DNA of 64,000 nucleotides from an uncultured Candidatus Binatia bacterium (GTDB taxonomy: Bacteria > Desulfobacterota > Binatia > UBA9968 > JAJDTQ01), in contig OZ251459.1 in the NCBI GenBank assembly GCA_965242525.1, forward strand, positions 1,344,001 to 1,408,000, written 5' to 3'. Below the pieces are notes generated by a model that was not told the origin of the DNA, made no database searches, and was given only the letters and a program-made list of their open reading frames with translations. Both the position numbers and the translations under genes were made by a program. Positions 1 through 64,000 of the stretch are shown piece after piece (the first letter of the stretch is position 1; every line of letters begins with the position of its first letter).

Positions 1-614
1 GTCAAGGCCCCCAGGGAAACGAGGGGGTGCACGCCGATGCAGACCGCGGCTTCCAGGGGCTCGCCCTTCTCCTCGGCGCGGCGGAAATACTCGAACATGC
101 GCCGCCGGGAGTGGAGGCTGACCCCCAGCCTGCGCGGTCCCTTGAGCTGCATCCGGTGGAACCCCGCGGTGCTCATGCCCGACAGGGGGTCCCGCGCCAC
201 CAGCAACCCCGCGGTCACGTAGGGGCCGCCGTCCTGCTCGAAATGGGTCAGGACCGGAAGCCGCCGGAGGTCCACCTCCCGGTGGAGCACGCTGTTCTCC
301 CGGTACGGGGCGTCCTTGCACAACTTGGGGGGAACGGGCCGCTGGATGCGCTCCTTGAACTCGTGGACCAGCCGTTCTTCCGACGTATCGAAGGCCCAGG
401 CCAGACGGGGGCGGTGCGCCAGCACGTTGGCCGCCACCGGGAACCCGCTTCCCACGTCCCGGAACAGGACCGCGGGGCAGTCAGGCAGCCGCTCCGCCTC
501 CATGACCACCGCGGTGGCCTCGAACTCCGCAGCCACGGCCTGCTCCACCTCGAACAGTTGCTCGGGGCGTTGGTCCTTCAACCGCTTCAGGAAACCCTGT
601 AGATCCTGCGACAC
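1..614 (-). CDS. UbiD-family (prFMN-dependent) decarboxylase, N-terminal part; runs off the window edge
   Basis: Not in the ORF track. Manual translation from GTG 614: MSQDLQGFLKRLKDQRPEQLFEVEQAVAAEFEATAVV...DLRRLPVLTHFEQDGGPYVTAG...FHRMQLKGPRRLGVSLHSRR; clearly paralogous to 61557-62906. Confidence 0.9.
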   Translation of the reverse strand, partial: MSQDLQGFLKRLKDQRPEQLFEVEQAVAAEFEATAVVMEAERLPDCPAVLFRDVGSGFPVAANVLAHRPRLAWAFDTSEERLVHEFKERIQRPVPPKLCKDAPYRENSVLHREVDLRRLPVLTHFEQDGGPYVTAGLLVARDPLSGMSTAGFHRMQLKGPRRLGVSLHSRRRMFEYFRRAEEKGEPLEAAVCIGVHPLVSLGAL

Positions 615-628
615 TCGAACCCCCTCAT

Positions 629-779
629 GGAACATCCGAAGGATCGGGACATGGAGGATGGCCCCGTCACCCTGACCCTCCCGTCCCCGTTCGCCCCCGT
701 CCCTGTTCGCCCCCCGTCTCCGTTCCTTTCCGCCTCCGTTCGTCCTGGGCGTAACGGAGCGGAGTCGAAGGACGCGCTC
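629..779. mobile_element. MITE-A copy (right TIR missing)
   Basis: Left end GGAACATCCGAAGGATCGGGACA; core CGTTCGTCCTGGGCGTAACGGAGCGGAGTCGAAGGACGCGC; flanks TCAT/TCAC. Confidence 0.75.
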
Positions 780-2018
780 TCACCCGCCGCCGCGGAACCG
801 TTCCCGGACCGCGTCCAGGGAGCAGTCCAGGGGGGCCGGCGGCCGGACGGAGCGCAACGCGGCGTCCACGTCCTTGAGGCCGTGGCCGGTGGACAGCACC
901 ACCACCCGTTCCGTGCGCGAGACGTCGCCTCGGTCCACCAGCTTCACCAGCGCCGCCACGGCTACGGCCGCCGCGGGCTCGGCGAAGAGTCCCGTGGTCT
1001 TTCCCAGCAACGGCATGGCTTCGAGGATCTCGCCGTCGGACACGCTCACCGCGCTCCCGCCGGAGGCCCTCAGGTCCTGCACCGCCATGACGCCGTTGCG
1101 CGGCAGCGCCACGCTGATGCTGTCGGCCAGGGTGTCCGGCGTCACCGGACGGACCACCCCGTCCCCTTCCAGCGCCAGCTTGACGGCCTGGGAGCCTTCG
1201 GCCTGGGCCGCCACCAGCCGGGGCAGCCGGGAGATCCATCCCAGTCCGTGGAGGTCCACCAGCCCCTTCCACACCCCGCTCAGGATGCACCCGTCCCCCA
1301 CCGGGACGATGACGGTGTCCGGGGGCTCCCAGCCGAGCTGCTCGACGGTCTCCAGCGCCACGGTCTTCTTCCCCTCCACGGTGTAGGGGTTGTAACCGGT
1401 GTTGCGGTTGTACCAGTCGAATTCGTCGCTGGCCCGGACGCAGAGGCTGAAGGCCTCGGAATAGCCGCCCCGGACCGGGAGCACGTCCGCGCCGAACACC
1501 AGGAGCTGGGCCACCTTGGCCCTGGGTGCCGACTCGGGCACGAAGATATGGCACCGCGCCCCCAGGGCCGCGGACAGGCACGCCAGCGACGCGCCGGCGT
1601 TGCCGGTGGAGGCGGCAGCGAACTCGCGCCGGCCGAGCTCCCGCCCCTTGAGCAGCACCACGGAGCTGGCCCGGTCCTTCAGGGAGGCCGAGGGGTTGAC
1701 GGTGTCGTCCTTGATCCAGAGCCGTTCCAGGCCCAGGGACTTGCGCAGACCCGGGACCGGATAGAGGGGCGTCCCCCCCACCGCCAGCGGGAACTCGACG
1801 CGTTCGGCCGCCAGGGGAAGCAGCGGCAGGTACCGCCAGTGGTCCCGGAACGGCGCCGCGCCCACTTGGTCCCGGCTCACGGTCTCCCGGATGCGGTCGT
1901 AGTCGTAGGCGGCCCGCAGGGTCCCCAACTCGCCGCACCCGGGGCAACCGTACCGCCGCGGGTCTTCCCCGTACGCGGCGCCGCACAGGACGCACGTGAG
2001 GCTCACGGGAAGGGGCAT
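780..2018 (-). CDS. Threonine synthase-like PLP enzyme (fold type II)
   Basis: N-terminal CxxC..CxxC, GGTPL, NPSASLKDR Schiff-base Lys, ASTGNAG, EGKKT, VPVGDG, EPAAA; start reassigned to ATG 2018 (MPLPVSLTC). Confidence 0.88.
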   Translation of the reverse strand: MPLPVSLTCVLCGAAYGEDPRRYGCPGCGELGTLRAAYDYDRIRETVSRDQVGAAPFRDHWRYLPLLPLAAERVEFPLAVGGTPLYPVPGLRKSLGLERLWIKDDTVNPSASLKDRASSVVLLKGRELGRREFAAASTGNAGASLACLSAALGARCHIFVPESAPRAKVAQLLVFGADVLPVRGGYSEAFSLCVRASDEFDWYNRNTGYNPYTVEGKKTVALETVEQLGWEPPDTVIVPVGDGCILSGVWKGLVDLHGLGWISRLPRLVAAQAEGSQAVKLALEGDGVVRPVTPDTLADSISVALPRNGVMAVQDLRASGGSAVSVSDGEILEAMPLLGKTTGLFAEPAAAVAVAALVKLVDRGDVSRTERVVVLSTGHGLKDVDAALRSVRPPAPLDCSLDAVRERFRGGG

Positions 2019-2020
2019 GG

Positions 2021-3055
2021 TCAGCGGACGAAGTGGAGGTTGCGGCGGGCCAGGTTGGCCCGGTCTTCGTCCCGCACCGGATGCTCCCGGTCGGGGATCT
2101 CGACGGTCTGCTCCTTTCCGAACAACGGCGTGGAGAAGTAGCGCATGCCGGTGTCGTTGATCATGGTCACGATCATCCCGGTGGAAGGCAGCGCCGCGGA
2201 CAGCTTGTTGGCCGCGGCCACGTTGCAGCCGGACGAGATGCCGCACAGTACGCCTTCCTCCCGCGCCAGGCGCCGGGCCATGTGGATGGCGTCCGCGGAG
2301 GAGACCGTGACCACCCCGTCCACGTAGTCCAGGTCCAGGTTCCCGGGGATGAAGCCGTCGCCGATGCCCTCGATGGCGTGGGGTCCCCAGGACCCGCCCG
2401 ACAGGATCGGGCATTCCTCGGGCTCCACCGCGTAGATCCGCACGTCCGGGTTCTGCTCCTTCAGCCGCTTGCCCACGCCGGACACGGTGCCGCCGCTGCC
2501 CTGGGAGGCCACGAACACGTCCACCTGGCCGTCGGTCTGGCGCCATATCTCCGGGCCCGTGGTCTCGTAGTGGGCCGCGATGTTGTCCCGGTTGGAGAAC
2601 TGTCCGGGTTCCCAGTAGCGCCCCGGATGGGCGCGCTTGAGCTCCTCCACCTTCTCCAGGCACAGGTCCACGTCGCTCTCGGCCCCGGGGGTCAGCACCA
2701 GCTCCGCGCCGTACGCGCGCATGGTGGCCTTGCGTTCCTCGCTCATACCCTCGGGCATCACCACCACCACCGGATATCCGCACACCGCCCCGATCATGGA
2801 GGTGGCGATGCCGGTGCTGCCGGTGGAGGCTTCCAGGATCGTCATGCCGGGCCGGAGCTCGCCGCGCTCCTCCGCGCTCCGCACCATGCGGCGCAGGATG
2901 CGGTCCTTGAGGCTCGCCGAAGGGTTCATGAACTCCAGCTTGCCGCACAGGGACTGGGGTCCCGCGGCCACCTTGCGCAGCCGGAGCAGCGGCGTCAGGC
3001 CCGCGGCCTCGGTGATGTCCTCCGCGATCCGTCCCCGGGATGCCCAGTCCGTCAT
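2021..3055 (-). CDS. Cysteine synthase-family PLP enzyme
   Basis: NPSASLKDRI, HYETTGPEIW, GSGGTVSG, HAIEGIG, GISSG, DTGMRY motifs; start reassigned to ATG 3055. Confidence 0.88.
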   Translation of the reverse strand: MTDWASRGRIAEDITEAAGLTPLLRLRKVAAGPQSLCGKLEFMNPSASLKDRILRRMVRSAEERGELRPGMTILEASTGSTGIATSMIGAVCGYPVVVVMPEGMSEERKATMRAYGAELVLTPGAESDVDLCLEKVEELKRAHPGRYWEPGQFSNRDNIAAHYETTGPEIWRQTDGQVDVFVASQGSGGTVSGVGKRLKEQNPDVRIYAVEPEECPILSGGSWGPHAIEGIGDGFIPGNLDLDYVDGVVTVSSADAIHMARRLAREEGVLCGISSGCNVAAANKLSAALPSTGMIVTMINDTGMRYFSTPLFGKEQTVEIPDREHPVRDEDRANLARRNLHFVR

Positions 3056-3081
3056 GTTCGTTCCCTCCTGCCGGCGCCCCG

Positions 3082-3954
3082 TCAGAGCCCCAGCATGGCC
3101 CTGGGGTTGTCCACGATCAGCTTCTCCACGTTCCGGGGCGAGACCCCCTTCTCGTAGAGCCCCTGGGCGTAGAGCCACAGGGCCTCGGGGGGCAGCGGGT
3201 TGTGGGACTGGCCGGTGTCGCTCATGACCACGCAGTTGTCGAACCCCATGGAGTCCATGATCCCCTTGGTGAACTCCAGGTTGACGTAGGCCCACATGGG
3301 CGAGATGGTGCAGTAGCCGAACTCGCCGATGGCGCCGTAGCGCATCATCTGCTTCAGGAAGTCCAGGTTCATGCCCGCGGGCACGCGGAAATAGGGATGG
3401 GTGATGAGGATCTTCTTCACCCCCCGCTCGTGGGCCGCCTTCACCAGCAGCTCGATCTCCCCCAGGGAGAGGTGGGCGGTCCCCAGGATGGCGTCGTACT
3501 TGGCGACGAGCTCCAGCACCACCATGGCCTCCTCCACCACCTTGCCGTCCCTGACCGCGGAGATGGGCTCGCCCCAGACGAAGTCCGCCCCGCTACTCTG
3601 GGTGTCGTAGCTGCCCCTGGCCCCGTGGACCTCCACGTGGTGGGCGGCGTCGATGGTCGGCATCCAGATCTCCTTGGCGCCCAGCCGGAGGCCCACCTCG
3701 GCCGCGGCCGGGTTGATGCCGCCCACGAACTGGTTCATCACCACGCCGCCGAACACCTTGATGTCGGGGAAGTCCTTCTGGATGAGGTAGGCCCGGCTCA
3801 CCGTGCTTTCGTGGTGGCACTTCAGCACGATGGCGGCCATGCCCGCGTCCGACGCGGCCTGCACCGCCTGGCGGTCGTCCACCCGCCGCTGGAAGACGCA
3901 GGGATACGAATGCACGTGCAGGTCCACGGCCCCGTCGAGTTTCATGAATTCCAT
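3082..3954 (-). CDS. Amidohydrolase-fold (DUF6282-like) metalloprotein
   Basis: DLHVHSYP, VLKCH, GGINP, WMPT, GTAHL, ITHP, SDTGQ motifs; start ATG 3954. Confidence 0.75.
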   Translation of the reverse strand: MEFMKLDGAVDLHVHSYPCVFQRRVDDRQAVQAASDAGMAAIVLKCHHESTVSRAYLIQKDFPDIKVFGGVVMNQFVGGINPAAAEVGLRLGAKEIWMPTIDAAHHVEVHGARGSYDTQSSGADFVWGEPISAVRDGKVVEEAMVVLELVAKYDAILGTAHLSLGEIELLVKAAHERGVKKILITHPYFRVPAGMNLDFLKQMMRYGAIGEFGYCTISPMWAYVNLEFTKGIMDSMGFDNCVVMSDTGQSHNPLPPEALWLYAQGLYEKGVSPRNVEKLIVDNPRAMLGL

Positions 3955-4181
3955 AACGTCCCGTCCAGGCGCCCGCCCGGGGCGCGGTTGCGATCCTCGA
4001 TTTCGTCCATCCCCGGAGACTCCGACCCTGCTCCGCCATCCGAACGCCGAGGACCTGAGAAGCGTCGAGCCATTGCAGCATGGAACATAACACTTGACGG
4101 GCAGGACCGGAAGGCGGCGACGCAGGCCCCGGGCGGCTCGATCCTTCCGGCTGCCCACCGGCAAGGAGGCTCGGGCCACGA

Positions 4182-4276
4182 CGACTCTTTCGACCGGAGT
4201 CGAAAGTGGCTGCGACTTTTTTTGACCGTAGTCAAAAGTAGCCGCGACTTTTTTTGACTACGGTAGAAATTAGCTG
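4182..4276. repeat. Three tandem 31-32 bp units with internal palindromes; putative operator array
   Basis: CGACTCTTTCGACCGGAGTCGAAAGTGGCTG / CGACTTTTTTTGACCGTAGTCAAAAGTAGCCG / CGACTTTTTTTGACTACGGTAGAAATTAGCTG, ending 12 bp before ATG 4289. Confidence 0.75.
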
Positions 4277-4288
4277 TATCCTTGAGAC

Positions 4289-5407
4289 ATGGCAGAGACG
4301 CCCCGCTACCTCTCCGGACAGGTCCTGTCCGACCTCCGCCGCAAGATGGTGTTCGTGGCGGGCCCCCGACAGGTGGGCAAGACCACCTTCGCGCGGAGCC
4401 TGCCCGGCGCCCCGGAGGGTTACCTCAACTGGGACGTGGCCGCGCACCGGCATCGCATCCTGCGGCGCGAACTGCCCCCGTCCGGCCTCTGGGTCTTCGA
4501 CGAGATCCACAAATACCGCCAGTGGCGCGGCTACCTCAAGGGCTTGTACGACGACCGCGGGGAGGGCCAACGGATCCTCGTGACCGGCAGCGGCCGGCTC
4601 GACCTCTACAGGTTCGGCGGCGACGCCCTGCAGGGGCGCTACCACCTGCTGCGGCTGCATCCCTTCTCCGTGGCCGAAGCGGGCGTGGGCACGCCCGCGG
4701 AGCTGCGCGACCTGCTGGAGCTCGGCGGCTTTCCCGAGCCCTGGCTGTCGGGCAGCCGCCGGGAAGCAAGGCGCTGGTCCCGGGAGTACCGGGCCCGGCT
4801 CGTGCGCGAGGAAGCGGCCACCCTCGAGCAGGTCCGGGACCTCGGCCAGTTGGAGCTGATGATGCTGGCCCTGCCCGAGAGGGTGGGCGCGCCGCTTTCC
4901 GTCAACGCCCTGCGCGAGGACTTGCAGGTGAGCCACAAGACCGCGGACGCCTGGCTCGGCGCCCTGGAGCGGCTGTACGCCATCTTCCGGCTGCCGCCGT
5001 TCGGCTCGCCCCGCCTGCGCGCGGTCAAGAAGCAGTGCAAGCACTACCACTTCGACTGGACCCTGGCGCCCGAAGACGGGGCGCGTTTCGAGAACCTCAC
5101 CGCCTGCCACCTGCTCAAGTGGGTCCACCACCAACAGGACACCGAGGGGTTGGACCTGGAGTTGCGCTACTTCCGCGACAAGGACGGCCGGGAAGTCGAT
5201 TTCGTCGTCGAGCAGCGGAGAACCCCGTCGCTGCTGGTCGAATGCAAGTGGTCCGACGCCCCTCCGGACCGAGGCCTCAAGTACCTGAAGGCAAGGTTCC
5301 CCAAGGCCGAGGCATGGCAGGTCTCCGCCATCGGCGTGAAGGACTACGTAACCCCGGAAGGAATCCGCGTAGCCCCCGCACTGGCGCTGTTGTCCGGGCT
5401 GGCGTAG
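4289..5407 (+). CDS. AAA_14 ATPase with C-terminal DUF4143 (PD-(D/E)XK-like) domain
   Basis: Walker A GPRQVGKTT, Walker B VFDEIHK, VTGS, GGFPEP, FENL, REVDF...VECK. Confidence 0.9.
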   Translation: MAETPRYLSGQVLSDLRRKMVFVAGPRQVGKTTFARSLPGAPEGYLNWDVAAHRHRILRRELPPSGLWVFDEIHKYRQWRGYLKGLYDDRGEGQRILVTGSGRLDLYRFGGDALQGRYHLLRLHPFSVAEAGVGTPAELRDLLELGGFPEPWLSGSRREARRWSREYRARLVREEAATLEQVRDLGQLELMMLALPERVGAPLSVNALREDLQVSHKTADAWLGALERLYAIFRLPPFGSPRLRAVKKQCKHYHFDWTLAPEDGARFENLTACHLLKWVHHQQDTEGLDLELRYFRDKDGREVDFVVEQRRTPSLLVECKWSDAPPDRGLKYLKARFPKAEAWQVSAIGVKDYVTPEGIRVAPALALLSGLA

Positions 5408-5557
5408 GGACCGTCCCCGCGTAAGCGGAGAAGCCAGGCTCACCTGGTTCGCCTGCTATTGCTGGTGCGGATCGTCCCCGCGTAAGCGGAGAAGCCCCGG
5501 GCGGCGCCGCGGACATGGACCCTGGTTGCGGATTGGCCCTGCGTAAGCGGAGAAGCC
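5407..5557 (-). CRISPR. Orphan type I-E-like CRISPR mini-array: 3 repeats (29 bp), 2 spacers (32 bp)
   Basis: Repeats at 5407-5435, 5468-5496 and 5529-5557 (61-bp period). Minus-strand repeat GGCTTCTCCGCTTACGCGGGGACGATCCG has the I-E layout: 6-bp stem, 4-nt loop, 8-nt 3' handle. Spacers 5436-5467 and 5497-5528 are unrelated to each other. Confidence 0.8.
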
Positions 5558-5634
5558 GGTAGCGGGCAACGGCGCTTGCCGTCGTTCCCGCAAAAAACCC
5601 CGCACCGTCATTCCCGCGAAAGCGGGAATCCACT
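5558..5634. repeat. Left arm: leader-like segment plus REP-like doublet GTCATTCCCGCGAAAGCGGGAATCCAC
   Basis: Inverted copy at 7216-7300; same doublet at 42183-42235 and 42461-42513; contains the ATTCCC-N8-GGGAAT palindrome. Confidence 0.85.
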
Positions 5635-5685
5635 TTGGTCTCGTTGTATGAACCTCTCCGGGTTGGATACTCTTCTCGATCCATT
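5635..5685 (-). pseudogene. 3'-end remnant of a small GIY-YIG endonuclease gene
   Basis: Reverse complement TGGATCGAGAAGAGTATCCAACCCGGAGAGGTTCATACAACGAGA aligns by eye with 42402-42447 TGGATCGAGAAGGGTTGTCCGAGTTGGAGATGTTTGTACAACGAGA. Confidence 0.6.
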
Positions 5686-5752
5686 TTCCCTCACCCTGAC
5701 CCCCATACCCGTTCGTCCTGAGCGTAGCGAAGCGGAGTCGAAGGACGCGCTC
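5686..5752. mobile_element. MITE-A partial copy (left flank of nuclease gene)
   Basis: TCCCTCACCCTGACCCCCATACCCGTTCGTCCTGAGCGTAGCGAAGCGGAGTCGAAGGACGCGC. Confidence 0.8.
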
Positions 5753-5840
5753 TAGCGCCTATGGGGTTGGGGCAGGGCTTCCGTGCAAGCCGATCCACTC
5801 AAAAGCCGGAAGAGCCGAGGATAGCAGGCATGGGCAGGCG

Positions 5841-7016
5841 TCAGGAGGTTTGCAGGTCGTCAAGCACTTTGGCGAGCCTTGCCGCCAATGTCTCTACATG
5901 CGTCGCCACGTCATGGTGCGCGATTAACCGAGCCCTCACTGTGTCAGGGCGACGGTGCTGCTCGCCGAAAGGATCATTTTCGAACTGGCTGACCCAATCA
6001 TCCAGGATCTTCAGGCGCTTGGGATGAAGCAGCGAGGCGTAGGCAGGGGAGTCCTTGGATGCGCTTTCTCCGAATGCGTAATCGCGCAACCCCATCCAGA
6101 AAGGGCTGTCGGAAGGCGGGTAGAACCAGGCCACTGTGATGAGCCAAGGATAGCTCTCTTCAGGAGGTTTCACCCTGATAGAGAAGCCTTTATCACCTGG
6201 TACGACTTTGGCTCCATGCTCCTCGGCGATCCCAAAGAGCCGTTGGGTTGCACGACGCACCTCATCACCGGGCAAGTTGTCCAAGAAGGAGTTGCGGTCG
6301 ATCTTCGTGCGCTTGTGGGACCCGTCACGCTTGCTCGGCGAGGCCGCCGTGTGTCCAATGACGCGAGGCACGAGCGTGCTGCGCGCCTCGGACTCGCCTT
6401 TGAACTGCTTGACCTCGACGGCCAGCACCTCGATGTTGTCACGCAGTTGCGCGTTCAGGAACTCGACGATGCGGGCGAGTTCAGTGGGTATGGCGTCTGC
6501 CACGAACAGCAAGCGCAGGCGTTTGGCGTCGAGGTTCCTGGCGACTTTGCGCCAAAACGCCTCTGCGTCCAGTTCTTCGTCCTCGGGCTGGAGCAGGTCT
6601 TGCAGCGCCTTGTCTGTGGCTGCGGAATCTCCCCAAGTCTTCTCGAAGGACTGGCGCAAGGTTTCCGGTGTCCAGAACTGCGAGGCGTTTGCGGCATAGT
6701 CCAGCATCTGGCCGACGACCTCACGCCGTATCTGTGTGTTCGAACCCCGCTTCACCTCGACGAGCGTCGGCACGGCGTCCTGGTCAACGAACAGGTGGTC
6801 CAGCGACCAGCGGTCGGACTCGCCGGACGCGGCCGGTACGCCCATCTCGCGCTTGACGAGCAGCCATCGCCGGGGGTTGCCCGGACTCATTTGTTCTCCG
6901 TCCAGCAAATGGGGGTACTCGGCAAGGAGTTTCTGCATGTGGTCTTCCGACTCGAACCGCTGTTCTTCCATCGACTCCAGGTTGTCCCCATCCAGGATGT
7001 AGATGCGTTCGGCCAT
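5841..7016 (-). CDS. PD-(D/E)XK nuclease (NucS/RecB-like N-terminal domain) with uncharacterised C-terminal domain
   Basis: E...SLDHLFVD...LVEVKR...GQMLDY motif; visibly more A/T-ending codons than neighbouring genes. Confidence 0.75.
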   Translation of the reverse strand: MAERIYILDGDNLESMEEQRFESEDHMQKLLAEYPHLLDGEQMSPGNPRRWLLVKREMGVPAASGESDRWSLDHLFVDQDAVPTLVEVKRGSNTQIRREVVGQMLDYAANASQFWTPETLRQSFEKTWGDSAATDKALQDLLQPEDEELDAEAFWRKVARNLDAKRLRLLFVADAIPTELARIVEFLNAQLRDNIEVLAVEVKQFKGESEARSTLVPRVIGHTAASPSKRDGSHKRTKIDRNSFLDNLPGDEVRRATQRLFGIAEEHGAKVVPGDKGFSIRVKPPEESYPWLITVAWFYPPSDSPFWMGLRDYAFGESASKDSPAYASLLHPKRLKILDDWVSQFENDPFGEQHRRPDTVRARLIAHHDVATHVETLAARLAKVLDDLQTS

Positions 7017-7022
7017 GTTCTT

Positions 7023-7119
7023 GCGCCCTTCGACTCCGCTGCGCTACGCTCAGGACGAACGGGGATGGGGGTCAGGGTGAGGGAATCCACCCTCCATGTC
7101 TCGATTGTCCGGATGTTCC
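7023..7119. mobile_element. MITE-A partial copy, inverted relative to 5686-5752
   Basis: GCGCCCTTCGACTCCGCTGCGCTACGCTCAGGACGAACGGGG...TGTCTCGATTGTCCGGATGTTCC (one TIR retained). Confidence 0.8.
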
Positions 7120-7215
7120 TGCCGTTTCATACCCGCTCCCTCCTTCGTGCCCACTTTCTTGTTGGACAATACCCCCTTGTCCTCCTGGAACAGGGAATAA
7201 ACCAGATGTTCCCCA

Positions 7216-7300
7216 AGTGGATTCCCGCTTTCGCGGGAATGACGAGGTGGGCTTTCGCAGGAACGACGGCAAGCACAGTGGATTCCCGTTGCCCGCTACC
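7216..7300. repeat. Right arm: REP-like doublet plus leader-like segment (inverted copy of 5558-5634)
   Basis: GTGGATTCCCGCTTTCGCGGGAATGACGAGGTGGGCTTTCGCAGGAACGACGGCAAGC...CCGTTGCCCGCTACC. Confidence 0.85.
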
Positions 7301-7329
7301 GGCTTCCCTGCTTACGCGGGGATAAGCTC
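7301..7329 (+). CRISPR. Single I-E-like repeat, inverted relative to the 5407-5557 array
   Basis: GGCTTCCCTGCTTACGCGGGGATAAGCTC, preceded by the same CCGTTGCCCGCTACC leader-side sequence as repeat 5529-5557. Confidence 0.6.
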
Positions 7330-7400
7330 GCGGGCACGAGCTGCGCGGCGCCTGCCTCCCGGCTTACTGCCTGCCGGGGCAGGCTCCGCAGGCGCGGTGG

Positions 7401-7467
7401 AACGACGGCTTGACCCCTGCCGCTCCCCTTTCCCCCCTGCCTCACCCACACGAAACCCGGAAGCGCC
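7401..7467. mobile_element. Degenerate right end of the element at 42070-42602
   Basis: AACGACGGCTTGACCCCTGCCGCTCCCCT...ACCCACACGAAACCCGGAAGCGCCC aligns with 42534-42602; abuts a stop codon in both places. Confidence 0.6.
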
Positions 7468-8172
7468 CTATCCTCCGGGATGGGCCGCGGCTTCGGCCGG
7501 TTCCAGGTCGAGGGCGCGGCTCACGGCTTCCAGGGCGGCCTGGTTGCTGGTGACCACGGGCAGGTCGTAGGCCTGGCGCAGTTGCGGCAGGGTCGCCACC
7601 GCCTGGTAGTTGGTGCAGGAGATGAACAGGGCGTCCACCTGCGGGCGGGGGCCCAGCTTCTCCCGGGCGAAGGCCAGGATCTCCCGCGGCTCCACCAGCG
7701 CCAAGTTGAAGTTGACGCTGATGCCCATGCCGTGGATGGACGCCACCTCGATGCCGTCGTCCTCCACGCTGGCCTTGATGCGGACGTTGAGTTCCTCGAT
7801 GTAGGGGGTCAGCACCGCGATGCGCCGCGCCTCCAGGACCGCCAGCATGCTCCGCACCGACTCGATGACGCTGACGGTGGGCTTGCCGGTGACTTCGGAT
7901 ATCCGGCGGCACAGTTCCGCGTCGTAGGCGTTGCCGCGCAGCGCCCCGGCGCTGGTGCAGCCGAACACCACCACGTCCGGCCGGGCGGTGGCCACGTCCC
8001 TGGCCGCGGGGAGCGTGTGCCGGTCCAGCATGGCCTCCTCGCCCTCGACGGTGGTGGCTTCCATGTACATGCGCCCGGTGTGGACCGTGGCCGCCGGCGG
8101 CAGGCAGCGGTAGAAGTCCACCTCCATGACCGTGTTGGAGGAAGGGATGAGCAGTCCGACCCGATGACCCAA
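7468..8172 (-). CDS. Asp/Glu racemase superfamily protein (maleate cis-trans isomerase / arylmalonate decarboxylase-like)
   Basis: GLLIPSSNTVME, FGCTS, LTPY, ISCTN, VVTSNQA. Confidence 0.88.
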   Translation of the reverse strand: MGHRVGLLIPSSNTVMEVDFYRCLPPAATVHTGRMYMEATTVEGEEAMLDRHTLPAARDVATARPDVVVFGCTSAGALRGNAYDAELCRRISEVTGKPTVSVIESVRSMLAVLEARRIAVLTPYIEELNVRIKASVEDDGIEVASIHGMGISVNFNLALVEPREILAFAREKLGPRPQVDALFISCTNYQAVATLPQLRQAYDLPVVTSNQAALEAVSRALDLEPAEAAAHPGG

Positions 8173-8196
8173 GCGGTTGCCTCCTCGCTTCGCCCG

Positions 8197-9210
8197 TCAG
8201 TCTTCGCGGAACTCGCCCCGGGCCCTGGCCTCCCGGATGGCGGTGAAGACCCGTTCCGGCGTCACCGGCGTCTCGGTGATGCGGATGCCGATGGCGTCGT
8301 AGATGGCGTTCAGGATGGCCGGGGTGGTGGGGATGGTGGCCGGCTCCGCCACCCCCTTGGCCCCGAACGGCCCCCTGGGGTCGGCCACCTCCACGATCTC
8401 GCACTCGATGTCCGGCACGTCCATGGCGGTGGGCACCAGGTAGAAGGCCAGCGAACCCGTGCGCGGCACGCCGTCCTCCAGGATGTGCTGCTCGTAGAGT
8501 CCGTAACCCAGGCCCATGGCGGCGCCGCCCTCGATCTGCCCTTCCACCGCCGCGGGGTTGATGGCCTTGCCCGCGTCCGTGGCCGAGACGAGCTTGGTGA
8601 GGCGCACGCGCCCGGTCTCCGTATCCACCTCCACTTCCGCCAACTGGGTGGCCCAGCCATAGGTGGCGTAGGCGTCGCCCTGGGAAGTCTCCGGGTCCAC
8701 GTCGTCGGTGGTGTTGTCGTGCCAGCCCCAGGCGGCCGCCCGCCGGCCGTGGAAATGGAGCTGGTGGGCGACCTTGCCCACCGACACCAGCGGCCGGTCC
8801 GTCCGCGTCTCGCACACCTGCCCCTCACGCAGTTGCAGGTTCTCCCTGGGACACTCCAGCATGCGCGAGGCCATGTCCAGGAGCTGGTCCCGGAGGTCCG
8901 CGGCCGCCCGCTGCACCGCCACGCCCTGGACGAAAGTGGCGCGGCTGCCGGAGGTGGGCCCCGCGTCCGGGGTGCTGCCGGTGTCCGCGGCCACCACCCG
9001 TATCTGCCCGGGCTCGATGCCCAGCTCCTCCGCGGCCACCTGGGTCACCACGGTCATGACCCCCTGGCCCATGTCGCAGGCTCCCGAGTACACGGTGGTG
9101 GTGCCGTCCTCGGCCATCTCGATCTCGGCCGAGCCGATGTCGGCCCGGCTGAAACCGTAGCCGATGCCGTAGTACATGGAGCCGATGCCGAATCCTCTTC
9201 TTATTGCCAT
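8197..9210 (-). CDS. Xanthine dehydrogenase-family molybdopterin subunit, C-terminal half (NdhM-like)
   Basis: MAIRRGFGIGSMYYGIG, DMGQG, TSGSRAT, DAGKAINP, GQIEGG, GPFGAKGVAE; start ATG 9210. Confidence 0.9.
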   Translation of the reverse strand: MAIRRGFGIGSMYYGIGYGFSRADIGSAEIEMAEDGTTTVYSGACDMGQGVMTVVTQVAAEELGIEPGQIRVVAADTGSTPDAGPTSGSRATFVQGVAVQRAAADLRDQLLDMASRMLECPRENLQLREGQVCETRTDRPLVSVGKVAHQLHFHGRRAAAWGWHDNTTDDVDPETSQGDAYATYGWATQLAEVEVDTETGRVRLTKLVSATDAGKAINPAAVEGQIEGGAAMGLGYGLYEQHILEDGVPRTGSLAFYLVPTAMDVPDIECEIVEVADPRGPFGAKGVAEPATIPTTPAILNAIYDAIGIRITETPVTPERVFTAIREARARGEFRED

Positions 9211-10508
9211 GATCGCTCGAACCGCAGGCCGTGGGCGTCCATGTAGTCCCGGATGCGCCGGAGCGTGGCCTCGATGCCGCACCCCTCGTTCATGGCCTGC
9301 CCGGTGGCGGAGGCGAGCCCCGGCTTGAGGCAGTTCCTGAGCCGGAACTCCAGCGGCGACATTTCCAGACGGTGCGCCAACCTGTCCATCTGGGACTCGT
9401 GGGCCACCGCGGCCTGCATCACCCCGAAGCCGCGCATGGCGCCGGAAACCAGGTTGTTGGTGTAGAGGGTGTAGGTGTCCACCCGGATGTGGGGAACGTC
9501 GTAGGGGCCGGTGGCGTGGATGCCCGCCTTCTTGATGACGTAGGCCCCCAGGGAGACCCCCGCCCCCGTATCGCCGTAGATGTCGCCGTCCAGGAAGGTC
9601 AACCGTCCGTCGGAGCGGGCGCCGGTGCGGAACTTCATGGACATGGGGTGGCGCTTGGTGTTGGCGATGAGGGACTCCTCCCGGGTATAGACCAGGCGCA
9701 CGGGCCGGCGCGTCTTCAACGCCAGCATCCCCACGTGGATCTCGGCCGTGATGTCGTCCTTGCGCCCGAAGCCGCCGCCGATGGGCGCCTGTATCACCCG
9801 CACCCGGTTCATGGGCAGGTCCAGGGCCGGCGCGATCTGCCGACGGTCCCGGTAGGGGTACTGGGTCCCCACCAGGATGTTCAGCACTCCCGAGGGATCG
9901 AGCCAGGCCAAGCCCGCTTCCGGCTCCATGGGCACGTGGTCCATCCGATGGGTGCGGTACGACCCCTCCACCACCACGTCCGACTCCCGGAGGCCCTGCT
10001 CCACGTCACCCTTGCGCACGGTGGTGTGCTGGAAGACGTTGCCGCCTTCGTGCACCGCGGGCGCTTCCGGGTCCAGCGCGTCCTCGAACGTGAGCACGGG
10101 CCGCAGGGGCTCCAGCTCCACCCGGATCTTCGATACCGCCTCTTCGGCCGCCTCCTCGTCTTCCGCGGCCACCACCGCCAGGGCGTCGCCCGCGGACCGC
10201 ACCTTGTCGTCCGCCAGCACCCGCTGGTCCGGCACCGCGAGTCCGTAGCGGTTGGTTCCGGGCACGTCCGCGGCGGTGAGGACGGCTTCCACCCCCGGCG
10301 TCTTCGCCGCCTCCCGGGTGTCCATGCGGCGGATGGCCGCGTGCGGGGTTCCCGCCCACAGGATCTTGGCGTGCAGCATGCCCGGGACGATCATGTCGCC
10401 CACGTACTCGGTGGCCCCCAGCGCCTTCTCCATGGCGTCGGGCTTGGTGACGTTCCTGCCGATCCAGTGGTAGGAGCGGCCGGTTTCCCTGGACGCAGGG
10501 TCGTTCAT
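9201..10508 (-). CDS. Xanthine dehydrogenase-family molybdopterin subunit, N-terminal half (NdhL-like)
   Basis: PHAAI, HVPMEPE, IGGGFGRK, TKRHP, GAMRGFG, ESQMD. Confidence 0.9.
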   Translation of the reverse strand: MNDPASRETGRSYHWIGRNVTKPDAMEKALGATEYVGDMIVPGMLHAKILWAGTPHAAIRRMDTREAAKTPGVEAVLTAADVPGTNRYGLAVPDQRVLADDKVRSAGDALAVVAAEDEEAAEEAVSKIRVELEPLRPVLTFEDALDPEAPAVHEGGNVFQHTTVRKGDVEQGLRESDVVVEGSYRTHRMDHVPMEPEAGLAWLDPSGVLNILVGTQYPYRDRRQIAPALDLPMNRVRVIQAPIGGGFGRKDDITAEIHVGMLALKTRRPVRLVYTREESLIANTKRHPMSMKFRTGARSDGRLTFLDGDIYGDTGAGVSLGAYVIKKAGIHATGPYDVPHIRVDTYTLYTNNLVSGAMRGFGVMQAAVAHESQMDRLAHRLEMSPLEFRLRNCLKPGLASATGQAMNEGCGIEATLRRIRDYMDAHGLRFERSWQ

Positions 10509-10513
10509 GTTAC

Positions 10514-10685
10514 GGAACCTCCGAACGATCGGGGGAGCATGGGCGCATCCTTCGACTCCGCTCCGCTACGCTCAGGATGAACGGAGACGGGACCAGGACG
10601 AACGGAGACAGGATCAGGACGAACGACGACAGGAATGTCAGGGTGGGGGAATCCATCCCGGATGTCTCGATGGTCCATGGATTCC
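10514..10685. mobile_element. MITE-A full copy with internal 3 x 21-bp expansion, inside the Mo-hydroxylase operon
   Basis: Ends GGAACCTCCGAACGATCGGG / TGTCTCGATGGTCCATGGATTCC; flanks TTAC/CTAC. Confidence 0.85.
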
Positions 10686-11171
10686 CTACTCCGCTCCCGC
10701 GCGTTCCCTGAGTTCGGCCGCCGCGGCGCGGACGGCCTTGACGATCTTGCCGTACCCGGTGCAGCGGCAGATGTTCCCCGCTATGGCGAAGCGGATCTCC
10801 TCGTCCGTGGGGTCCGAGACGTCCCGCAGCAGCGCCCAGGCGCTCACGATCATGCCCGGGGTGCAGTAGCCGCACTGGACGCCCCCCTGCTCCACCATCT
10901 GCCGTTGCAGCGGATGCGGCCCGCCGTCTTCGGCCAGCGCTTCGATGGTCACGATTTCCCGGTCCACCGCGTCGGCCACCAGCACCAGGCACGACACCAC
11001 CGGCCGCCCGTCGAGCAGCACCGTGCACGACCCGCACTCGGCCTCGTTGCACCCCTTCTTGCTGCCGGTGAGCCGCAGCCGGTCGCGCAGCACGTCCAGC
11101 AGGGACTCGTGCGGCTCCGCTTCCGCGGCCCGGGTGCGGCCGTTCACCCGTAGGTCGTAACGTTGTCTCAT
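10686..11171 (-). CDS. (2Fe-2S)-binding small subunit (CoxS/NdhS-like)
   Basis: GCNEAECGSCTV, QCGYCTPG, GNICRCTGY. Confidence 0.95.
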   Translation of the reverse strand: MRQRYDLRVNGRTRAAEAEPHESLLDVLRDRLRLTGSKKGCNEAECGSCTVLLDGRPVVSCLVLVADAVDREIVTIEALAEDGGPHPLQRQMVEQGGVQCGYCTPGMIVSAWALLRDVSDPTDEEIRFAIAGNICRCTGYGKIVKAVRAAAAELRERAGAE

Positions 11172-12061
11172 GCGGTTTCCGTCCGCTCCCGGGAGCGTGC
11201 GCGCGCCACCGCCCGGGCGAGCACCCGCTGCACCAGGACCCGTATCAACTCCCTGCGGTAGCCCGCGGAGCCGCGGATGTCGTCAATGGGCCGGCATTCG
11301 TCCATGGCCGCCCTTCCCGCCTGCTCCAGCGCCTCCGGGGTGGGCTCCTTCTCCCGCACCCGCTCTTCGGCCCTGGGAGCCATGAGGGGCGTGGGCGCCA
11401 CCGCGCCCAGGGCGATGCGCACGGCCTGCACCCGGCCCCGGACGGGGTCCAGGGTCACAGAGGCCGCGGCGCTGGCGATGGCGATGTCCATGGCCGACCG
11501 GGGGGTGAAGCGCTCGAACGCGTCGCCGGTCAGGGGCGGCGGCTCCGGCGCCTCCACCGCCAGCAGCAGCCCGCCCGCGTCCAGCACCGACTGCCCGGGT
11601 CCGGTGAAGAAAGCCTCCACCGGCGTCGTCTCCCGCCGGGACTCGCGGGTCCACACCCGCGTCACCGCGCCCAGGGCCATCAGCGGCGGGGCCGTGTCCG
11701 CGGACGGCGAGGCGTTGCACAGGTTGCCGCCGACGCTGGCCATGTTCCGCAACTGCAACGAACCCACCACCCGGAGGGCCTCGTGGAGCGAGGGGAAACG
11801 GCTGCCCACGGACGCGGCCGTCTCCAGGTCCCGCATGGGAGCGCAGGCCCCGAGCCGGAGCCCCGCCCCGGGCTCGCAGTTCCATCCGCAGAGTTCCGGG
11901 ATCCGCTTCAGGTTCACCAGCCCTTGGCAGCGGACCGCCCGACGGCGCAACTGTATGACGATGTCGGTGCCTCCGGCAAGGGGTCTGCGGTCCCCCTTCC
12001 CTTCCCGCAGCAGGCCGCTCGCTTCCTCCAGCGACCTCGGCTCGAAATAGTCGAACCTCAT
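11168..12061 (-). CDS. FAD-binding medium subunit (CoxM/NdhF-like)
   Basis: LAGGTD, QLRNMASVGGNLCNASPSAD, PIDDIRGSAGYR. Confidence 0.93.
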   Translation of the reverse strand: MRFDYFEPRSLEEASGLLREGKGDRRPLAGGTDIVIQLRRRAVRCQGLVNLKRIPELCGWNCEPGAGLRLGACAPMRDLETAASVGSRFPSLHEALRVVGSLQLRNMASVGGNLCNASPSADTAPPLMALGAVTRVWTRESRRETTPVEAFFTGPGQSVLDAGGLLLAVEAPEPPPLTGDAFERFTPRSAMDIAIASAAASVTLDPVRGRVQAVRIALGAVAPTPLMAPRAEERVREKEPTPEALEQAGRAAMDECRPIDDIRGSAGYRRELIRVLVQRVLARAVARARSRERTETA

Positions 12062-12064
12062 GGG

Positions 12065-13009
12065 TCAGGCTCCCAGCCTGGGGACCACGTCCGCGGCGAT
12101 GGCCTCCAACTGCTCCATCTCGTAGCGGTAGGGGATCAGGATGATGCGGTGGATGCCGGCGTCCACGTGGGCCCTGAGCTGCTCCACGCAGTCGTCCGCG
12201 GTTCCCCGGATGGCGTGATCGATGGTGGATTCGCTCCGCTTGGCGATGTCCCATTCGGTGGAGAGCCAGTGGCGCATGGGCTCCTCCACCGCCTCCCGGG
12301 ACGGCCCCACGTAGATGGCGAGCTGGTTGGTGGCGGTGAGCCCGGAGGGGTCGCGCCCGGCCGCCTGCGCTGCGTCCAGGATCTTGCCCCAGCTCCGGGT
12401 GAAGCTCTCTGGCGTGTAGAAGTAGGTGAGCCAGCCGTCTCCCATGCGGCCCACGCGCCGCAGCACCCGGTCGATGTAGCCCCCGATCAGTATCGGCGGG
12501 TGGGGCTTCTGGACCGGTTTCGGCAGGAGCACCGCGGACCGGAGGTTCAACTCGTCCACCTGTTCGGTCACCGCGTCCTCGGTCCACAACCGCACCAGCA
12601 ACTCCAGGTTACGCTCGAAGATGCGGCCCCTCTCCCGGTAGGAGACGCCGATGGCGTCGAACTCCCGGGCGTACCAGCCCGCGGCCGCGCCCAGCAGCAG
12701 GCGGCCGTTGGATATCTGGTCCAGGCTGGCGAGGACCTTGGCCGCCACCACCGGGTTGCGCAACGGCAGCACCATGACCCCGGTCCCCAGGCGGATGCGC
12801 TCGGTCCGGGCGGCGATGGCGGTGAGTATGGTGAGGGAGTCCAGCACCGGAAAACTCGGGTTCACCCCCAGCAGGATGTGGTCCCATGCCCAGAGGGACT
12901 CGAAGCCCAACTCCTCGGCCCTCCGGGCGTAACGGATCAACCCCTCCACGTCCGGGGTCTCGCCGGGACCCACGAAGTTGCGGATGGCGACTCCAACCTG
13001 CACGGCCAT
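12065..13009 (-). CDS. LLM-class flavin-dependent oxidoreductase
   Basis: GFESLWAWDH, RLGTGV, PLRNP, PKPVQKPHPPILIGG; start ATG 13009. Confidence 0.9.
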   Translation of the reverse strand: MAVQVGVAIRNFVGPGETPDVEGLIRYARRAEELGFESLWAWDHILLGVNPSFPVLDSLTILTAIAARTERIRLGTGVMVLPLRNPVVAAKVLASLDQISNGRLLLGAAAGWYAREFDAIGVSYRERGRIFERNLELLVRLWTEDAVTEQVDELNLRSAVLLPKPVQKPHPPILIGGYIDRVLRRVGRMGDGWLTYFYTPESFTRSWGKILDAAQAAGRDPSGLTATNQLAIYVGPSREAVEEPMRHWLSTEWDIAKRSESTIDHAIRGTADDCVEQLRAHVDAGIHRIILIPYRYEMEQLEAIAADVVPRLGA

Positions 13010-13054
13010 GGTTCCACCTCCTTCGAGCGCCAACGGGCAGGACTTCTTCGACCC

Positions 13055-13816
13055 CTACCCGAGAAAGTTCCTCTCCGGGTCGATGCTGCGCAGGGTCTCC
13101 AACTCGTCCGCGCCGGGGGCCTCGGTGACCGGTGCCCGGTCGGGAACCGGCAAGTCGAACCCGGTGTTGTCCCGGACCTGCTCCACGGAGACCCCGGGGT
13201 GGAGGCTCTCCAGCCGCAGGGCTTTGGTCCCTGGGTCGAAGGCCAGGGTGCCCAGATGGGTCACGATGCGGCTGACCCTGCCGAACAGGAGTCCCGCCCG
13301 GCGGCGCGAGTCCCCGCCCCGGAGGAAGCCCGGACTGGTCACGAAATCCACCTGGGGCACGAACCGCCGCCGCTCGTGCATGGTGACCACCATGACGTTG
13401 CGGCACAACGAGATGATGTCGTTGGCGCCCCCGCTGCCGGGCAACCGGACCCTGGGACGCTCGTAGCTGCCGATGACGCTGGAGTTGAGGTTGCCGTGGC
13501 GGTCGATCTGCGCGCCGCCCACGAACCCCACGTCGAGGAACCCCCGCTGGGCGAACAGGAACGTGTCGGTGATTCCCGGCAGCATCTGGGCCCGGGGCGC
13601 GGTGCGCATCTCGTTGGTGGAGTACGGCAACCGCCCGGGCACGATGTGCGGCCCCATGCTGCCGCCCTCCACCACGATGACGAGCCGGGGCGCACAGGTC
13701 TTCTGGGCGAGCACCGCGGACACCAGCGGCACCCCCACGCCGGCGAACACCGAGGCGGCCCCCGCGAGCTGGCGGGCGGCCACCACGGCCAGGAGCTCGG
13801 TGGCGGAATAGTTCAT
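13055..13816 (-). CDS. CoA-transferase beta subunit (GctB-like)
   Basis: FAGVGVP, GGAQIDRHGNLNS, RLPGSGGAND, VDFVTSPG; start ATG 13816. Confidence 0.9.
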   Translation of the reverse strand: MNYSATELLAVVAARQLAGAASVFAGVGVPLVSAVLAQKTCAPRLVIVVEGGSMGPHIVPGRLPYSTNEMRTAPRAQMLPGITDTFLFAQRGFLDVGFVGGAQIDRHGNLNSSVIGSYERPRVRLPGSGGANDIISLCRNVMVVTMHERRRFVPQVDFVTSPGFLRGGDSRRRAGLLFGRVSRIVTHLGTLAFDPGTKALRLESLHPGVSVEQVRDNTGFDLPVPDRAPVTEAPGADELETLRSIDPERNFLG

Positions 13817-14769
13817 CGCGGACCCAGGATCTCCTCGGCGCAACGCTTCTGCCGCGCCAGCGCCTCTTCGCCGAACAGCGCCAGGTACTCCCGGTGGTTC
13901 GACACGCCGTAAACGAAACGTTCCAGGTAGTCGTCGATGACGCCGGCGCCGCGGGCCTTGATGGCGCCGGTATAGGCCTCGAAGTGGCCGAAGTCGGCTT
14001 CGTAGAGGCCGTAGCACTCGTGGGGAAAGGAGCCGTAGGGGGCCTCCACCACCGCGTCCACCACGAGCCCGGGGATCACCGTCCGGTCCGGCCGTCCGCG
14101 GACCTCTTCCTCTTCGATGATCTCCTCGGCCGTGACGATGACCGTGGCCGCGGCCCGGGAGATGTCCGCGTCCATGTGGGGATAGCCGTCGATCTGGCAG
14201 TTGCCGAAACGGTCGGCCCGATGCACGTGGACCAGCGCCACGTCGGGGAAGAGGGCCGGCACGAGGCAGAGGGTCTCGCCGGTGAAGGGACACTCCATGG
14301 TCCGGGTCTCGGTGACGTCCATGAGGTCCGACCCCAGCATGGTCAGGGTGGGCAGGAACGGGACTCCCATGGCCCCGGCGCGGTAGCGCAGGCCGAGTCC
14401 CAGGTGGCTCCACTCCTCGAACCGCACCCGCCCCCCTTCCACCTCTTCGCGCAGCTTGAGGGAGAGGCCCCAGGGCAGGGCGATGTCGAACCAGCTCGTC
14501 ACCAGGGCGTCCACCGCCCCGGCCGCCATGAACCACTCGCCCTCGTAGCACATGAGGTTGCGCGAAAGGGTCAGGCCCCGGCGCCGCTGGCGCAGCACCT
14601 CCCACAACGCCGCCAGCGGGCTGCGCGAGAACAGGCAGCCGCCGATGGCCACGTGGTCCCCGTCCCGGACCTTGCGCACCGCCTCGTCCAGGGTCGTGAG
14701 CTTCTCCGCGGTGGATTGGGGCTTGGCTTCCAGCCGCCGCCGGGCCTCGACGAAATCGGCCGACTTCAT
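13813..14769 (-). CDS. CoA-transferase alpha subunit (GctA-like)
   Basis: EEWSH, AGAMGVPFLP, GSDL, CPFTGE, PDVALVHVHRADRFGN. Confidence 0.9.
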   Translation of the reverse strand: MKSADFVEARRRLEAKPQSTAEKLTTLDEAVRKVRDGDHVAIGGCLFSRSPLAALWEVLRQRRRGLTLSRNLMCYEGEWFMAAGAVDALVTSWFDIALPWGLSLKLREEVEGGRVRFEEWSHLGLGLRYRAGAMGVPFLPTLTMLGSDLMDVTETRTMECPFTGETLCLVPALFPDVALVHVHRADRFGNCQIDGYPHMDADISRAAATVIVTAEEIIEEEEVRGRPDRTVIPGLVVDAVVEAPYGSFPHECYGLYEADFGHFEAYTGAIKARGAGVIDDYLERFVYGVSNHREYLALFGEEALARQKRCAEEILGPR

Positions 14770-14893
14770 GGGGAGGGGACACCTCCTGCAGGGACCCGCG
14801 GCATCGGGCCGCCCCGGTCCCGGTCACGGGACATGCGCGCTGTGGCTCCGGTCATGCCCAAAGGCTGCTAACATCAAAGCCCGGTTCCGTCAA

Positions 14894-15829
14894 CTACGGA
14901 CCGTCGAGGAAGGCGCTGCAAAGCTCGCCGATGTCGTCCACCCGGTCCGGGTGGAGCCAGTGGAGGCTTCGGTCCGCGCGGAACCAGGTGAGCTGGCGCT
15001 TGGCCAGGCGGCGGGTGGCCCGCTGCATGGACGACAGGGCGTCCGCGGCGTCGAGGCGGTCCGTGACGCACAGCGCCGCCTGCCGGTAGCCCACGCTCTG
15101 CATGCTGCGGAGGCCCGGGGCATAGCCCATGTCCAGGAGCCCGCGGACCTCGTCCAGCAGCCCTTCGGCCATCATCCGCCGGCAGCGGCGGTCGATGCGC
15201 TCGTACAGATCCGCCCGGGGGCGGTCCAGGCCCACTCCGAGCACGTCGAAGGAGCGGTCGCCGAACCCGTGCTCGCGCTGCCATCGGCTCAGCGGCCGGC
15301 CGGTGCCGAGGACCACCTCCAGGGCGCGCACCACGCGGGTCCGGTCCCGGCAATGGATCCGCGCCGCGGCCTCCGGGTCCAGCCGCATCAGGCGCTCGAA
15401 GAGGCGCTCCGGGCCGCGTTCCGCAAACTCCCGCTCCAGCTCGCCCCGCAGCTCCGGGTCCGCTCCCGGTCCCGGGAACAGCCCCCGGCACAGGGCCTTC
15501 ACGTAGAGACCGGCGCCCCCCGCCACCAGCACGTTCCGGCCCCGGGCCCGTATGCCTTCCATGGCCCGGAGGGCGTGTTCCCGGAACAGCGCGGCGTGGA
15601 AGTCCTGGTCCGGGTCCACCACGTCCAGCAGGTGGTGCGGCCGCTGCCGTCGTTGGGCGGGGGTGGGCTTGGCCGTGCCGATGTCCATGTAGCGATAGAC
15701 CTGCATGGAGTCGGCGCTGACGATCTCCGCATGGAGCCGGTCCGCGAGGGCCAGAGCCGCGTCGGTCTTGCCGACGCCCGTGGGTCCCACGAGGAGCAGT
15801 ATCCTGGGTTTGGGGTTCACGGGCCGCAC
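14894..15829 (-). CDS. miaA: tRNA dimethylallyltransferase
   Basis: GPTGVGKT, SADSMQVYRYMDIGTAKP, AKRQLTWF; follows mutL. Confidence 0.97.
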   Translation of the reverse strand: MRPVNPKPRILLLVGPTGVGKTDAALALADRLHAEIVSADSMQVYRYMDIGTAKPTPAQRRQRPHHLLDVVDPDQDFHAALFREHALRAMEGIRARGRNVLVAGGAGLYVKALCRGLFPGPGADPELRGELEREFAERGPERLFERLMRLDPEAAARIHCRDRTRVVRALEVVLGTGRPLSRWQREHGFGDRSFDVLGVGLDRPRADLYERIDRRCRRMMAEGLLDEVRGLLDMGYAPGLRSMQSVGYRQAALCVTDRLDAADALSSMQRATRRLAKRQLTWFRADRSLHWLHPDRVDDIGELCSAFLDGP

Positions 15830-15863
15830 CGCTCCCGGTCGTGCGCGCCGCGCCGTCCCGCGG

Positions 15864-17630
15864 TCAGGCGCGCCGGAACATCCGCTCCAACTGGCCGCGG
15901 CTGAACCGGACCGTCACGGGCCGTCCGTGGGGGCATTGGGTGGCGAAGTCGGTCTCGTCCAACTCCCGCAGGAGCGCCTCCATCTCGTCCTTTTCCAGCA
16001 GCCGGTTGGCCCGGATCACGCTGTGGCATGCGATGCTCATGAGCCGCTCCTCCAAGCCTCGGTGCAACTCTCCGGACCGGCCGGTCTCGGCGAACTCGCC
16101 CACCATGGCGCGCAGCGCATGGCGGTAGTCGCCCTCGGCCAGAAGGGCCGGCACCGCCCTCAGGGAGAAGGTGTTCCTGCCGAAGGGCTCCACCGTGAAC
16201 CCGGCCCGTTCCAGGGCGCCGAGCCGCCCTTCGAGGACCAGGGCCTCGGCCGCGGGCAACTCCAGGACCTGGGGCATCAGCAACTCCTGCCGCTCGATGC
16301 GGCCCTGCTCCAGGTCGTCGTGCATGCGCTGGAAGGCGATGCGTTCATGGGCCGCGTGCTGGTCGATGAGCACCATCCCCGGATCGCCGTGGCAGAGGAT
16401 GTAGCAGCCCAGCACCTGTCCCACCACGGTCAGCGAGGAGAAGCCGCGGCCCTCGGCGCGGGCGGGGGATTCGGCCGCGTGGAGACCCGCGCCCGCCGGC
16501 GGCGGGAAAGGGCCCCGGAATTTGAGACCCGGGGCCTGGGAGACCCCGGCGCCGCGGTACTCCGGGACCGGCTCACGGGTACCCGCCAAGTCCGGCGCCG
16601 CCCCCGGGTCCGGAGCGTTGCCCGACAACGGCAACGATCCCCCTTCGGCCGCGGACTTGAGGGCTCCGCGCACCGCGGACAGCACCGTCTCGTAGAGCTC
16701 GGACTGGCGGCGGAAGCGCACCTCGGTCTTGGCCGGGTGGACGTTCACGTCCACGTAGCCGTAGGGCAGCTCCAGGTAGAGGATCGCCGCGGGGAAGCGC
16801 CCTTTCATGAGCAGCGTGTCGTAGGCCTTCAGCACGGCGTGGGCCAGCAGCTTGTCGCGCACGAACCGGCGGTTGACGAACGTGACCACGTACCGGGAGT
16901 TGCCGAAGGACTTGGGGGCCTGGCTGGCGAAACCCGCGCACTGCACGTGCCCGCGGCTCAGGGAAAACGGCGCCAAGTCGCTGCCGGCTTCGCCCAGGAC
17001 CTGCCGCACGCGGTCATGGAGCTTGGCCGCGGCGGGGTAGTCCGCGAGCCTCTTGCCCCCGTGATGGAGGCGGAAATGCACCGACGGATGCGCCAACGCC
17101 ACCCGGTCCACCACGTCGGCCACGTGCTTGACCTCGGTGCGGGGGGACTTCATGAACTTGAGCCGGGCGGGAACGTGGTAGAACAGGTCCCGCACCTCCA
17201 CGCTGGTGCCCGGAGGGCAGCCCGCGGCCGCGGGAGTCCCCTTGCGTCCGTTCTCCACACGGACCTTGCCCCCGACTTCCTGCGACGCCGGCCGCGACGC
17301 CATCTCCACCGCGGCCACCGAAGCGATGCTGGGCAGGGCCTCCCCGCGAAACCCCATGGTGGCGATCTCCGCAAGGTCCGCCTCGCTGCGGATCTTGCTG
17401 GTGGAATGGCGCTCGAAGGCCAGGGCCAGGTCCTCGAAGGCGATCCCCTGGCCGTCGTCGCTCACCCTGATGCGGGAGGTTCCGTTGCCCTCCACCAGCA
17501 CGGACACCTCGCCGGCCCCGGCGTCCAGCGCGTTGTCCAGCAACTCCTTCACCACCGACGCCGGCCTCTCCACCACTTCCCCGGCCGCGATGCGGTCGAT
17601 CAGGACGTCGGGCAGCATTGCGATCCTCAT
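15864..17630 (-). CDS. mutL: DNA mismatch repair endonuclease MutL
   Basis: IAAGEVVERPASVVKEL, GFRGEALPS, DVNVHPAK, DQHAAHER, CPHGRP; start ATG 17630. Confidence 0.97.
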   Translation of the reverse strand: MRIAMLPDVLIDRIAAGEVVERPASVVKELLDNALDAGAGEVSVLVEGNGTSRIRVSDDGQGIAFEDLALAFERHSTSKIRSEADLAEIATMGFRGEALPSIASVAAVEMASRPASQEVGGKVRVENGRKGTPAAAGCPPGTSVEVRDLFYHVPARLKFMKSPRTEVKHVADVVDRVALAHPSVHFRLHHGGKRLADYPAAAKLHDRVRQVLGEAGSDLAPFSLSRGHVQCAGFASQAPKSFGNSRYVVTFVNRRFVRDKLLAHAVLKAYDTLLMKGRFPAAILYLELPYGYVDVNVHPAKTEVRFRRQSELYETVLSAVRGALKSAAEGGSLPLSGNAPDPGAAPDLAGTREPVPEYRGAGVSQAPGLKFRGPFPPPAGAGLHAAESPARAEGRGFSSLTVVGQVLGCYILCHGDPGMVLIDQHAAHERIAFQRMHDDLEQGRIERQELLMPQVLELPAAEALVLEGRLGALERAGFTVEPFGRNTFSLRAVPALLAEGDYRHALRAMVGEFAETGRSGELHRGLEERLMSIACHSVIRANRLLEKDEMEALLRELDETDFATQCPHGRPVTVRFSRGQLERMFRRA

Positions 17631-17750
17631 GGCTTGCCCTTCCACGTCCCGCGTTCGTTCACGGCGCGGGACGCCGGTCCGGGGAGAAGCCCGGAGACCG
17701 CTCCGCGGCCCTCCCGCGGGTCCACGCGCACGCGGCCCGGTTCCTGCCGA

Positions 17751-17959
17751 GGAAACCCTGAACGATCGTCTCCGTTCGTCCCAAGCGTAAAGAAGCGAAG
17801 TCCTCCGTTCATCCCGAGCGTAGCGAAACCAAGGCCCCCATTCGTCCCGAGCGTAGCGAAGCGAAGTCCTCCGTTCATCCTGAGCGTAGCGAAGCGAAGT
17901 CGAAGGACGCGCTTTCCCACGGGGAGAGGGAGTTCGAGCCGAAATGGATCGGAGGTTCC
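17751..17959. mobile_element. MITE-A (subtype A2) with 4 x 33-bp tandem expansion of the core
   Basis: Ends GGAAACCCTGAACGAT / ATGGATCGGAGGTTCC; repeat unit TCCGTTCRTCCYGAGCGTAGCGAAGCGAAGTCC at about 17771-17902. Confidence 0.85.
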
Positions 17960-17995
17960 TTGACACCCGGAAGCCGCGGTGGATAAGCTCGCCCC

Positions 17996-18832
17996 ATGCG
18001 ACGCGGGGACGCATTGGATCTGCTTCGAGCGCGGCGGCTCGGCTTCCCGGCCGCGCCGGGACCGGCCTTCCGGGGAGCCCTGCTGGGGGCGTGCCTGCTG
18101 CTGCCGTTCCAGGGCGTTGCCGCTTCCCCCGTCCGCATGGAGGTCCGGCAGGTGGTCATGGACCCCGCCAACCGCACGCCCGTGGTGGTCCTGGCGGGAG
18201 CGGGCCGGCTGCTGCCCATCTGGATCGGCGCCGCGGAGGCGGCGTCCATCGCCCTGGCCCTGGAGGGGAAACCGCTTCCGCGGCCCAATACGCACGACAT
18301 GGTGCGGAACCTGTTGCAGGGCCTGGACGCGGCCCTGGAACGAGTCACCATCACGGAACTGCGGGACGACACCTATTTCGCGGTCATCACCCTCAAGGCC
18401 GGGCAACGCCGCATCCCGGTGGATTCGCGTCCCAGCGACGCCATCGCGGTGGCGCTGCGGACCGGCGCGCCCATCTACGCCACCGCGGAAGTCCTGTCCG
18501 GGAGCATCCCGTTCGACGACGCCGAGCGCCCGCAGGGCTTCATCCGCAGGATGGGGATGCACATGCAGGACCTCACCGCGGAGTTGGGGAAGCTGTTCGC
18601 AACCGCGTTGCGGGAAGGCGTGCTGGTTTCCCACGTGGAGTCCGGCAGTCCCGCCTCGGACCTGGGGTTCCGACGCGGGGACGTGATCGTCGGAGTCGGC
18701 GGCAAGACCGTGCGCAACACCCGGGAACTGGAAGCGGTCCTCCTCTCCCCCGCACGGCATGACTTCCGCATACGAAGAGACGGCGAGCCCGTCACCATCG
18801 TGATGAGCCCGCCGTCCCAAGCCGAACCCTGA
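17996..18832 (+). CDS. Bifunctional nuclease (DUF151) domain fused to a C-terminal PDZ domain
   Basis: LPIWIGAAEA, PRPNTHD, DSRPSDAIAVALR; PDZ-like MGMHMQDLT...GVLVSHVESGSPA...GDVI; start uncertain. Confidence 0.82.
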   Translation: MRRGDALDLLRARRLGFPAAPGPAFRGALLGACLLLPFQGVAASPVRMEVRQVVMDPANRTPVVVLAGAGRLLPIWIGAAEAASIALALEGKPLPRPNTHDMVRNLLQGLDAALERVTITELRDDTYFAVITLKAGQRRIPVDSRPSDAIAVALRTGAPIYATAEVLSGSIPFDDAERPQGFIRRMGMHMQDLTAELGKLFATALREGVLVSHVESGSPASDLGFRRGDVIVGVGGKTVRNTRELEAVLLSPARHDFRIRRDGEPVTIVMSPPSQAEP

Positions 18833-18848
18833 TCTTTCGGGCCGCCGG

Positions 18849-20291
18849 CTACGAACCGGCGCCGTTGCTGCTGAACAGCACCTTGCCCCACTTCTTCTCG
18901 GTGGCGTCCAGCACTTCCCGGCTCGATTCCGCCACCGGCGGGAACTCGCTCATCCACTCGTACGGGCGGCACGCGTCGATGATGGCGCGGGAGTTGAAGC
19001 CCTTCTTGGTGGGGTGCACGATGGGGTCCAGGGGGCCGCTCCAGGCGCGCCGGATGATGTCGATGTCCGCGTCCGGGTCCGAGCGCGTGGCCATGGCCCA
19101 GATCACGTCGTCGGTGTGGGAAGGGTCGATGTCGTCGTCCACCACGATGACGTAGCGGCCCAGGTACGCGCCCGCGTGGCACTGGGAGGCCACCACCGCG
19201 GCCTGCCGCGCATGTCCCGGATAGCGCTGCTTGATGGAGACCACCATGACCAGGCGGCTGCCTCCGGCCACCATCAGCCACACGCCCTTCACGTCCGGCA
19301 CTCCGGCCTTCTCCATCTCGTCCCAGATCAGCGCGGAACGCAGGTAGGAACGGTACCAGCCGAGCTCGGCCGGGGGCCTTCCCGGCGGGGAGCCCAGGAT
19401 GATGGGGTCGTTCCGGTGGTACAGCCTCTTGATCTTCACGATGGGCTCGTTCCGCTCCGCGCTGGCGTAGTAGCCCGTCCACTCCCCGAACGGACCCTCC
19501 ACCCGGTCGGCTCCGAAGATCACGTCGCCCTCCACCACGATCTCCGCGTTGGCCGGGACCATCAACCCGGAGTACGGCGCCTTGACCACCTCCAGCGGCT
19601 CCCCGCGGATGCCGCCCAGGAAGTCGTACTCGGGCACCCCGTAGGGCACTTCGATGCTGCCGCCCAGGAAGACCAGCGGGTCATGGCCGAAGGACATGGC
19701 CATCTTGAACGACTCCCCGGTCTGCTGGTACTTGTCCCGGTGGATGCGTCCGTGCTTGCCCGGGGAGATGTAGAAACCCACCGTGTCGGAGTCGTGGATC
19801 ATGACCCGGTAGGTGCCCCAGTTGGTCCAGCCCTCGTCCCGGTCCGCGGTGATGTCGATGCTGCCGGTGCCGATGTAGCGCCCGCCGTCCCGTTCGTGCC
19901 ACCGCGGCGTGGGGAACTTGAGCAGATCGACCTTGCCCTCCTCGAAGACGTTCTCGAACAGCGGGCTGTCCTTCAGCACCTTCGCGGGGATGGGCCGGAT
20001 CTTCCTGTAATGTTCGCGCCACGTGTTGACGAAGTCCATCTTGCCGTCCCCCGGGGGCAGGTTCAGCGTCAAGCCGATCCTCTTGCGCGAGCTCAGGGAG
20101 TTGGACAGGACCCGGTAGCCCTTGGGGTAGTCCTTGATCTCGTCGAAGAGCACCGCGGGACCGTCCTCCTTGCGCATGACCATCTCGGTAATGGCGCCGA
20201 TCTCCAGGTCCCAGTCGCAACCCTTCAGGGTCTTGAGCTCTCCCATGGCCTCCGCCTTGTCCATCCACTCGCGGCAGTCGTTGAATTCCAT
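18849..20291 (-). CDS. UbiD-family decarboxylase
   Basis: HERDGGRYIGT, NWGTYR, EGPFGEWTGYY, VVDDDID, WAMATR; start ATG 20291. Confidence 0.92.
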   Translation of the reverse strand: MEFNDCREWMDKAEAMGELKTLKGCDWDLEIGAITEMVMRKEDGPAVLFDEIKDYPKGYRVLSNSLSSRKRIGLTLNLPPGDGKMDFVNTWREHYRKIRPIPAKVLKDSPLFENVFEEGKVDLLKFPTPRWHERDGGRYIGTGSIDITADRDEGWTNWGTYRVMIHDSDTVGFYISPGKHGRIHRDKYQQTGESFKMAMSFGHDPLVFLGGSIEVPYGVPEYDFLGGIRGEPLEVVKAPYSGLMVPANAEIVVEGDVIFGADRVEGPFGEWTGYYASAERNEPIVKIKRLYHRNDPIILGSPPGRPPAELGWYRSYLRSALIWDEMEKAGVPDVKGVWLMVAGGSRLVMVVSIKQRYPGHARQAAVVASQCHAGAYLGRYVIVVDDDIDPSHTDDVIWAMATRSDPDADIDIIRRAWSGPLDPIVHPTKKGFNSRAIIDACRPYEWMSEFPPVAESSREVLDATEKKWGKVLFSSNGAGS

Positions 20292-20433
20292 CGCTACCTC
20301 CACTCGGTGATCCGTCTCCGGCCGGCCCCCGTCCCCGCGGCCGGCTCTCCCGGCGTCCCGTGGACGTTCGTCCACGCGTCCGTCCGCGGACGCCCGGCGC
20401 CGCGAACCGCGGGGCGCCGGTCATTCTTTCCGG

Positions 20434-20877
20434 TTACGCCCTCTGGTACTTGCCCCTTGCCGTGCGCTTGATCTTGCCCTCCTTGGACCACCGCACCACC
20501 ACCTGCCTGAGGTACGCCCGGGGCTTCTCGCTGGCGATCTTGTGGGACTCCAGGTTGTCGATGGAGAACTCCGCGGGCAGGCTCCGCAAGATCGCGTTCC
20601 AATCGATCATGGAGCCCCGGCGCCCGGTTTTCCCTTTCGGTTTCTGGACCGCGGGCTGTTTCTGGACGGCGCGCGGACCCGGGGGCCTGCCGACCCTCCT
20701 GGGCTTCTCCGGCGCGGCCTGCCCGTCCGTCCCCGCGTTCCCGTCCAGCGTGCGGTAGAACTGTTCGCATTTCTCGATCTCGCCGCGCAAGGCGGCGACT
20801 CGACGGTTGACCGCAGCCAACTCCGCGTTCAATCCGTCGATGTGCTTCTTCACACTGGCCTTCAGATCCATAGCCAT
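20434..20877 (-). CDS. Hypothetical basic protein (coiled coil, K/R/P-rich linker, wHTH-like end)
   Basis: RBS GGAGG before ATG; RVGRPPGPR linker; C-terminal [15 protein letters not shown]. Confidence 0.65.
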
Positions 20878-21199
20878 AGAAACTTCCTCCCTGTTCCACT
20901 GTCAAAGTTCGGTCAGCATTATCACCATATGCGAAAAAAGACAATGCGCACGACAGACGTTTTTACGGCGACTTGGCGGACGGCGTCCCGCGAGGGGTGG
21001 AAGGGTCCGCGGCCCGGAGTCCGCGGGCTGCCCCGCACGGCTTCGCAAACGCCGAACCGTATGGTATCATCCGCGGTTTGGCGCTTGGCGCGCGGCGCCG
21101 TCGAGGGCATCCGCCGGCGCCGCGAAGAGGCCGCCGGAAGGGAAGCGCGTCCCGCAACGGGCGCCCGTCCATCGAAGGGATCGAAAGGATTCGAGAGAC

Positions 21200-21391
21200 A
21201 TGGCAAGGAAATGCTCCATCTGCGGCAAGGGACCCTCGGTCGGAAACAACGTCAGCCACGCCAACAACAAGACCCGGCGCCGCTGGCTTCCCAACCTCCA
21301 ACAGGTCCGGGCCAGGGTGAACGGCGCGGTGCAGCGCCTCCGGGTCTGTACCCGGTGCCTCCGGTCGGGCAAGGTCGAGAAGGTCGCCTGA
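21200..21391 (+). CDS. rpmB: 50S ribosomal protein L28
   Basis: [34 protein letters not shown]...VCTRCLRS. Confidence 0.97.
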
Positions 21392-21423
21392 ACCCCGACC
21401 GGGGCCCCTCGAGGCCAACCCGG

Positions 21424-23628
21424 CTAGCCCTGGACCCGGCTCGCCTTGAAGACTCCCTTCACCCGGGAGATGTCCTGTAGCACTTGCCGCAACTGGTCGG
21501 AGTTTCCGATCATGATCTCGAAGGCGCTGACGGCCTTGCCGTCGAACGTTCGTATGTGGGCGCGCGCGATGTTCACGCCGGCTTCGGAGATGGCCGAGCT
21601 GATGGCGGCCAGGAGGCCGGGCCGGTCCGCGCAGCTCACTTCGATCTTCACCGCCCGGGGCATCTGCGCGTCGTCCGACCAGCCTACGTCCACCCTCCTT
21701 TCGGGATCTCCTTCGAGCCCCGTCGGACAACTCGCCACGTGCACCGTCACCCCCCGCCCCCGGGTGATGATTCCGGCGATGCCCTCGCCGGGCAAGGGGT
21801 TGCAGCAGCGGGCGAACCGCACCAGCACGTCCTCGATGCCCTTGACGCGCACCCCCCGGTCGCGCGCCCTCACCAGCCGGAAGAGCCGCTCCAGCCCCCC
21901 TTCCATCTGCTTCGCGTCGCCGGCGATCTGCTCCGGGGGCAGGAGCTTGGCGAGCACCTGGCGCGGCATGACCTTGCCGTAGCCGACCCCGGCCAGCAGC
22001 CCCTCCTCGTCCTTGACACCGAGCTCGCGTCCCAGGGTCTCCAGGGTCCCTTGCGCCCGGAGCTCCCGGTAGTCCAGCCCGTGACGGCTGAAGTCCCCTT
22101 CCAGGATCTCGTGTCCCAGGGCCATGCTCCGTTCCCGTTGCTGCGAGGTGATCCACGCGTGGATGCGGGACCGGGCCCGGGGGGTCTTGACCACCTTCAA
22201 CCAGTCGCGGCTCGGGGTCTGCTCCTGGGTCGTGATGATCTCCACGGTGTCGCCGCTCCTGAGTATGTACTTCAGGGGGACGAGCCGGCCGTTCACCCGG
22301 GCGCCCGAGCAGTGCTGCCCGATGTCGGAATGGATGCGGTAGGCGAAGTCGATGATGGTCGCCCCCTTGGGGAAGCCGCGCAGCTCCCCGTTGGGCGTGA
22401 ACACATAGACTTCGTCCGGGAACAGGTCCTCCTTGATGCTGTGCAGGAACTCCTGGGGGTCCGAGAGGTTGCGCTGCCATTCCAGGAGTTGCCGGAGCCA
22501 TGCGAACCGCTGCATGTCCGTCACCTGCAGGTCCTTCCCCTTCTTGTACCGCCAGTGGGAAGCGATGCCCTCCTCGGCCACCCGGTGCATTTCGTGGGTG
22601 CGGATCTGGATCTCGATGCGCCGGGCGTTGGGGCCGATGACGGTGGTGTGCAGGGACTGGTACATGTTGGCCTTGGCCAACGCGATGTAGTCCTTGAACC
22701 GGCCCGGCACCGGCCGCCACTTGGCGTGGACCACGCCCATGGACTCGTAGCACTCGCGCACCGTGTCCACCACGATGCGGAACGCCACCAGGTCATGGAC
22801 CTCGCTGAAGTCCAGACTCTGGTTCTCCATCTTCCGGAATATGCTGTAGAAGTGCTTGGGCCTTCCGCTCACCTCCGCGTCGATGCCCTCTTCCGCCAGG
22901 GCCTTGCTCAGCCGCGAGATGACGTCGTTGGTGTATTTCTCCCGGTGCTTCCGCTTCTGGGCCACGTCCTGTTTCAACTGCGCGTAGATCTCCGGACGGA
23001 GGTGCTTGAGGGCCAGGTCCTCCAGCTCGCTCTTGATCCAGTAGATGCCCAGCCTGTGGGCGATGGGGGCGTAGATGTCCAGGGTCTCCTGGGCGATGCG
23101 GCGCTGCTTCTCGGACGCCAGGTACTGGAGCGTCCTCATGTTGTGGATGCGGTCGGCCAGCTTGATGAGGACCACGCGGATGTCCTTGGCCATGGCCATG
23201 ATCATCTTGCGGAAGTTCTCGGCCTGCTTCTCCTCGCGGCTGGTGAAGTTGACCCGGCTCAACTTGGTCACCCCGTCCACCAGGACCGCGATCTCCTCGC
23301 CGAAGGCGGACTCGATCTCCGGCAGGGTGGCGAGGGTGTCTTCCACCGTGTCGTGGAGCAGTCCGCAGATGATGCTGGGCAGGTCGAGCTTCAGGTCCGC
23401 CAACAGGCCGGCCACCGCCACAGGATGGGTCAGGTAGGGCTCTCCGGACATGCGCTTCTGGCCTTCGTGCACCTCCGACGAAAACTCGTACGCCCGGCGC
23501 AACTGCTCCATGTCCGCGGTGGGCTGGTATTGCAGCACCTTGTCCACCAGCCCTGCGATGGGGCTGTTGGCGCCCGCGCCCCTGGAGCGGCGCCGAGGCC
23601 TTACCCCGGCTTCGGAATGAACCTGCAA
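21424..23628 (-). CDS. rel: Bifunctional (p)ppGpp synthetase/hydrolase (long RSH)
   Basis: HDTVED hydrolase motif, KLADRIHNMRT, YQSLHT, EIQIRT, TGS domain (IDFAYRIHS), ACT domain; start uncertain. Confidence 0.95.
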   Translation of the reverse strand: MQVHSEAGVRPRRRSRGAGANSPIAGLVDKVLQYQPTADMEQLRRAYEFSSEVHEGQKRMSGEPYLTHPVAVAGLLADLKLDLPSIICGLLHDTVEDTLATLPEIESAFGEEIAVLVDGVTKLSRVNFTSREEKQAENFRKMIMAMAKDIRVVLIKLADRIHNMRTLQYLASEKQRRIAQETLDIYAPIAHRLGIYWIKSELEDLALKHLRPEIYAQLKQDVAQKRKHREKYTNDVISRLSKALAEEGIDAEVSGRPKHFYSIFRKMENQSLDFSEVHDLVAFRIVVDTVRECYESMGVVHAKWRPVPGRFKDYIALAKANMYQSLHTTVIGPNARRIEIQIRTHEMHRVAEEGIASHWRYKKGKDLQVTDMQRFAWLRQLLEWQRNLSDPQEFLHSIKEDLFPDEVYVFTPNGELRGFPKGATIIDFAYRIHSDIGQHCSGARVNGRLVPLKYILRSGDTVEIITTQEQTPSRDWLKVVKTPRARSRIHAWITSQQRERSMALGHEILEGDFSRHGLDYRELRAQGTLETLGRELGVKDEEGLLAGVGYGKVMPRQVLAKLLPPEQIAGDAKQMEGGLERLFRLVRARDRGVRVKGIEDVLVRFARCCNPLPGEGIAGIITRGRGVTVHVASCPTGLEGDPERRVDVGWSDDAQMPRAVKIEVSCADRPGLLAAISSAISEAGVNIARAHIRTFDGKAVSAFEIMIGNSDQLRQVLQDISRVKGVFKASRVQG

Positions 23629-24221
23629 ACCTTGAGCCTTTCCGCCGCGATGATGGCGGCGAGCCGCTCCACCGCGTCGTCCACGTGGTGGTTGACTATG
23701 GAATAATCATATCCCCGGATTTCCCCGATTTCACGCCGCGCGTTGCGCCAGCGCTGCTCGATGGTCTTGCGCGCGTCAGTGCCGCGGGCCGCCAGGCGGC
23801 GGCGCAGCTCGCCGAGGTTGGGCGGCAGCACGAATATGGCCACCGCGTTCGGGAAATGCTCCTTGATCTGGCGCGCCCCCTGCACGTCGATGTCCAGCAG
23901 CACGTCCCGGCGGCGGCGGACCTGCCCTTCCAGGAGCCGCCGCGGGGTGCCGTACAGGCTGCCGTGGACTTCCGCCCACTCGGCGAACTCTCCCGCATCG
24001 AGCATCCGGCGGAAGGCCTTCTCGGTGACGAAGCGGTAGTCCCTGCCGGGGACCTCTCCGTCCCGCGGCGGGCGCGTGGTGCAGGACACGGACAGGGTCA
24101 TTTCCGGGTAGATGCCCAGCACCTCGCGGGTCAACGTGGTCTTGCCCGCTCCGGACGGCGCCGAAACGATGAAGACGATGCCCTGGCGGGGTTTGGCGAA
24201 GCTGCGGATGGAGACCGTCAT
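23601..24221 (-). CDS. gmk: Guanylate kinase
   Basis: SAPSGAGKTT, TTRPPR, YGTP, DIDVQGA; start ATG 24221. Confidence 0.96.
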   Translation of the reverse strand: MTVSIRSFAKPRQGIVFIVSAPSGAGKTTLTREVLGIYPEMTLSVSCTTRPPRDGEVPGRDYRFVTEKAFRRMLDAGEFAEWAEVHGSLYGTPRRLLEGQVRRRRDVLLDIDVQGARQIKEHFPNAVAIFVLPPNLGELRRRLAARGTDARKTIEQRWRNARREIGEIRGYDYSIVNHHVDDAVERLAAIIAAERLKVCRFIPKPG

Positions 24222-25054
24222 TCGATGTTCTGCACCTGTTCCCGGACCTTCTCTACGCTTTCCTTGCCCCCGAGCACCAGCCGCACCACGTCCAACTGCG
24301 GCGCCTTGGCGCCGATGGTGGTGAGCTCCCGCTGGATCTCCTGCAGCAGGAAGTCGATCTTCTTGCCCACCGGTTGCCGCTCGCGCATCAGGCCCGAGAG
24401 CATCTCCACGTGGCTGCGCAACCGCACCGCCTCTTCGTTGATGCTGCCCTTGAAGGTCCCGCTGCCCGCCTCGCCCCCGGGATTGGCGGCAACTCCCTGC
24501 TCCTGCAGGCGCTTGTCGATGGCCGCGGCGCACCTCCCCAGGTCCCGGGCCGCGCGGCTCAACCGGCGCGCCTCGGCCGCCATGTCGCGCTTGAGGTTGC
24601 GCCCTTCCCGGTCCCGGGAGCGCGTCAGGCCCTTCAAGGCCGCGTCCAGGGCCCGCAGCACCAGCCGCTTCTCGCTGCCCTCCACGTGGTCCGGCTCCTT
24701 GAACTGGAACAGGTCGGGCAGGCGCGGCGCCAACTGGATGTCGATGTCTCCCTGGAGCCGGAACCGCTCCTTGATGCGCCGCAACTCCTTGCAGTATTGC
24801 TCCATGAGGGCGTCGTCCACCTCCAGCCGGTAGCCGCGCCCCTTCAACGGGGTCCGGTCGATATAGACGTCGGTGCGCCCCCGGTGGATCTGCGCCCGGG
24901 CCTGCTCGCGCAACTTGTCCTCAAGGCTCAGGTAGAGCTTCGGCACGCGCAGGTGGATGTCCGCGTGACGGTGGTTGACGCTGCGCACCTGCACGGAAAC
25001 CTTGACCTGCCTGTCCTGGAGGATCGCCTGGCCAAAGCCGGTCATGCTTCTCAT
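24218..25054 (-). CDS. yicC: YicC/YloC family endoribonuclease
   Basis: MRSMTGFG, RSVNHR, GKKIDFLLQEIQRE, REQVQNIE; start ATG 25054. Confidence 0.93.
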   Translation of the reverse strand: MRSMTGFGQAILQDRQVKVSVQVRSVNHRHADIHLRVPKLYLSLEDKLREQARAQIHRGRTDVYIDRTPLKGRGYRLEVDDALMEQYCKELRRIKERFRLQGDIDIQLAPRLPDLFQFKEPDHVEGSEKRLVLRALDAALKGLTRSRDREGRNLKRDMAAEARRLSRAARDLGRCAAAIDKRLQEQGVAANPGGEAGSGTFKGSINEEAVRLRSHVEMLSGLMRERQPVGKKIDFLLQEIQRELTTIGAKAPQLDVVRLVLGGKESVEKVREQVQNIE

Positions 25055-25093
25055 AAACCCATCGCTCCTTCCACCGGGCCCGACGTGCGTACG

Positions 25094-25162
25094 GGAACCC
25101 CTGAACGATTGCCCCCGTTCGTCCTGAGTGTAGCGAAGCGCAGTCGAAGGACGCGCTTTCCC
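25094..25162. mobile_element. MITE-A2 partial copy
   Basis: GGAACCCCTGAACGATT...CGTTCGTCCTGAGTGTAGCGAAGCGCAGTCGAAGGACGCGCTTTCC. Confidence 0.8.
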
Positions 25163-25172
25163 GTCTCGGGCG

Positions 25173-27857
25173 CTACGGCGCCTGCATGGCCTGGAGCGAC
25201 TGCTCGAGCTGGCGGAGGGCTTCGCCGAAGCCGGCCCAGTCCCCTGCCCGCAGGCGCTCCATGGAGCGCCGGTACTGTTCCAGCGCCCGGGTCGCGGGAC
25301 CGTCGCCGTCCTCCTGCGCTGCGGCCACCCGGACGGCCGGAGGCGCGGCCGGCCCTTCCAGGCCCTCGCCGAACAGGTCACGCAGGGCGTCCTCCAGGTT
25401 CTCCTTCATGGCGATGCGGTTGCCGAACACCGCCACCACCCGCTTGAGCTCGGGAAGCGACCCCTGCTCCGCGGCCAGGTAGAGCGACTGGACGTAGAGG
25501 AGCGAGTCCTGGATGGGGATGGCGAGCAGGCTGCCGCGGATCACCTGCGAGCCGCGCTGCCCCCACAGGCTCAACTGCTGCGAGATGTAGGCGTCCTGGT
25601 CGATTCGGGCATCCACCTGCTTGGGGCCGTAGATGAGCTTGGCCTTGGGGAAGTTGAGGGCCAGCAGCTTGCCGTAATGGGCGCCGTCGCTTCGGGCGGC
25701 CAACCAGGCCCGCATGTTGTCGCGGTTGTTGGGGGTGAAGGGCAGCAGCAGCACGAACTCTTCCCGGTCCTCTCCCGGCAGGCGCATGATGGTGTAGTAG
25801 GGCTCCATCTCCCGCTCCTGCTCGTCCACCGTCCGGATGGGAATGCTCAGGAGGTCCTCCTTGTTGTAGAAGACCTGCGGGTCCTGCATGTGGTAGGTGG
25901 CGTACATCCGGGCCTGCACCTTGAACAGGTCCTGGGGGTAGCGAACGTGGGAGCGCAGGGCGTCGGGCATGGCCGTCAACGGCTGGAACAGCCCGGGAAA
26001 CCCCTTGGCGTAGGCGTTCACCACCGGGTCGTCCGCATCGCTGACGTAGAAATCGACGGTGCCGTTGTAGGCGTCCACCACGGTCTTCACCGAGTTGCGG
26101 ATGTAGTTGCCGACCCCGTCCGTGGGCTCCGAGTAGGGGTACCGTTCCGACTTGGTGTAGCCGTCGATGATCCAGAAGAGCCGGCCCTCCGGGGTGACCA
26201 CCAGGTACGGGTCCTCGTCGAAGACCAGGAACGGCGCCAGTTTCTGGACCCGGTCCTGTATCCTGCGGTAGTAGAGGATCCGGCTCTCCGGGGTGATGTC
26301 GTTGGAGAGGGAGATCCGCAGGGTGGCGAAGCGGGCGGAGTACAGCAGCTTGCGCCAGAACGACCGGAGCGGCACGCCCCCCTCGCCCTGGTAGGTGGTG
26401 TAGATGTTCCGGTCGCCGGCCGGGTAGTCGAGTTCCTGCGCGAGGGTCTTGACGAACACGTAGTCGTTGTCCACCTCGCCGAAGTAGATCTCCGGCCGGG
26501 TGACGTCGATGAAGCCGTCGGACACCGGCGGGATGTCCTTGACGAAGAACTCCGGCAGGCCCTCCTTGCTGATCTGGTTCACGGGACTGAACACCACGCC
26601 GTAGCCGTGGGTGTAAACCAGGTGCTCGTTGATCCAGATGCGGCTGGGAAGCTGCTCGTGGGACAGCTCCCGGGCCGACAGCATCACCTGGCGGTAGGTC
26701 CCGTCGATCTCGTAACGGTCGTTGTCCACGTCCACGAACTCGTAATAGGTTCGTATCTGCTGCAACTGGGCGTAGGTGGACAGCAGCGGTTGGTAGTTCC
26801 ACAGGCGGATGTTCTTGACCGTCGCGTCGTTCTCCTGGAGGTCATCGACGGTGAGCACCTCGTTCACCGGGAACTCCTGGGCGTCCACCCGGTCGAGGCC
26901 GTAGGCGTGCCGCGTGGAGCGGATGTTGCGCTGGATGTAGGGGGTCTCGGCCACGAGCTCGTTGGGGACCACGTGGAACTGCTGCAGGAACGACGGATAG
27001 GCGTACATCCCGATGCCGTGGGCCCCGGCCAGCACCCCGAGCCCGATGAACAGGGTCTTCAGGCTGGGCCGCCGCATCTGGACCAGGCAGAGGACCGCGG
27101 CCAGCACCGCCAGCACCGCCAGCACCCGGAGCGCCGGCAGTCTCGCGTGTATGTCCGTATAACCGGCGCCGAACACCACGCCGCTGTGGGAGTAGAGCAG
27201 CTTGTAGGCGTCCAGCAGGTAGCCGCCGCCCTGCACCGCCAGCAGCAGGGCGAGCAGGACCGACAGGTGGACCTTGGCCGCGCGTTCGACGGACAGCCCC
27301 TCCTCCGAGTACCGGACCCCGCCGTACAGGAGATAGACGAAGGCGGTGGCCGCCAGCACCAGCCCCAGGGCCACCAGGAACCAGCGGTAGAGGGCCTCCA
27401 GGGCCGGCAGGCGGAAGATGTAGAACCCGACGTCCTCTCCCATCAGCGGGTCCTGGATGCCGAAGGGTACCCCGTTGAAGAACAGCAGCACGGACTGCCA
27501 GTGCGAGGCCGCCTGGGGCGCGGCCAGGAACCCCAGGACCAGGGCCACCGGCAGCAACAACCGCCGGATCAACGGGTCCAGTTCCTCGGGACCCGGCACC
27601 TCCGGGTTCTGGCTCCGGAGCGGGACCACGCCGTCCCGCAGCCGGGCCGCGAGCTTGATGTTGACGTAGAAGAGCCCGAAGAACAGCAGCCCCGAGACCA
27701 ACCCCAGCAGCACCTTGATCCAGAGGGTCTTGGTGAAGACCCCGGAATAGCCGATCTCGCGGAACCAGAGGTAGTCGGTGTAGAGGTAGATGGCCTCGCC
27801 GAAGAGCGAGAACAGGAGAAACGCGCCGAGCGCGATCAGACCGATGGATTTTCGCAT
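25173..27857 (-). CDS. UPF0182 family membrane protein
   Basis: TDYLWF, NIRLW, YTHGYG, RPEIYFGE, NYIRNSVK, YPQDLF; start ATG 27857. Confidence 0.93.
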   Translation of the reverse strand: MRKSIGLIALGAFLLFSLFGEAIYLYTDYLWFREIGYSGVFTKTLWIKVLLGLVSGLLFFGLFYVNIKLAARLRDGVVPLRSQNPEVPGPEELDPLIRRLLLPVALVLGFLAAPQAASHWQSVLLFFNGVPFGIQDPLMGEDVGFYIFRLPALEALYRWFLVALGLVLAATAFVYLLYGGVRYSEEGLSVERAAKVHLSVLLALLLAVQGGGYLLDAYKLLYSHSGVVFGAGYTDIHARLPALRVLAVLAVLAAVLCLVQMRRPSLKTLFIGLGVLAGAHGIGMYAYPSFLQQFHVVPNELVAETPYIQRNIRSTRHAYGLDRVDAQEFPVNEVLTVDDLQENDATVKNIRLWNYQPLLSTYAQLQQIRTYYEFVDVDNDRYEIDGTYRQVMLSARELSHEQLPSRIWINEHLVYTHGYGVVFSPVNQISKEGLPEFFVKDIPPVSDGFIDVTRPEIYFGEVDNDYVFVKTLAQELDYPAGDRNIYTTYQGEGGVPLRSFWRKLLYSARFATLRISLSNDITPESRILYYRRIQDRVQKLAPFLVFDEDPYLVVTPEGRLFWIIDGYTKSERYPYSEPTDGVGNYIRNSVKTVVDAYNGTVDFYVSDADDPVVNAYAKGFPGLFQPLTAMPDALRSHVRYPQDLFKVQARMYATYHMQDPQVFYNKEDLLSIPIRTVDEQEREMEPYYTIMRLPGEDREEFVLLLPFTPNNRDNMRAWLAARSDGAHYGKLLALNFPKAKLIYGPKQVDARIDQDAYISQQLSLWGQRGSQVIRGSLLAIPIQDSLLYVQSLYLAAEQGSLPELKRVVAVFGNRIAMKENLEDALRDLFGEGLEGPAAPPAVRVAAAQEDGDGPATRALEQYRRSMERLRAGDWAGFGEALRQLEQSLQAMQAP

Positions 27858-27923
27858 TGGGTCCTCTTGTCTCCCGGAGAGCCGCGGTTTCACCCGCGGC
27901 CCGCCGGGTTTCGATGCAGGCCG

Positions 27924-29570
27924 TTAGAACGCGCCCTTGTGGGAGTATTCGATCTCCGCTCCGGTGATGAACTCCAGCAAGGCCGCCCTGCCCTCCTCGG
28001 TGGCCCGCCGGGCCCGGACGATGGCCGGGGCCACCGCGGCCGGCTCCTCCACCCGCTCCGCCCAACCGCCCATGGCCCTGGCCATGTCCGCGTAGTTGCC
28101 GCCCAGGTCCCGGGTCCCGTAACGTTCGTGGGACAGGGCCATGTGGCGCGTCTCCACCGCCATGGTGGAGTTGTTCAGCACGATGGTCAGTATGGGGATG
28201 TTCGACCGCACCGCGGTCTCGAAGTCCAGGCCGGTCATGCCGAAGGCGGCGTCTCCCATGAAGTTGACCACGAACTTTTCGGGCGCCGCGAGCTTGGCCC
28301 CCAGGTTCAGGCCCAACCCGGTGCCCAGGCCGTGGGACTTGCCCCACCCCAGGTAGGACCGCGGCCCCGCGGACCGATAGAACGGCATGAGCTGGTCCCG
28401 GGGGCTGCCGGAATCGTGGGTGACGATGGCCTCCGCGGGGTCCACCGCTTCCATGAACTCCCGGATGACCCGGTAGGGATTGATGGGCGCCTCGTCCGAC
28501 GTGAGCTTGGGCTTCCATTCCTCCAGCCACTGGGCCCGCAGCGCGGCGATCTCCGCCGCGGGCGAGCGCTCGGCCCTGGAGCCGCCGTTCAACAGATCCC
28601 CGACGGCCTCGACGAACTGCCGCAGCACCAGCTTGGCGTCGCCGATGACCGGGAAGTCCACGTGGTAGTTCTTGCCCATGTCGATGGGGTCGTCGATGGC
28701 CTGTATGAAGGTCTTGCCCCCGGGGACGGTGGTGGTCATGGGATGGCGGGTCAGGCTCGTGCCCACACCGAAGACCAGGTCCGCCTTCTCGAGGAAGCGG
28801 CGCACCGGCCGGTTCATCACCCCGGAAGCGCTTCCCAGCGACAGGGGATGGGTCTCGGGAAAGGCGCTCTTGCCCCCCATGGTGGTCATCACCGGGATGT
28901 TCGTGAGCTCGGCCAACTCCAGCAACTCGGGTCCCGCCTCGGCGTAGAGCGCCCCCTGGCCGGCATGGATGACGGGGTCCCGGGCCTCCAGCAGCGCTTT
29001 GGCCGCGGCCATGACGTCCCGCGGGTCGGCCTCCGAGCAAGCCCCCTTGACCGGCCGATACGATTCCAGGACGGCCGGGTCGAGCTGCTCCGCGGCCACG
29101 TCCGCGGGTATCTCCACCATGACCGGACCCGGGCGCCCCATCTTGAGCCTGGCGAAGGCTCGCCTCATGGTGTCGATGACCCGGTCCGCGGTGGTGACCT
29201 GCTCCACGAACTTGGTCACCGGAGCGTAGTTCCGCAACGAACTGAACTGGGGGAACACGCCGTCCCGTTCCCGGGTGTGGCCCAGGGGCAGCAACAGCAC
29301 GGGCACCGCGTCGGAGAACGCGGTGGCGACCCCGGCGTAGGCGTTCTCCGCCCCGGGACCGAACTGCATGGCGAACACGCCCGGTGGGCGGCCGTTGTTG
29401 ACCCTGCTGTAGCCGTCCGCGATGCCCACGCCCACCCGTTCCTGTCGGCAGATGACGGGGCGGATGCCGCGCTCCGCCGCGGCTTCGATCAGGGTCGAGG
29501 TCGGGAACGCGCTCAGGTAGCGAATGCCCTCCCGCTCCAGGATATGCGCGATGACGTCCACCGTTCTCAT
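27924..29570 (-). CDS. Thiamine pyrophosphate-dependent enzyme (acetolactate synthase-like)
   Basis: RQERVG, GPGAEN, GDAAFGM...LNN. Confidence 0.92.
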   Translation of the reverse strand: MRTVDVIAHILEREGIRYLSAFPTSTLIEAAAERGIRPVICRQERVGVGIADGYSRVNNGRPPGVFAMQFGPGAENAYAGVATAFSDAVPVLLLPLGHTRERDGVFPQFSSLRNYAPVTKFVEQVTTADRVIDTMRRAFARLKMGRPGPVMVEIPADVAAEQLDPAVLESYRPVKGACSEADPRDVMAAAKALLEARDPVIHAGQGALYAEAGPELLELAELTNIPVMTTMGGKSAFPETHPLSLGSASGVMNRPVRRFLEKADLVFGVGTSLTRHPMTTTVPGGKTFIQAIDDPIDMGKNYHVDFPVIGDAKLVLRQFVEAVGDLLNGGSRAERSPAAEIAALRAQWLEEWKPKLTSDEAPINPYRVIREFMEAVDPAEAIVTHDSGSPRDQLMPFYRSAGPRSYLGWGKSHGLGTGLGLNLGAKLAAPEKFVVNFMGDAAFGMTGLDFETAVRSNIPILTIVLNNSTMAVETRHMALSHERYGTRDLGGNYADMARAMGGWAERVEEPAAVAPAIVRARRATEEGRAALLEFITGAEIEYSHKGAF

Positions 29571-29626
29571 GGGTTCGATCTTCCCCTATTGGCGCGCGAG
29601 CAAGGCCACGCCGGTCCACAAGGCGT

Positions 29627-30352
29627 CTAACGTCCGGGCCCGGGCAGGGCGAACGCGCTGCAAAGGGCTTCCCAGGTCCCGAGGTCGGCCAGCGTGCGCA
29701 AGGTGCTCAGCGTCGGCGGTATGACCGCCATGCGCCCGCGGTCCGCGCGTTCGAGTCCTTCCCCGGGGGTGATCCAGAGGCTTTCCGTCACCTCTTCCGA
29801 TACGCTGAGGGGCGTCTGGCCCTCGGGCAGGGGGGCCAGGAAGAAGCGCGTATCGAACCGCATGGCGTACCGTTCGGGCGTGGTCCGGTGGTAGAAATAG
29901 ACCGGGCTGCCGACGTCGCAACGAAGCCCTTCGGAGGCCAACAGGTCCGGGAAGCTGACGGACCCGCTCGACACGGACTCCCGCTTGGCCGCCACGCGTT
30001 CGCGCGTCTCCGCCCCCATGGCCGGGGCGCCGTCCGGTCCCACGCACAGGAGCACGCCCACTTCTTCGTACAGCTCCCGGACGGCGGCGACCCAATGGCC
30101 CATGGCGTCTTCGGCGCTGAGCTCGCCGCCCAGCCGGGCGCGGGCCTCCCCGGGCGAAAGGCCCCGGCACAACTCCAGCATGGCCGGAGAGCCGTCGGAA
30201 CCCTTGACGCTGCCTCCGGGAAAGACGAAGAAACCTCCCAGGAAGCGCATTTCCAGAGGGCGGCGCGTCATGAAGACTTCGAATATCCCGTCCTTCGCCG
30301 GGCGCACCAGGACGATGGTGGAGGCTCTCTTTGGAGGTCGGTTTTCCGGCAT
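29627..30352 (-). CDS. NUDIX hydrolase
   Basis: VFPGG...AAVRELYEEVG, RFDTRFF. Confidence 0.88.
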   Translation of the reverse strand: MPENRPPKRASTIVLVRPAKDGIFEVFMTRRPLEMRFLGGFFVFPGGSVKGSDGSPAMLELCRGLSPGEARARLGGELSAEDAMGHWVAAVRELYEEVGVLLCVGPDGAPAMGAETRERVAAKRESVSSGSVSFPDLLASEGLRCDVGSPVYFYHRTTPERYAMRFDTRFFLAPLPEGQTPLSVSEEVTESLWITPGEGLERADRGRMAVIPPTLSTLRTLADLGTWEALCSAFALPGPGR

Positions 30353-30403
30353 GGACCCTCAGCACGCTCGTATCGAGGTTGGGGCGAGCGCCGGTGGCCT
30401 GCT

Positions 30404-31021
30404 TCAGCCTGCCTGGCTCCGCAGCTTTTCCACCAGACCCTCGTAGGATTCCCGGTCGATCACGCGGTTGAACTGTGCGCGGTAGTTGTTGACCAGGCTG
30501 ATGTCCTCGACCACCACGTCGTAGATGCGCCATTCACCCGGACTTCCCGATCGGTGCAGGCGGTAGTCCACGTCGAACTTGCGTCCCTCCCGGTCCACGA
30601 TCAGGGTGTCCACATGGGCGAAACGGCCGTCGAGCCTTTCCCCGACCACCTGCGCTCGATGGGCATCGTAGGAAGTGATCCGGCCTGCATAGGTCCGTTC
30701 CAGCAAGCGGGAAAAGAGCCTGGTGAACTCCGCGCGCTGCTCGGGGGTCCGGCGGCGCCAGTGGCGGCCCAGCGACCGCCGGGCCATCTCGGAGAAGTCG
30801 AAGAGCGGCGCCACCACCGCCCGCAGGCGCTCGACCTTCTCGTCCTGCTCCAGGTCCGAATCGAGGACCGCAGTGGCCTTTTGCAGCACCCGTTCGACCT
30901 CCTGCCGGGGACCTGCCCCCTGCGCCCAGGACATGGACGCGAGCCCGCACAGGAGCAGCACGACCGCGCACGAGCCTCCGGGACCCACGAGACGCCTTCC
31001 TTCCCACCATGTCCGCTTCAT
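30404..31021 (-). CDS. MlaC/Ttg2D-family periplasmic lipid-binding protein
   Basis: Signal peptide; FDFSEMARRSLGRHW, WRIYDVVVEDISLVNNYRAQF; start approximate. Confidence 0.88.
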   Translation of the reverse strand: MKRTWWEGRRLVGPGGSCAVVLLLCGLASMSWAQGAGPRQEVERVLQKATAVLDSDLEQDEKVERLRAVVAPLFDFSEMARRSLGRHWRRRTPEQRAEFTRLFSRLLERTYAGRITSYDAHRAQVVGERLDGRFAHVDTLIVDREGRKFDVDYRLHRSGSPGEWRIYDVVVEDISLVNNYRAQFNRVIDRESYEGLVEKLRSQAG

Positions 31022-31087
31022 GACACCCCGCCCACAATCTACGCAATAATCCCCCGGAAGCCAAACAGGACGCCGCTTCACGTGACG

Positions 31088-31885
31088 TCAGGCGAGCCGC
31101 ACGGTCCTGGAGAAGTCGTAGCCCACCGGCACGTCGCTCTCGAACCTCCAGTCCACCCGGTCGCCGCTCCGCTCCGGCCCCATGTGCCGTTCGAGGAACC
31201 GGAACAACAGCGCCCATGCCTGCTCGGCCGCTTCGGGCCGGTAGCGACCGGGCATGGTGTCGTTGAGCCAACCGTGGGGCGCGTCCCGGAATATGCGGAT
31301 GGAGTAACTCTTCCACGCCTCTTCCAGCGCGCGCCGGAAGCGCAGCACGTCGTCCACCGAGATGATATGGTCGCTGTCCCCGAACACCCCCAGCACCGGG
31401 CAGGACAACTGCCGGATGAACTCCCCCACGGAGGCGGGGCGTTCGTCGTGGGGCTGCCAGTCGCGTTGGTAGATCCCGCCGTAGAACACCAGCGCGCACC
31501 GGAGGTCGTCCCGGTGGGCCGCGGCGAGCAGCGGCTGCCGTCCGGTCTGGCATACCCCCATCACCGCGATTCGCCGGCCGTCCACGTAGTCCAGCGCCCG
31601 CAGGTAACCCAGGCACTGGTCCAGGTCCACCAGCGCCTCCTCGTCCCGGATGCCGACGCCCACCTCCCCCCTGGCCAGCGCCTCCCGGTCTCCGTCGAAC
31701 CGGGAAAAGAGGTCCGGCGCCAACGTCACGTAGCCGCTGCGCGCCAGCCGCTCGGCGATGTCCGTCGTGTGCTCCACGATCCCGTAGCGCTCGTGGAGCT
31801 GGACCACCGCGGGGGCGCGGCCGCTTTCCGAGGCCCTCGCCAGATAGCCCTTCTTGCCCGGAGCGAACTCGACTTCGGAAATCAT
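31088..31885 (-). CDS. Dienelactone hydrolase family protein
   Basis: HERYG, APDLF, GVCQTG nucleophile elbow, APHGW. Confidence 0.88.
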   Translation of the reverse strand: MISEVEFAPGKKGYLARASESGRAPAVVQLHERYGIVEHTTDIAERLARSGYVTLAPDLFSRFDGDREALARGEVGVGIRDEEALVDLDQCLGYLRALDYVDGRRIAVMGVCQTGRQPLLAAAHRDDLRCALVFYGGIYQRDWQPHDERPASVGEFIRQLSCPVLGVFGDSDHIISVDDVLRFRRALEEAWKSYSIRIFRDAPHGWLNDTMPGRYRPEAAEQAWALLFRFLERHMGPERSGDRVDWRFESDVPVGYDFSRTVRLA

Positions 31886-31922
31886 GTGGGGCGCCTCCTT
31901 TCAGACCTTCACGCCGCACAGC

Positions 31923-32243
31923 CTACCGGACCGCGCCGGACCGAGCTCCGTCTTCCACCAGTTCCACCTTCAGGCGTTTGCCGAGCACCGAGGCTGCCTT
32001 GTCCATGGTCAGCAGCGTCACCGACGGGTTGTCCGGGTCGAGAAGCCGCGCCAGCGCCCCGCGGCTCGTCCGCATGCGGCGCGCCATCTCGGACTTGCTG
32101 ATACCTTCATCGCTCATACTCTGTTCGATCTGCCAAGCGAGCACTCTTTTGACGGCGATGGCGTGCACGTCCGCAAGGGTCCCGTCCTCTTCCAGCAACT
32201 CATCCAACGCAGAGCCAAGGTAGGGGTTCGACTTCTTCGTCAT
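31923..32243 (-). CDS. HTH (XRE-like) antitoxin
   Basis: GSALDELL, ISKSEMARRMRTSR...RLLDP, VTLLT; ATGA overlap with upstream toxin. Confidence 0.85.
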   Translation of the reverse strand: MTKKSNPYLGSALDELLEEDGTLADVHAIAVKRVLAWQIEQSMSDEGISKSEMARRMRTSRGALARLLDPDNPSVTLLTMDKAASVLGKRLKVELVEDGARSGAVR

Positions 32244-32608
32244 GTATCGGACTCCAGTTTGCGCTTCCGGTCGAGGGCCAGATCGATGTCGGCTTTCGGA
32301 GTTCTGTCCGTCTTCTTGATGAATCCATGCAGCAGGACCATTTTGCCGTCATCGACACAGAAAAGGACACGAGAGACCCGATTGTCGAGACGGGTCCTGA
32401 CTTCATGAAGACCGCGCCCAAGGGGTCTGCAGGTCGGCATTCCGATGGGCCAACCGAACTCGACCGTCTTGATGTCCGTCCCGATACGGAACCGGTCCTC
32501 CTTGCCCAGGGACTTCAGCCACTCTCGAACCGGCTCCGTGCCGGTTTCGGAGCGGAAGAAAACCGCCTCGATGCGTTTCAGGCCACGGTCCACAGCGGAC
32601 GGTATCAA
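32240..32608 (-). CDS. RelE/ParE-like (Gp49/DUF891) toxin
   Basis: EPVREWL, GWPIGMP, GLHEVRT, LLHGFIKKT; start uncertain. Confidence 0.85.
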   Translation of the reverse strand: MIPSAVDRGLKRIEAVFFRSETGTEPVREWLKSLGKEDRFRIGTDIKTVEFGWPIGMPTCRPLGRGLHEVRTRLDNRVSRVLFCVDDGKMVLLHGFIKKTDRTPKADIDLALDRKRKLESDT

Positions 32609-32725
32609 AATTGGTCCAGTCCATCAACAGGAAGCACTTCGAGGAACTTCCTGCCTCCGTACGCCAAGCGCGTGGGAACCCGATATGGACGTTCCGAAGA
32701 CGGACCCCGGTACGACCTCGACACG

Positions 32726-33541
32726 TCACCGCGGGCCACGGCGGTGAACTGGCATGGCAGGGACGGGGTAGAGTGCGTCCAGGGCCGCGGTGCGCAGGTC
32801 ATAGGGGGGCCGGAACGCGGCCGTGGCCTCCATGAACGACCGGACCACCGGGGGAAGAGCGTCCTCGCAAGGCGACCCGTCTTCGACGGCGCGCCGGACT
32901 CCGCTCGATGACTGGTCCCGCAGGCGGGAGGGAAGCGCGAGGGGATGGACCCGGTCCCGGTAAGGGGCGTTGTCGGGCCGTTCCAGAAGCGTTCGCAGTT
33001 CCTCGCCGCCCCAGGACTCCCGATTGGCGGCGATGAGCCGGGCGCAGGCGAACAGCGCGCCCAAGGCCTGGTCCCGGTGGTCGTAGTACCGGGGGTCGAA
33101 GATCTGGAGCACCTTGTCCATGCCCACGATGAACCAGAGGTCCGCGCCGAAGCAGGCGCCGAACGCGGGCGCCTGCTCGTAGTAGAGGCCCCGGTTCACC
33201 ACCGCGACGCCGGCCCAGGCGCGCTCCTCCGCCATCAGTGACAGGAGCAGCAGCCGGTCCTCCCGGCACAGCCCCTGCACCCGCTCCTTGTCGACGATGA
33301 CGCTGCTCAGGGAGAATACGACGCGGTCCAGGCGGAAACGGCGTCGGGCCGCGGCGGCCAACTCCATGTGGGCGACGGTGGGCGGATTGAACGAGCCCGG
33401 CAGGATGCCCACCCGGCCGCGGCCCGCACGGTCCGGGCCAGCCACCGGGACGGCCTTGGGAGAGGGGCTGTCCTCGACGCTTTCCAGCGCCTCCCGGAAA
33501 CGGAGGAGGCGCCGGACGTCCGAGAAGTCGTGCTGCGGCAA
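32726..33541 (-). CDS. NadD-like nucleotidyltransferase
   Basis: GILPGSFNPPTVAH, FIVGMDK, SSSGVR. Confidence 0.78.
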   Translation of the reverse strand: MPQHDFSDVRRLLRFREALESVEDSPSPKAVPVAGPDRAGRGRVGILPGSFNPPTVAHMELAAAARRRFRLDRVVFSLSSVIVDKERVQGLCREDRLLLLSLMAEERAWAGVAVVNRGLYYEQAPAFGACFGADLWFIVGMDKVLQIFDPRYYDHRDQALGALFACARLIAANRESWGGEELRTLLERPDNAPYRDRVHPLALPSRLRDQSSSGVRRAVEDGSPCEDALPPVVRSFMEATAAFRPPYDLRTAALDALYPVPAMPVHRRGPR

Positions 33542-33547
33542 GCTCCC

Positions 33548-33697
33548 CTATTTCCAGATCCTGGGGCTTTCCTGCTCGGGGAAATAGAGGTCGCAGAAGG
33601 GGCAGTGGAACTCCATGCCCGACCCCAGCATGTGCGGGTTCACCACGAACTTCTCTTTCCTCTCGCAGGGACACGTCACTTCAACGGCCTGACCCAT
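33548..33697 (-). CDS. 49-aa Cys-rich (Zn-ribbon-like) protein downstream of ubiD
   Basis: Below the ORF-track cutoff; RBS AAAGGAG; MGQAVEVTCPCERKEKFVVNPHMLGSGMEFHCPFCDLYFPEQESPRIWK. Confidence 0.72.
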   Translation of the reverse strand: MGQAVEVTCPCERKEKFVVNPHMLGSGMEFHCPFCDLYFPEQESPRIWK

Positions 33698-33749
33698 GAG
33701 ACGCTCTCCTTTCGTTCCGTTCCGTCTGCAACCGTCGCCGCACCGGCCG

Positions 33750-35195
33750 CTAGGACCAGTAAGTGGTGCGGTCGATGGGGATGTGGGAGAGGATCTCCCC
33801 CGGTATGAAGTCCTCGACCTTGATCCGTTCCATGGCTTCTTCCGGCACCTTCGACACCGGGGAGAACGGACGGTCCAGCGGTCGGGTGGCGTCCACGATC
33901 ATGCCGGAGGTCTTGATCTCGTCCACCAGCGACGGGTCCAGGAAGTTGCCGCGGAACAGCGGCTGGAGGATCGAAACCTGGCGGTGCGGCTGCACCCGCG
34001 TGGCCAGCGCCCACAGGATGTCCGTGGGGTTATAGACGTTGATGTCGTCGTCGAAGACGAAGACGTTCTTGGTGTGGTCGAAGGTCAGGGCCGCGGCCGC
34101 AGCCCGGCCCGGGTCCCCTTCGGACAGCTTCTTCATGGAGATGAACACGTTGTAGTGGGCGTGCCGGCCCATCTTGCAGACCGCGGTGACTCCCGGCACC
34201 GCCTCCCGGCACCGCCTGAGGTAGGCGCCTTCCCGGGGCAGGTCCATCCAGGGCTTGTCGCCTTCCGGCGTGATGATGGACTGGAACATGGCGCCCTTGC
34301 GCCAGTTCATGGCGGTGACCTTGTACTCCACGCAGGTGGTGTAGCGCTGCGGACCCAGGTAGCCGGGGGCCTCCCCGAAGGGACCTTCCACCACCCGTTT
34401 GTTGGGTTGGAGCAGACCCTCGATGACCACTTCCGCGTCCGCGGGAATGAGGAAGTTGTCGCCCCAGGTGGACGACGGCGTGAGCCGCAGGGGCTCCTGC
34501 ATGTAGCCGCCGATGATCTCGAACTCGCTGACCTCGAACGGGCCGCTGTAGCACGCGCCCATGTGGTAGGCCGGGTGGTGCCCCAGGACCGTGGCCACCG
34601 GACACTCCAGGTCGTTGTCCTCGTAGTCCTTGAAGATCTTCCACAGGTGGCGCGGGGAGGCGTACAGGGCGGTGCTCTGCGGCGACTTCACCTCCATCCG
34701 GTGGTACGAGCAGTTGTAGATGCCCGAGGTCCGTTCCCTGGTGACCGTGGACATGACGATGTACGGGCCCCCGTCCATGTAGTGGTGCCGCATGATGGGG
34801 ATCTGGTAGATGTCCACGTCCTTGCCGGTCTGGACGTTCTCCATCACCGGCGCCTGGTCCCGCTCGACCACCACCGGCGCGATGCGGTGCTCCTCCCGCT
34901 CGAGACAGACGTCGGTCATGGCCTCGCGGCTCATGTTCCTGTCCACCCCCAGCGCCACCTGGGTCTTGCCCTGGGAGATCTCGCAGTTCATGGTCAACTT
35001 GATGTCGGACGGTTTTCCGTGGAGGTTCAAGGGGTTGTCGAACACCAGGATGGGGAACTTCCGCAACTCGTCGAGATGCTTGATGAGCGCGCTCACGTCG
35101 TAGTGGGCCGGGTCCAGCGGCTTGGTCACGTGGACCACTTCGTTGGGGATCTCGCGCCGGCAGTCTTCCAGAAACGACCCCAGGCTCTTGGGCAT
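33750..35195 (-). CDS. UbiD-family decarboxylase
   Basis: DGGPY, YNCSYHR, EGPFGEAPGY, DDDINVY, WALATR. Confidence 0.92.
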   Translation of the reverse strand: MPKSLGSFLEDCRREIPNEVVHVTKPLDPAHYDVSALIKHLDELRKFPILVFDNPLNLHGKPSDIKLTMNCEISQGKTQVALGVDRNMSREAMTDVCLEREEHRIAPVVVERDQAPVMENVQTGKDVDIYQIPIMRHHYMDGGPYIVMSTVTRERTSGIYNCSYHRMEVKSPQSTALYASPRHLWKIFKDYEDNDLECPVATVLGHHPAYHMGACYSGPFEVSEFEIIGGYMQEPLRLTPSSTWGDNFLIPADAEVVIEGLLQPNKRVVEGPFGEAPGYLGPQRYTTCVEYKVTAMNWRKGAMFQSIITPEGDKPWMDLPREGAYLRRCREAVPGVTAVCKMGRHAHYNVFISMKKLSEGDPGRAAAAALTFDHTKNVFVFDDDINVYNPTDILWALATRVQPHRQVSILQPLFRGNFLDPSLVDEIKTSGMIVDATRPLDRPFSPVSKVPEEAMERIKVEDFIPGEILSHIPIDRTTYWS

Positions 35196-35246
35196 GTGTC
35201 ACCTCTTTCGGGGGATGATCTCGGATTCTCCGAAAAATCCGGTTCT

Positions 35247-35325
35247 TAGCCAAAGCGCCGGAGTTTGTCAAACCGCCCGCGGCCGGGATTTCTGGTTGAC
35301 ACGGGGAGCCAACCCGCAATACAAG
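35247..35325. promoter_or_regulatory. Divergent sigma70-like promoters (ubiD and tct operon)
   Basis: Minus strand TTGACA-N17-TAAGAA; plus strand TTGACA at 35296 with a weak -10. Confidence 0.4.
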
Positions 35326-35426
35326 GCCAACTGTCCGGCCGCGCGCCGGGCGCCCCGGATCACGGCCGACGCCGGCCGCGCCCGCGGGCAACCAACGGAG
35401 ATCGAAGAGACAGGAAGGAGCATTCC

Positions 35427-36500
35427 ATGAATGGACGTCCAGCCGCCGTTGCAGCCATCGCCCTGTGCCTCGCTTTCGGCGCCGCCCCCAAGGCCGCGGC
35501 CCAGGTCTCCTTCGAGGGCAAGACCGTCGCCATCCTGATCCCCTACTCGGTGGGCGGAGCCGCGGACATCATGGCGCGCCAGATGCTGCCCTTCATCGGG
35601 AAGCAGATACCGGGGAACCCCACCACCATCATCAAGAACATGCCCGGGGGCGGAGGCATCGTGGGCGAGAACTGGGTGTACAACTCCGCGCCCGCGGACG
35701 GCACCGTCATCGGGCAGTTCTCCACCTCGGTGACCGACAGCATCTTCAAGCCCGACAAGGTCAAGTTCGACCTGGACAAGCTGCAGTGGCTGGGGGGCGT
35801 GCGGGAGACCACCGTCACCTTCGTCAGCAAGGATCTGGGCATCACCCGGGGGAGCGAGCTGGCCGGACTCGACGAGAAACTCTTCTTCGGCACCACGTCG
35901 ATACAGAGCCCGCGCTCCATGCTGCCGCGGCTGCTCCTGAGGATCCTGGGAAAGGACCACAAGCTGGTGACGGGGTACGGCAGCAGCGGCGACATGCGCG
36001 CGGCCATCCGCCGGGGCGAACTGAACATGACCAACGACAGCCAGAGCGGCTACTTCGCCGCGGTCCTGCCCATGGTCCGGGAAGGCGCCGTAGTACCCAT
36101 CGCCCAAGAGGGAACGGTCCAGGACGGGAAGATCGTGAGGGACCCCCGTCTGCCCGACCTCCCCACCTATTACGAGATCGTCCTGGAGGCCAAGGGGGAG
36201 TCCATCCGGAAGCACCCGGATTACCGGGCCATGGAACTCCTGGCGTACCTGTCGGGGGTCCGCCGCGGCTGGGTCTATGCGGCGCGGGTGCCGAAGGACG
36301 TCTTCGCCTCCATGGCCGCGAGCTTCGACCGGTTCCTGAAGGACCCGGAGATGGCCGCCCACTTCGAGAAGGCCATCGGCTTCGAGCTGGTGTCGCTCAA
36401 CGCGCCGCAGGCCCAGGCCATCATCGACAGGGTGGTGGAGATCCGGCAGCGCGACCCGGAAGCCATCGAAGTCCTGAAGGCCATGGCGCAGAAGCCCTGA
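35427..36500 (+). CDS. Tripartite tricarboxylate transporter substrate-binding protein (TctC/Bug)
   Basis: Signal peptide; PYSVGGAAD, NMPGGGG, ADGTVI; RBS GGAAGGAG. Confidence 0.9.
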   Translation: MNGRPAAVAAIALCLAFGAAPKAAAQVSFEGKTVAILIPYSVGGAADIMARQMLPFIGKQIPGNPTTIIKNMPGGGGIVGENWVYNSAPADGTVIGQFSTSVTDSIFKPDKVKFDLDKLQWLGGVRETTVTFVSKDLGITRGSELAGLDEKLFFGTTSIQSPRSMLPRLLLRILGKDHKLVTGYGSSGDMRAAIRRGELNMTNDSQSGYFAAVLPMVREGAVVPIAQEGTVQDGKIVRDPRLPDLPTYYEIVLEAKGESIRKHPDYRAMELLAYLSGVRRGWVYAARVPKDVFASMAASFDRFLKDPEMAAHFEKAIGFELVSLNAPQAQAIIDRVVEIRQRDPEAIEVLKAMAQKP

Positions 36501-36528
36501 GCGCTCCTGCCGCCCCCGCGTCCCCGTC

Positions 36529-38130
36529 GTGACCCTCAAGCGAAGCCTGGGCTGGCTCGCCCTCCTCGCGTTCCTCGCCGCGTGGATCTTCCTGGCCGAG
36601 GGCATGGCCGGGAAGATCGGCGCGGCCTCGCTGGAAGGCCTGTCCCGGGTGTTCTCCTGGCCGGCCTTCGGCTACCTGCTGCTGGGCAACGCCATCGGCT
36701 TTGCCGTGGGCATGCTGCCGGGTCTCGGGGGACCCGTGACCATGGCCCTCATGCTCGGGTTCGCGTTCCAACTGGAGATGGACGCGGTGGAGGCCTTCTC
36801 CTTCCTGCTCGGCATGATGGCCGTGACCGCCACCACCGGCGACATCACCTCCATACTCTTCGGAATCCCCGGCGAGGGCTCCACCGCCTCCACCATCGTG
36901 GAAGGCCATCCCATGGCCAAGAAGGGGGAGGCCGGACGGGCCCTGGGCGCGTCGCTCATGAGCTCGCTCATGGGCGCGCTCATCGGCGCGGGCGCCATCG
37001 CCGCGGCCATCCCCGTGGTCACCCCGCTGGTGCTCGCCCTGGGCACGCCGGAGTTCTTCATGCTCACGGTGGCGGGGGTCACCTTCGTGGGCGCCCTGAG
37101 CGGCGGCAGCGTGGTCAAGGGACTGGCCGCGGGCGGCCTGGGCTTCCTCTTCTCGCTGGTGGGCCTGGACCCGCAGACCGCCACCGAGCGCTACACCTTC
37201 GGCTTCCTCTACCTGTGGGGGGGCGGCGAGACCGGGGGCGCGGGCATCGGGCTGGTGCCGGCCACGGTGGGGCTGTTCGCCATTCCCGAGATCATCGACC
37301 TCGCCGCCAAGGGGGGCAGCATCGCCCAGGTCCACGCGGGCAGGCTCGGGGGCGTGCTCCGGGGGGTCGGGGACGCGCTGCGCCACTGGCGGCTGGTGGT
37401 CCGGTGCAGCGCGGTGGGCGCCTACATCGGCGTCATCCCCGGCATGGGCGGACCCGTGTCCCAATGGGTGGCCTACGCCCTGGCCATGCAGTCGTCGGGC
37501 AAGCAGGACCGGGTGGGGACCGGGGTCATCGAGGGGGTGGTGGGGCCCGGCGCGGCCAACAACTCGACCCTGGGCGGCGCGCTCATACCCACCATCGCCT
37601 TCGGCATCCCGGGCAACGTCACCACCGCCATCCTGCTGGGGGCGTTCCTCGTCCTGGGCCTGCGCCCCGGCACCTCCATGCTGACCCGGGACCTGGACGT
37701 GACCTTCTCGCTGATCTGGGTCCTGGTGGTGTCCAACGTCATCACGGTCTCGGTCTGCTTCCTCTTCCTGAACCAGTTGGCGCGCCTCACCCGCATCAAG
37801 GGCACGCTGCTGATACCGCCGCTGCTGCTGTTCATCTACCTGGGCTCCTACACCCACACCAACAGCTTCGGCGACATCCTCGTCACCTTGGCCTTCGGCG
37901 CCCTGGGCTGGCTCATGGTGGTGTTCGACTGGTCCCGGCCCGCCCTCCTGCTGGGACTGGTGCTGGGCCGGCTGGCCGACAACTACCTCTGGATCAGCTA
38001 CTCGCGCTACGACTTCGGCTTCCTCGCGCGGCCCGGAGTCCTGGTCATCCTGTGCCTCATCCTGGCCAGCGTCTTCTACCCCGCGGCGCGCAGCCGCTTC
38101 CGCCGCCGGACCCCCGAGCCTGCGCCATGA
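36529..38130 (+). CDS. Tripartite tricarboxylate transporter permease TctA
   Basis: GMLPGLG, ILFGIPG, EGHPMAKKG, GAANNS, FGIPG. Confidence 0.92.
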   Translation: MTLKRSLGWLALLAFLAAWIFLAEGMAGKIGAASLEGLSRVFSWPAFGYLLLGNAIGFAVGMLPGLGGPVTMALMLGFAFQLEMDAVEAFSFLLGMMAVTATTGDITSILFGIPGEGSTASTIVEGHPMAKKGEAGRALGASLMSSLMGALIGAGAIAAAIPVVTPLVLALGTPEFFMLTVAGVTFVGALSGGSVVKGLAAGGLGFLFSLVGLDPQTATERYTFGFLYLWGGGETGGAGIGLVPATVGLFAIPEIIDLAAKGGSIAQVHAGRLGGVLRGVGDALRHWRLVVRCSAVGAYIGVIPGMGGPVSQWVAYALAMQSSGKQDRVGTGVIEGVVGPGAANNSTLGGALIPTIAFGIPGNVTTAILLGAFLVLGLRPGTSMLTRDLDVTFSLIWVLVVSNVITVSVCFLFLNQLARLTRIKGTLLIPPLLLFIYLGSYTHTNSFGDILVTLAFGALGWLMVVFDWSRPALLLGLVLGRLADNYLWISYSRYDFGFLARPGVLVILCLILASVFYPAARSRFRRRTPEPAP

Positions 38131-38696
38131 GTTCCCGCGGCCCCTCCATGGTCTTCACCGGCGCGTTGCTCGCGCTCACCGCCTGGGCCCTGTGGGAAGC
38201 CCGCGGGTGGCCCGTCCAGGCAAGCCTCATGGCCTGGCTCATCGGCCTGCCCACGGCCGCGCTGCTGGCGCTCCAACTCGCCCGCGAGATCCTGGGAAGG
38301 GCGGACCGGGCCGACCCCGCTTCGGGCGGCGAGGAAGGCTTCCTCCCCGCGGGGGCCGCGGGTCCCGGCGCCGCGGCGGCCGCGGACCCGGCCGAGGAAC
38401 GCCGCCGGACCGCGGCCATCATCGGCTGGGTCCTGGGCTTCGCCGCGGCCATCTGGCTGGCGGGTTTCCAGTTCGGGGTCGCGTTGGCGACGCTGCTCTA
38501 CCTCAGGAGCGCCGGCGAGGGCTGGCTCACCGCGGGGGGCGTCACCGCGGGCGTGCTGGCCGCGGTGGTGCTGGTGTTCGACTGCGGCATGCACGTCTTC
38601 TTTGCCGAGGGAAAGCTCCTGATCTGGACCGGGCTGGGCGCGGGCCCGGTCTTCACGAGCTTCTGCCGCGAGGTCTCGACCATCTTCGGAGGGTGA
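38127..38696 (+). CDS. TctB-like small membrane subunit
   Basis: Hydrophobic segments; ATGA overlap with tctA. Confidence 0.8.
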   Translation: MSSRGPSMVFTGALLALTAWALWEARGWPVQASLMAWLIGLPTAALLALQLAREILGRADRADPASGGEEGFLPAGAAGPGAAAAADPAEERRRTAAIIGWVLGFAAAIWLAGFQFGVALATLLYLRSAGEGWLTAGGVTAGVLAAVVLVFDCGMHVFFAEGKLLIWTGLGAGPVFTSFCREVSTIFGG

Positions 38697-38702
38697 CCGC
38701 GG

Positions 38703-39791
38703 CTACAGTGCGTAGAGTTCCCTGGCGTTGTCGCTCAGGATCTTCCGCTTCTGCTCCGCGCTGATGTCGTCGTTGCGGTTGAAGACCGTGAACGCGTCCA
38801 CCTCGCTGGAGGCGTCCGTGTGGCCGTAGTCCGTGCCGATGACGATGTTGTCCTCTCCCGCGTACTTCAGCACGTAGGGGAAGTCGTCGTCGGTCTGGGC
38901 CGACACGTAGATGCGGAACTCCTTCATGGGGTTTTCGGGGTAGTCCCTGCCCGCGGACCTGCGCAGCGTCTCGTTGACCACCCAGGGCACCCACTGGGCG
39001 GACGATTCGATGAACCCCCAGCGCAGCTTCGGAAAGACCCTGGGGACCTCGCTCATCATCAGCGTGAAGCAGGTGGACACCGTGGGGATGCGGAAGACCG
39101 GAAGACCGCCGCCCGAGTCGTAGCGGGGCCGGAACTGGGTGGCGAGCCTGGGACTGCCGTTGGCGATGTGGATGCCCATCATCATGTCCAGGCGCATGGC
39201 CTCGTCGAACACCGGATAGAAGTAGGGGTCCACCAGGTGCCGGTCGCCTTCGAAGGGCCGCAGGCACACGCCCACCGCGCCGTTCTCCCTGGCGAAGCGG
39301 ATCTGCTCCAAGGCTTCGCCCAGGGTCATGGCGGGCACCACGCACACCCAGCGGAGCCGCCCGCCGCCCTGCTTCCACACGTCCGCCATCCAGCGGTTCC
39401 AACTGGCGCACAGGGCCACCTCGGCGTCTGCGTGGTCGGTGACCTGCTCGATCCACAGGGTGTTGTACATGACCTGGACGTCGATGCCGAGCTTGTCGAG
39501 GTGGTCCACGCGCAACTGGACGTCCTGGAGCTCCCGGGCCTCCTGGGGCGTCTGCATCTGCCTTCCGGCCTTGGCCGAGACTTCGTCGAGCTGCTGCTCG
39601 CTCAGGGTCTGGAAGCGGAACCCCAGCACCTTTCCGTCCATGACCCAGTACTGGGTCGTGGGGTCTTCGGGAGAACCGAAGAGCTGCGGCCGGAACTTCT
39701 TCTCCGACGCCTCCAGGTAGTCCCACGTCCTCTCGGTCTCCACTACGTGGGCGTCCGCGTCCACCACCAGGGTCTTGCCGTTGCCGGACAT
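38703..39791 (-). CDS. Amidohydrolase_2 family protein
   Basis: VDADAHVVE, GIH, FIES, IGTDYGH; start ATG 39791. Confidence 0.9.
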   Translation of the reverse strand: MSGNGKTLVVDADAHVVETERTWDYLEASEKKFRPQLFGSPEDPTTQYWVMDGKVLGFRFQTLSEQQLDEVSAKAGRQMQTPQEARELQDVQLRVDHLDKLGIDVQVMYNTLWIEQVTDHADAEVALCASWNRWMADVWKQGGGRLRWVCVVPAMTLGEALEQIRFARENGAVGVCLRPFEGDRHLVDPYFYPVFDEAMRLDMMMGIHIANGSPRLATQFRPRYDSGGGLPVFRIPTVSTCFTLMMSEVPRVFPKLRWGFIESSAQWVPWVVNETLRRSAGRDYPENPMKEFRIYVSAQTDDDFPYVLKYAGEDNIVIGTDYGHTDASSEVDAFTVFNRNDDISAEQKRKILSDNARELYAL

Positions 39792-40001
39792 GGTCGTTCT
39801 CCTTTCGCGGGTCGGTTTGTCTCCTCCGCGGATTTCCCCTAGACTCGGAAGCGGTATCGCGCAACGCTCCGCACGGGAACGGGCGGCCCCGCCTCGGCCT
39901 TCATCGGAGCCGCGGGCGCGGACGGACGGCCGCAGCACGTCGCCGGCCCGTCCCGGTCATCCATCGTTCCAGTAGTAGCGAACCGCGGGATCGAGTGTCA
40001 A

Positions 40002-40111
40002 GGAAAGTCTGATCAATTCCGGCTCGAACTCCCTTTCCCTGCGAGAAAGCGCGTCCTTCGACTCCGCTTCGCTACGCTCAGGACGAACGGGGGTAATCGT
40101 TCAGGGTTTCC
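40002..40111. mobile_element. MITE-A2 full copy (110 bp)
   Basis: Ends GGAAAGTCTGATCAATT / AATCGTTCAGGGTTTCC; flanks TCAA/TCGA. Confidence 0.85.
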
Positions 40112-40328
40112 TCGAGACGTTCCGGCGCATCCGCTATCCGGGCGGGTCCGCCCGAGCACCGGAAGCGGGCGGCGGCCTACCGCGGTCCTGCCGGCTCGAC
40201 ACAGCGTTCCTCCGGCAGGAAGGATGCCCGCCTTCGGCGCACGGCGCAAGGCGGAGCCGGCGCGACACGAGCGCAAGGGCGCGGCCCGCCCTTGCGCAGC
40301 GGCGTTGCACGCGAGCACGTATCGAACC

Positions 40329-41075
40329 ATGCGATATGCCGTTGTCATCCTGGCCCTCGCGCTGGTTTCGGCGCTGGTCATCGGAAGCTCCGGCGCCTGG
40401 AACAGGGACTGGCGCACGGCCAGCCGCGCGAGCTCGGGCATCGCCCCGGACCCGCAACGGACCGGGGAGGCGGTGGTGCAGGTGTACGCCGCCCGCGCCT
40501 TCAACTGGCGCGGACTCTTCGGCGTGCATACCTGGATCGCGGCCAAGGACGCGGGCGCGGACGCCTACGTGGTCTATCAGGTGGTGGGCTGGCGCGCGTT
40601 GCGCAACCTGCCGGTGGTAGTGGTGCGAAGGGACGTCCCCGACCGGCTCTGGTTCGACAGCCGCCCCAAGGTCATGGCGGACCTGCGGGGCGCCGCGGCC
40701 GAACGCGCCATCCCGGAAATCCGCAAGGCCGCGGCGAGCTATCCCTACGCGGAGACCTACCGGCTGTGGCCCGGTCCCAACAGCAACACCTTCACGGGCT
40801 ACGTGGCCCGCAGGGTGCCGGAGCTCGGAGCCGCGCTGCCCTCCAACGCCCTGGGCAAGGATTACCTCGACGGGGGGCGGTTCCTGGCCCCCGCCCCCAG
40901 CCGGACCGGCTGGCAGCTATCCATCTACGGCGTGCTGGGCCTGACCCTGGCGGTCCAGGAAGGGCTGGAGCTCAACGTCCTCGGACTGGTCTTCGGCATC
41001 GACTTGGCCCGGCCCGCCCTCAAGCTCCCGCTGGTGGGCCGCCTGGGACTCAGCCGGGACTTGGCGGAAGGATGA
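40329..41075 (+). CDS. DUF3750 domain protein
   Basis: WRTASRAS, QVYAAR, GVHTWI, YRLWPGPNSNTF, ALGKDY. Confidence 0.85.
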   Translation: MRYAVVILALALVSALVIGSSGAWNRDWRTASRASSGIAPDPQRTGEAVVQVYAARAFNWRGLFGVHTWIAAKDAGADAYVVYQVVGWRALRNLPVVVVRRDVPDRLWFDSRPKVMADLRGAAAERAIPEIRKAAASYPYAETYRLWPGPNSNTFTGYVARRVPELGAALPSNALGKDYLDGGRFLAPAPSRTGWQLSIYGVLGLTLAVQEGLELNVLGLVFGIDLARPALKLPLVGRLGLSRDLAEG

Positions 41076-41118
41076 ACCACGGTCGCCCGCACGCCGCGGC
41101 CGGGACCGTCACGCGCCC

Positions 41119-41976
41119 ATGACGTCCCAGTTCCTGGCCCTGGTGACGTCGGTGTTCTACGCCGGCTGCTTTCTGGCCACCCGCCGCGGCATGATCTACT
41201 CCACGCCCACCACCGCGGCCTACGTGGCCTTGAGCGTCAACACCGTGATCCTGTGGACGGTGGTCTTCCTCACCCGCGGCGTGCCCGCGGTCCCCCTCCT
41301 GGCCACCGCCTGCTTCGTGGCCGGCGGCCTGATCCAGCTCGGCACCCGCCTGTTCGCCTACAACGGGGTGGCGCGCCTCGGGGCCAGCGTCACCAGCACC
41401 GTCCAGGCCACCAACCCCCTTTTCGGCACGGCCCTCGCGGTCGTCTTCCTGCACGAGACGCTGACCCCGTTCCTGCTCTTCGGCACGGGTTCGGTGGTGT
41501 TCGGCATCGTCCTGCTCTCTTGGAGGTCCCAGCCGCAACAGGCCTACCGGACCTGGGAGCTGGTCTTCCCCCTGGGCGCCGCGGTCACCGCCGGGCTGAA
41601 CCACCCCATCCGCCGCTACGGCCTCACCCTCGCCAACGAACCCCTGTTCCTCAGCGCCGTCATGGGCGCCGCAGCGCTCGCCCCCATGCTGCTCAACCTC
41701 CTGAACCCGCGAGCCCGAAGGGATCTGGCGCTGGACCGCCGCGCCCTTCCCTGGTTCCTCGCCACCGGGGTCTTCGAGGCGGTGGGGATCTGGTCACTGG
41801 TGGCCGCGCTGGGCATCGGCCAAGTGGTGGTGGTGGGACCCATCGTGTGCATCGCCCCCCTGTGGGTGCTCCTGGGCACACTGCTCTTCTCCCGGGACAT
41901 CGAGCAGGTGAACCTCCGCACCGGCGTCGCCACCCTGTTCGTGATCACCGGCGTGGCGTGCATCTACGTGGCGTGA
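41119..41976 (+). CDS. DMT/EamA family transporter
   Basis: About 10 hydrophobic segments in a duplicated EamA pattern. Confidence 0.85.
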   Translation: MTSQFLALVTSVFYAGCFLATRRGMIYSTPTTAAYVALSVNTVILWTVVFLTRGVPAVPLLATACFVAGGLIQLGTRLFAYNGVARLGASVTSTVQATNPLFGTALAVVFLHETLTPFLLFGTGSVVFGIVLLSWRSQPQQAYRTWELVFPLGAAVTAGLNHPIRRYGLTLANEPLFLSAVMGAAALAPMLLNLLNPRARRDLALDRRALPWFLATGVFEAVGIWSLVAALGIGQVVVVGPIVCIAPLWVLLGTLLFSRDIEQVNLRTGVATLFVITGVACIYVA

Positions 41977-42182
41977 AGTCGCGCCGCGCCGCCTTTTCCG
42001 GCAGACCCGAGACAGACCGACGCATCGGTCCTTCGCCGAAAACCTGTCTCACGCTGGATGGTACGATCAGGGGCGCTTCAGGAATTCGTATGGGTTGTGA
42101 CACTCCCCACCCACGCGATGAGGTCGCTTCCCTCCCATTCCGACCATGCGTCCTCGGTTTGGCGTCGCAGACACCCCACCCC

Positions 42183-42235
42183 CGTCATTTCCCGCAGACG
42201 TCCCACCTCGTCATTCCCGCGAAAGCGGGAATCCA
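42183..42235. repeat. REP-like doublet (CGTCATTCCCGCGAAAGCGGGAATCCA)
   Basis: Palindrome; inverted partner at 42461-42513. Confidence 0.88.
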
Positions 42236-42244
42236 TCCATTCCC

Positions 42245-42454
42245 ATGAAAACTCCCCGTGTTTCCATCCTTCCGACCAAACCCCAGGGCACTCTGCATCA
42301 CTGTCTACCAGTTGGTTGGATACGAGGCCCCTGAATCCATGGGAAGCCCTATCCAGAGAGAAAAGGCAGTCAGAAAATGGCATCGGACAAGGAAGATCGA
42401 GTGGATCGAGAAGGGTTGTCCGAGTTGGAGATGTTTGTACAACGAGAGCGGTGA
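42245..42454 (+). pseudogene. Degenerate small GIY-YIG (YhbQ/UPF0213-like) endonuclease
   Basis: MKTPRVSILPTKPQGTLH, then frameshift/deletion, then VYQLVGYEAPESMGSPIQREKAVRKWHRTRKIEWIEKGCPSWRCLY; resembles the family pattern VYILAS..GTLY..AI.REK..K.W.R.WK..LIE..NP.W.DL. Confidence 0.78.
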
Positions 42455-42460
42455 AACTGG

Positions 42461-42513
42461 GTGGATTCCCGCTTTCGCGGGAATGACGGGGGGTGGGCGG
42501 CTGCGGGAATGAC
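42461..42513. repeat. REP-like doublet, inverted
   Basis: GTGGATTCCCGCTTTCGCGGGAATGACG...GCGGGAATGAC. Confidence 0.88.
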
Positions 42514-42602
42514 TGGGCAAGCGTCTGCGGAGCAACGACGGCGTAGTCCCTTTCGCTCCCCTGTCCCTCCTAACTTACCCACACGAATTCCTGAAGAGCC
42601 CC

Positions 42603-43268
42603 TTAAAGCAGGATGGGCGACACGAGCACCTTTTCCCGGAGCCACGTGGACAGGTCTGCGAGGCTGCGGGAGCTGATCTCGTGTCCCATGTCGTACTCGC
42701 GGTAGTCCACCGGCACGTGCAGGTTTTTCAGCAGGGTCACGGAGTGCCTGGCCCGCTCCGGCTCGATCAACTCGTCGCGCGCGCCGTGGTGGACCAGGGT
42801 CTGGAGGGAGTCCACTCCGTCGGCCACGCCGAAGCGTTGCAGCATGTTCTCCCGGAGCCAGGAGCTCAGGATGCACATGCCGGCGAAACGGCCAGGCTCC
42901 GACAAGCCCAGGCTGTAGGCCATGCCGCCGCCCTGGCTGAAGCCCAGCAGCGCCAGGCGGCGGGGGTCGATGGGATAGCGGCGCAGGCACTCGTCGAGCA
43001 ACCGCCGGAGGCTGTCCCGCGACGAAAGGACGGCCGCGGCATCGACTTCCCCGCCCGTGGACATGGGGAACCAGGCGTAACCGGTCATGCCCGGACCCAC
43101 GGGCATCTCCAGGGGACCCTGGGGACAGATGACCCGGAAGGCCCCGTCGGCCAGGTGGGGGGCGAGCCCCAGGAGGTCGAGGGCGTTGGCGCCCCGGCCG
43201 TGGAGCGCGAGGACCGTGGGATGGGGTTCCTCGCCCGGAGGCTCGTACACGCAGTGAAGCAGTTCCAT
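42603..43268 (-). CDS. Phospholipase/carboxylesterase (alpha/beta hydrolase)
   Basis: LHGRG, GFSQGG, HGARD, MGHEI; start ATG 43268. Confidence 0.9.
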   Translation of the reverse strand: MELLHCVYEPPGEEPHPTVLALHGRGANALDLLGLAPHLADGAFRVICPQGPLEMPVGPGMTGYAWFPMSTGGEVDAAAVLSSRDSLRRLLDECLRRYPIDPRRLALLGFSQGGGMAYSLGLSEPGRFAGMCILSSWLRENMLQRFGVADGVDSLQTLVHHGARDELIEPERARHSVTLLKNLHVPVDYREYDMGHEISSRSLADLSTWLREKVLVSPILL

Positions 43269-43270
43269 GC

Positions 43271-44218
43271 TCAGTCCAGCACCGCCCGGAGGTCCCGGAC
43301 GTAGTCCTCGAACCCGGCGTCCATGGTGTACTCGGGCTCCCAACCCAGGTGCTCCCTGGCCCTGGATATGTCCAGCGGCACGCTGACCGCGGTCTCCGGG
43401 GGTTTCCCGGGAAGGACTTCCACTTCCAGGTGGGGGAACTGCCGCTCGGCCGCGGCCACCAGTCCGTCGAAGGTCGTGACCTGGCCGACCCCGATGTTGA
43501 ATATGCCCTTGTCGGGCATGGGCACGGTGGCCGCCAAGTCCACGGCGCGGCCCACGTCCTTGGCATAGACGTACTCGAAGTCCATGGTCTGGGCCTGGGG
43601 AATCCTCGCCATCTCGCCCCGGATCCCGGCTTCCAGCAGCGTCTGCACCTTCTCGCCGCCGCCGGAGCCGCCCCAGAAGTGCCCGAGCCCGTAGGCGTTG
43701 GCCAACCGCAGCACCAGGAGCTCGAAGCCGTAGAGCCGCTGGTACGCCTCCGCCATCAACTCCTTGGTGGCCTTGGAGTTGCCGTAACCCGACCCCGGTC
43801 CCCGGGGCGTGTCTTCGTGGATGGGCTGGTCGGTGAAGCGCCGCCGGTCGTAGGCGCCGAAGGTGCTGATCAGGACGAACCGCTTTACCCCGGTGAGGCG
43901 CGCGGCCTCCAGGACGTTGATGGTGCCCATGACGTTGATCTGGAGACCGTTGTGGAGCGACTCCACCACCCGCGGCCCGATCAGCCCCGCGGTGTGCACC
44001 ACGGTTTCCGGCCGGTAGCGCTGCATGGCCTCGGTCAGCGCCGGCAGGTCCCGGATGTCCTTCTGCACCACCTCCACGTCCACCGTCCCCAGCTTCCGGT
44101 GCAGGTACTCGGTGCGCGGCATGAAGTCGTAGAAGACCAGCTTCTCGTTGCGTTTCAGGGCAACCTGGGCAAACGATGTGCCCACGAGCCCTACTCCGGT
44201 GACAAGTGTCGTCGCCAT
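43271..44218 (-). CDS. NAD-dependent epimerase/dehydratase
   Basis: VTGVGLVG, YGNSK. Confidence 0.88.
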   Translation of the reverse strand: MATTLVTGVGLVGTSFAQVALKRNEKLVFYDFMPRTEYLHRKLGTVDVEVVQKDIRDLPALTEAMQRYRPETVVHTAGLIGPRVVESLHNGLQINVMGTINVLEAARLTGVKRFVLISTFGAYDRRRFTDQPIHEDTPRGPGSGYGNSKATKELMAEAYQRLYGFELLVLRLANAYGLGHFWGGSGGGEKVQTLLEAGIRGEMARIPQAQTMDFEYVYAKDVGRAVDLAATVPMPDKGIFNIGVGQVTTFDGLVAAAERQFPHLEVEVLPGKPPETAVSVPLDISRAREHLGWEPEYTMDAGFEDYVRDLRAVLD

Positions 44219-44238
44219 GATCGACTGACTCCTCTGCA

Positions 44239-44342
44239 GGAACCTCTGATCGATTCCGGCTCGAACTCCCTCTTCCTGTGGAAAGCGCGTCCTTCGACTT
44301 CGCTTCGCTCAGGACGAACGGGGACGATTGTCCAGGGTTTCG
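44239..44342. mobile_element. MITE-A2 copy
   Basis: GGAACCTCTGATCGATTCCGGCTCGAACTCCC...core...GATTGTCCAGGGTTTC. Confidence 0.82.
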
Positions 44343-44466
44343 TATGGATTACCCGTGCGCAGCGCGCCCGTTCCCGCATTTATACCGTGGACCGGCGCCT
44401 CATCCCCAAGCCCCACCTGCGCACAGGACCCATCGCCCGGAGACAGCCGCGGCGTAGGCGTCGACG

Positions 44467-44634
44467 TCAGGCGCCATGAACCGTTACCGCTTCCAGGGTT
44501 GCCAGCAGCATTTCGAATTGTCCCATCACGAACAGGAACAGGAGGAGTAGCAGGATAAGCGTCAGGTTGGCCAGTATCTCCGCTGGCAACTCGGCGGCGT
44601 CCCATTGCTCCCGAATCGTCTCCAACAACGTCAT
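44467..44634 (-). CDS. Small hypothetical membrane protein (55 aa), possibly phage-derived
   Basis: GGAGG RBS; ATGA overlap with the HNH remnant; one hydrophobic helix. Confidence 0.45.
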   Translation of the reverse strand: MTLLETIREQWDAAELPAEILANLTLILLLLLFLFVMGQFEMLLATLEAVTVHGA

Positions 44635-44775
44635 GGCTTGCCTCCCTGGATCAACCGCTGGCGCCGGCGCCACTCGGTCCGGCCCTTGACCTTCTCGTTC
44701 TCGGCGCCCGTCTTCTTGAAGTGACAGGCGCGGCAGAGGGTTTGCAGGTTCGCCCCAGGCCCCACCCCGCACAAA
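44631..44775 (-). pseudogene. HNH endonuclease C-terminal remnant
   Basis: RGGAW, frameshift, then ANLQTLCRACHFKKTGAENEK...IQGGKP*. Confidence 0.6.
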
Positions 44776-44949
44776 CTCCATCCATAACGAACTTGGGTTC
44801 CATGGGCAACCGGACTGCCTGCCCCTTCCCCCGTTCGGCCACGGACCTTCGGTCCTCCCCTTGCACGCGGACGCCTGCGCTCCCGGGCCGGGAAACGGGA
44901 CGGAAGCGGGGACCGACGTCCGTTGGCGAGACCCGGAAGCCCCGGCGCC

Positions 44950-46029
44950 CTACCCCTTCAACCGCGGCATCACGCTGTCCGCGATCATGTTGATGGCCTC
45001 CTCGTAGTCCGGACCGAGTTTGGCGAAGGCGATCTCGTCATAACCCATGGCGCCGGCCTGTTCCGCCAACTCCACGATCTGGTCGGCCACCTCCGCGGGA
45101 CGCCCGGCCACGTAATAGGCCAGGACCATCTCCTCGGTCACCATCTCGGCGGCCTCCTCGATGGTGGCGCCCCGGGCGAAAGCCTCCTTCAAGTCGAACA
45201 CCTTCTGCCGGTCCACCCCCAGCCGGGCGTACTCCTCCGGAGTGAACCCCAACGCCTCCCACTGGAGGATCGAATGGGACACTTGGCGCTTGGGGAACTC
45301 GATGGCCGCGGCCCGGTCCCGTGACACGGACACGTTGAGCTCGACCATCTTTCGCAGGGTCTTGTTGGGGTCCACGCTCCGGGCGCCCGCCTCGGCCGCC
45401 TCGTGCATCTCCTGCAACCGGCCCGCCCGAAGCATGGGGATGAACGTCCCGGAACTGATGAGTCCGTCCATCACCGCGCCGCCCATGCGCAGGGACTGGG
45501 GACCGTTGCCCCCGGAATAGATCACCACCGGAGACCTCGGCCGGAACGCCAACTCGAAACCGCCATCGGGGTTCAGGTGGAAGTAGCCGCACAGGACCGG
45601 GAAGTCCCGGTAGGCCACGCGCTCCCCCGCAAGCGCCCGGGACGCGAACACGGCCATCTCCCGCACCAGTCCGATGGGCTTGCGCACCTCCACGTGCTGC
45701 GGCGTCTGGGCCAGGTCGCCGCGCGCCAGTCCGAAACCCACTTCCCTTCCCTGGGACAGCTCGGACAAGGTGGCGAGGGAGTCCACCACCTCGATGGGAT
45801 GGTGCAGGTACGGCACCAGGATGGCTGTGCCGATACCGATGGGCACGCGCGCCGCGATGGCGGAGAGCACCACCACCTGGCTCCGGTACCGGGCGTTGTC
45901 GTTGACCCAGATCCTCTCGAACCCCCGCCTGTGGGCCAACTCGGCCAACTCCACGAGCCGGTTCGCCGTATAATGGTTCGCCAAGTGGGCCACGAACTGG
46001 AGCCCGAGCATACCCTTGAATGCAGTCAT
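44950..46029 (-). CDS. LLM-class oxidoreductase (Mer-like)
   Basis: GFERIWVND, IGTAILVPY, GGNGPQSL. Confidence 0.85.
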   Translation of the reverse strand: MTAFKGMLGLQFVAHLANHYTANRLVELAELAHRRGFERIWVNDNARYRSQVVVLSAIAARVPIGIGTAILVPYLHHPIEVVDSLATLSELSQGREVGFGLARGDLAQTPQHVEVRKPIGLVREMAVFASRALAGERVAYRDFPVLCGYFHLNPDGGFELAFRPRSPVVIYSGGNGPQSLRMGGAVMDGLISSGTFIPMLRAGRLQEMHEAAEAGARSVDPNKTLRKMVELNVSVSRDRAAAIEFPKRQVSHSILQWEALGFTPEEYARLGVDRQKVFDLKEAFARGATIEEAAEMVTEEMVLAYYVAGRPAEVADQIVELAEQAGAMGYDEIAFAKLGPDYEEAINMIADSVMPRLKG

Positions 46030-46216
46030 AACCGTCCCTTCCTTGCAGAGGCGTTACATGGCCCGATTGCATGGATCCCATTGTGGTGCCTGTCCACCGC
46101 CGACGTCAACCGTCACCCGGGATCCCGCAACGGCCCCCGGGGGACGAAGCTTGGACCCACCGCCCGTTTCGTAGTAGGGAAACCTCAAGGCAACCCTGTT
46201 CAAGGCCAAGCAGTCA

Positions 46217-46319
46217 GAGCGCGTCCTTCGACTTCGCTTCGCTACGCTCAGGACGAACGGGGATAGGAGGGATAGGGTGAGGAAGTCTCCCATCCATGAC
46301 TCGATTGTTCAAGGTTTCC
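46217..46319. mobile_element. MITE-A copy (left end degenerate)
   Basis: Core plus TIR TGACTCGATTGTTCAAGGTTTCC. Confidence 0.78.
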
Positions 46320-46339
46320 CCTGACCCGTTCCGTAGCAG

Positions 46340-46564
46340 GGAAACCCTGAACTATTACCCTGTAACAGTGACCAAGTCACTGACGTGGAACATCTTATCA
46401 TGCACGGGAAACATGTCTCGCGCTGTATCCCTGCTGACAGAGTGACTGTTACAGGGTACTATTTATCCCGTTCGTCCTGAGCGTAGCGAAGCGAAGTCGA
46501 AGGACGCGCTTTCCCATAGTCCCATCGGGAGAGGAATCTCAAGCCGGAATGGACCAGAAGCACC
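46340..46564. mobile_element. MITE-A2 copy interrupted by MITE-B
   Basis: GGAAACCCTGAACTAT[MITE-B]CTATTTATCCCGTTCGTCCTGAGC...AGCCGGAATGGACCAGAAGCACC. Confidence 0.8.
46356..46458. mobile_element. MITE-B (103 bp, 17-bp TIR, 4-bp TSD CTAT)
   Basis: TACCCTGTAACAGTGAC ... GTGACTGTTACAGGGTA (16/17); CTAT on both sides. Confidence 0.9.
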
Positions 46565-46634
46565 GTGGATTAGCACCGCGCTCCACCGACCGCCGGAAGG
46601 GGGGCGCCGTGCGGACCCCCGCGGACGAGGAACC

Positions 46635-47447
46635 GTGACCCCTACCCTGACCCTCGCAGTGCTCGGCATATTGCAGGGACTCACCGAGTTCCTGCCCGTG
46701 AGCAGCTCGGGCCACTTGGTGCTGCTCCAGTCCGTGCTTCCGGGTTTCCGGGAGCCGGGCGTGCTGTTCCACGTCACCGTGCACCTAGCGACCCTGGGCG
46801 CCGTGCTCCTCTACTTCCGTCGGGACGTGGCGGCGCTGGCCGTCGCCGCGGTCATGCCCGGCCGGGCGGACCCATCGACCATCCGCCTGCTCCGGCTCGT
46901 GGTCATCGGCACCGTGCCCACCGCCCTCATGGGCCTCGTCTTCGCGGAAGCGCTCGAAAGCCTGTTCTCCAGCGTCTCCACCGCGGCGGGCATGCTGCTG
47001 GTGACCGGAGTCCTGCTCTTCGCCACCGACCGCGCCCCGGAGCGGACCCGCGGGGTCGAGGGCATGGGCGTGGGCCACGCCCTCGTCATCGGCATGGTCC
47101 AGGGCATGGCCATCGTCCCGGGCATCTCCCGCTCGGGGGCCACGGTGGCCGCGGGGGTCTTCTCGGGGCTCGGGCGCGACTTGGCGCTGCGCTATTCGTT
47201 CCTGCTCTCGGTCCCCGCCATACTCGGGGCGTTCGCTCTCCAGCTCCTGACCCACGGCCTCGACGGAGCACGGGAAGTCAACCTCCCGGGCTACGGGTTG
47301 GCCTTCCTGGCCGCGTTCGCGGCCGGCTACGCCAGCATCAACGTGCTGTGGAAGGTGTTGCTGGCGCGCAGGCTCACCTGGTTCGCCTGCTATTGCTGGT
47401 GCGTGGGCCTGGCCGTGTTGCTCGCCCGGTTCCTGCCCCTCGAATAG
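46635..47447 (+). CDS. uppP: Undecaprenyl-diphosphatase
   Basis: GILQGLTEFLPVSSSGHL, PGISRSGAT, SFLLSVP. Confidence 0.95.
   Translation: MTPTLTLAVLGILQGLTEFLPVSSSGHLVLLQSVLPGFREPGVLFHVTVHLATLGAVLLYFRRDVAALAVAAVMPGRADPSTIRLLRLVVIGTVPTALMGLVFAEALESLFSSVSTAAGMLLVTGVLLFATDRAPERTRGVEGMGVGHALVIGMVQGMAIVPGISRSGATVAAGVFSGLGRDLALRYSFLLSVPAILGAFALQLLTHGLDGAREVNLPGYGLAFLAAFAAGYASINVLWKVLLARRLTWFACYCWCVGLAVLLARFLPLE
47370..47401 (-). other. Protospacer of CRISPR spacer 1 (inside uppP)
   Basis: AGGCTCACCTGGTTCGCCTGCTATTGCTGGTG is identical to 5436-5467; PAM-position triplet on the minus strand is ACG (47404-47402). Confidence 0.9.
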
Positions 47448-47478
47448 CGTTCCGCCCTTCGGTCACTCCTCGTCGAAA

Positions 47479-47661
47479 GGAGACCCTGAACAACCGGGCA
47501 GGGGGCATGAGCGCGTCCTTCGACTCCGCTTCGCTACGCTCAGGATGAACGGAGGTCTCCGCTTCGCTACGCTCAGGACGAACGGAGATGAGGACGAACC
47601 GGAGGCAGGAGGGTCAGCGTGAGGGGATCCATCCGCCATGTCTCGATTGTCCAGACGTTCC
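47479..47661. mobile_element. MITE-A full copy with internal duplication, TSD GAAA
   Basis: Ends GGAGACCCTGAACAACCGGG / TGTCTCGATTGTCCAGACGTTCC; GAAA on both sides. Confidence 0.88.
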
Positions 47662-47803
47662 GAAAGAGTGTCATCGAGACAAGCGCGTCAGCCACGGTCG
47701 CGTCGCCGGAGGGTGTCTGACGCTTCGCACCCCCGTTCCATGCGTCTCCGTTGGAGAGGCGTGACGCCGGGCGCGCCCGGGTAGAACACTGCGCCGCGCC
47801 TCC

Positions 47804-48682
47804 TCATGGGTCCAGGCGGCCGGCCTGCTCCAGGAAGGGCGCGAGCCGGCGGACCGCGGCCACGCCGCTGCCGGTGGCCGCCTCCATCACCCGCAACACG
47901 ATGCGCCGCATGCCCGCGGCGCGGTAGCGGCTCATATCATCCAGCGCGGGAAAGCCGTCATCGGGGGTCAGGACCACCGAGAACTCGATGGCGTCGGGGT
48001 CGCGGCCGCGCTCCCTGGCGGCGCGCCGCACGCTGGCCACCGCGTCCGCGGCCTGTTCCACCGGCAGGTCTCCCGGACACCAGCCGTCCGCGTACCGGGC
48101 CACCCGCGCGGGGGCGTAGCGGGGGTCGTGGACCCCCAGGTAGATGGGAGGATGGGGTTTCTGCAGGGGCTTGGGAAACACGCGCACGGGCGGGAAGCGG
48201 ACGAACTCCCCGTCGTGGGAGGCTTCGTCCCGGGTCCACAGGGCCTTCAGGGCCTCGACCCCCTCGCGCAGCGCCTGCCACCGACGCTGGAACCGGACCC
48301 CCATGATCTCCGCTTCTTCCGGGAACCAGCCCGCGCCCACCCCCATGATGAAACGCCCGCGGCTCTGGAGGTCGAGGGTCGCGGCCGCCTTGGCCGTGGC
48401 GATGACGTCGCGCTGGGGCAGGATGCAGATTCCGGTGGCCACCCGCAGCCGCTCCGTGGCCTGGGCCGCCATGGCCGCGGCGATGAAGGGGTCCGGCAGG
48501 TGCGCGAAGGACTCGGGGACGCTGCCGTCCGCGGTGCGCTTGTAGCGAGTCCGGTAATGCACCGGTATCAGCATGTGCTCCGGAAACCAGAGGGACTCGA
48601 AACCCAGGGTCTCGGCTTCCCTGGCGATGTCGCCCACGGCGCCCGACTGCTCCGTCGAAAACAGCGATAGACCCAGCTCCAT
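47804..48682 (-). CDS. LLM-class (putative F420-dependent) oxidoreductase
   Basis: GFESLWFPEH, DPF, GVGAGWFPEE, PKPLQKPHPPI; start ATG 48682. Confidence 0.88.
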   Translation of the reverse strand: MELGLSLFSTEQSGAVGDIAREAETLGFESLWFPEHMLIPVHYRTRYKRTADGSVPESFAHLPDPFIAAAMAAQATERLRVATGICILPQRDVIATAKAAATLDLQSRGRFIMGVGAGWFPEEAEIMGVRFQRRWQALREGVEALKALWTRDEASHDGEFVRFPPVRVFPKPLQKPHPPIYLGVHDPRYAPARVARYADGWCPGDLPVEQAADAVASVRRAARERGRDPDAIEFSVVLTPDDGFPALDDMSRYRAAGMRRIVLRVMEAATGSGVAAVRRLAPFLEQAGRLDP

Positions 48683-48984
48683 GACACCCTCCCCACGCAA
48701 ATCCACCACCCAATAAGGGAAAATCTCGTTGGCACCCGAGGTGGAGCGAGCCAGGATGGAGTTGCAAGGGGAAAGAACCATCCCCAACGAGGTGCAAGTA
48801 TTATGAGGCAAGGGTTGTCGGGAATCCAGTACCGGGAAGAGCGAAGGCGGACGGGGACGAGGGGATTGGCGGGATTGGGGATGTATATGGAGATAGCAGA
48901 GGGGATGGGGTTGCGGGGGATGGTGGATTTGGGGATTGATGCAGGCGGGACGCCGTGGTATCTTCGTCGCTTTCTCGACCAGGT

Positions 48985-49028
48985 GCGTCCTTCGACTTCG
49001 CTCGGGACGGACGGAGATGGTCGTTCAG
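48985..49028. repeat. Degenerate MITE-A core
   Basis: GCGTCCTTCGACTTCGCTCGGGACGGACGGAGATGGTCGTTCAG. Confidence 0.6.
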
Positions 49029-49076
49029 CCCTGACTCTGCCCGGAACCCACCGGGTGTCCCGGAAGACCCCGCGCG

Positions 49077-50273
49077 ATGGATTACATTGATTCCCCCCCT
49101 CCCGGTAGCCGGTTCCGCCGTGCACTCTGCCTCATTAGATGGAATGCGCTCATCATCGTCGCGGGGGTCGCGCTGGTGGGGTTGGCCGGAGAAGTCTGGT
49201 TCCGCCTGACCGTGCCGCCCATGAAATCGAGCCGCCCCCTGGAGTTCGTCCCGAACGTGGGCTATCTCAGACCGCCGAACACGGAGATACTCCATACCAA
49301 CAACCTCGACTACTGGAACGCCTCCCGCACCAACAGCCTGGGCTTCCTCGACCGGGAACCCCCGAGCCCCGAACGCGCCGCAGCAACCTGCCATATATCC
49401 ATCATCGGCGACTCCTTCGTGGAGGCGACGGAGGTCCCCATCGACCGCAAGCTCCAGGTTCGCCTCGAAGAACTCGCCGCCAGCCGGTTGCCCCGCCTGG
49501 ACGTCACGACCTCGGCCTTCGGGTTGAGAAATACCGGCCAGATCCAGCAACTGCCGTTCTACGACGAATATGCCCGACGCCTCCACCCCAAACTGCTCGT
49601 GCTGGTCTTCGTCGACAATGATTTCATGGACAACACACCGGCTCTGAAGGCACTGAGAGGACGTCCCTTGGAGCCCATCGTGAGAAAACGCTCAGACGGG
49701 GAGTTCCAAGTGGCATACCCCCCCCCCCCCCCCCCCCAAGACCGGCTTCCAGTGGGTTCCTTGCCCCGGACCTCGTGGACCGCCCGCGCCGGAAAGGATG
49801 CCATTGCCCATTCAAGGTTTGCCGTCTGGTTGTACCGCAAGATCAACACCTCCATCCACGTTGTCGAGAAGCCGAGGCAGCAGCCCGGCCGCCGTGCCGC
49901 GCTGCGCCAAGCCGCCATGTCCAAAGGATGGTTCGAGGACGCCCTGCCATATACCCGCTTCGCGCTGGAGCAGTTCAAGCAGCGCGCCGACCGCGACGGC
50001 GTCAAACTGGTCATCCTGGCGATACACAGACTGAAGCTCCCCGGACTGAAACTCCCCGGAAAACACCGGATGTTCGAGCGATTGAGCCAAATGGCCGCTA
50101 CCCTCCATATTCCCGTCATCGACCAGGCCGACTACATCCTGCGCCAAGGCGCCAAACTCACGGACGCTCACTGGCCCCACGACGGCCACTGGAACCCCAC
50201 CGGCCACCAATGGGCCGCAGAGGCCCTGCTCGAATACATCGAGCAACGCCCGGAAGTCTGCGACGGGAGTTGA
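49077..50273 (+). CDS. Membrane-anchored SGNH/GDSL-like (AlgX/AlgJ-like) protein
   Basis: N-terminal TM, NSLGF, IGDSFVE, DGHWNPTGH; contains a C20 tract. Confidence 0.78.
   Translation: MDYIDSPPPGSRFRRALCLIRWNALIIVAGVALVGLAGEVWFRLTVPPMKSSRPLEFVPNVGYLRPPNTEILHTNNLDYWNASRTNSLGFLDREPPSPERAAATCHISIIGDSFVEATEVPIDRKLQVRLEELAASRLPRLDVTTSAFGLRNTGQIQQLPFYDEYARRLHPKLLVLVFVDNDFMDNTPALKALRGRPLEPIVRKRSDGEFQVAYPPPPPPQDRLPVGSLPRTSWTARAGKDAIAHSRFAVWLYRKINTSIHVVEKPRQQPGRRAALRQAAMSKGWFEDALPYTRFALEQFKQRADRDGVKLVILAIHRLKLPGLKLPGKHRMFERLSQMAATLHIPVIDQADYILRQGAKLTDAHWPHDGHWNPTGHQWAAEALLEYIEQRPEVCDGS
49718..49737 (+). repeat. C20 homopolymer in coding sequence
   Basis: TAC CCC x6 CAA (YPPPPPPQ). Confidence 0.85.
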
Positions 50274-50390
50274 GGAAGCGGTGTACCGGTTGATGGCGTC
50301 CGCGCCCACGCCGGCCGTTGTCTTCCCGCGGCGTTCCCGCTATACGCTAATGGCCTGCAAGGAACGCAACATCGCACTCGACCTCGTTAC

Positions 50391-50523
50391 GGAACCCTGA
50401 ACGATCGAGACATCCAGGATGGATTCCCTCGCCTTGACACTCCTGTTCCCGTTCGTACCGAGCGTAGCGAAGCGGAGTCGAAGGACGCCTCGCGCCTCCC
50501 TGTCCCGATTGTCCAGGGGTTCC
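50391..50523. mobile_element. MITE-A full copy (133 bp)
   Basis: GGAACCCTGAACGATCGAGACA / TGTCCCGATTGTCCAGGGGTTCC; flanks TTAC/TTCC. Confidence 0.88.
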
Positions 50524-50542
50524 TTCCGCCGCGGAGAATAAC

Positions 50543-51724
50543 ATGCCCGAGCCATCGGCAGGAACCCGGACGTTCACCCGAACTCTCGAAAGGGACGAGA
50601 CCCTGGTCCGCATAGGGTGGGAGGACTGGCTCGCCATGCCCCCGCCCGACGAGGACGGCGAGTTCACCGTCGCCGAGGTGGTGGAGCGCTACCGCCGCAA
50701 CGGCTACGAGTGGGACATGCACGGCTCCCTGTACACTCCAGCCAGGGAGCGGGGCGATCGCCCGGCCTTCGTGGTGTTCCACGGCGGCGGGGCCAACGAG
50801 AAAGTGATGGACGCGACCCCCGACGGACGCCCGGGCCTGGCCCGAAGACTGGCGGCCCAGGGGTACACGGTGCTGGCGCTGAGCTATCCGGGCCTGTGGC
50901 CGCCGGGAGGGGAATGGACCCGACCCATCGCGGAGCGGACGCCCATCTACATCCTGGACGCCGACACCGACGAGGAGGAACTCCACGACCGCCTGCTCAA
51001 GTGCACGTTCAACGTGATCCTCCAGGGCGCCGGACTCCTCACCGACCGGCACCTGCGCGGCCGGCGGCTCATCGCCTTCGGCCATTCCACCGGCGGACCC
51101 ATGGCCGCCCATCTGACGCGGTTCGCCCGGGAAGCGAAAGTGGTCGGCATCGTCGGCTGGGGCAGCGGCGGGCCGGACGGCTGGCGCCGGGAATGGCGGG
51201 AGGCCACGGGCATGGAGTCTCCCAAGCCCTACGACTTGGCGCAGATCTCCCGGCGCACGGTGGCCGCGTACCGGAAGTCCCATTACGAAGACCTGCCGGA
51301 GTTGACGCCCTGGGGGCGGATGGAGGACTTCTTCCGGCTCACCGAGAAGACCCGCCCCCAGATCAAGATCGGCCTGAGGGACAACCAGCACAACGTGTTC
51401 CCCGAGCGGCTGGAAGAATACGTCCGGGCCACCGGGCTGCCGCGGGACGAGTATTTCGACCACCTGCAGGACCCCCCGTCCCAATGGCTCGCCGACCTCA
51501 AGGTCCTGCTCATGGTGGGAGAGAACGACCACGGCCACTGGATCGGCGGCAAGGGCCTCGGCGACAAGCGGGAGATGTTCATGGCCGGGAAGTACGCCGG
51601 GGCCGGCGCCAGAGTGCGCGTGGGGCTGGTTCCCAAGTACACCCACATGGGCCATTGGGCGCTGTACAACGAGAAGATCGCCTACGCTTGGCTGTGGGCG
51701 CTCGAGACCGGCTACTTCGACTAA
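50543..51724 (+). CDS. Alpha/beta-hydrolase fold protein
   Basis: FHGGG, GHSTGG nucleophile elbow, VGEND, THMGH. Confidence 0.75.
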   Translation: MPEPSAGTRTFTRTLERDETLVRIGWEDWLAMPPPDEDGEFTVAEVVERYRRNGYEWDMHGSLYTPARERGDRPAFVVFHGGGANEKVMDATPDGRPGLARRLAAQGYTVLALSYPGLWPPGGEWTRPIAERTPIYILDADTDEEELHDRLLKCTFNVILQGAGLLTDRHLRGRRLIAFGHSTGGPMAAHLTRFAREAKVVGIVGWGSGGPDGWRREWREATGMESPKPYDLAQISRRTVAAYRKSHYEDLPELTPWGRMEDFFRLTEKTRPQIKIGLRDNQHNVFPERLEEYVRATGLPRDEYFDHLQDPPSQWLADLKVLLMVGENDHGHWIGGKGLGDKREMFMAGKYAGAGARVRVGLVPKYTHMGHWALYNEKIAYAWLWALETGYFD

Positions 51725-51725
51725 G

Positions 51726-51835
51726 GGAACGTCGGATCAAATCCGGCTCGAGTTTCCTTTCACTATGGAAAAGCGCGTCCTTCGACTTCGCTTCGCTACG
51801 CTCAGGACGAACGGGGATCGTTGCTCAGGGTTTCC
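51726..51835. mobile_element. MITE-A2 full copy (110 bp)
   Basis: GGAACGTCGGATCAAATCCGGCTCG... / GCTCAGGGTTTCC; flanks TAAG/CAAG. Confidence 0.85.
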
Positions 51836-51901
51836 CAAGAGCCTGTCCGAGCCGCGGAGCGTTTGACGCGATACGCGCCAACGTTTTCCCGGAGGTTCCC
51901 C

Positions 51902-52711
51902 ATGCCCTTGCTCAGCGTCAGCGACACCCAACTGTATTACGAGGTCCACGGCCAGGGAGAGCCGTTCCTCTTCCTCAGCGAGACCCATTGCGACGGAGAG
52001 GTGTGGAAGATCCACCAGACCCAGGAGTTCTCGCGAGACCACCGGGTCATCACCATGGACTACCGGGGCACGGGCCGGTCCGGGAAGCCCTCCGTCCCCT
52101 ACACCACGCAGACCTTCGCCGACGACGCCATGGCGCTGCTGGACCACCTGGAGGCCCGGAAGGCCGTCGTCTGCGGCCACTCCATGGGGGGCCGGGTCGC
52201 CCAGGTCATGGCCCTCGACCATCCCGACAGGGTCAAGGCCCTGGTACTGGCCTCCACCGGCGCCGCCTATCCCGAAACCAAGGGCATTCCCCTCCAGATC
52301 GCCACCGAAATGGTGGAATGGGGTTACGAGAAATACGTCCGGGACCATTCCATCCTGGTAGGCTTCACCGAAGAGTTCGCCCGTCGCCACCCGGACAAGG
52401 TGGAACGCTACCTGCGCGTCCGCATGGCCAACATGGGCCCGGTGGAGTTCTACTTCCGTCACGTGCTGGCCCGGCAGGGACACGACACCGGCGGCCGGCT
52501 CCACGAGATCAAGGCCCCTACCCTGATCCTGGTGGGCGAGGACGACCGCAACGTCACCAGCGACGTGTCCCATCGGACTTCCGCGGAGATCCTGGAGAAA
52601 GGCATACCGGGCGCCCGGCTCGTGGTGCTGCCGGGAGAACGGCACAGCTACTTCTTCGCCAACCCGGACGCCGCCCACGCCGCCATGCGGGAGTTCCTGG
52701 CGCAGGTCTGA
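51902..52711 (+). CDS. Alpha/beta hydrolase (enol-lactonase-like)
   Basis: DYRGTGRS, GHSMGG, PTLILVGEDD; start ATG 51902. Confidence 0.88.
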   Translation: MPLLSVSDTQLYYEVHGQGEPFLFLSETHCDGEVWKIHQTQEFSRDHRVITMDYRGTGRSGKPSVPYTTQTFADDAMALLDHLEARKAVVCGHSMGGRVAQVMALDHPDRVKALVLASTGAAYPETKGIPLQIATEMVEWGYEKYVRDHSILVGFTEEFARRHPDKVERYLRVRMANMGPVEFYFRHVLARQGHDTGGRLHEIKAPTLILVGEDDRNVTSDVSHRTSAEILEKGIPGARLVVLPGERHSYFFANPDAAHAAMREFLAQV

Positions 52712-52733
52712 CGAAGCCTCGCACCGGACGGAA

Positions 52734-52864
52734 GGAACCTCCGGACAATCGAGACGCCGGGATGGATTCCCTCATCCTGACCCCTGCCTCCGTTCGTCCT
52801 GAGCGTAGCGAAGCGGAGTCGAAGGACGCGCTCACGCCTCCTGTCCCGGTTTTCCAGGGGTTCC
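52734..52864. mobile_element. MITE-A full copy (131 bp), TSD GGAA
   Basis: GGAACCTCCGGACAATCGAGAC / TGTCCCGGTTTTCCAGGGGTTCC; GGAA on both sides. Confidence 0.88.
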
Positions 52865-52873
52865 GGAAAGGCT

Positions 52874-53812
52874 TCAAGCCCCGAGGATCTCGTTGACCTC
52901 TGCCAACTCCGCGGGCGTGAGCGCCCAATCCGCAGCCTTGGCGTTGTCCCGGACCTGATCCAGGCGGGTGGCGCCGGAAATGACCGAGCAGACCTGCGGC
53001 TGGGCGAGCAGCCAGCACTGGGCCAACTCGTTCAATCCCCGTCCCCGGGCTTCGGCCCACGATTGCAGGCGTTCCACCACGTCGTAGCGGTGGTCGGTCA
53101 TGTATTGCTGCACGTAGCCGTGGCTCTCGCCCCGGGAGCCGGGCGGCGGCTTCCGGCCCCGGAGGTACTTGCCGGTCAGGAAACCTCCGGCCAGCGGGAA
53201 ATAGGGCACGAAGCCCACGCCGTGGGCCCGGCAGTAGGGCAACACCTCGCGCTCGACCCCTCTCTCCAGCATGTGGTAGTGGGACTGGAGCACGGCGAAC
53301 GCGGTCCAGCCGCGGACCTCGGCCAGCAGGTTGGCGTGGGCCAGTTGCCACGACGCGAAGTCCGACGCGCCGACGTAGCGAACCTTCCCCTGGCGGACGA
53401 GGTCGTCCAGCGCCCGCAGGGTCTCCCCGATGGGCGTGCGGTCGTCCCAACGGTGGACGTAATACACGTCGATACGGTCGCTCCGGAGGCGCCGGAGGCT
53501 TCCTTCCACCGCGTTCATCAGGTGGTAGCGCGACGCGCCCCGGTCGTTGGGTCCTTCACCCGTGGGAAAGAAGAACTTGGTGGCCACCACGAAGCGGTCC
53601 CGGCGGCCTTGCAGCGCGCTCCCCAGGGTTTCCTCGGAACGCCCCTCCTGGTAGCTGTTGGAGGTGTCGATGAAGTTGATGCCGAGGTCCACCGCGGCAT
53701 CGAGGACGTCCGCCACCCGCCCTGCCGGCAAGACCGGCGAGCCGAACCGGTTCGTCCCGAGACCGATGGCCGAGACGCGGACGCCCGACGACCCGAGATG
53801 GCGATACTCCAT
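52874..53812 (-). CDS. Aldo/keto reductase
   Basis: MEYRHLGSSG, FIDTSNSY, VATK, GKVRYVGAS, PLAGGFLTGKY; start ATG 53812. Confidence 0.93.
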   Translation of the reverse strand: MEYRHLGSSGVRVSAIGLGTNRFGSPVLPAGRVADVLDAAVDLGINFIDTSNSYQEGRSEETLGSALQGRRDRFVVATKFFFPTGEGPNDRGASRYHLMNAVEGSLRRLRSDRIDVYYVHRWDDRTPIGETLRALDDLVRQGKVRYVGASDFASWQLAHANLLAEVRGWTAFAVLQSHYHMLERGVEREVLPYCRAHGVGFVPYFPLAGGFLTGKYLRGRKPPPGSRGESHGYVQQYMTDHRYDVVERLQSWAEARGRGLNELAQCWLLAQPQVCSVISGATRLDQVRDNAKAADWALTPAELAEVNEILGA

Positions 53813-54028
53813 GCTCGATACCTTTCCAGTCGATGAAGAAGTTGGTTCGTCCCGGCCCTGGCCTCTTCCCACTCGAATTCGTAGCTTACAGACGCATCCT
53901 ACGCCAACTCGCCCCGGAAGCCAACGGTCGGCGCTGCCGGCGGCTACGTCCCGCCGCTCAGGTTTGACCGTCTCCGGGCCGCGGTGATAGATTCGCCGCA
54001 CCAACGCAGGGGAGCCTCGGAGGTGGTC

Positions 54029-54793
54029 ATGCAGTGGGACATGGAGCGGGACAGCGCGTTCGTGACCGGCGGCGGCAGCGGCATCGGCCAAGCCGTCGCG
54101 CTCAGGCTGGGCGAGCAGAAGGTGCGGGTGGCGGTGAGCGACGTGGACTCGGCCAAGGCCGAGGAAACCGCGTCCCGGATCACCGCGGCCGGCGGCGCCG
54201 CGCTGCCGCTTGCCCTGGACGTCACCCGCCCGGACCAGGTGGAAGCCGCGGTGGCCAGGGCCCACGCCGAGTTCGGCGGCCTCGCCTACCTGGTGAACGT
54301 CGCCGGCATCTCCCAGCAGAAACCGGTGCACGAGATCAGCGACGCGGACTGGGCGCGCATGATCGACGTCCACCTGAACGGAACCTTCTACTGCATACGC
54401 GCGGTCCTGCCGCGGATGATGGAAGCCGGGTTCGGCGCCATCGCGAGCCTTTCCTCCATGCACGGTCTCAGAGGCCAGGAATTCGCGTCCCACTACTCCG
54501 CGGCCAAGGCCGGCATCGCCGCCCTCACCAAGTCCGCGGCCCGCGAGGTCGCGGGACACGGCATCCGCATCAACGCCCTTGCCCCGGGCCCCATCGACAC
54601 CCCCATGTGGCGCCGCGGACTCACCGGAGACGCCCTGGAACAGCGGCGGTCGGAACGTTCCAGGGTCGTGCCCATGGGACGGCTCGGCCAACCGGACGAG
54701 GTGGCCGACTTGGCCCTGTTCCTGCTGAGCCCCGCGAGCAGCTACATGACCGGGCAGGTGGTGGGGGTCAACGGCGGCGAGCTGATGCCGTAA
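54029..54793 (+). CDS. SDR family oxidoreductase
   Basis: TGGGSGIG, NVAG, YSAAK, PGPIDT. Confidence 0.93.
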   Translation: MQWDMERDSAFVTGGGSGIGQAVALRLGEQKVRVAVSDVDSAKAEETASRITAAGGAALPLALDVTRPDQVEAAVARAHAEFGGLAYLVNVAGISQQKPVHEISDADWARMIDVHLNGTFYCIRAVLPRMMEAGFGAIASLSSMHGLRGQEFASHYSAAKAGIAALTKSAAREVAGHGIRINALAPGPIDTPMWRRGLTGDALEQRRSERSRVVPMGRLGQPDEVADLALFLLSPASSYMTGQVVGVNGGELMP

Positions 54794-54825
54794 ACGGCCC
54801 CCGGCGGCTGCCGAGCGCTACGCCG

Positions 54826-55060
54826 GGGACCCTTGGACAATCGAGACAGGGGGCATGAGCACGTCCTTCGACTTCGCTACGCTCAGGACGAACGGGGATA
54901 GAGGGTCAGGGTGAGGGGATCCATCCCGGCGCCCCGTAACATTCGCTCTGTCAGCATGGATAGGTCGCGAGACATGTTTGCCCTGCATGATGGGATGTTC
55001 CACGCCAGTGACTTGGTCGCTGTTGCAGGATACTGGATACCTCGATCGTTCAGAGGTTCC
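54826..55060. mobile_element. MITE-A full copy interrupted by MITE-B
   Basis: GGGACCCTTGGACAATCGAGACA / CTCGATCGTTCAGAGGTTCC; removing 54930-55036 restores the CCATCCCGGAT..CTCGAT consensus. Confidence 0.85.
54930..55032. mobile_element. MITE-B second copy (103 bp, inverted, diverged)
   Basis: Aligns end to end with the reverse complement of 46356-46458; flanks CCGG/CTGG. Confidence 0.85.
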
Positions 55061-55061
55061 G

Positions 55062-56111
55062 TCAGTCGTTGCCGAACAGCGGGAGTTGCGGGGTATCGGT
55101 CCGGAACGACGCGGTGGACAGGCTCCAGGTCCTGTGCGGCAGGCCGGCTTTGCGGCAGGCGGCCCGGAACAGCCCCTTCAGTTGCTCCGCGAAGATCCCC
55201 TGCCCTTTCATCCGGGCGCCGAAGCCGGTTTCGTTGAGGCGGCCGCCGCGGACATCGCGGATGCGGTGCAACACCTTCTCCTTGCGTTCGGGGAAGTGCT
55301 CTTCCAGCCAGCCTTCGAACAGGTCCTTGACCCCGAAAGGCAGCCGCAGCATCGTATAGCCGGCGCACCCGGCGCCGGCTTCCGCGGCAGCCTCCAGGAT
55401 GGCCGGCACCTCGTGGTCGTTGAGGGCCGGGATCACCGGCGCCACCAGCACGCCCACCGGGATACCGGCGCGGCTCAGGGCGCGGATGGCGTCCAGGCGC
55501 AGCCCGGGTTGCGAAGCACGGGGCTCCATCCTGCCGCAAAGGTCCCGGTCCAGGGTCGTGACCGAGACGAACACCAAGGCCGCGTCGTGGGCCGCCAACT
55601 CCCCGAGCAGGTCCAGGTCCCGGGTCACCAGGTGGTTCTTGGTCACGATGGCCACCGGGTTGCGGAACGCGGCAAGCACCTCGAGGCAACCCCGCGTGAG
55701 CTCCAGCCGACGCTCCACCGGCTGGTAAGGGTCGGTCACGCCGCACAGGGCGATCACCTGCGGCTTCCACCGGGGCGACGCCAGTTCCGCCCGCAGCAAC
55801 TCCGGCGCCTTCTCCTTGACCAGGATCTTGGATTCGAAATCCAGGCCCGCGGAGAACCCCAGGTATTCATGCGTGGGACGGGCGTAGCAGTAGATGCAAC
55901 CGTGCTCGCAACCCCGGTACGGGTTGACGCTGGCCTCGAAGCCCACGTCGGGACTGTCGTTGTAGGAGATGATCGACCGGGAGAGGTCCCTCAGGAGCGT
56001 GGTGCGAGGCCCGTCCGACGGTTCGTCCGGGACCAGGGAGATGGCCTCGAAACGGTTCCGGGGGTTGTCAAGGCTCCCTCGTCCGCCGGCGACTCTCGGT
56101 CTGCTGGTCAT
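55062..56111 (-). CDS. Radical SAM protein, PA0069 family
   Basis: NPYRGCEHGCIYCYARPTHEY, TDPYQP, LRLP. Confidence 0.92.
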   Translation of the reverse strand: MTSRPRVAGGRGSLDNPRNRFEAISLVPDEPSDGPRTTLLRDLSRSIISYNDSPDVGFEASVNPYRGCEHGCIYCYARPTHEYLGFSAGLDFESKILVKEKAPELLRAELASPRWKPQVIALCGVTDPYQPVERRLELTRGCLEVLAAFRNPVAIVTKNHLVTRDLDLLGELAAHDAALVFVSVTTLDRDLCGRMEPRASQPGLRLDAIRALSRAGIPVGVLVAPVIPALNDHEVPAILEAAAEAGAGCAGYTMLRLPFGVKDLFEGWLEEHFPERKEKVLHRIRDVRGGRLNETGFGARMKGQGIFAEQLKGLFRAACRKAGLPHRTWSLSTASFRTDTPQLPLFGND

Positions 56112-56158
56112 CCGTTCCCGACGCCCCCTTCACGCCGCTGTCCTGTTGGACCATACCA

Positions 56159-56261
56159 GGAAACCCTGAACAAACGAGTCATGGATGGGGGGCTTCTTCC
56201 ACCCTGCTCATCCTTTCCCCGTTCGTCCTGAGCGTAGCGAAGCGAAGTCGAAGGACGCGCT
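56159..56261. mobile_element. MITE-A partial copy (right TIR missing)
   Basis: GGAAACCCTGAACAAACGAGTCA...core ending GAAGGACGCGC. Confidence 0.8.
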
Positions 56262-56271
56262 TCGGACCGCC

Positions 56272-56874
56272 TCAGCCCTTGCCGGGCTCGATGCGCCACT
56301 GCCTGAACTTGGCGTCGGTAGCGCCGCACGGCGCAAGCTCCAGGCTGCGGGACATGAACGGCCCGGCCGTCCTGCTGGCGGACCCCACCGCAAGACAGAG
56401 GGCCCCGTCGCCCGCAGGCCGGAACTCCAGGGTCTCGCGGTCGTAGTCGAACCGCTGCTCGGGGGAGTCGTCGGAGCAGTCCACCAACCCCAGGGAGACC
56501 CCCGCGGCCGCGGGCGCCGTCAGGGTCGCGCACTTGCCGGAGTAGGTGGCGGAAGCGATCCGCCGCGCCGCCTCGTCGTAAGAGAACTGCACGTCCCCGC
56601 CGCGGGGCTTGCACGAATGCGCGTGCAGCCTCTCGCCGAAACCCCGTCCCACCGTGTCGATGCAGAACCCCAGGTCGTCCTGCTCGTCCAGGTTGTCCGC
56701 CAGGTAGATCACCGGCGCCGGCGTCTGCAAGGCCGGGGGCGCCGCGGACACCCACAGCGGCGCGCACACCAGCAGGAACGCCGCCAACCCCGCAACCAGC
56801 CGTCCGTGAGCGGCCAAGGGTCCATGCGGCCGAGTCGCCTCGACAAGGGTTTCCGGTTCACCGTTCGTCTTCAT
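56272..56874 (-). CDS. Secreted ricin-type beta-trefoil domain protein
   Basis: Signal/TM segment; FCID, HSCK, QF, KCAT, DC, QRF, LCL, PC...QW pattern; start uncertain. Confidence 0.72.
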   Translation of the reverse strand: MKTNGEPETLVEATRPHGPLAAHGRLVAGLAAFLLVCAPLWVSAAPPALQTPAPVIYLADNLDEQDDLGFCIDTVGRGFGERLHAHSCKPRGGDVQFSYDEAARRIASATYSGKCATLTAPAAAGVSLGLVDCSDDSPEQRFDYDRETLEFRPAGDGALCLAVGSASRTAGPFMSRSLELAPCGATDAKFRQWRIEPGKG

Positions 56875-56896
56875 GGGGTCACCTCGCTTCCCTGAA

Positions 56897-57178
56897 TTAC
56901 TCGATCTCCCGGTTGCGCACGAGGGTCGTCCGGTAAGCAGACTCCAAACCTGCCCACACGTGGGCGCCAATGTCGAGGACGCGCTCCAGTTCCAGCGCCG
57001 TCTCCTGAGTAATGGCCTTCTTGCCCCGGATGATCTCGTTCACAGCCTGCACCGGGCGCCCGAGGGCGATGGCCAACTGAGCCTGACTCATTCCCAACGC
57101 TTCGATTTCCTCCTGGAGAACCTCCCCCGGAGGAATGGGCAGGTCGGACCAAGCCCTCGTTACGGCAGTCCTACTCAT
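56897..57178 (-). CDS. higA: HigA-family antitoxin (orphan)
   Basis: PPGEVLQEEIEALGMSQAQLA..GRP...NEIIRGKKAIT.ETAL.LE; true start ATG 57178. Confidence 0.85.
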   Translation of the reverse strand: MSRTAVTRAWSDLPIPPGEVLQEEIEALGMSQAQLAIALGRPVQAVNEIIRGKKAITQETALELERVLDIGAHVWAGLESAYRTTLVRNREIE

Positions 57179-57319
57179 GGAACCTCTGAACAATCGGGAC
57201 AGGGGACATAAGCGCGTCCTTCGACTTCGCTACGCTACGCTCAGGACGAACGGGGATAGGGGCGTCAGGGTGAGGGAATCGGGAATCCATCCCGGATGTC
57301 TCGATTGTTCAGAGGTTCC
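57179..57319. mobile_element. MITE-A full copy (141 bp), best-conserved TIRs, TSD TCAT
   Basis: GGAACCTCTGAACAATCGGGACA vs reverse complement of right end GGAACCTCTGAACAATCGAGACA (22/23); TCAT on both sides. Confidence 0.92.
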
Positions 57320-57465
57320 TCATAGTGGTTGTCCACCTCCTTCACCGTGCCCTCCGTGTTTGAGAAGGGGACGGCAGGAAGAACGACGAGGCGCTCGCGC
57401 CGCGGGCCGGTCGCCCGGGAGCCTGTCCGGGCAGGGGACCGACCCGCGCCGCGGCGGCTATGCCC

Positions 57466-57699
57466 TCACGAGTCCAGGAGGGAGTCGATGCGCTCCGGCT
57501 GGAAGCCCACCACCGCCTCGCCGTCGATGATGACCACCGGAGTGCTCTGGAAGCCCCGGGCCAGCAGGTCCTTCATGGCCTCCTGGTCCTCGCGGATGTT
57601 CTTCTCCACGAAATCAACGCCCTTTTGAGAAAGATACTCCTTCTCTCGATGGCAAGGCGGTCAACCGGGCTGGGTGAACAGTATGACGGATTCTGCCAT
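57466..57699 (-). CDS. Selenocysteine-containing glutaredoxin/NrdH-like protein (UPPC)
   Basis: RBS AAGGAGG; MAESVILFTQPG-TGA-PPCHREKEYLSQKGVDFVEKNIREDQEAMKDLLARGFQSTPVVIIDGEAVVGFQPERIDSLLDS; the in-frame TGA (57663-57661) is at the first Cys position of CxxC. Confidence 0.88.
57627..57645 (-). promoter_or_regulatory. Putative bacterial SECIS hairpin
   Basis: GAGAAGGA-GUA-UCUUUCUC (8-bp stem including one G-U); apical GU loop 23 nt 3' of the UGA. Confidence 0.65.
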
Positions 57700-57852
57700 G
57701 GGTTCCTCCTTCTGGCTGGTCGATGCTGCTTCACGACAACCTAACACCCGCCGGACCATTTCTCAATGTTTGCTTTCTCCCGCGTCCCGTCCTAGCCTGC
57801 TCACCGAGGTCCGCGCCGAGGTCGGGTCCGGACCTGTCGGGAGGTCTTCGAC

Positions 57853-58845
57853 ATGTCGATGCAGTTCTATCTCCACAGTATCAACGGCGGCGTGAAGGAC
57901 GTGGCCCGGATCCGGGAGCGCGCGGTCAGGGCCGAGGAACTGGGGTTCGAGGGCGTCTTCGTGGGCGCCAACCAGCTCAGCACGCCGGAACCCTTCTCGG
58001 TGCTGACCATGTGCGCCCTGTCAACGCAACGCCTGAAGCTGGGCGTCGCGGTCGCCAACATGGTCTTCCAGGAACCCACGGTGCTGGCGGGGGCCGCGGC
58101 GACCCTCGACGGGATTTCCCAGGGGCGGGCCATACTGGGCCTGGGCACCGGGGACAGTCCGGTCCACGCCATGGGGCGCAAGCCCACGCGCCTGGCCGCC
58201 TTCGAGGACGGGGTTCGGACCATCCGGGAGCTGCTCCGGGGCGGGGAGATGGCCACCCCCACCGGCCGCGTGGGCATCGCCTTCCGGCACGGTCCGGCGC
58301 CGGTCTTCCTGGCGGTGGAGGGTCCGCGCGGGCTGCGGCTGGCGGGCCGGGCCGCGGACGGCGTGTTCCTCGCCAGCGGCGTGGAGCCGAAGGCCCTGGG
58401 CTGGGCGCTGGCGCGCGTTGCCGAAGGCGCCCGTGAAGCGGACCGTCCGCGGGAAGACGTCACCATACTGGCGGCCGCCATGGTCTGCATCCAGAGCGAC
58501 GGCGCCGAAGCGCGCCGCACGGTAAGGCCGCGGCTGGCCAACAGGGCCCATCACAACTTCCAGGCGACACTGGAGACCGTTCCCCAAGAGCACATGGACG
58601 ACGTCAAACGGTTCATGGAGGCCTTCGACCCGTCCAGGCCCATGGAGGAACGCTCGGACCCGGCCCTGGTGACCGACTACCTGGTGCACCGGTTCGCCAT
58701 TGCGGGCAGCCCAAAGGAATGCGTCGCGCGGCTGGAGGAGTTGCAGGAAGCGGGGGTCAGCCGCGTCATGCTGACGCCCTCCCGGAGCGTCTATGAAGAG
58801 ACGGTGGAAGCCCTGGGCAAGGAAGTGATGCCGGCGTTCCGGTAG
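57853..58845 (+). CDS. LLM-class oxidoreductase (Mer-like)
   Basis: AEELGFE, LKLGVAVAN, GRAILGLGTGDS, GRAADG. Confidence 0.87.
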   Translation: MSMQFYLHSINGGVKDVARIRERAVRAEELGFEGVFVGANQLSTPEPFSVLTMCALSTQRLKLGVAVANMVFQEPTVLAGAAATLDGISQGRAILGLGTGDSPVHAMGRKPTRLAAFEDGVRTIRELLRGGEMATPTGRVGIAFRHGPAPVFLAVEGPRGLRLAGRAADGVFLASGVEPKALGWALARVAEGAREADRPREDVTILAAAMVCIQSDGAEARRTVRPRLANRAHHNFQATLETVPQEHMDDVKRFMEAFDPSRPMEERSDPALVTDYLVHRFAIAGSPKECVARLEELQEAGVSRVMLTPSRSVYEETVEALGKEVMPAFR

Positions 58846-59005
58846 CCGGGGTCCCGCGGCAGGCGCGGGGCGTACCCACTCACACGGCGCACAGCCGGGC
58901 GGAAAGCCTTGACATCCCCGCGGCGCTTCTGTAGCCAAGGGGGGCTTGGCGTCGAAGACGCCGGAAACGAAAGCGCCGGAACACGAGGGAAAGGGAGGAG
59001 CATCC

Positions 59006-60040
59006 ATGAGACGCATATCCTGTCTGGCCGCGGCCGCGGTCCTTGGGGTCGCGGTCTTCGCGGCTTCCGCGGCCCACGCAGAGGACTTCTACAAGGGCAA
59101 GACGTTCCGTTTCATCGTGGGCTTCTCGCCCGGGGGCGGCTACGACACCTACACGCGGCTGATCGCCCGCTACTTCGGCAAGTACGTTCCCGGCAACCCC
59201 ACGACCCTGGTGCAGAACATGACCGGGGCCGGAAGCCTCATCTCGGCCAACTACATCGCCCGGCGGGCCAAGCCCGACGGCCTCACCGGCGCGGTGTTCA
59301 ACAACTCGCTGATCGTGCAGAAGAGCCTGGGCGACAAGAAGGTCACGGTACCCTTCGAGAAGCTGGAGTGGGCGGGGGCGCCCAGCCAGGGCGAGATCGT
59401 CTGCATGATGATGGCCTTCACCGGCAAGACTACACTCAAGGACGTGCTCGCCTCCAAGGAACCCATCAAGATGGGCGCCACCCGGGCGGGGTCCACCGGC
59501 TTCGACATCCCGACCATCATGAACAAGACCATGGGGGCCAACTTCAAGCTCATCACCGGGTACCGGGGAACCGCCACCATACGGCTGGCGCTGGAAGGGC
59601 GCGAGGTGGACGGTTTCTGCTCCCAGTGGGAGTCCATGAGGGTCACGGCCCGGAGCATGCTGGACGCCGAGGGCGGGCAGAAGCTGGTGCCCTTCATCAT
59701 CGACAGCCATAGCTACCAGGACCCGGAGACCAAAGACCTGCCCCTGTTCGAGGACGAGATCAAGACGAAGGAAGGCCTCCAGATCTACAAATCCTGGGCC
59801 TCCCAGATGGCGTTCCAGCGGATGCTCGCCCTCCCGCCCGGAACCCCCAAGGACCGTCTGGCCATCCTGAGGCAGGCTTACGAGAAGACCCTGAAGGACC
59901 CGGACCTGCTGGCGGAGGCCGAGAAAGCCAAGCTCGTGGTCACCTACGTTTCCGGCCCGGAGGTGGAGAAGCTCGTGAGCGAGATCATCAACATGCCCCC
60001 GCACGTGAAGGAGAGCCTGTCCTTCCTGGTGCGGAAGTAA
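59006..60040 (+). CDS. TctC/Bug substrate-binding protein
   Basis: Signal peptide AHA; GFSPGGGYD, NMTGAGS, KPDGLT, GYRG; start ATG 59006. Confidence 0.9.
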   Translation: MRRISCLAAAAVLGVAVFAASAAHAEDFYKGKTFRFIVGFSPGGGYDTYTRLIARYFGKYVPGNPTTLVQNMTGAGSLISANYIARRAKPDGLTGAVFNNSLIVQKSLGDKKVTVPFEKLEWAGAPSQGEIVCMMMAFTGKTTLKDVLASKEPIKMGATRAGSTGFDIPTIMNKTMGANFKLITGYRGTATIRLALEGREVDGFCSQWESMRVTARSMLDAEGGQKLVPFIIDSHSYQDPETKDLPLFEDEIKTKEGLQIYKSWASQMAFQRMLALPPGTPKDRLAILRQAYEKTLKDPDLLAEAEKAKLVVTYVSGPEVEKLVSEIINMPPHVKESLSFLVRK

Positions 60041-60051
60041 CCGGAAAAGGG

Positions 60052-61536
60052 TCATCCGCGGGGATGGGGCGGCGGTTTCTCCGGCGCTCCATCCCTCGCC
60101 TGGTCCTCCCCCTTTCCGGCAAGCCAACCCCGGACCAGTTCCGCCTTCAGCACCTTTCCGGTGGCGCCCTTGGGCAGTTCCGGGACCAGGCGCACCCAGC
60201 GCGGGTACTTGAAGCGGGCGAGCCGGGCCGCACAGTAGCCCGTGAGGTCGTCCGCCCCGGGCCGGGTCCCCGGCCTCGCCACCACGAAAGCCGCCACCTC
60301 CTCTCCCAGGTCGGGATGGGGCACCCCCACCACCGCGGCCTCCGCCACCTCCGGGTGCGCCGTCAGCACAGCCTCCACCTCCTGGGGAAAGACCGAGTAG
60401 CCGCCCCGGAGGATGCGCTCCCTCAAGCGCCCGGTGATCTCCACGAACCCGTCGCCTGAGATCCGGGCCAGGTCGCCGGTGCGGAACCACCCGTCCGTGA
60501 GCACCGGCGCAGGGTCGTTCCAGTAGCCTTCGAGCGCCGCGGGCGTCCGGATCCACAACTCCCCCGTCTCCCCTTCACCGGATCCGGCGCCCCCCTCCCC
60601 AGCCACACCTTCCCCCACCACCCGCGCCTCCACCCCCGGGACCGCTCGACCCACGGACTCCGGGCGGTCGTCGTCTTCCTCTGCCAAGTAGGATATGGGA
60701 CGGAAGAGCTCGGTCATGCCGTAACCCCGGAGGATGCGGACGCCGCTGCGCCGGCGCCACTCCTCGGCCAGGTCCCAAGGGCACGGCGCGGCCCCGGACA
60801 CCGCGAGGCGCAGCGACGACAGGTCCGCGGCGTCGAACTCCGGCGCGCCCAACAGGCGGCGGAACATGGTGGCCACCCCCAGGAACAGGGTGACCCGGTG
60901 CTCCTCCACCGCGGCGAGGACGGCCTCCGGGGAGAACCTGTCGAGGACCACCACACGGGCGCCCATGAGCAGCGGCGCCAGCAGCGAGCCGTGCATGCCG
61001 AAGGAATGGGGCAGCGGCAGCGCCGACAGCACCACGTCGTCCGCGCCCACCGCCATCATGCTCGCCCACGAACGGTCCGCGAAGGTCAGTGCGGCATGGG
61101 TGAAGACCGCGCCCCTGGGCCGTCCGGTGCTGCCGGAACTGTAGCCGATGAGGGCCGGCGCCCGGCACTCCGCCGCGGTGTCCCACGCCCCCGCGCGAGG
61201 GTCCGGGCGTCGGACCACCCGGGCCGGGGCCACGTCCGCGAGTATGGCCCTCTCTTCCTCCGGCTTGAGCAGCGGGCTCAGCGGCGCCGCGGTGGCGCCC
61301 AGCTTCCACACGCCCAGGAGCGCCGCGGCGAAGGTCCAGTGGTTGGGGAGCACCAGCGCCACCCGGTCCCCCGGGACCACCCCGCCCTCCGCCAGCTCCC
61401 GCGCGAAGCCCGCGGCCCGGGCATGGAGTTCGCCGCAGGTCAGCGCCGCGCCGTCGCACAGCAGCGCGGGTCTTTCCGGATGACGCCGGGCGGTGCGCTC
61501 CAGCAGGCAGACGAAGTTGCGTCCGGCAGGCGCCAA
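60052..61536 (-). CDS. Acyl-CoA synthetase (AMP-forming)
   Basis: YSSGSTGRP, GYGMTE, WFRTGD, LPKGATGK; start TTG 61536 inferred. Confidence 0.88.
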   Translation of the reverse strand: MAPAGRNFVCLLERTARRHPERPALLCDGAALTCGELHARAAGFARELAEGGVVPGDRVALVLPNHWTFAAALLGVWKLGATAAPLSPLLKPEEERAILADVAPARVVRRPDPRAGAWDTAAECRAPALIGYSSGSTGRPRGAVFTHAALTFADRSWASMMAVGADDVVLSALPLPHSFGMHGSLLAPLLMGARVVVLDRFSPEAVLAAVEEHRVTLFLGVATMFRRLLGAPEFDAADLSSLRLAVSGAAPCPWDLAEEWRRRSGVRILRGYGMTELFRPISYLAEEDDDRPESVGRAVPGVEARVVGEGVAGEGGAGSGEGETGELWIRTPAALEGYWNDPAPVLTDGWFRTGDLARISGDGFVEITGRLRERILRGGYSVFPQEVEAVLTAHPEVAEAAVVGVPHPDLGEEVAAFVVARPGTRPGADDLTGYCAARLARFKYPRWVRLVPELPKGATGKVLKAELVRGWLAGKGEDQARDGAPEKPPPHPRG

Positions 61537-61556
61537 TGCCGTCCCTTCCGCGGACC

Positions 61557-62906
61557 TCAGAGTCCCAGGGCGTCCAGGTCGATGCGCTCCATGACCTCTT
61601 GCTGGATGCGGTTGCGGGGAGTGTACTGCGCCAGAGAGGGCTTGGCGGTGGCGTCCACTCCCCACTTGGCGGTGTAGCCGTCCGAGTCCGTGGAAGGGTC
61701 CAGGTCCGAGCCCCGGGTGTTCGAGACCACGGTGATGTCCCGGTCGGCCTGGCACCGGGTGCCCAGGGCCCAGGCCACCTCCCGGTCGTCGAAGACGTCC
61801 ACGTCGTGGTCCACCACCACCACCCGCTTGATGTACATGTCCGCTCCCAGCACCGCGAGTATGGCGTTCTTGGCCTGGCCCGGGGTCCGCTGGCGGATGG
61901 ACACGTAGCAGCTATAGGGAGCGGGCACCCGCACCGCGGCCACCGAAGGGACCATGGTGCGCACCGCCCGGTAGAGGTTCGCCTCCATGGGGATGGTAGA
62001 GAGCAACAGGTGATCGACCTGGGCCACCGCGATGTCGTGGAACAGGGCGTCCTCCCTCATGGTCATGGCGGTGTAGCGGACCACCTCGCGCCGGCGCTCC
62101 CCGAGGCTGTACCCGGTGAACTCGCTGAACGGCCCCTCCGGGGTCCTTTCCCCGGGCAGGATCTCGCCCTCCAGCACCAGCTCGGCGTGGGCCGGGGCCA
62201 GCAGGTCCGAGGTCTCGCACCGGACCAGCTCCAGCGGTTCCCCCAGGAGCCCGCCCATGATGGCGCGTTCGTCCTCGTCGATGGAGCCGATGGCCAACGC
62301 CCCCAGGCCGATGGCCGGGTGGACGCCGATGGCGAAGGCCACGGGCAGGGATTGACCCAGGGCCTCGGCCTTCTGGAAGAACTCCCACAGGTGCTTGGAG
62401 GCTGTGATGTGGATGGAGGTCCGGTCCCGGCCCAGGATCATCAGGCGGTTGTAGGCGCAGTTCCAGGCGCCGTCCTCCGGGTCCCGGGCGAACGAGACGG
62501 CCCCGGTGACGTAGGGGCCGGCATCCGCGGCGTGGTGGACGATCTGCGGCAACTCCAGGAGGTCCACCTCGCCGCCCGTGCGCACCACCTCCTTGACCGG
62601 CCCGGAGTCCACCGCCACCGGCGCCACAGGATGCTCCATGGCGTCTAGGAACGCGCGCTGGAGTTGCCGGGGCTCGGCGTTCATGGCCAGGGCCATGCGG
62701 CGGCGGCTGGCGTGGAGGTTGGTCAGCACCGGGAACGCGCTGCCCTTCACGTTCTCCAGCAACAGCGCCGGCCTTCGACGCCGTTCCCGGGCGAGCTTGG
62801 CCACCAGCGCGGTGACCTCGTAGCGCGGGTTCACCGGCTCCGAGATCCGGACGAGTTCGTCCTTCGATTCCACCAGTTCCAGATAGCTTCTCAAGTCCTG
62901 CGGCAT
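61557..62906 (-). CDS. UbiD-family decarboxylase
   Basis: DAGPY, NCAYNR, EGPFSEFTGY, VVVDHDVD, WALGTR, SDLDPS. Confidence 0.92.
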   Translation of the reverse strand: MPQDLRSYLELVESKDELVRISEPVNPRYEVTALVAKLARERRRRPALLLENVKGSAFPVLTNLHASRRRMALAMNAEPRQLQRAFLDAMEHPVAPVAVDSGPVKEVVRTGGEVDLLELPQIVHHAADAGPYVTGAVSFARDPEDGAWNCAYNRLMILGRDRTSIHITASKHLWEFFQKAEALGQSLPVAFAIGVHPAIGLGALAIGSIDEDERAIMGGLLGEPLELVRCETSDLLAPAHAELVLEGEILPGERTPEGPFSEFTGYSLGERRREVVRYTAMTMREDALFHDIAVAQVDHLLLSTIPMEANLYRAVRTMVPSVAAVRVPAPYSCYVSIRQRTPGQAKNAILAVLGADMYIKRVVVVDHDVDVFDDREVAWALGTRCQADRDITVVSNTRGSDLDPSTDSDGYTAKWGVDATAKPSLAQYTPRNRIQQEVMERIDLDALGL

Positions 62907-62924
62907 GGTCCACCCGTCTTCGCG

Positions 62925-62999
62925 AAAGCGCGTCCTTCGACTTCGCTTCGCTACGCTCAGGACGAACGGGGATCAATCGTTCGGACGTCCAGAGTTTCC
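62925..62999. mobile_element. MITE-A2 partial copy
   Basis: AAAGCGCGTCCTTCGACTTCGCTTCGCTACGCTCAGGACGAACGGGG...GAGTTTCC. Confidence 0.78.
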
Positions 63000-63030
63000 C
63001 CGAGACCTTCCGATCCGCGCGCGGGGCCGG

Positions 63031-63846
63031 CTACCCGTGCTCCAGCACCCACCGCGCCACCTCGTCGTGCCGGGCGAACCAGACCCTGGAAAAGCCCTTC
63101 ATGTACCTGAGTATCTCGGTCAGCATGGCCGCCATCATGGGCCGTCCGCCGAAATGGGCGTGCACCGTCAGGTTGATCATCTCCGGGGCGTCCGAGCGGT
63201 AGAGGAAGTCGAAGGTGTCCTTATAGACGTTGAGGAAGTCCCGGGGACTGCCCCGCAGCACCCGGTTGTCGGCGAAGTCGCTGTGGGGGATGGCCACCAC
63301 CGGGCCGTGTTGGGTGGCCACCCGGTAGGGCATGTCCGTGTCGTTGTAGTCCCCGTGCCAGACGCACCCGGCCTCCGCCAGGAACCCCGCGGTGTGCTCG
63401 GTGGGGGTGGCCCTGGGACTCAGCCAACCCACCGGCCTCGCGCCCGCGGCGCCTTCGATGAGGTCGAAGCAGCGGCCGATCACCTCCCTTTCCTCGTCCG
63501 CGGAAAGGGAGGTGAGGAAGGTGTCCTGGGTGTAGGAATGGCCGGCCAGCTCGTGGCCGTCCCGGTGCAGGGCCTTCACCGCGTCCGGGAAGAGCTCCAC
63601 CGAACGGCCGCTGACGCACACCGTGGCCGGGACCTCGAACTCCCGGAAGATCTTCATGAAGCGCCAGACGCCCGTGCGTCCGCCGTACTCGGACCACGAC
63701 ACCCCCAGCCGGTCCACCACCCCCGGCTCGAGGGGCGACGACATGGGCGAGTAGGCGGGCGCCTTCCCCGGCGACCAGGTCTCGAACATGGGGGTCACGA
63801 GCACCGCGACCCTGGCCCCCTCGGGCCATTCATCCACCGTCGTCAA
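63031..63846 (-). CDS. Polysaccharide deacetylase family protein (PuuE-like)
   Basis: WPEGAR, YGGRTGVWR, GHELAGHSY, RPVGWLSP, VWFA. Confidence 0.87.
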   Translation of the reverse strand: MTTVDEWPEGARVAVLVTPMFETWSPGKAPAYSPMSSPLEPGVVDRLGVSWSEYGGRTGVWRFMKIFREFEVPATVCVSGRSVELFPDAVKALHRDGHELAGHSYTQDTFLTSLSADEEREVIGRCFDLIEGAAGARPVGWLSPRATPTEHTAGFLAEAGCVWHGDYNDTDMPYRVATQHGPVVAIPHSDFADNRVLRGSPRDFLNVYKDTFDFLYRSDAPEMINLTVHAHFGGRPMMAAMLTEILRYMKGFSRVWFARHDEVARWVLEHG

Positions 63847-63922
63847 CGGTTCCCCCTTTCCGGCTATCGAAGACGCCGTGGAGGCAGGGTCTCCACGGCC
63901 GCAGTCCCGTCGCCGCAGGCTG

Positions 63923-64000
63923 TCACGGCTCGGGGCTCCACACCCGGCCGGGCACGAAGAGCTGGCCCTGGAACAGCTTCCGGGCGGTGCGGACCACTCC
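63923..64000 (-). CDS. C-terminus of a PrpF-family isomerase (gene begins outside the window)
   Basis: GVVRTARKLFQGQLFVP matches the RTAR.L..G C-terminal motif of the family. Confidence 0.65.
   Translation of the reverse strand, partial: GVVRTARKLFQGQLFVPGRVWSPEP

What the first reader, a model, noticed from the sequence alone, without database searches (positions are those of the whole stretch)
5407..5557. Orphan I-E-like CRISPR mini-array carrying a perfect self-targeting spacer against uppP
Seen: three 29-bp repeats at an exact 61-bp period with 32-bp unique spacers. Spacer 1 (5436-5467) is identical to 47370-47401 in the 3' part of uppP, and the exact match extends to 35 bp. Read on the minus strand, the repeat folds as CUCCGC/UUAC/GCGGGG (U-G wobble; a C-A mismatch on the other strand) and leaves an 8-nt tail, ACGAUCCG. 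Established: this is the 29/32 geometry and Cas6e handle of type I-E. No cas gene lies in this 64-kb window. Inference: either a neo-array formed by Cas1-Cas2 integrating chromosomal DNA at a REP-associated site, or a regulatory mini-array whose crRNA, antisense to uppP mRNA, guides Cascade without killing. Caveat: the presumed leader-proximal repeat is the most degenerate.
Basis: partly seen in the sequence, partly recalled or inferred. Interest (0 to 1): 0.9.

Follow-up and report, generated by a model that had tools for sequence, protein, structure and literature searches.

The report
Orphan CRISPR mini-array with self-derived spacer
A real but decaying three-repeat CRISPR array of the type I-E kind sits in a genome that no longer has the matching Cas proteins, and one of its two spacers is an exact copy of the bacterium's own uppP gene, a known kind of leftover of CRISPR autoimmunity rather than a new regulatory device.

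Summary
There are three 29-nt repeats at an exact 61-bp period with two unrelated 32-nt spacers. Spacer 1 matches the genome's single uppP/bacA gene exactly over 35 bp. Contigs from three separate studies carry the same array, so it is not an assembly chimera.

Read on the minus strand, the repeat is 22/29 identical, in register, to cas-linked I-E repeats of genus relatives, and it folds as an I-E hairpin. I found no I-E cas genes in the genome: only two Cas1 genes, in an I-D-like and an I-G locus whose spacers are 35-42 nt. Ten of 27 genus relatives have I-E. This genome also keeps three solitary genus-type I-E repeats elsewhere and a fourth, inverted copy of the mini-array repeat at 7301-7329.

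Best reading (0.55): an inert relic written by a since-lost I-E adaptation module. The self spacer is tolerated because no Cascade or Cas3 of that type remains.

Rival (0.25): a neo-array seeded at a REP-like hairpin.

A Cascade-guided regulatory role is not supported.

Novelty: new member of a known kind.

The parts
5407..5435 (-). Repeat R1. It is the terminal (leader-distal) repeat on the minus strand. Its last 7-8 nt are degenerate and its first plus-strand base is the G of the TAG stop of the upstream ATPase gene.
   Evidence: 2 substitutions against R2. Homology with relative G023 runs to 5413. Positions 5410 and 5411 are polymorphic in run X5.
5436..5467 (-). Spacer 1, the older spacer, an exact copy of own uppP. 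On the minus strand it is antisense to uppP mRNA.
   Evidence: 35/35 identity, 5435-5469 against 47369-47403. (closest relative G023 has 2 mismatches; none of the 26 relatives is identical).
5468..5496 (-). Repeat R2, the reference copy: GGCTTCTCCGCTTACGCGGGGACGATCCG on the minus strand.
   Evidence: 22/29 in register with the I-E repeats of relatives G005 and G006.
5497..5528 (-). Spacer 2, the newer spacer, source unknown.
   Evidence: No match in the own genome, the genus, viral contigs or metagenome contigs. Only chance-level hits in phage and plasmid records.
5529..5557 (-). Repeat R3, next to the leader position. It has 3 substitutions and a broken stem.
   Evidence: One further polymorphism at 5535 in run X6.
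5558..5760 (.). GC-rich cluster of dispersed REP/MITE elements occupying the leader position. The first 15 nt (GGTAGCGGGCAACGG) recur next to the solitary repeat.
   Evidence: BLAST depth is about 100-800 genome hits per position across 5581-5750. No sigma-70-like promoter was found in 5300-7500.
7030..7300 (.). Inverted counterpart of the REP/MITE cluster, on the other side of ORF391.
   Evidence: local alignment of 5466-5748 with the reverse complement of the right flank. (5537-5638 against 7321-7212, 79.5% over 112 nt).
7301..7329 (+). Solitary fourth repeat R' (GGCTTCCCTGCTTACGCGGGGATAAGCTC), inverted relative to the array, with the same 15-nt junction upstream.
   Evidence: Fold -15.1 kcal/mol, z -3.9. 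20-21/29 identical to genus I-E repeats.
47369..47403 (+). Protospacer in uppP, 32 nt (47370-47401) plus 1 and 2 flanking matches. On the minus strand the three bases 5' of the 32-nt match read ACG.
46635..47447 (+). uppP/bacA (undecaprenyl-diphosphatase), intact 270-aa ORF and the only copy in the genome.
   Evidence: PF02673, 1.1e-70.
4289..5407 (+). AAA_14/DUF4143 ATPase gene whose stop codon abuts R1. It matches the candidate defence family PDC-S01.
   Evidence: PF13173, PF13635. (PDLC04790, 3.8e-45).
5841..7016 (-). ORF391, with no Pfam or NCBIfam family but a match to the PADLOC candidate PDC-S11. It is inverted relative to relative G023 and reads toward the array.
   Evidence: PDLC04916, 1.3e-12.

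Best explanation
The element is a genuine but orphaned and decaying type I-E-style CRISPR array with 3 repeats and 2 spacers. It was written by an I-E Cas1-Cas2 adaptation module that this lineage once had, or briefly hosted, and has since lost.

Proposed history, with each step marked as shown or inferred:
1. A 33-nt prespacer was cut from the cell's own chromosome inside uppP. The identity is shown; the enzyme is inferred.
2. It was integrated at the leader-proximal repeat with duplication of a 28-nt repeat, giving the 61-bp period. The geometry is shown. The two repeats that precede a spacer end in G while the terminal one ends in C. This fits the I-E habit, recalled from E. coli, of bringing the last 'repeat' base in with the spacer.
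3. A second spacer of unknown source was added later (inferred from its position).
4. The I-E cas genes are now missing. Their absence is shown. That autoimmunity against uppP favoured their loss is inferred.
5. Without selection the array decays. The leader-proximal repeat has lost its stem, the repeats are polymorphic between strains, and the leader position is filled with REP/MITE DNA.

Today the array most likely does nothing. No Cas6e is present to cut a crRNA and no Cascade or Cas3 of that type is present to act on uppP, which is intact.
For: - Geometry: 29/32 nt at a 61-bp period, with unrelated spacers.
- Repeat identity: the minus-strand repeat matches cas-linked I-E repeats of genus relatives in register at 21-22/29 for G005, G006 and G011a. 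It matches arrays carrying the GGCTTCCCCGC....GCGGGGA....CCG motif in other phyla at 23/29.
- Fold: the hairpin plus 8-nt tail folds better on the minus strand.
- Origin of spacer 1: it is 35/35 identical to own uppP. The closest relative, G023, has 2 mismatches. All 22 relatives aligned across the whole site have 2-11 mismatches. The 4 truncated alignments each show at least 1 mismatch. The spacer therefore came from this lineage.
- Resident adaptation modules do not fit: arrays A and B have 28- and 36-nt repeats and spacers of 35-42 nt, none of 32.
- I-E cas genes are absent: only 2 Cas1 genes, in an I-D-like locus (Csc2) and an I-G locus (GSU0053, Cas3, Cas4-Cas1). Matches for PF08798, PF09344, PF09481, PF09707 and PF09704 were 0 of 1. 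tblastn with all ORFs of at least 100 aa from 5 I-E loci of relatives gave no cse1, cse2, cas7, cas5, cas6e, cas1 or cas2 hit.
- I-E is at home in the genus: Cas7e is present in 10 of 27 relatives.
- The genome holds other I-E debris: three solitary repeats with 2-3 mismatches to the genus repeat GGTTCCCCCGCACGCGCGGGGATAGACCC, at C1:2437792, 2439580 and 2440777. That repeat forms arrays of 10-102 copies in 7 relatives.
- The array is static and real: the same two spacers appear in contigs of runs from 3 studies.
Against: - No canonical AT-rich leader is present. The leader position is GC-rich REP/MITE DNA, whereas relatives' I-E leaders are AT-rich.
- The exact repeat occurs nowhere else that I searched. 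It was in 0 of 27 genus genomes and 0 of 122 other order genomes at up to 3 mismatches. The 22-nt core was absent from metagenome contigs and viral contigs. In 185,579 species genomes the nearest match to a degenerate pattern was 4 mismatches away.
- Flanking genes are syntenic with G023, with no room for and no trace of a cas operon. The array must therefore have been served in trans.
- Spacer 1 has 0/35 changes while R3 has 3/29. By my hypergeometric estimate p is about 0.10, so this is a weak hint only that decay and acquisition do not share one clock.
- Absence of I-E cas is shown only for this 7-contig assembly. An unbinned plasmid cannot be excluded.
- In the Pfam searches the I-E-specific families rang in only 1 of 14 control genomes (Thermus), so HMM sensitivity alone is not proof.
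Confidence: 0.55

Rival explanations
1. Neo-CRISPR. The 29-nt unit was not a CRISPR repeat to begin with. It was a REP-like hairpin at the end of a REP/MITE cluster. An I-E Cas1-Cas2, resident then or transient, integrated two spacers there off-target and duplicated the hairpin each time. The copy at 7301-7329 is the unexpanded sister site.
For: - The leader position is REP/MITE DNA, and the same 15-nt junction plus a single copy of the unit lies inverted at 7301-7329.
- R2 against R' is 22/29 (my hand count), about the same divergence as the flanking arms (79.5% over 112 nt).
- The genome's main REP core (TTCCCGC....GCGGGAA, 460 strand-hits) aligns to the unit at 21/28 with one 1-nt gap, by my hand alignment. 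The semi-global score is 13, against 14-17 for the better I-E repeats.
- The unit is unique to this genome in every collection searched.
- There are only two spacers, and one is self-derived. Self capture is what naive, interference-free adaptation gives.
- Off-target integration that spawns arrays has been reported in E. coli, with circumstantial cases in two other species. I saw this only as passages in 10.1101/148544, PMC7054753 and PMC6698737, not in the original paper.
Against: - Ungapped and in register, the unit matches real I-E repeats far better than REP: 18-23/29 against 8-11/29. The match includes the 5' GG.TTC and the 3' A.GA.CCG tail.
- R' is 20-21/29 to the genus repeats and, by my hand count, 22/29 to the solitary repeat at C1:2437792, with the same CTC end. 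This suggests descent from true I-E repeats.
- A third copy of the long MITE variant (C1:1708302) lacks the hairpin.
- The orthologous site in G023 has neither the hairpin nor the MITE.
- No Cas1e is present now.
Confidence: 0.25
2. The array is functional. Either (a) its transcript or crRNA dampens uppP, or (b) it acts as a 'poison pill' that makes acquisition of a compatible I-E system self-destructive, much as the anti-cas spacers of orphan I-F arrays do in E. coli.
For: - The array and both spacers are unchanged in contigs from 3 studies, including a strain with about 2% divergence in the neighbouring gene (7 differences in 364 nt; 0 in 5435-5534).
- ORF391 reads toward the array on the sense strand, so read-through transcription is possible.
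- I-E systems circulate in 10 of 27 genus relatives.
- Orphan arrays that block uptake of cognate cas genes, and regulatory claims for orphan loci, are described in the review PMC8616872 (passages seen).
Against: - No I-E effector or Cas6e is present in the genome.
- The resident repeats are unrelated.
- No promoter-like site was found.
- The leader-proximal repeat has lost its stem, and the repeats are polymorphic. This pattern fits neutral decay.
- The bases next to the protospacer read ACG, not the AAG-type motif I recall for E. coli I-E, so even a returning Cascade might not cut.
- Conservation over about 100 nt at about 2% divergence is not significant.
Confidence: 0.08
3. The element is not a CRISPR product at all. 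It would be an assembly chimera, a tandem duplication, or a gene-conversion patch that happens to look periodic.
For: - There are only three repeats.
- Short-read unitigs break inside the 35-bp duplicated stretch (X1 records end at 5464 and start at 5440).
- No Rfam CRISPR-DR family matched.
Against: - Single contigs from other studies bridge all junctions (X3 4800-5590; X6 5412-5584).
- The spacers are unrelated (9/32), so this is not a tandem duplication.
- The copied uppP piece is bounded exactly by the repeats at the I-E spacer length.
Confidence: 0.02

Closest known systems
Orphan (cas-less) CRISPR arrays left after loss of cas genes, for example the small I-F arrays of most E. coli lineages (Almendros et al. 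2016, as described in review PMC8616872; passages seen)
   Same: A small array survives in a genome that lacks the cognate cas genes while relatives still carry them. It sits far from any cas locus.
   Different: Here the informative spacer hits a housekeeping gene of the host (uppP), not cas genes. The repeats are already degenerate, and no activity has been tested.
Self-targeting spacers as CRISPR autoimmunity (Stern et al. 2010; Wimmer and Beisel 2020; cited in PMC8616872, passages seen)
   Same: There is a perfect match between a spacer and the carrier chromosome, together with an incomplete, apparently non-functional system. This is the pattern that literature predicts.
   Different: The whole cognate cas set is gone rather than mutated. 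The flanking motif is ACG. The target is intact and unmutated.
Neo-CRISPR arrays from off-target spacer integration (Nivala, Shipman and Church 2018; original not held; known to me from passages in 10.1101/148544, PMC7054753 and PMC6698737)
   Same: Very short array, a self-derived spacer, a non-canonical leader, a repeat unique to the genome, and a sister site with one unexpanded unit.
   Different: The unit resembles real I-E repeats along its full length. No single-copy ancestor is seen at the orthologous site of the closest relative. No Cas1-Cas2 of the right type is present.
Mini-arrays and solitary repeat units on viruses and other mobile elements (as summarised in PMC8616872, passage seen)
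   Same: One or two spacers, and solitary repeats nearby.
   Different: This array is chromosomal, lying between conserved host genes that are syntenic with a relative. There are no viral or plasmid genes around it, and its repeat core was not found in viral contigs.

Membership tests
Type I-E CRISPR array | 28/29-nt repeats with 32/33-nt spacers (61-bp period) | tested here: met
   spacing 61 and 61, and both spacers are 32 nt. Relatives' cas-linked I-E arrays have the same period.
Type I-E CRISPR array | Repeat sequence related to repeats of cas-linked I-E arrays | tested here: met
   Identity in register is 21-22/29 with the arrays next to I-E operons in G005, G006 and G011a, and 18-19/29 with the G011b/G014/G022 type. 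It is 23/29 with a Vicinamibacterales array whose cas linkage I did not check. No near-identical relative was found anywhere.
Type I-E CRISPR array | Stem-loop near the 3' end of the repeat that leaves an 8-nt handle after Cas6e cleavage | tested here: inconclusive
   The fold is present on the minus strand for R2, R1 and R' (-12.0, -14.6 and -15.1 kcal/mol) but lost in R3. Cleavage itself is not testable here.
Type I-E CRISPR array | Cognate cas genes (cas3, cse1, cse2, cas7e, cas5e, cas6e, cas1e, cas2e) in the genome | tested here: not met
   Caveats: the assembly is 98.96% complete in 7 contigs, and the I-E Pfam families rang in only 1 of 14 control genomes.
Type I-E CRISPR array | AT-rich leader with promoter upstream of the first repeat | tested here: not met
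   The leader position is GC-rich REP/MITE DNA. No sigma-70-like sites were found in 5300-7500. Relatives' leaders are AT-rich.
Type I-E CRISPR array | Protospacer flanked by the system's PAM (AAG-type in E. coli, recalled) | tested here: inconclusive
   The flank reads ACG on the crRNA-sense strand. The PAM of the lost system is unknown.
Self-targeting spacer (autoimmunity) | Exact spacer match to the carrier's own chromosome outside the array | tested here: met
   (35/35). (no relative is identical).
Self-targeting spacer (autoimmunity) | An effector able to use the spacer | tested here: not met
   No I-E effector genes are present. The repeats of the resident I-D-like and I-G arrays are unrelated.
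Neo-CRISPR (off-target integration) | The repeat unit pre-exists as a single non-CRISPR copy at the site (seen in relatives or sister sites) | tested here: inconclusive
   The orthologous site in G023 lacks it. A paralogous single copy with the same junction exists at 7301-7329.
Neo-CRISPR (off-target integration) | Active Cas1-Cas2 of matching spacer length in the cell | tested here: not met
   Only I-D-like and I-G Cas1 are present, and their arrays carry 35-42-nt spacers.

The most novel reading that the evidence does not exclude
The mini-array is a natural birth of a CRISPR array. An I-E Cas1-Cas2 passing through this lineage mistook a REP-like hairpin at the edge of a REP/MITE cluster for a repeat and expanded it twice, once with a piece of the host's own uppP. 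The unexpanded sister hairpin at 7301-7329 would show the starting state. REP elements that mimic I-E repeats would then be seeds for new arrays.
Probability: 0.25. Interest if true: 0.6.

Novelty: new member of a known kind. Interest (0 to 1): 0.33.

Why it matters
This is a clean, dated record of CRISPR self-capture in an uncultured lineage. The spacer is identical to the host's own gene but differs from every relative. The matching cas genes are gone although 10 of 27 relatives keep them. Other debris of the same system type survives in the genome. Together this fits the long-standing idea that self-targeting drives loss of CRISPR-Cas.

It also offers two modest tests. First, does such an orphan array hinder re-acquisition of I-E systems that circulate in the genus? 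Second, can REP-like hairpins seed new arrays?

It is not a new mechanism, and nothing suggests that uppP is regulated by it.

Tried and rejected
- Rfam scan of 5200-7600 at E up to 10: no CRISPR-DR family, only three chance-level hits to unrelated families.
- Promoter scan of 5300-7500: 0 sites. This is uninformative for a non-sigma-70 or read-through transcript.
- Source of spacer 2. No second copy in the own genome at up to 3 mismatches. The best imperfect match was 23/32, the same as shuffles at 22-24. It was found in 0 of 27 genus relatives. Viral contigs gave nothing for the exact 32-mer or a 20-mer core. Metagenome contigs gave nothing for a 23-mer core. Phage and plasmid records gave only E 0.2-0.9 hits. 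Source unknown.
- Repeat core in metagenome contigs and viral contigs: none.
- A possible second degenerate repeat and spacer to the right of 7301-7329 (7330-7390, seen in the alignment). I dropped it because 7344-7467 belongs to another dispersed repeat family.
- The ORF L081:11945-13216, which hit C1:4064926-4065693 at 55%. I checked it as a possible hidden Cas1. It is a Schlafen AlbA_2/HATPase_c_4 gene inserted in the relative's operon, not a cas gene.
- Expression. My one read-laying run went to DNA-type contigs, so nothing can be said about RNA. Stretches without contig cover are not used as evidence. The joints table 5 fall in REP/MITE DNA and were ignored.
- X5 record 20 has 29 letters that did not lie on the window beyond 5534. 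I could not see them.
- The original neo-CRISPR paper (PMC5832444) is not held. What I say about it comes from citing passages.
- Supplementary files were not consulted.
- Not used: structure prediction, complex prediction, the search for homologous proteins, the protein-atlas search.
- Organism name: not determined. Runs X5 and X6, labelled sponge metagenome, hold near-identical contigs.
Full report
OBSERVATION

The window is G000:C1:1344001-1408000 of a 4.23-Mb, 67% G+C assembly in 7 contigs, 98.96% complete.

At 5407-5557 there are three copies of a 29-nt unit with start-to-start spacing of 61 and 61. The outer copies differ from the middle one by 2 and 3 substitutions. The two intervening 32-nt stretches are unrelated: 9/32 identical by hand count on the sequence. 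The structure is therefore repeat-spacer, not a tandem duplication.

Window 5435-5469 is 100% identical over 35 nt to window 47369-47403. That stretch lies near the 3' end of the intact 270-codon ORF 46635-47447, which is Pfam BacA/UppP (PF02673, 1.1e-70). It is the only such gene found in the genome.

The 35 bp are best read as a 33-nt I-E-style spacer plus one chance match at each end. In the cas-linked I-E arrays of relatives the 29th 'repeat' base varies from unit to unit, so these systems in effect use 28-nt repeats and 33-nt spacers. Here the two repeats that precede a spacer end in G on the minus strand, and the terminal one ends in C.

IS THE ARRAY REAL DNA?

Logan contigs of four runs from three studies were laid on 4800-7700.
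- X3, record 9, covers 4800-5590 with no difference.
- X6, record 26, covers 5412-5584 with one difference (5535, inside R3).
- X5, records 19 and 20, cover 5101-5464 with 7 differences (two inside R1) and 5435-5534 with none.
- X1 may be the source sample. It covers the region in two unitigs that break inside the 35-bp duplicate, as a k-mer graph would.

The junctions are therefore real, and the same two spacers are present in every strain seen.

WHAT KIND OF REPEAT IS IT?

On the minus strand the unit reads GGCTTCTCCGCTTACGCGGGGACGATCCG. It folds into a 7-bp stem with a U-G wobble and a UUAC loop, followed by an 8-nt tail. The energy is -12.0 kcal/mol (z -2.6), against -9.2 on the plus strand.

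A degenerate pattern scan of 185,579 species genomes found 55 stretches. Many of them are 61-bp-period arrays with GGCTTCCCCGC....GCGGGGA....CCG, in Vicinamibacterales, Longimicrobiales and other MAGs. The nearest is 4 mismatches away.

Within the genus, 10 of 27 relatives carry Cas7e. Their cas-linked arrays have repeats that match ours in register at 18-22 of 29 positions. The unit is therefore I-E-like in length, spacing, fold and sequence. No close copy exists elsewhere:
- 0 of 27 genus genomes and 0 of 122 other genomes of the order at up to 3 mismatches;
- none in metagenome contigs or viral contigs for the 22-nt core;
- no Rfam CRISPR-DR family matched.

CAS CONTENT OF THE GENOME

Only two Cas1 genes exist.
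- One belongs to a locus with Csc2 and a DEAD helicase, next to a 55-repeat array of 28-nt repeats. I call this I-D-like.
- The other is a Cas4-Cas1 fusion with GSU0053 and Cas3, next to a 141-repeat array of 36-nt repeats. This is I-G, formerly I-U.

The spacers of these arrays are 35-41 and 35-42 nt. None is 32 nt. Their repeats are unrelated to the mini-array.

Five I-E Pfam families gave no match: Cas6e, Cas7e, Cse1, Cas2e and Cas5. The I-E-specific families rang in only one of 14 control genomes, so I added a direct test. I ran all stop-to-stop ORFs of at least 100 aa from five I-E loci of relatives by tblastn against the genome. No cse1, cse2, cas7, cas5, cas6e, cas1 or cas2 hit appeared. 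Only weak Cas3-helicase similarity to the I-G Cas3 was seen. One suspicious hit turned out to be an AlbA_2-domain gene.

WHERE DID SPACER 1 COME FROM?

The 32-nt protospacer is exact in the own genome. The closest relative, G023 (92% identical uppP), has 2 mismatches. The 22 relatives aligned across the whole site have 2-11. The 4 truncated alignments each show at least one. The spacer was therefore taken from this lineage's own chromosome after it split from G023.

On the sense strand of the array the bases 5' of the protospacer read ACG. The crRNA, if made, would be antisense to uppP mRNA.

Spacer 2 has no detectable source.

SURROUNDINGS

R1 abuts the TAG of an AAA_14/DUF4143 ATPase gene, 4289-5407 (PADLOC PDC-S01, 3.8e-45).

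On the other side, after about 280 bp of dispersed REP/MITE elements with hundreds of genomic copies, lies ORF391 (5841-7016, minus strand). It has no Pfam or NCBIfam family but matches PADLOC PDC-S11 at 1.3e-12.

Compared with G023, the flanking genes are colinear at 92-93% identity. ORF391 is inverted and only 82.6% identical. G023 has 81 bp and 236 bp of plain spacer DNA where this genome has 367 bp and 413 bp of array plus REP/MITE DNA.

The two flanks of ORF391 are inverted copies of each other. At the outer end of the right flank, 7301-7329, there is a fourth, solitary copy of the unit, GGCTTCCCTGCTTACGCGGGGATAAGCTC. It is preceded by the same 15 nt that precede R3. It folds well (-15.1 kcal/mol, z -3.9).

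ORF391 is transcribed toward the array, so read-through could transcribe the sense strand. No promoter-like site was found.

TRACES OF I-E ELSEWHERE IN THE GENOME

A motif search turned up three solitary repeats at C1:2437792, 2439580 and 2440777, all on the plus strand just downstream of a dnaB-like ORF. They are 2, 3 and 3 mismatches from GGTTCCCCCGCACGCGCGGGGATAGACCC. That repeat forms arrays of 10-102 copies in seven genus relatives. A second Cas7e-less relative, G002, has three similarly scattered copies.

The lineage has therefore hosted, or recombined with, I-E loci. By hand count R' is 22/29 identical to the first of these solitary repeats, and the two share the final CTC.

INTERPRETATION

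The geometry, the sequence kinship, the exact and precisely bounded self copy, and the misfit with both resident adaptation modules all point one way. An I-E Cas1-Cas2 wrote these two spacers. The array is now an orphan. With no Cas6e, Cascade or I-E Cas3 it should be inert, which explains why a perfect match to the only uppP gene is tolerated and why uppP is unmutated. Loss of the stem in the leader-proximal repeat, repeat polymorphism between strains, and REP/MITE DNA in place of a leader all fit neutral decay. Self-targeting spacers combined with degenerate systems, and orphan arrays after cas loss, are established patterns (review PMC8616872, passages seen).

I rate this relic reading at 0.55.

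THE MAIN RIVAL: A NEO-ARRAY (0.25)

The unit may have been a REP-like hairpin that an I-E integrase expanded off-target, with 7301-7329 as the unexpanded sister.

For it:
- the REP/MITE 'leader';
- the sister site;
- the uniqueness of the unit;
- the self spacer;
- the genome's main REP aligns to the unit at 21/28 with one gap (hand alignment; scores).

Against it:
- the much better ungapped, full-length match to true I-E repeats (18-23/29 against 8-11/29);
- the kinship of R' with the genome's other I-E debris;
- a third copy of the long MITE variant that lacks the hairpin;
- no single-copy ancestor in G023.

The original report of such events was not available to me. I rely on citing passages.

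OTHER RIVALS

A working regulatory or 'poison-pill' role (0.08) lacks any effector, promoter or sign of constraint. An artefact or non-CRISPR origin (0.02) is contradicted and by the unrelated spacers.

VERDICT

The element is a new member of a known kind. Interest is modest. It would rise if population data showed a one-unit ancestor at this site.

Noticed in passing
window 7301-7329 (+): A solitary fourth copy of the mini-array repeat, inverted relative to the array. It has the same 15-nt upstream junction and lies between two dispersed-repeat elements.
   Followed up: yes
window 5781-7029, compared with L070 (G023:C1:3922000-3941900): ORF391 is inverted relative to the closest relative and is only 82.6% identical, while the flanking genes are 92-93% identical. 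It is bracketed by inverted REP/MITE arms that could mediate the flip.
   Followed up: partly
window 4289-5407 and 5841-7016: The two genes flanking the array match PADLOC phage-defence-candidate families: PDC-S01 at 3.8e-45 and PDC-S11 at 1.3e-12. The array therefore sits in a small putative defence islet. ORF391 has no Pfam or NCBIfam family.
   Followed up: partly
G000:C1:2437792, 2439580, 2440777 (outside the window): Three solitary, slightly degenerate copies of the genus-typical I-E repeat, 1.8 and 1.2 kb apart, downstream of a dnaB-like ORF, with no cas genes. Relative G002, which has no Cas7e, carries three similarly scattered copies. Short conserved elements of about 70-120 nt are shared between the two loci.
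   Followed up: partly
G000:C1:424000-439457 (L071): A resident CRISPR-Cas locus with Csc2 (an I-D signature), a DEAD helicase, a 1016-aa protein with no family, and Cas1. Its 55-repeat array has unusually short 28-nt repeats and 35-41-nt spacers. The subtype was not resolved.
   Followed up: no
G000:C1:745000-765413 (L072): A resident I-G (I-U) locus with GSU0053, Cas3 and a Cas4-Cas1 fusion, carrying a 141-repeat array.
   Followed up: no
window 5580-5760 and 7030-7470; genome-wide: Dispersed repeats are very abundant. The REP core TTCCCGC....GCGGGAA gives 460 strand-hits. The element at 5711-5740 draws about 800 BLAST hits. The main REP resembles I-E repeats in stem and tail.
   Followed up: partly
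L081:14453-15091, L082:16767-17432, L083:677-1354: In three genus relatives an RNase_H_2-superfamily gene (PF13482, 2.4e-29) sits directly beside the I-E arrays. G000 has a 43%-identical homolog at C1:3423765-3424247, not next to any array.
   Followed up: no
L081:11945-13216: A Schlafen AlbA_2/HATPase_c_4 gene is inserted between cas6e and cas1 in the I-E operon of relative G011.
   Followed up: no
window 1-4218: The region upstream of the ATPase gene has no counterpart of at least 150 bp in the 20-kb G023 region that I fetched. Synteny with G023 starts at 4219.
   Followed up: no
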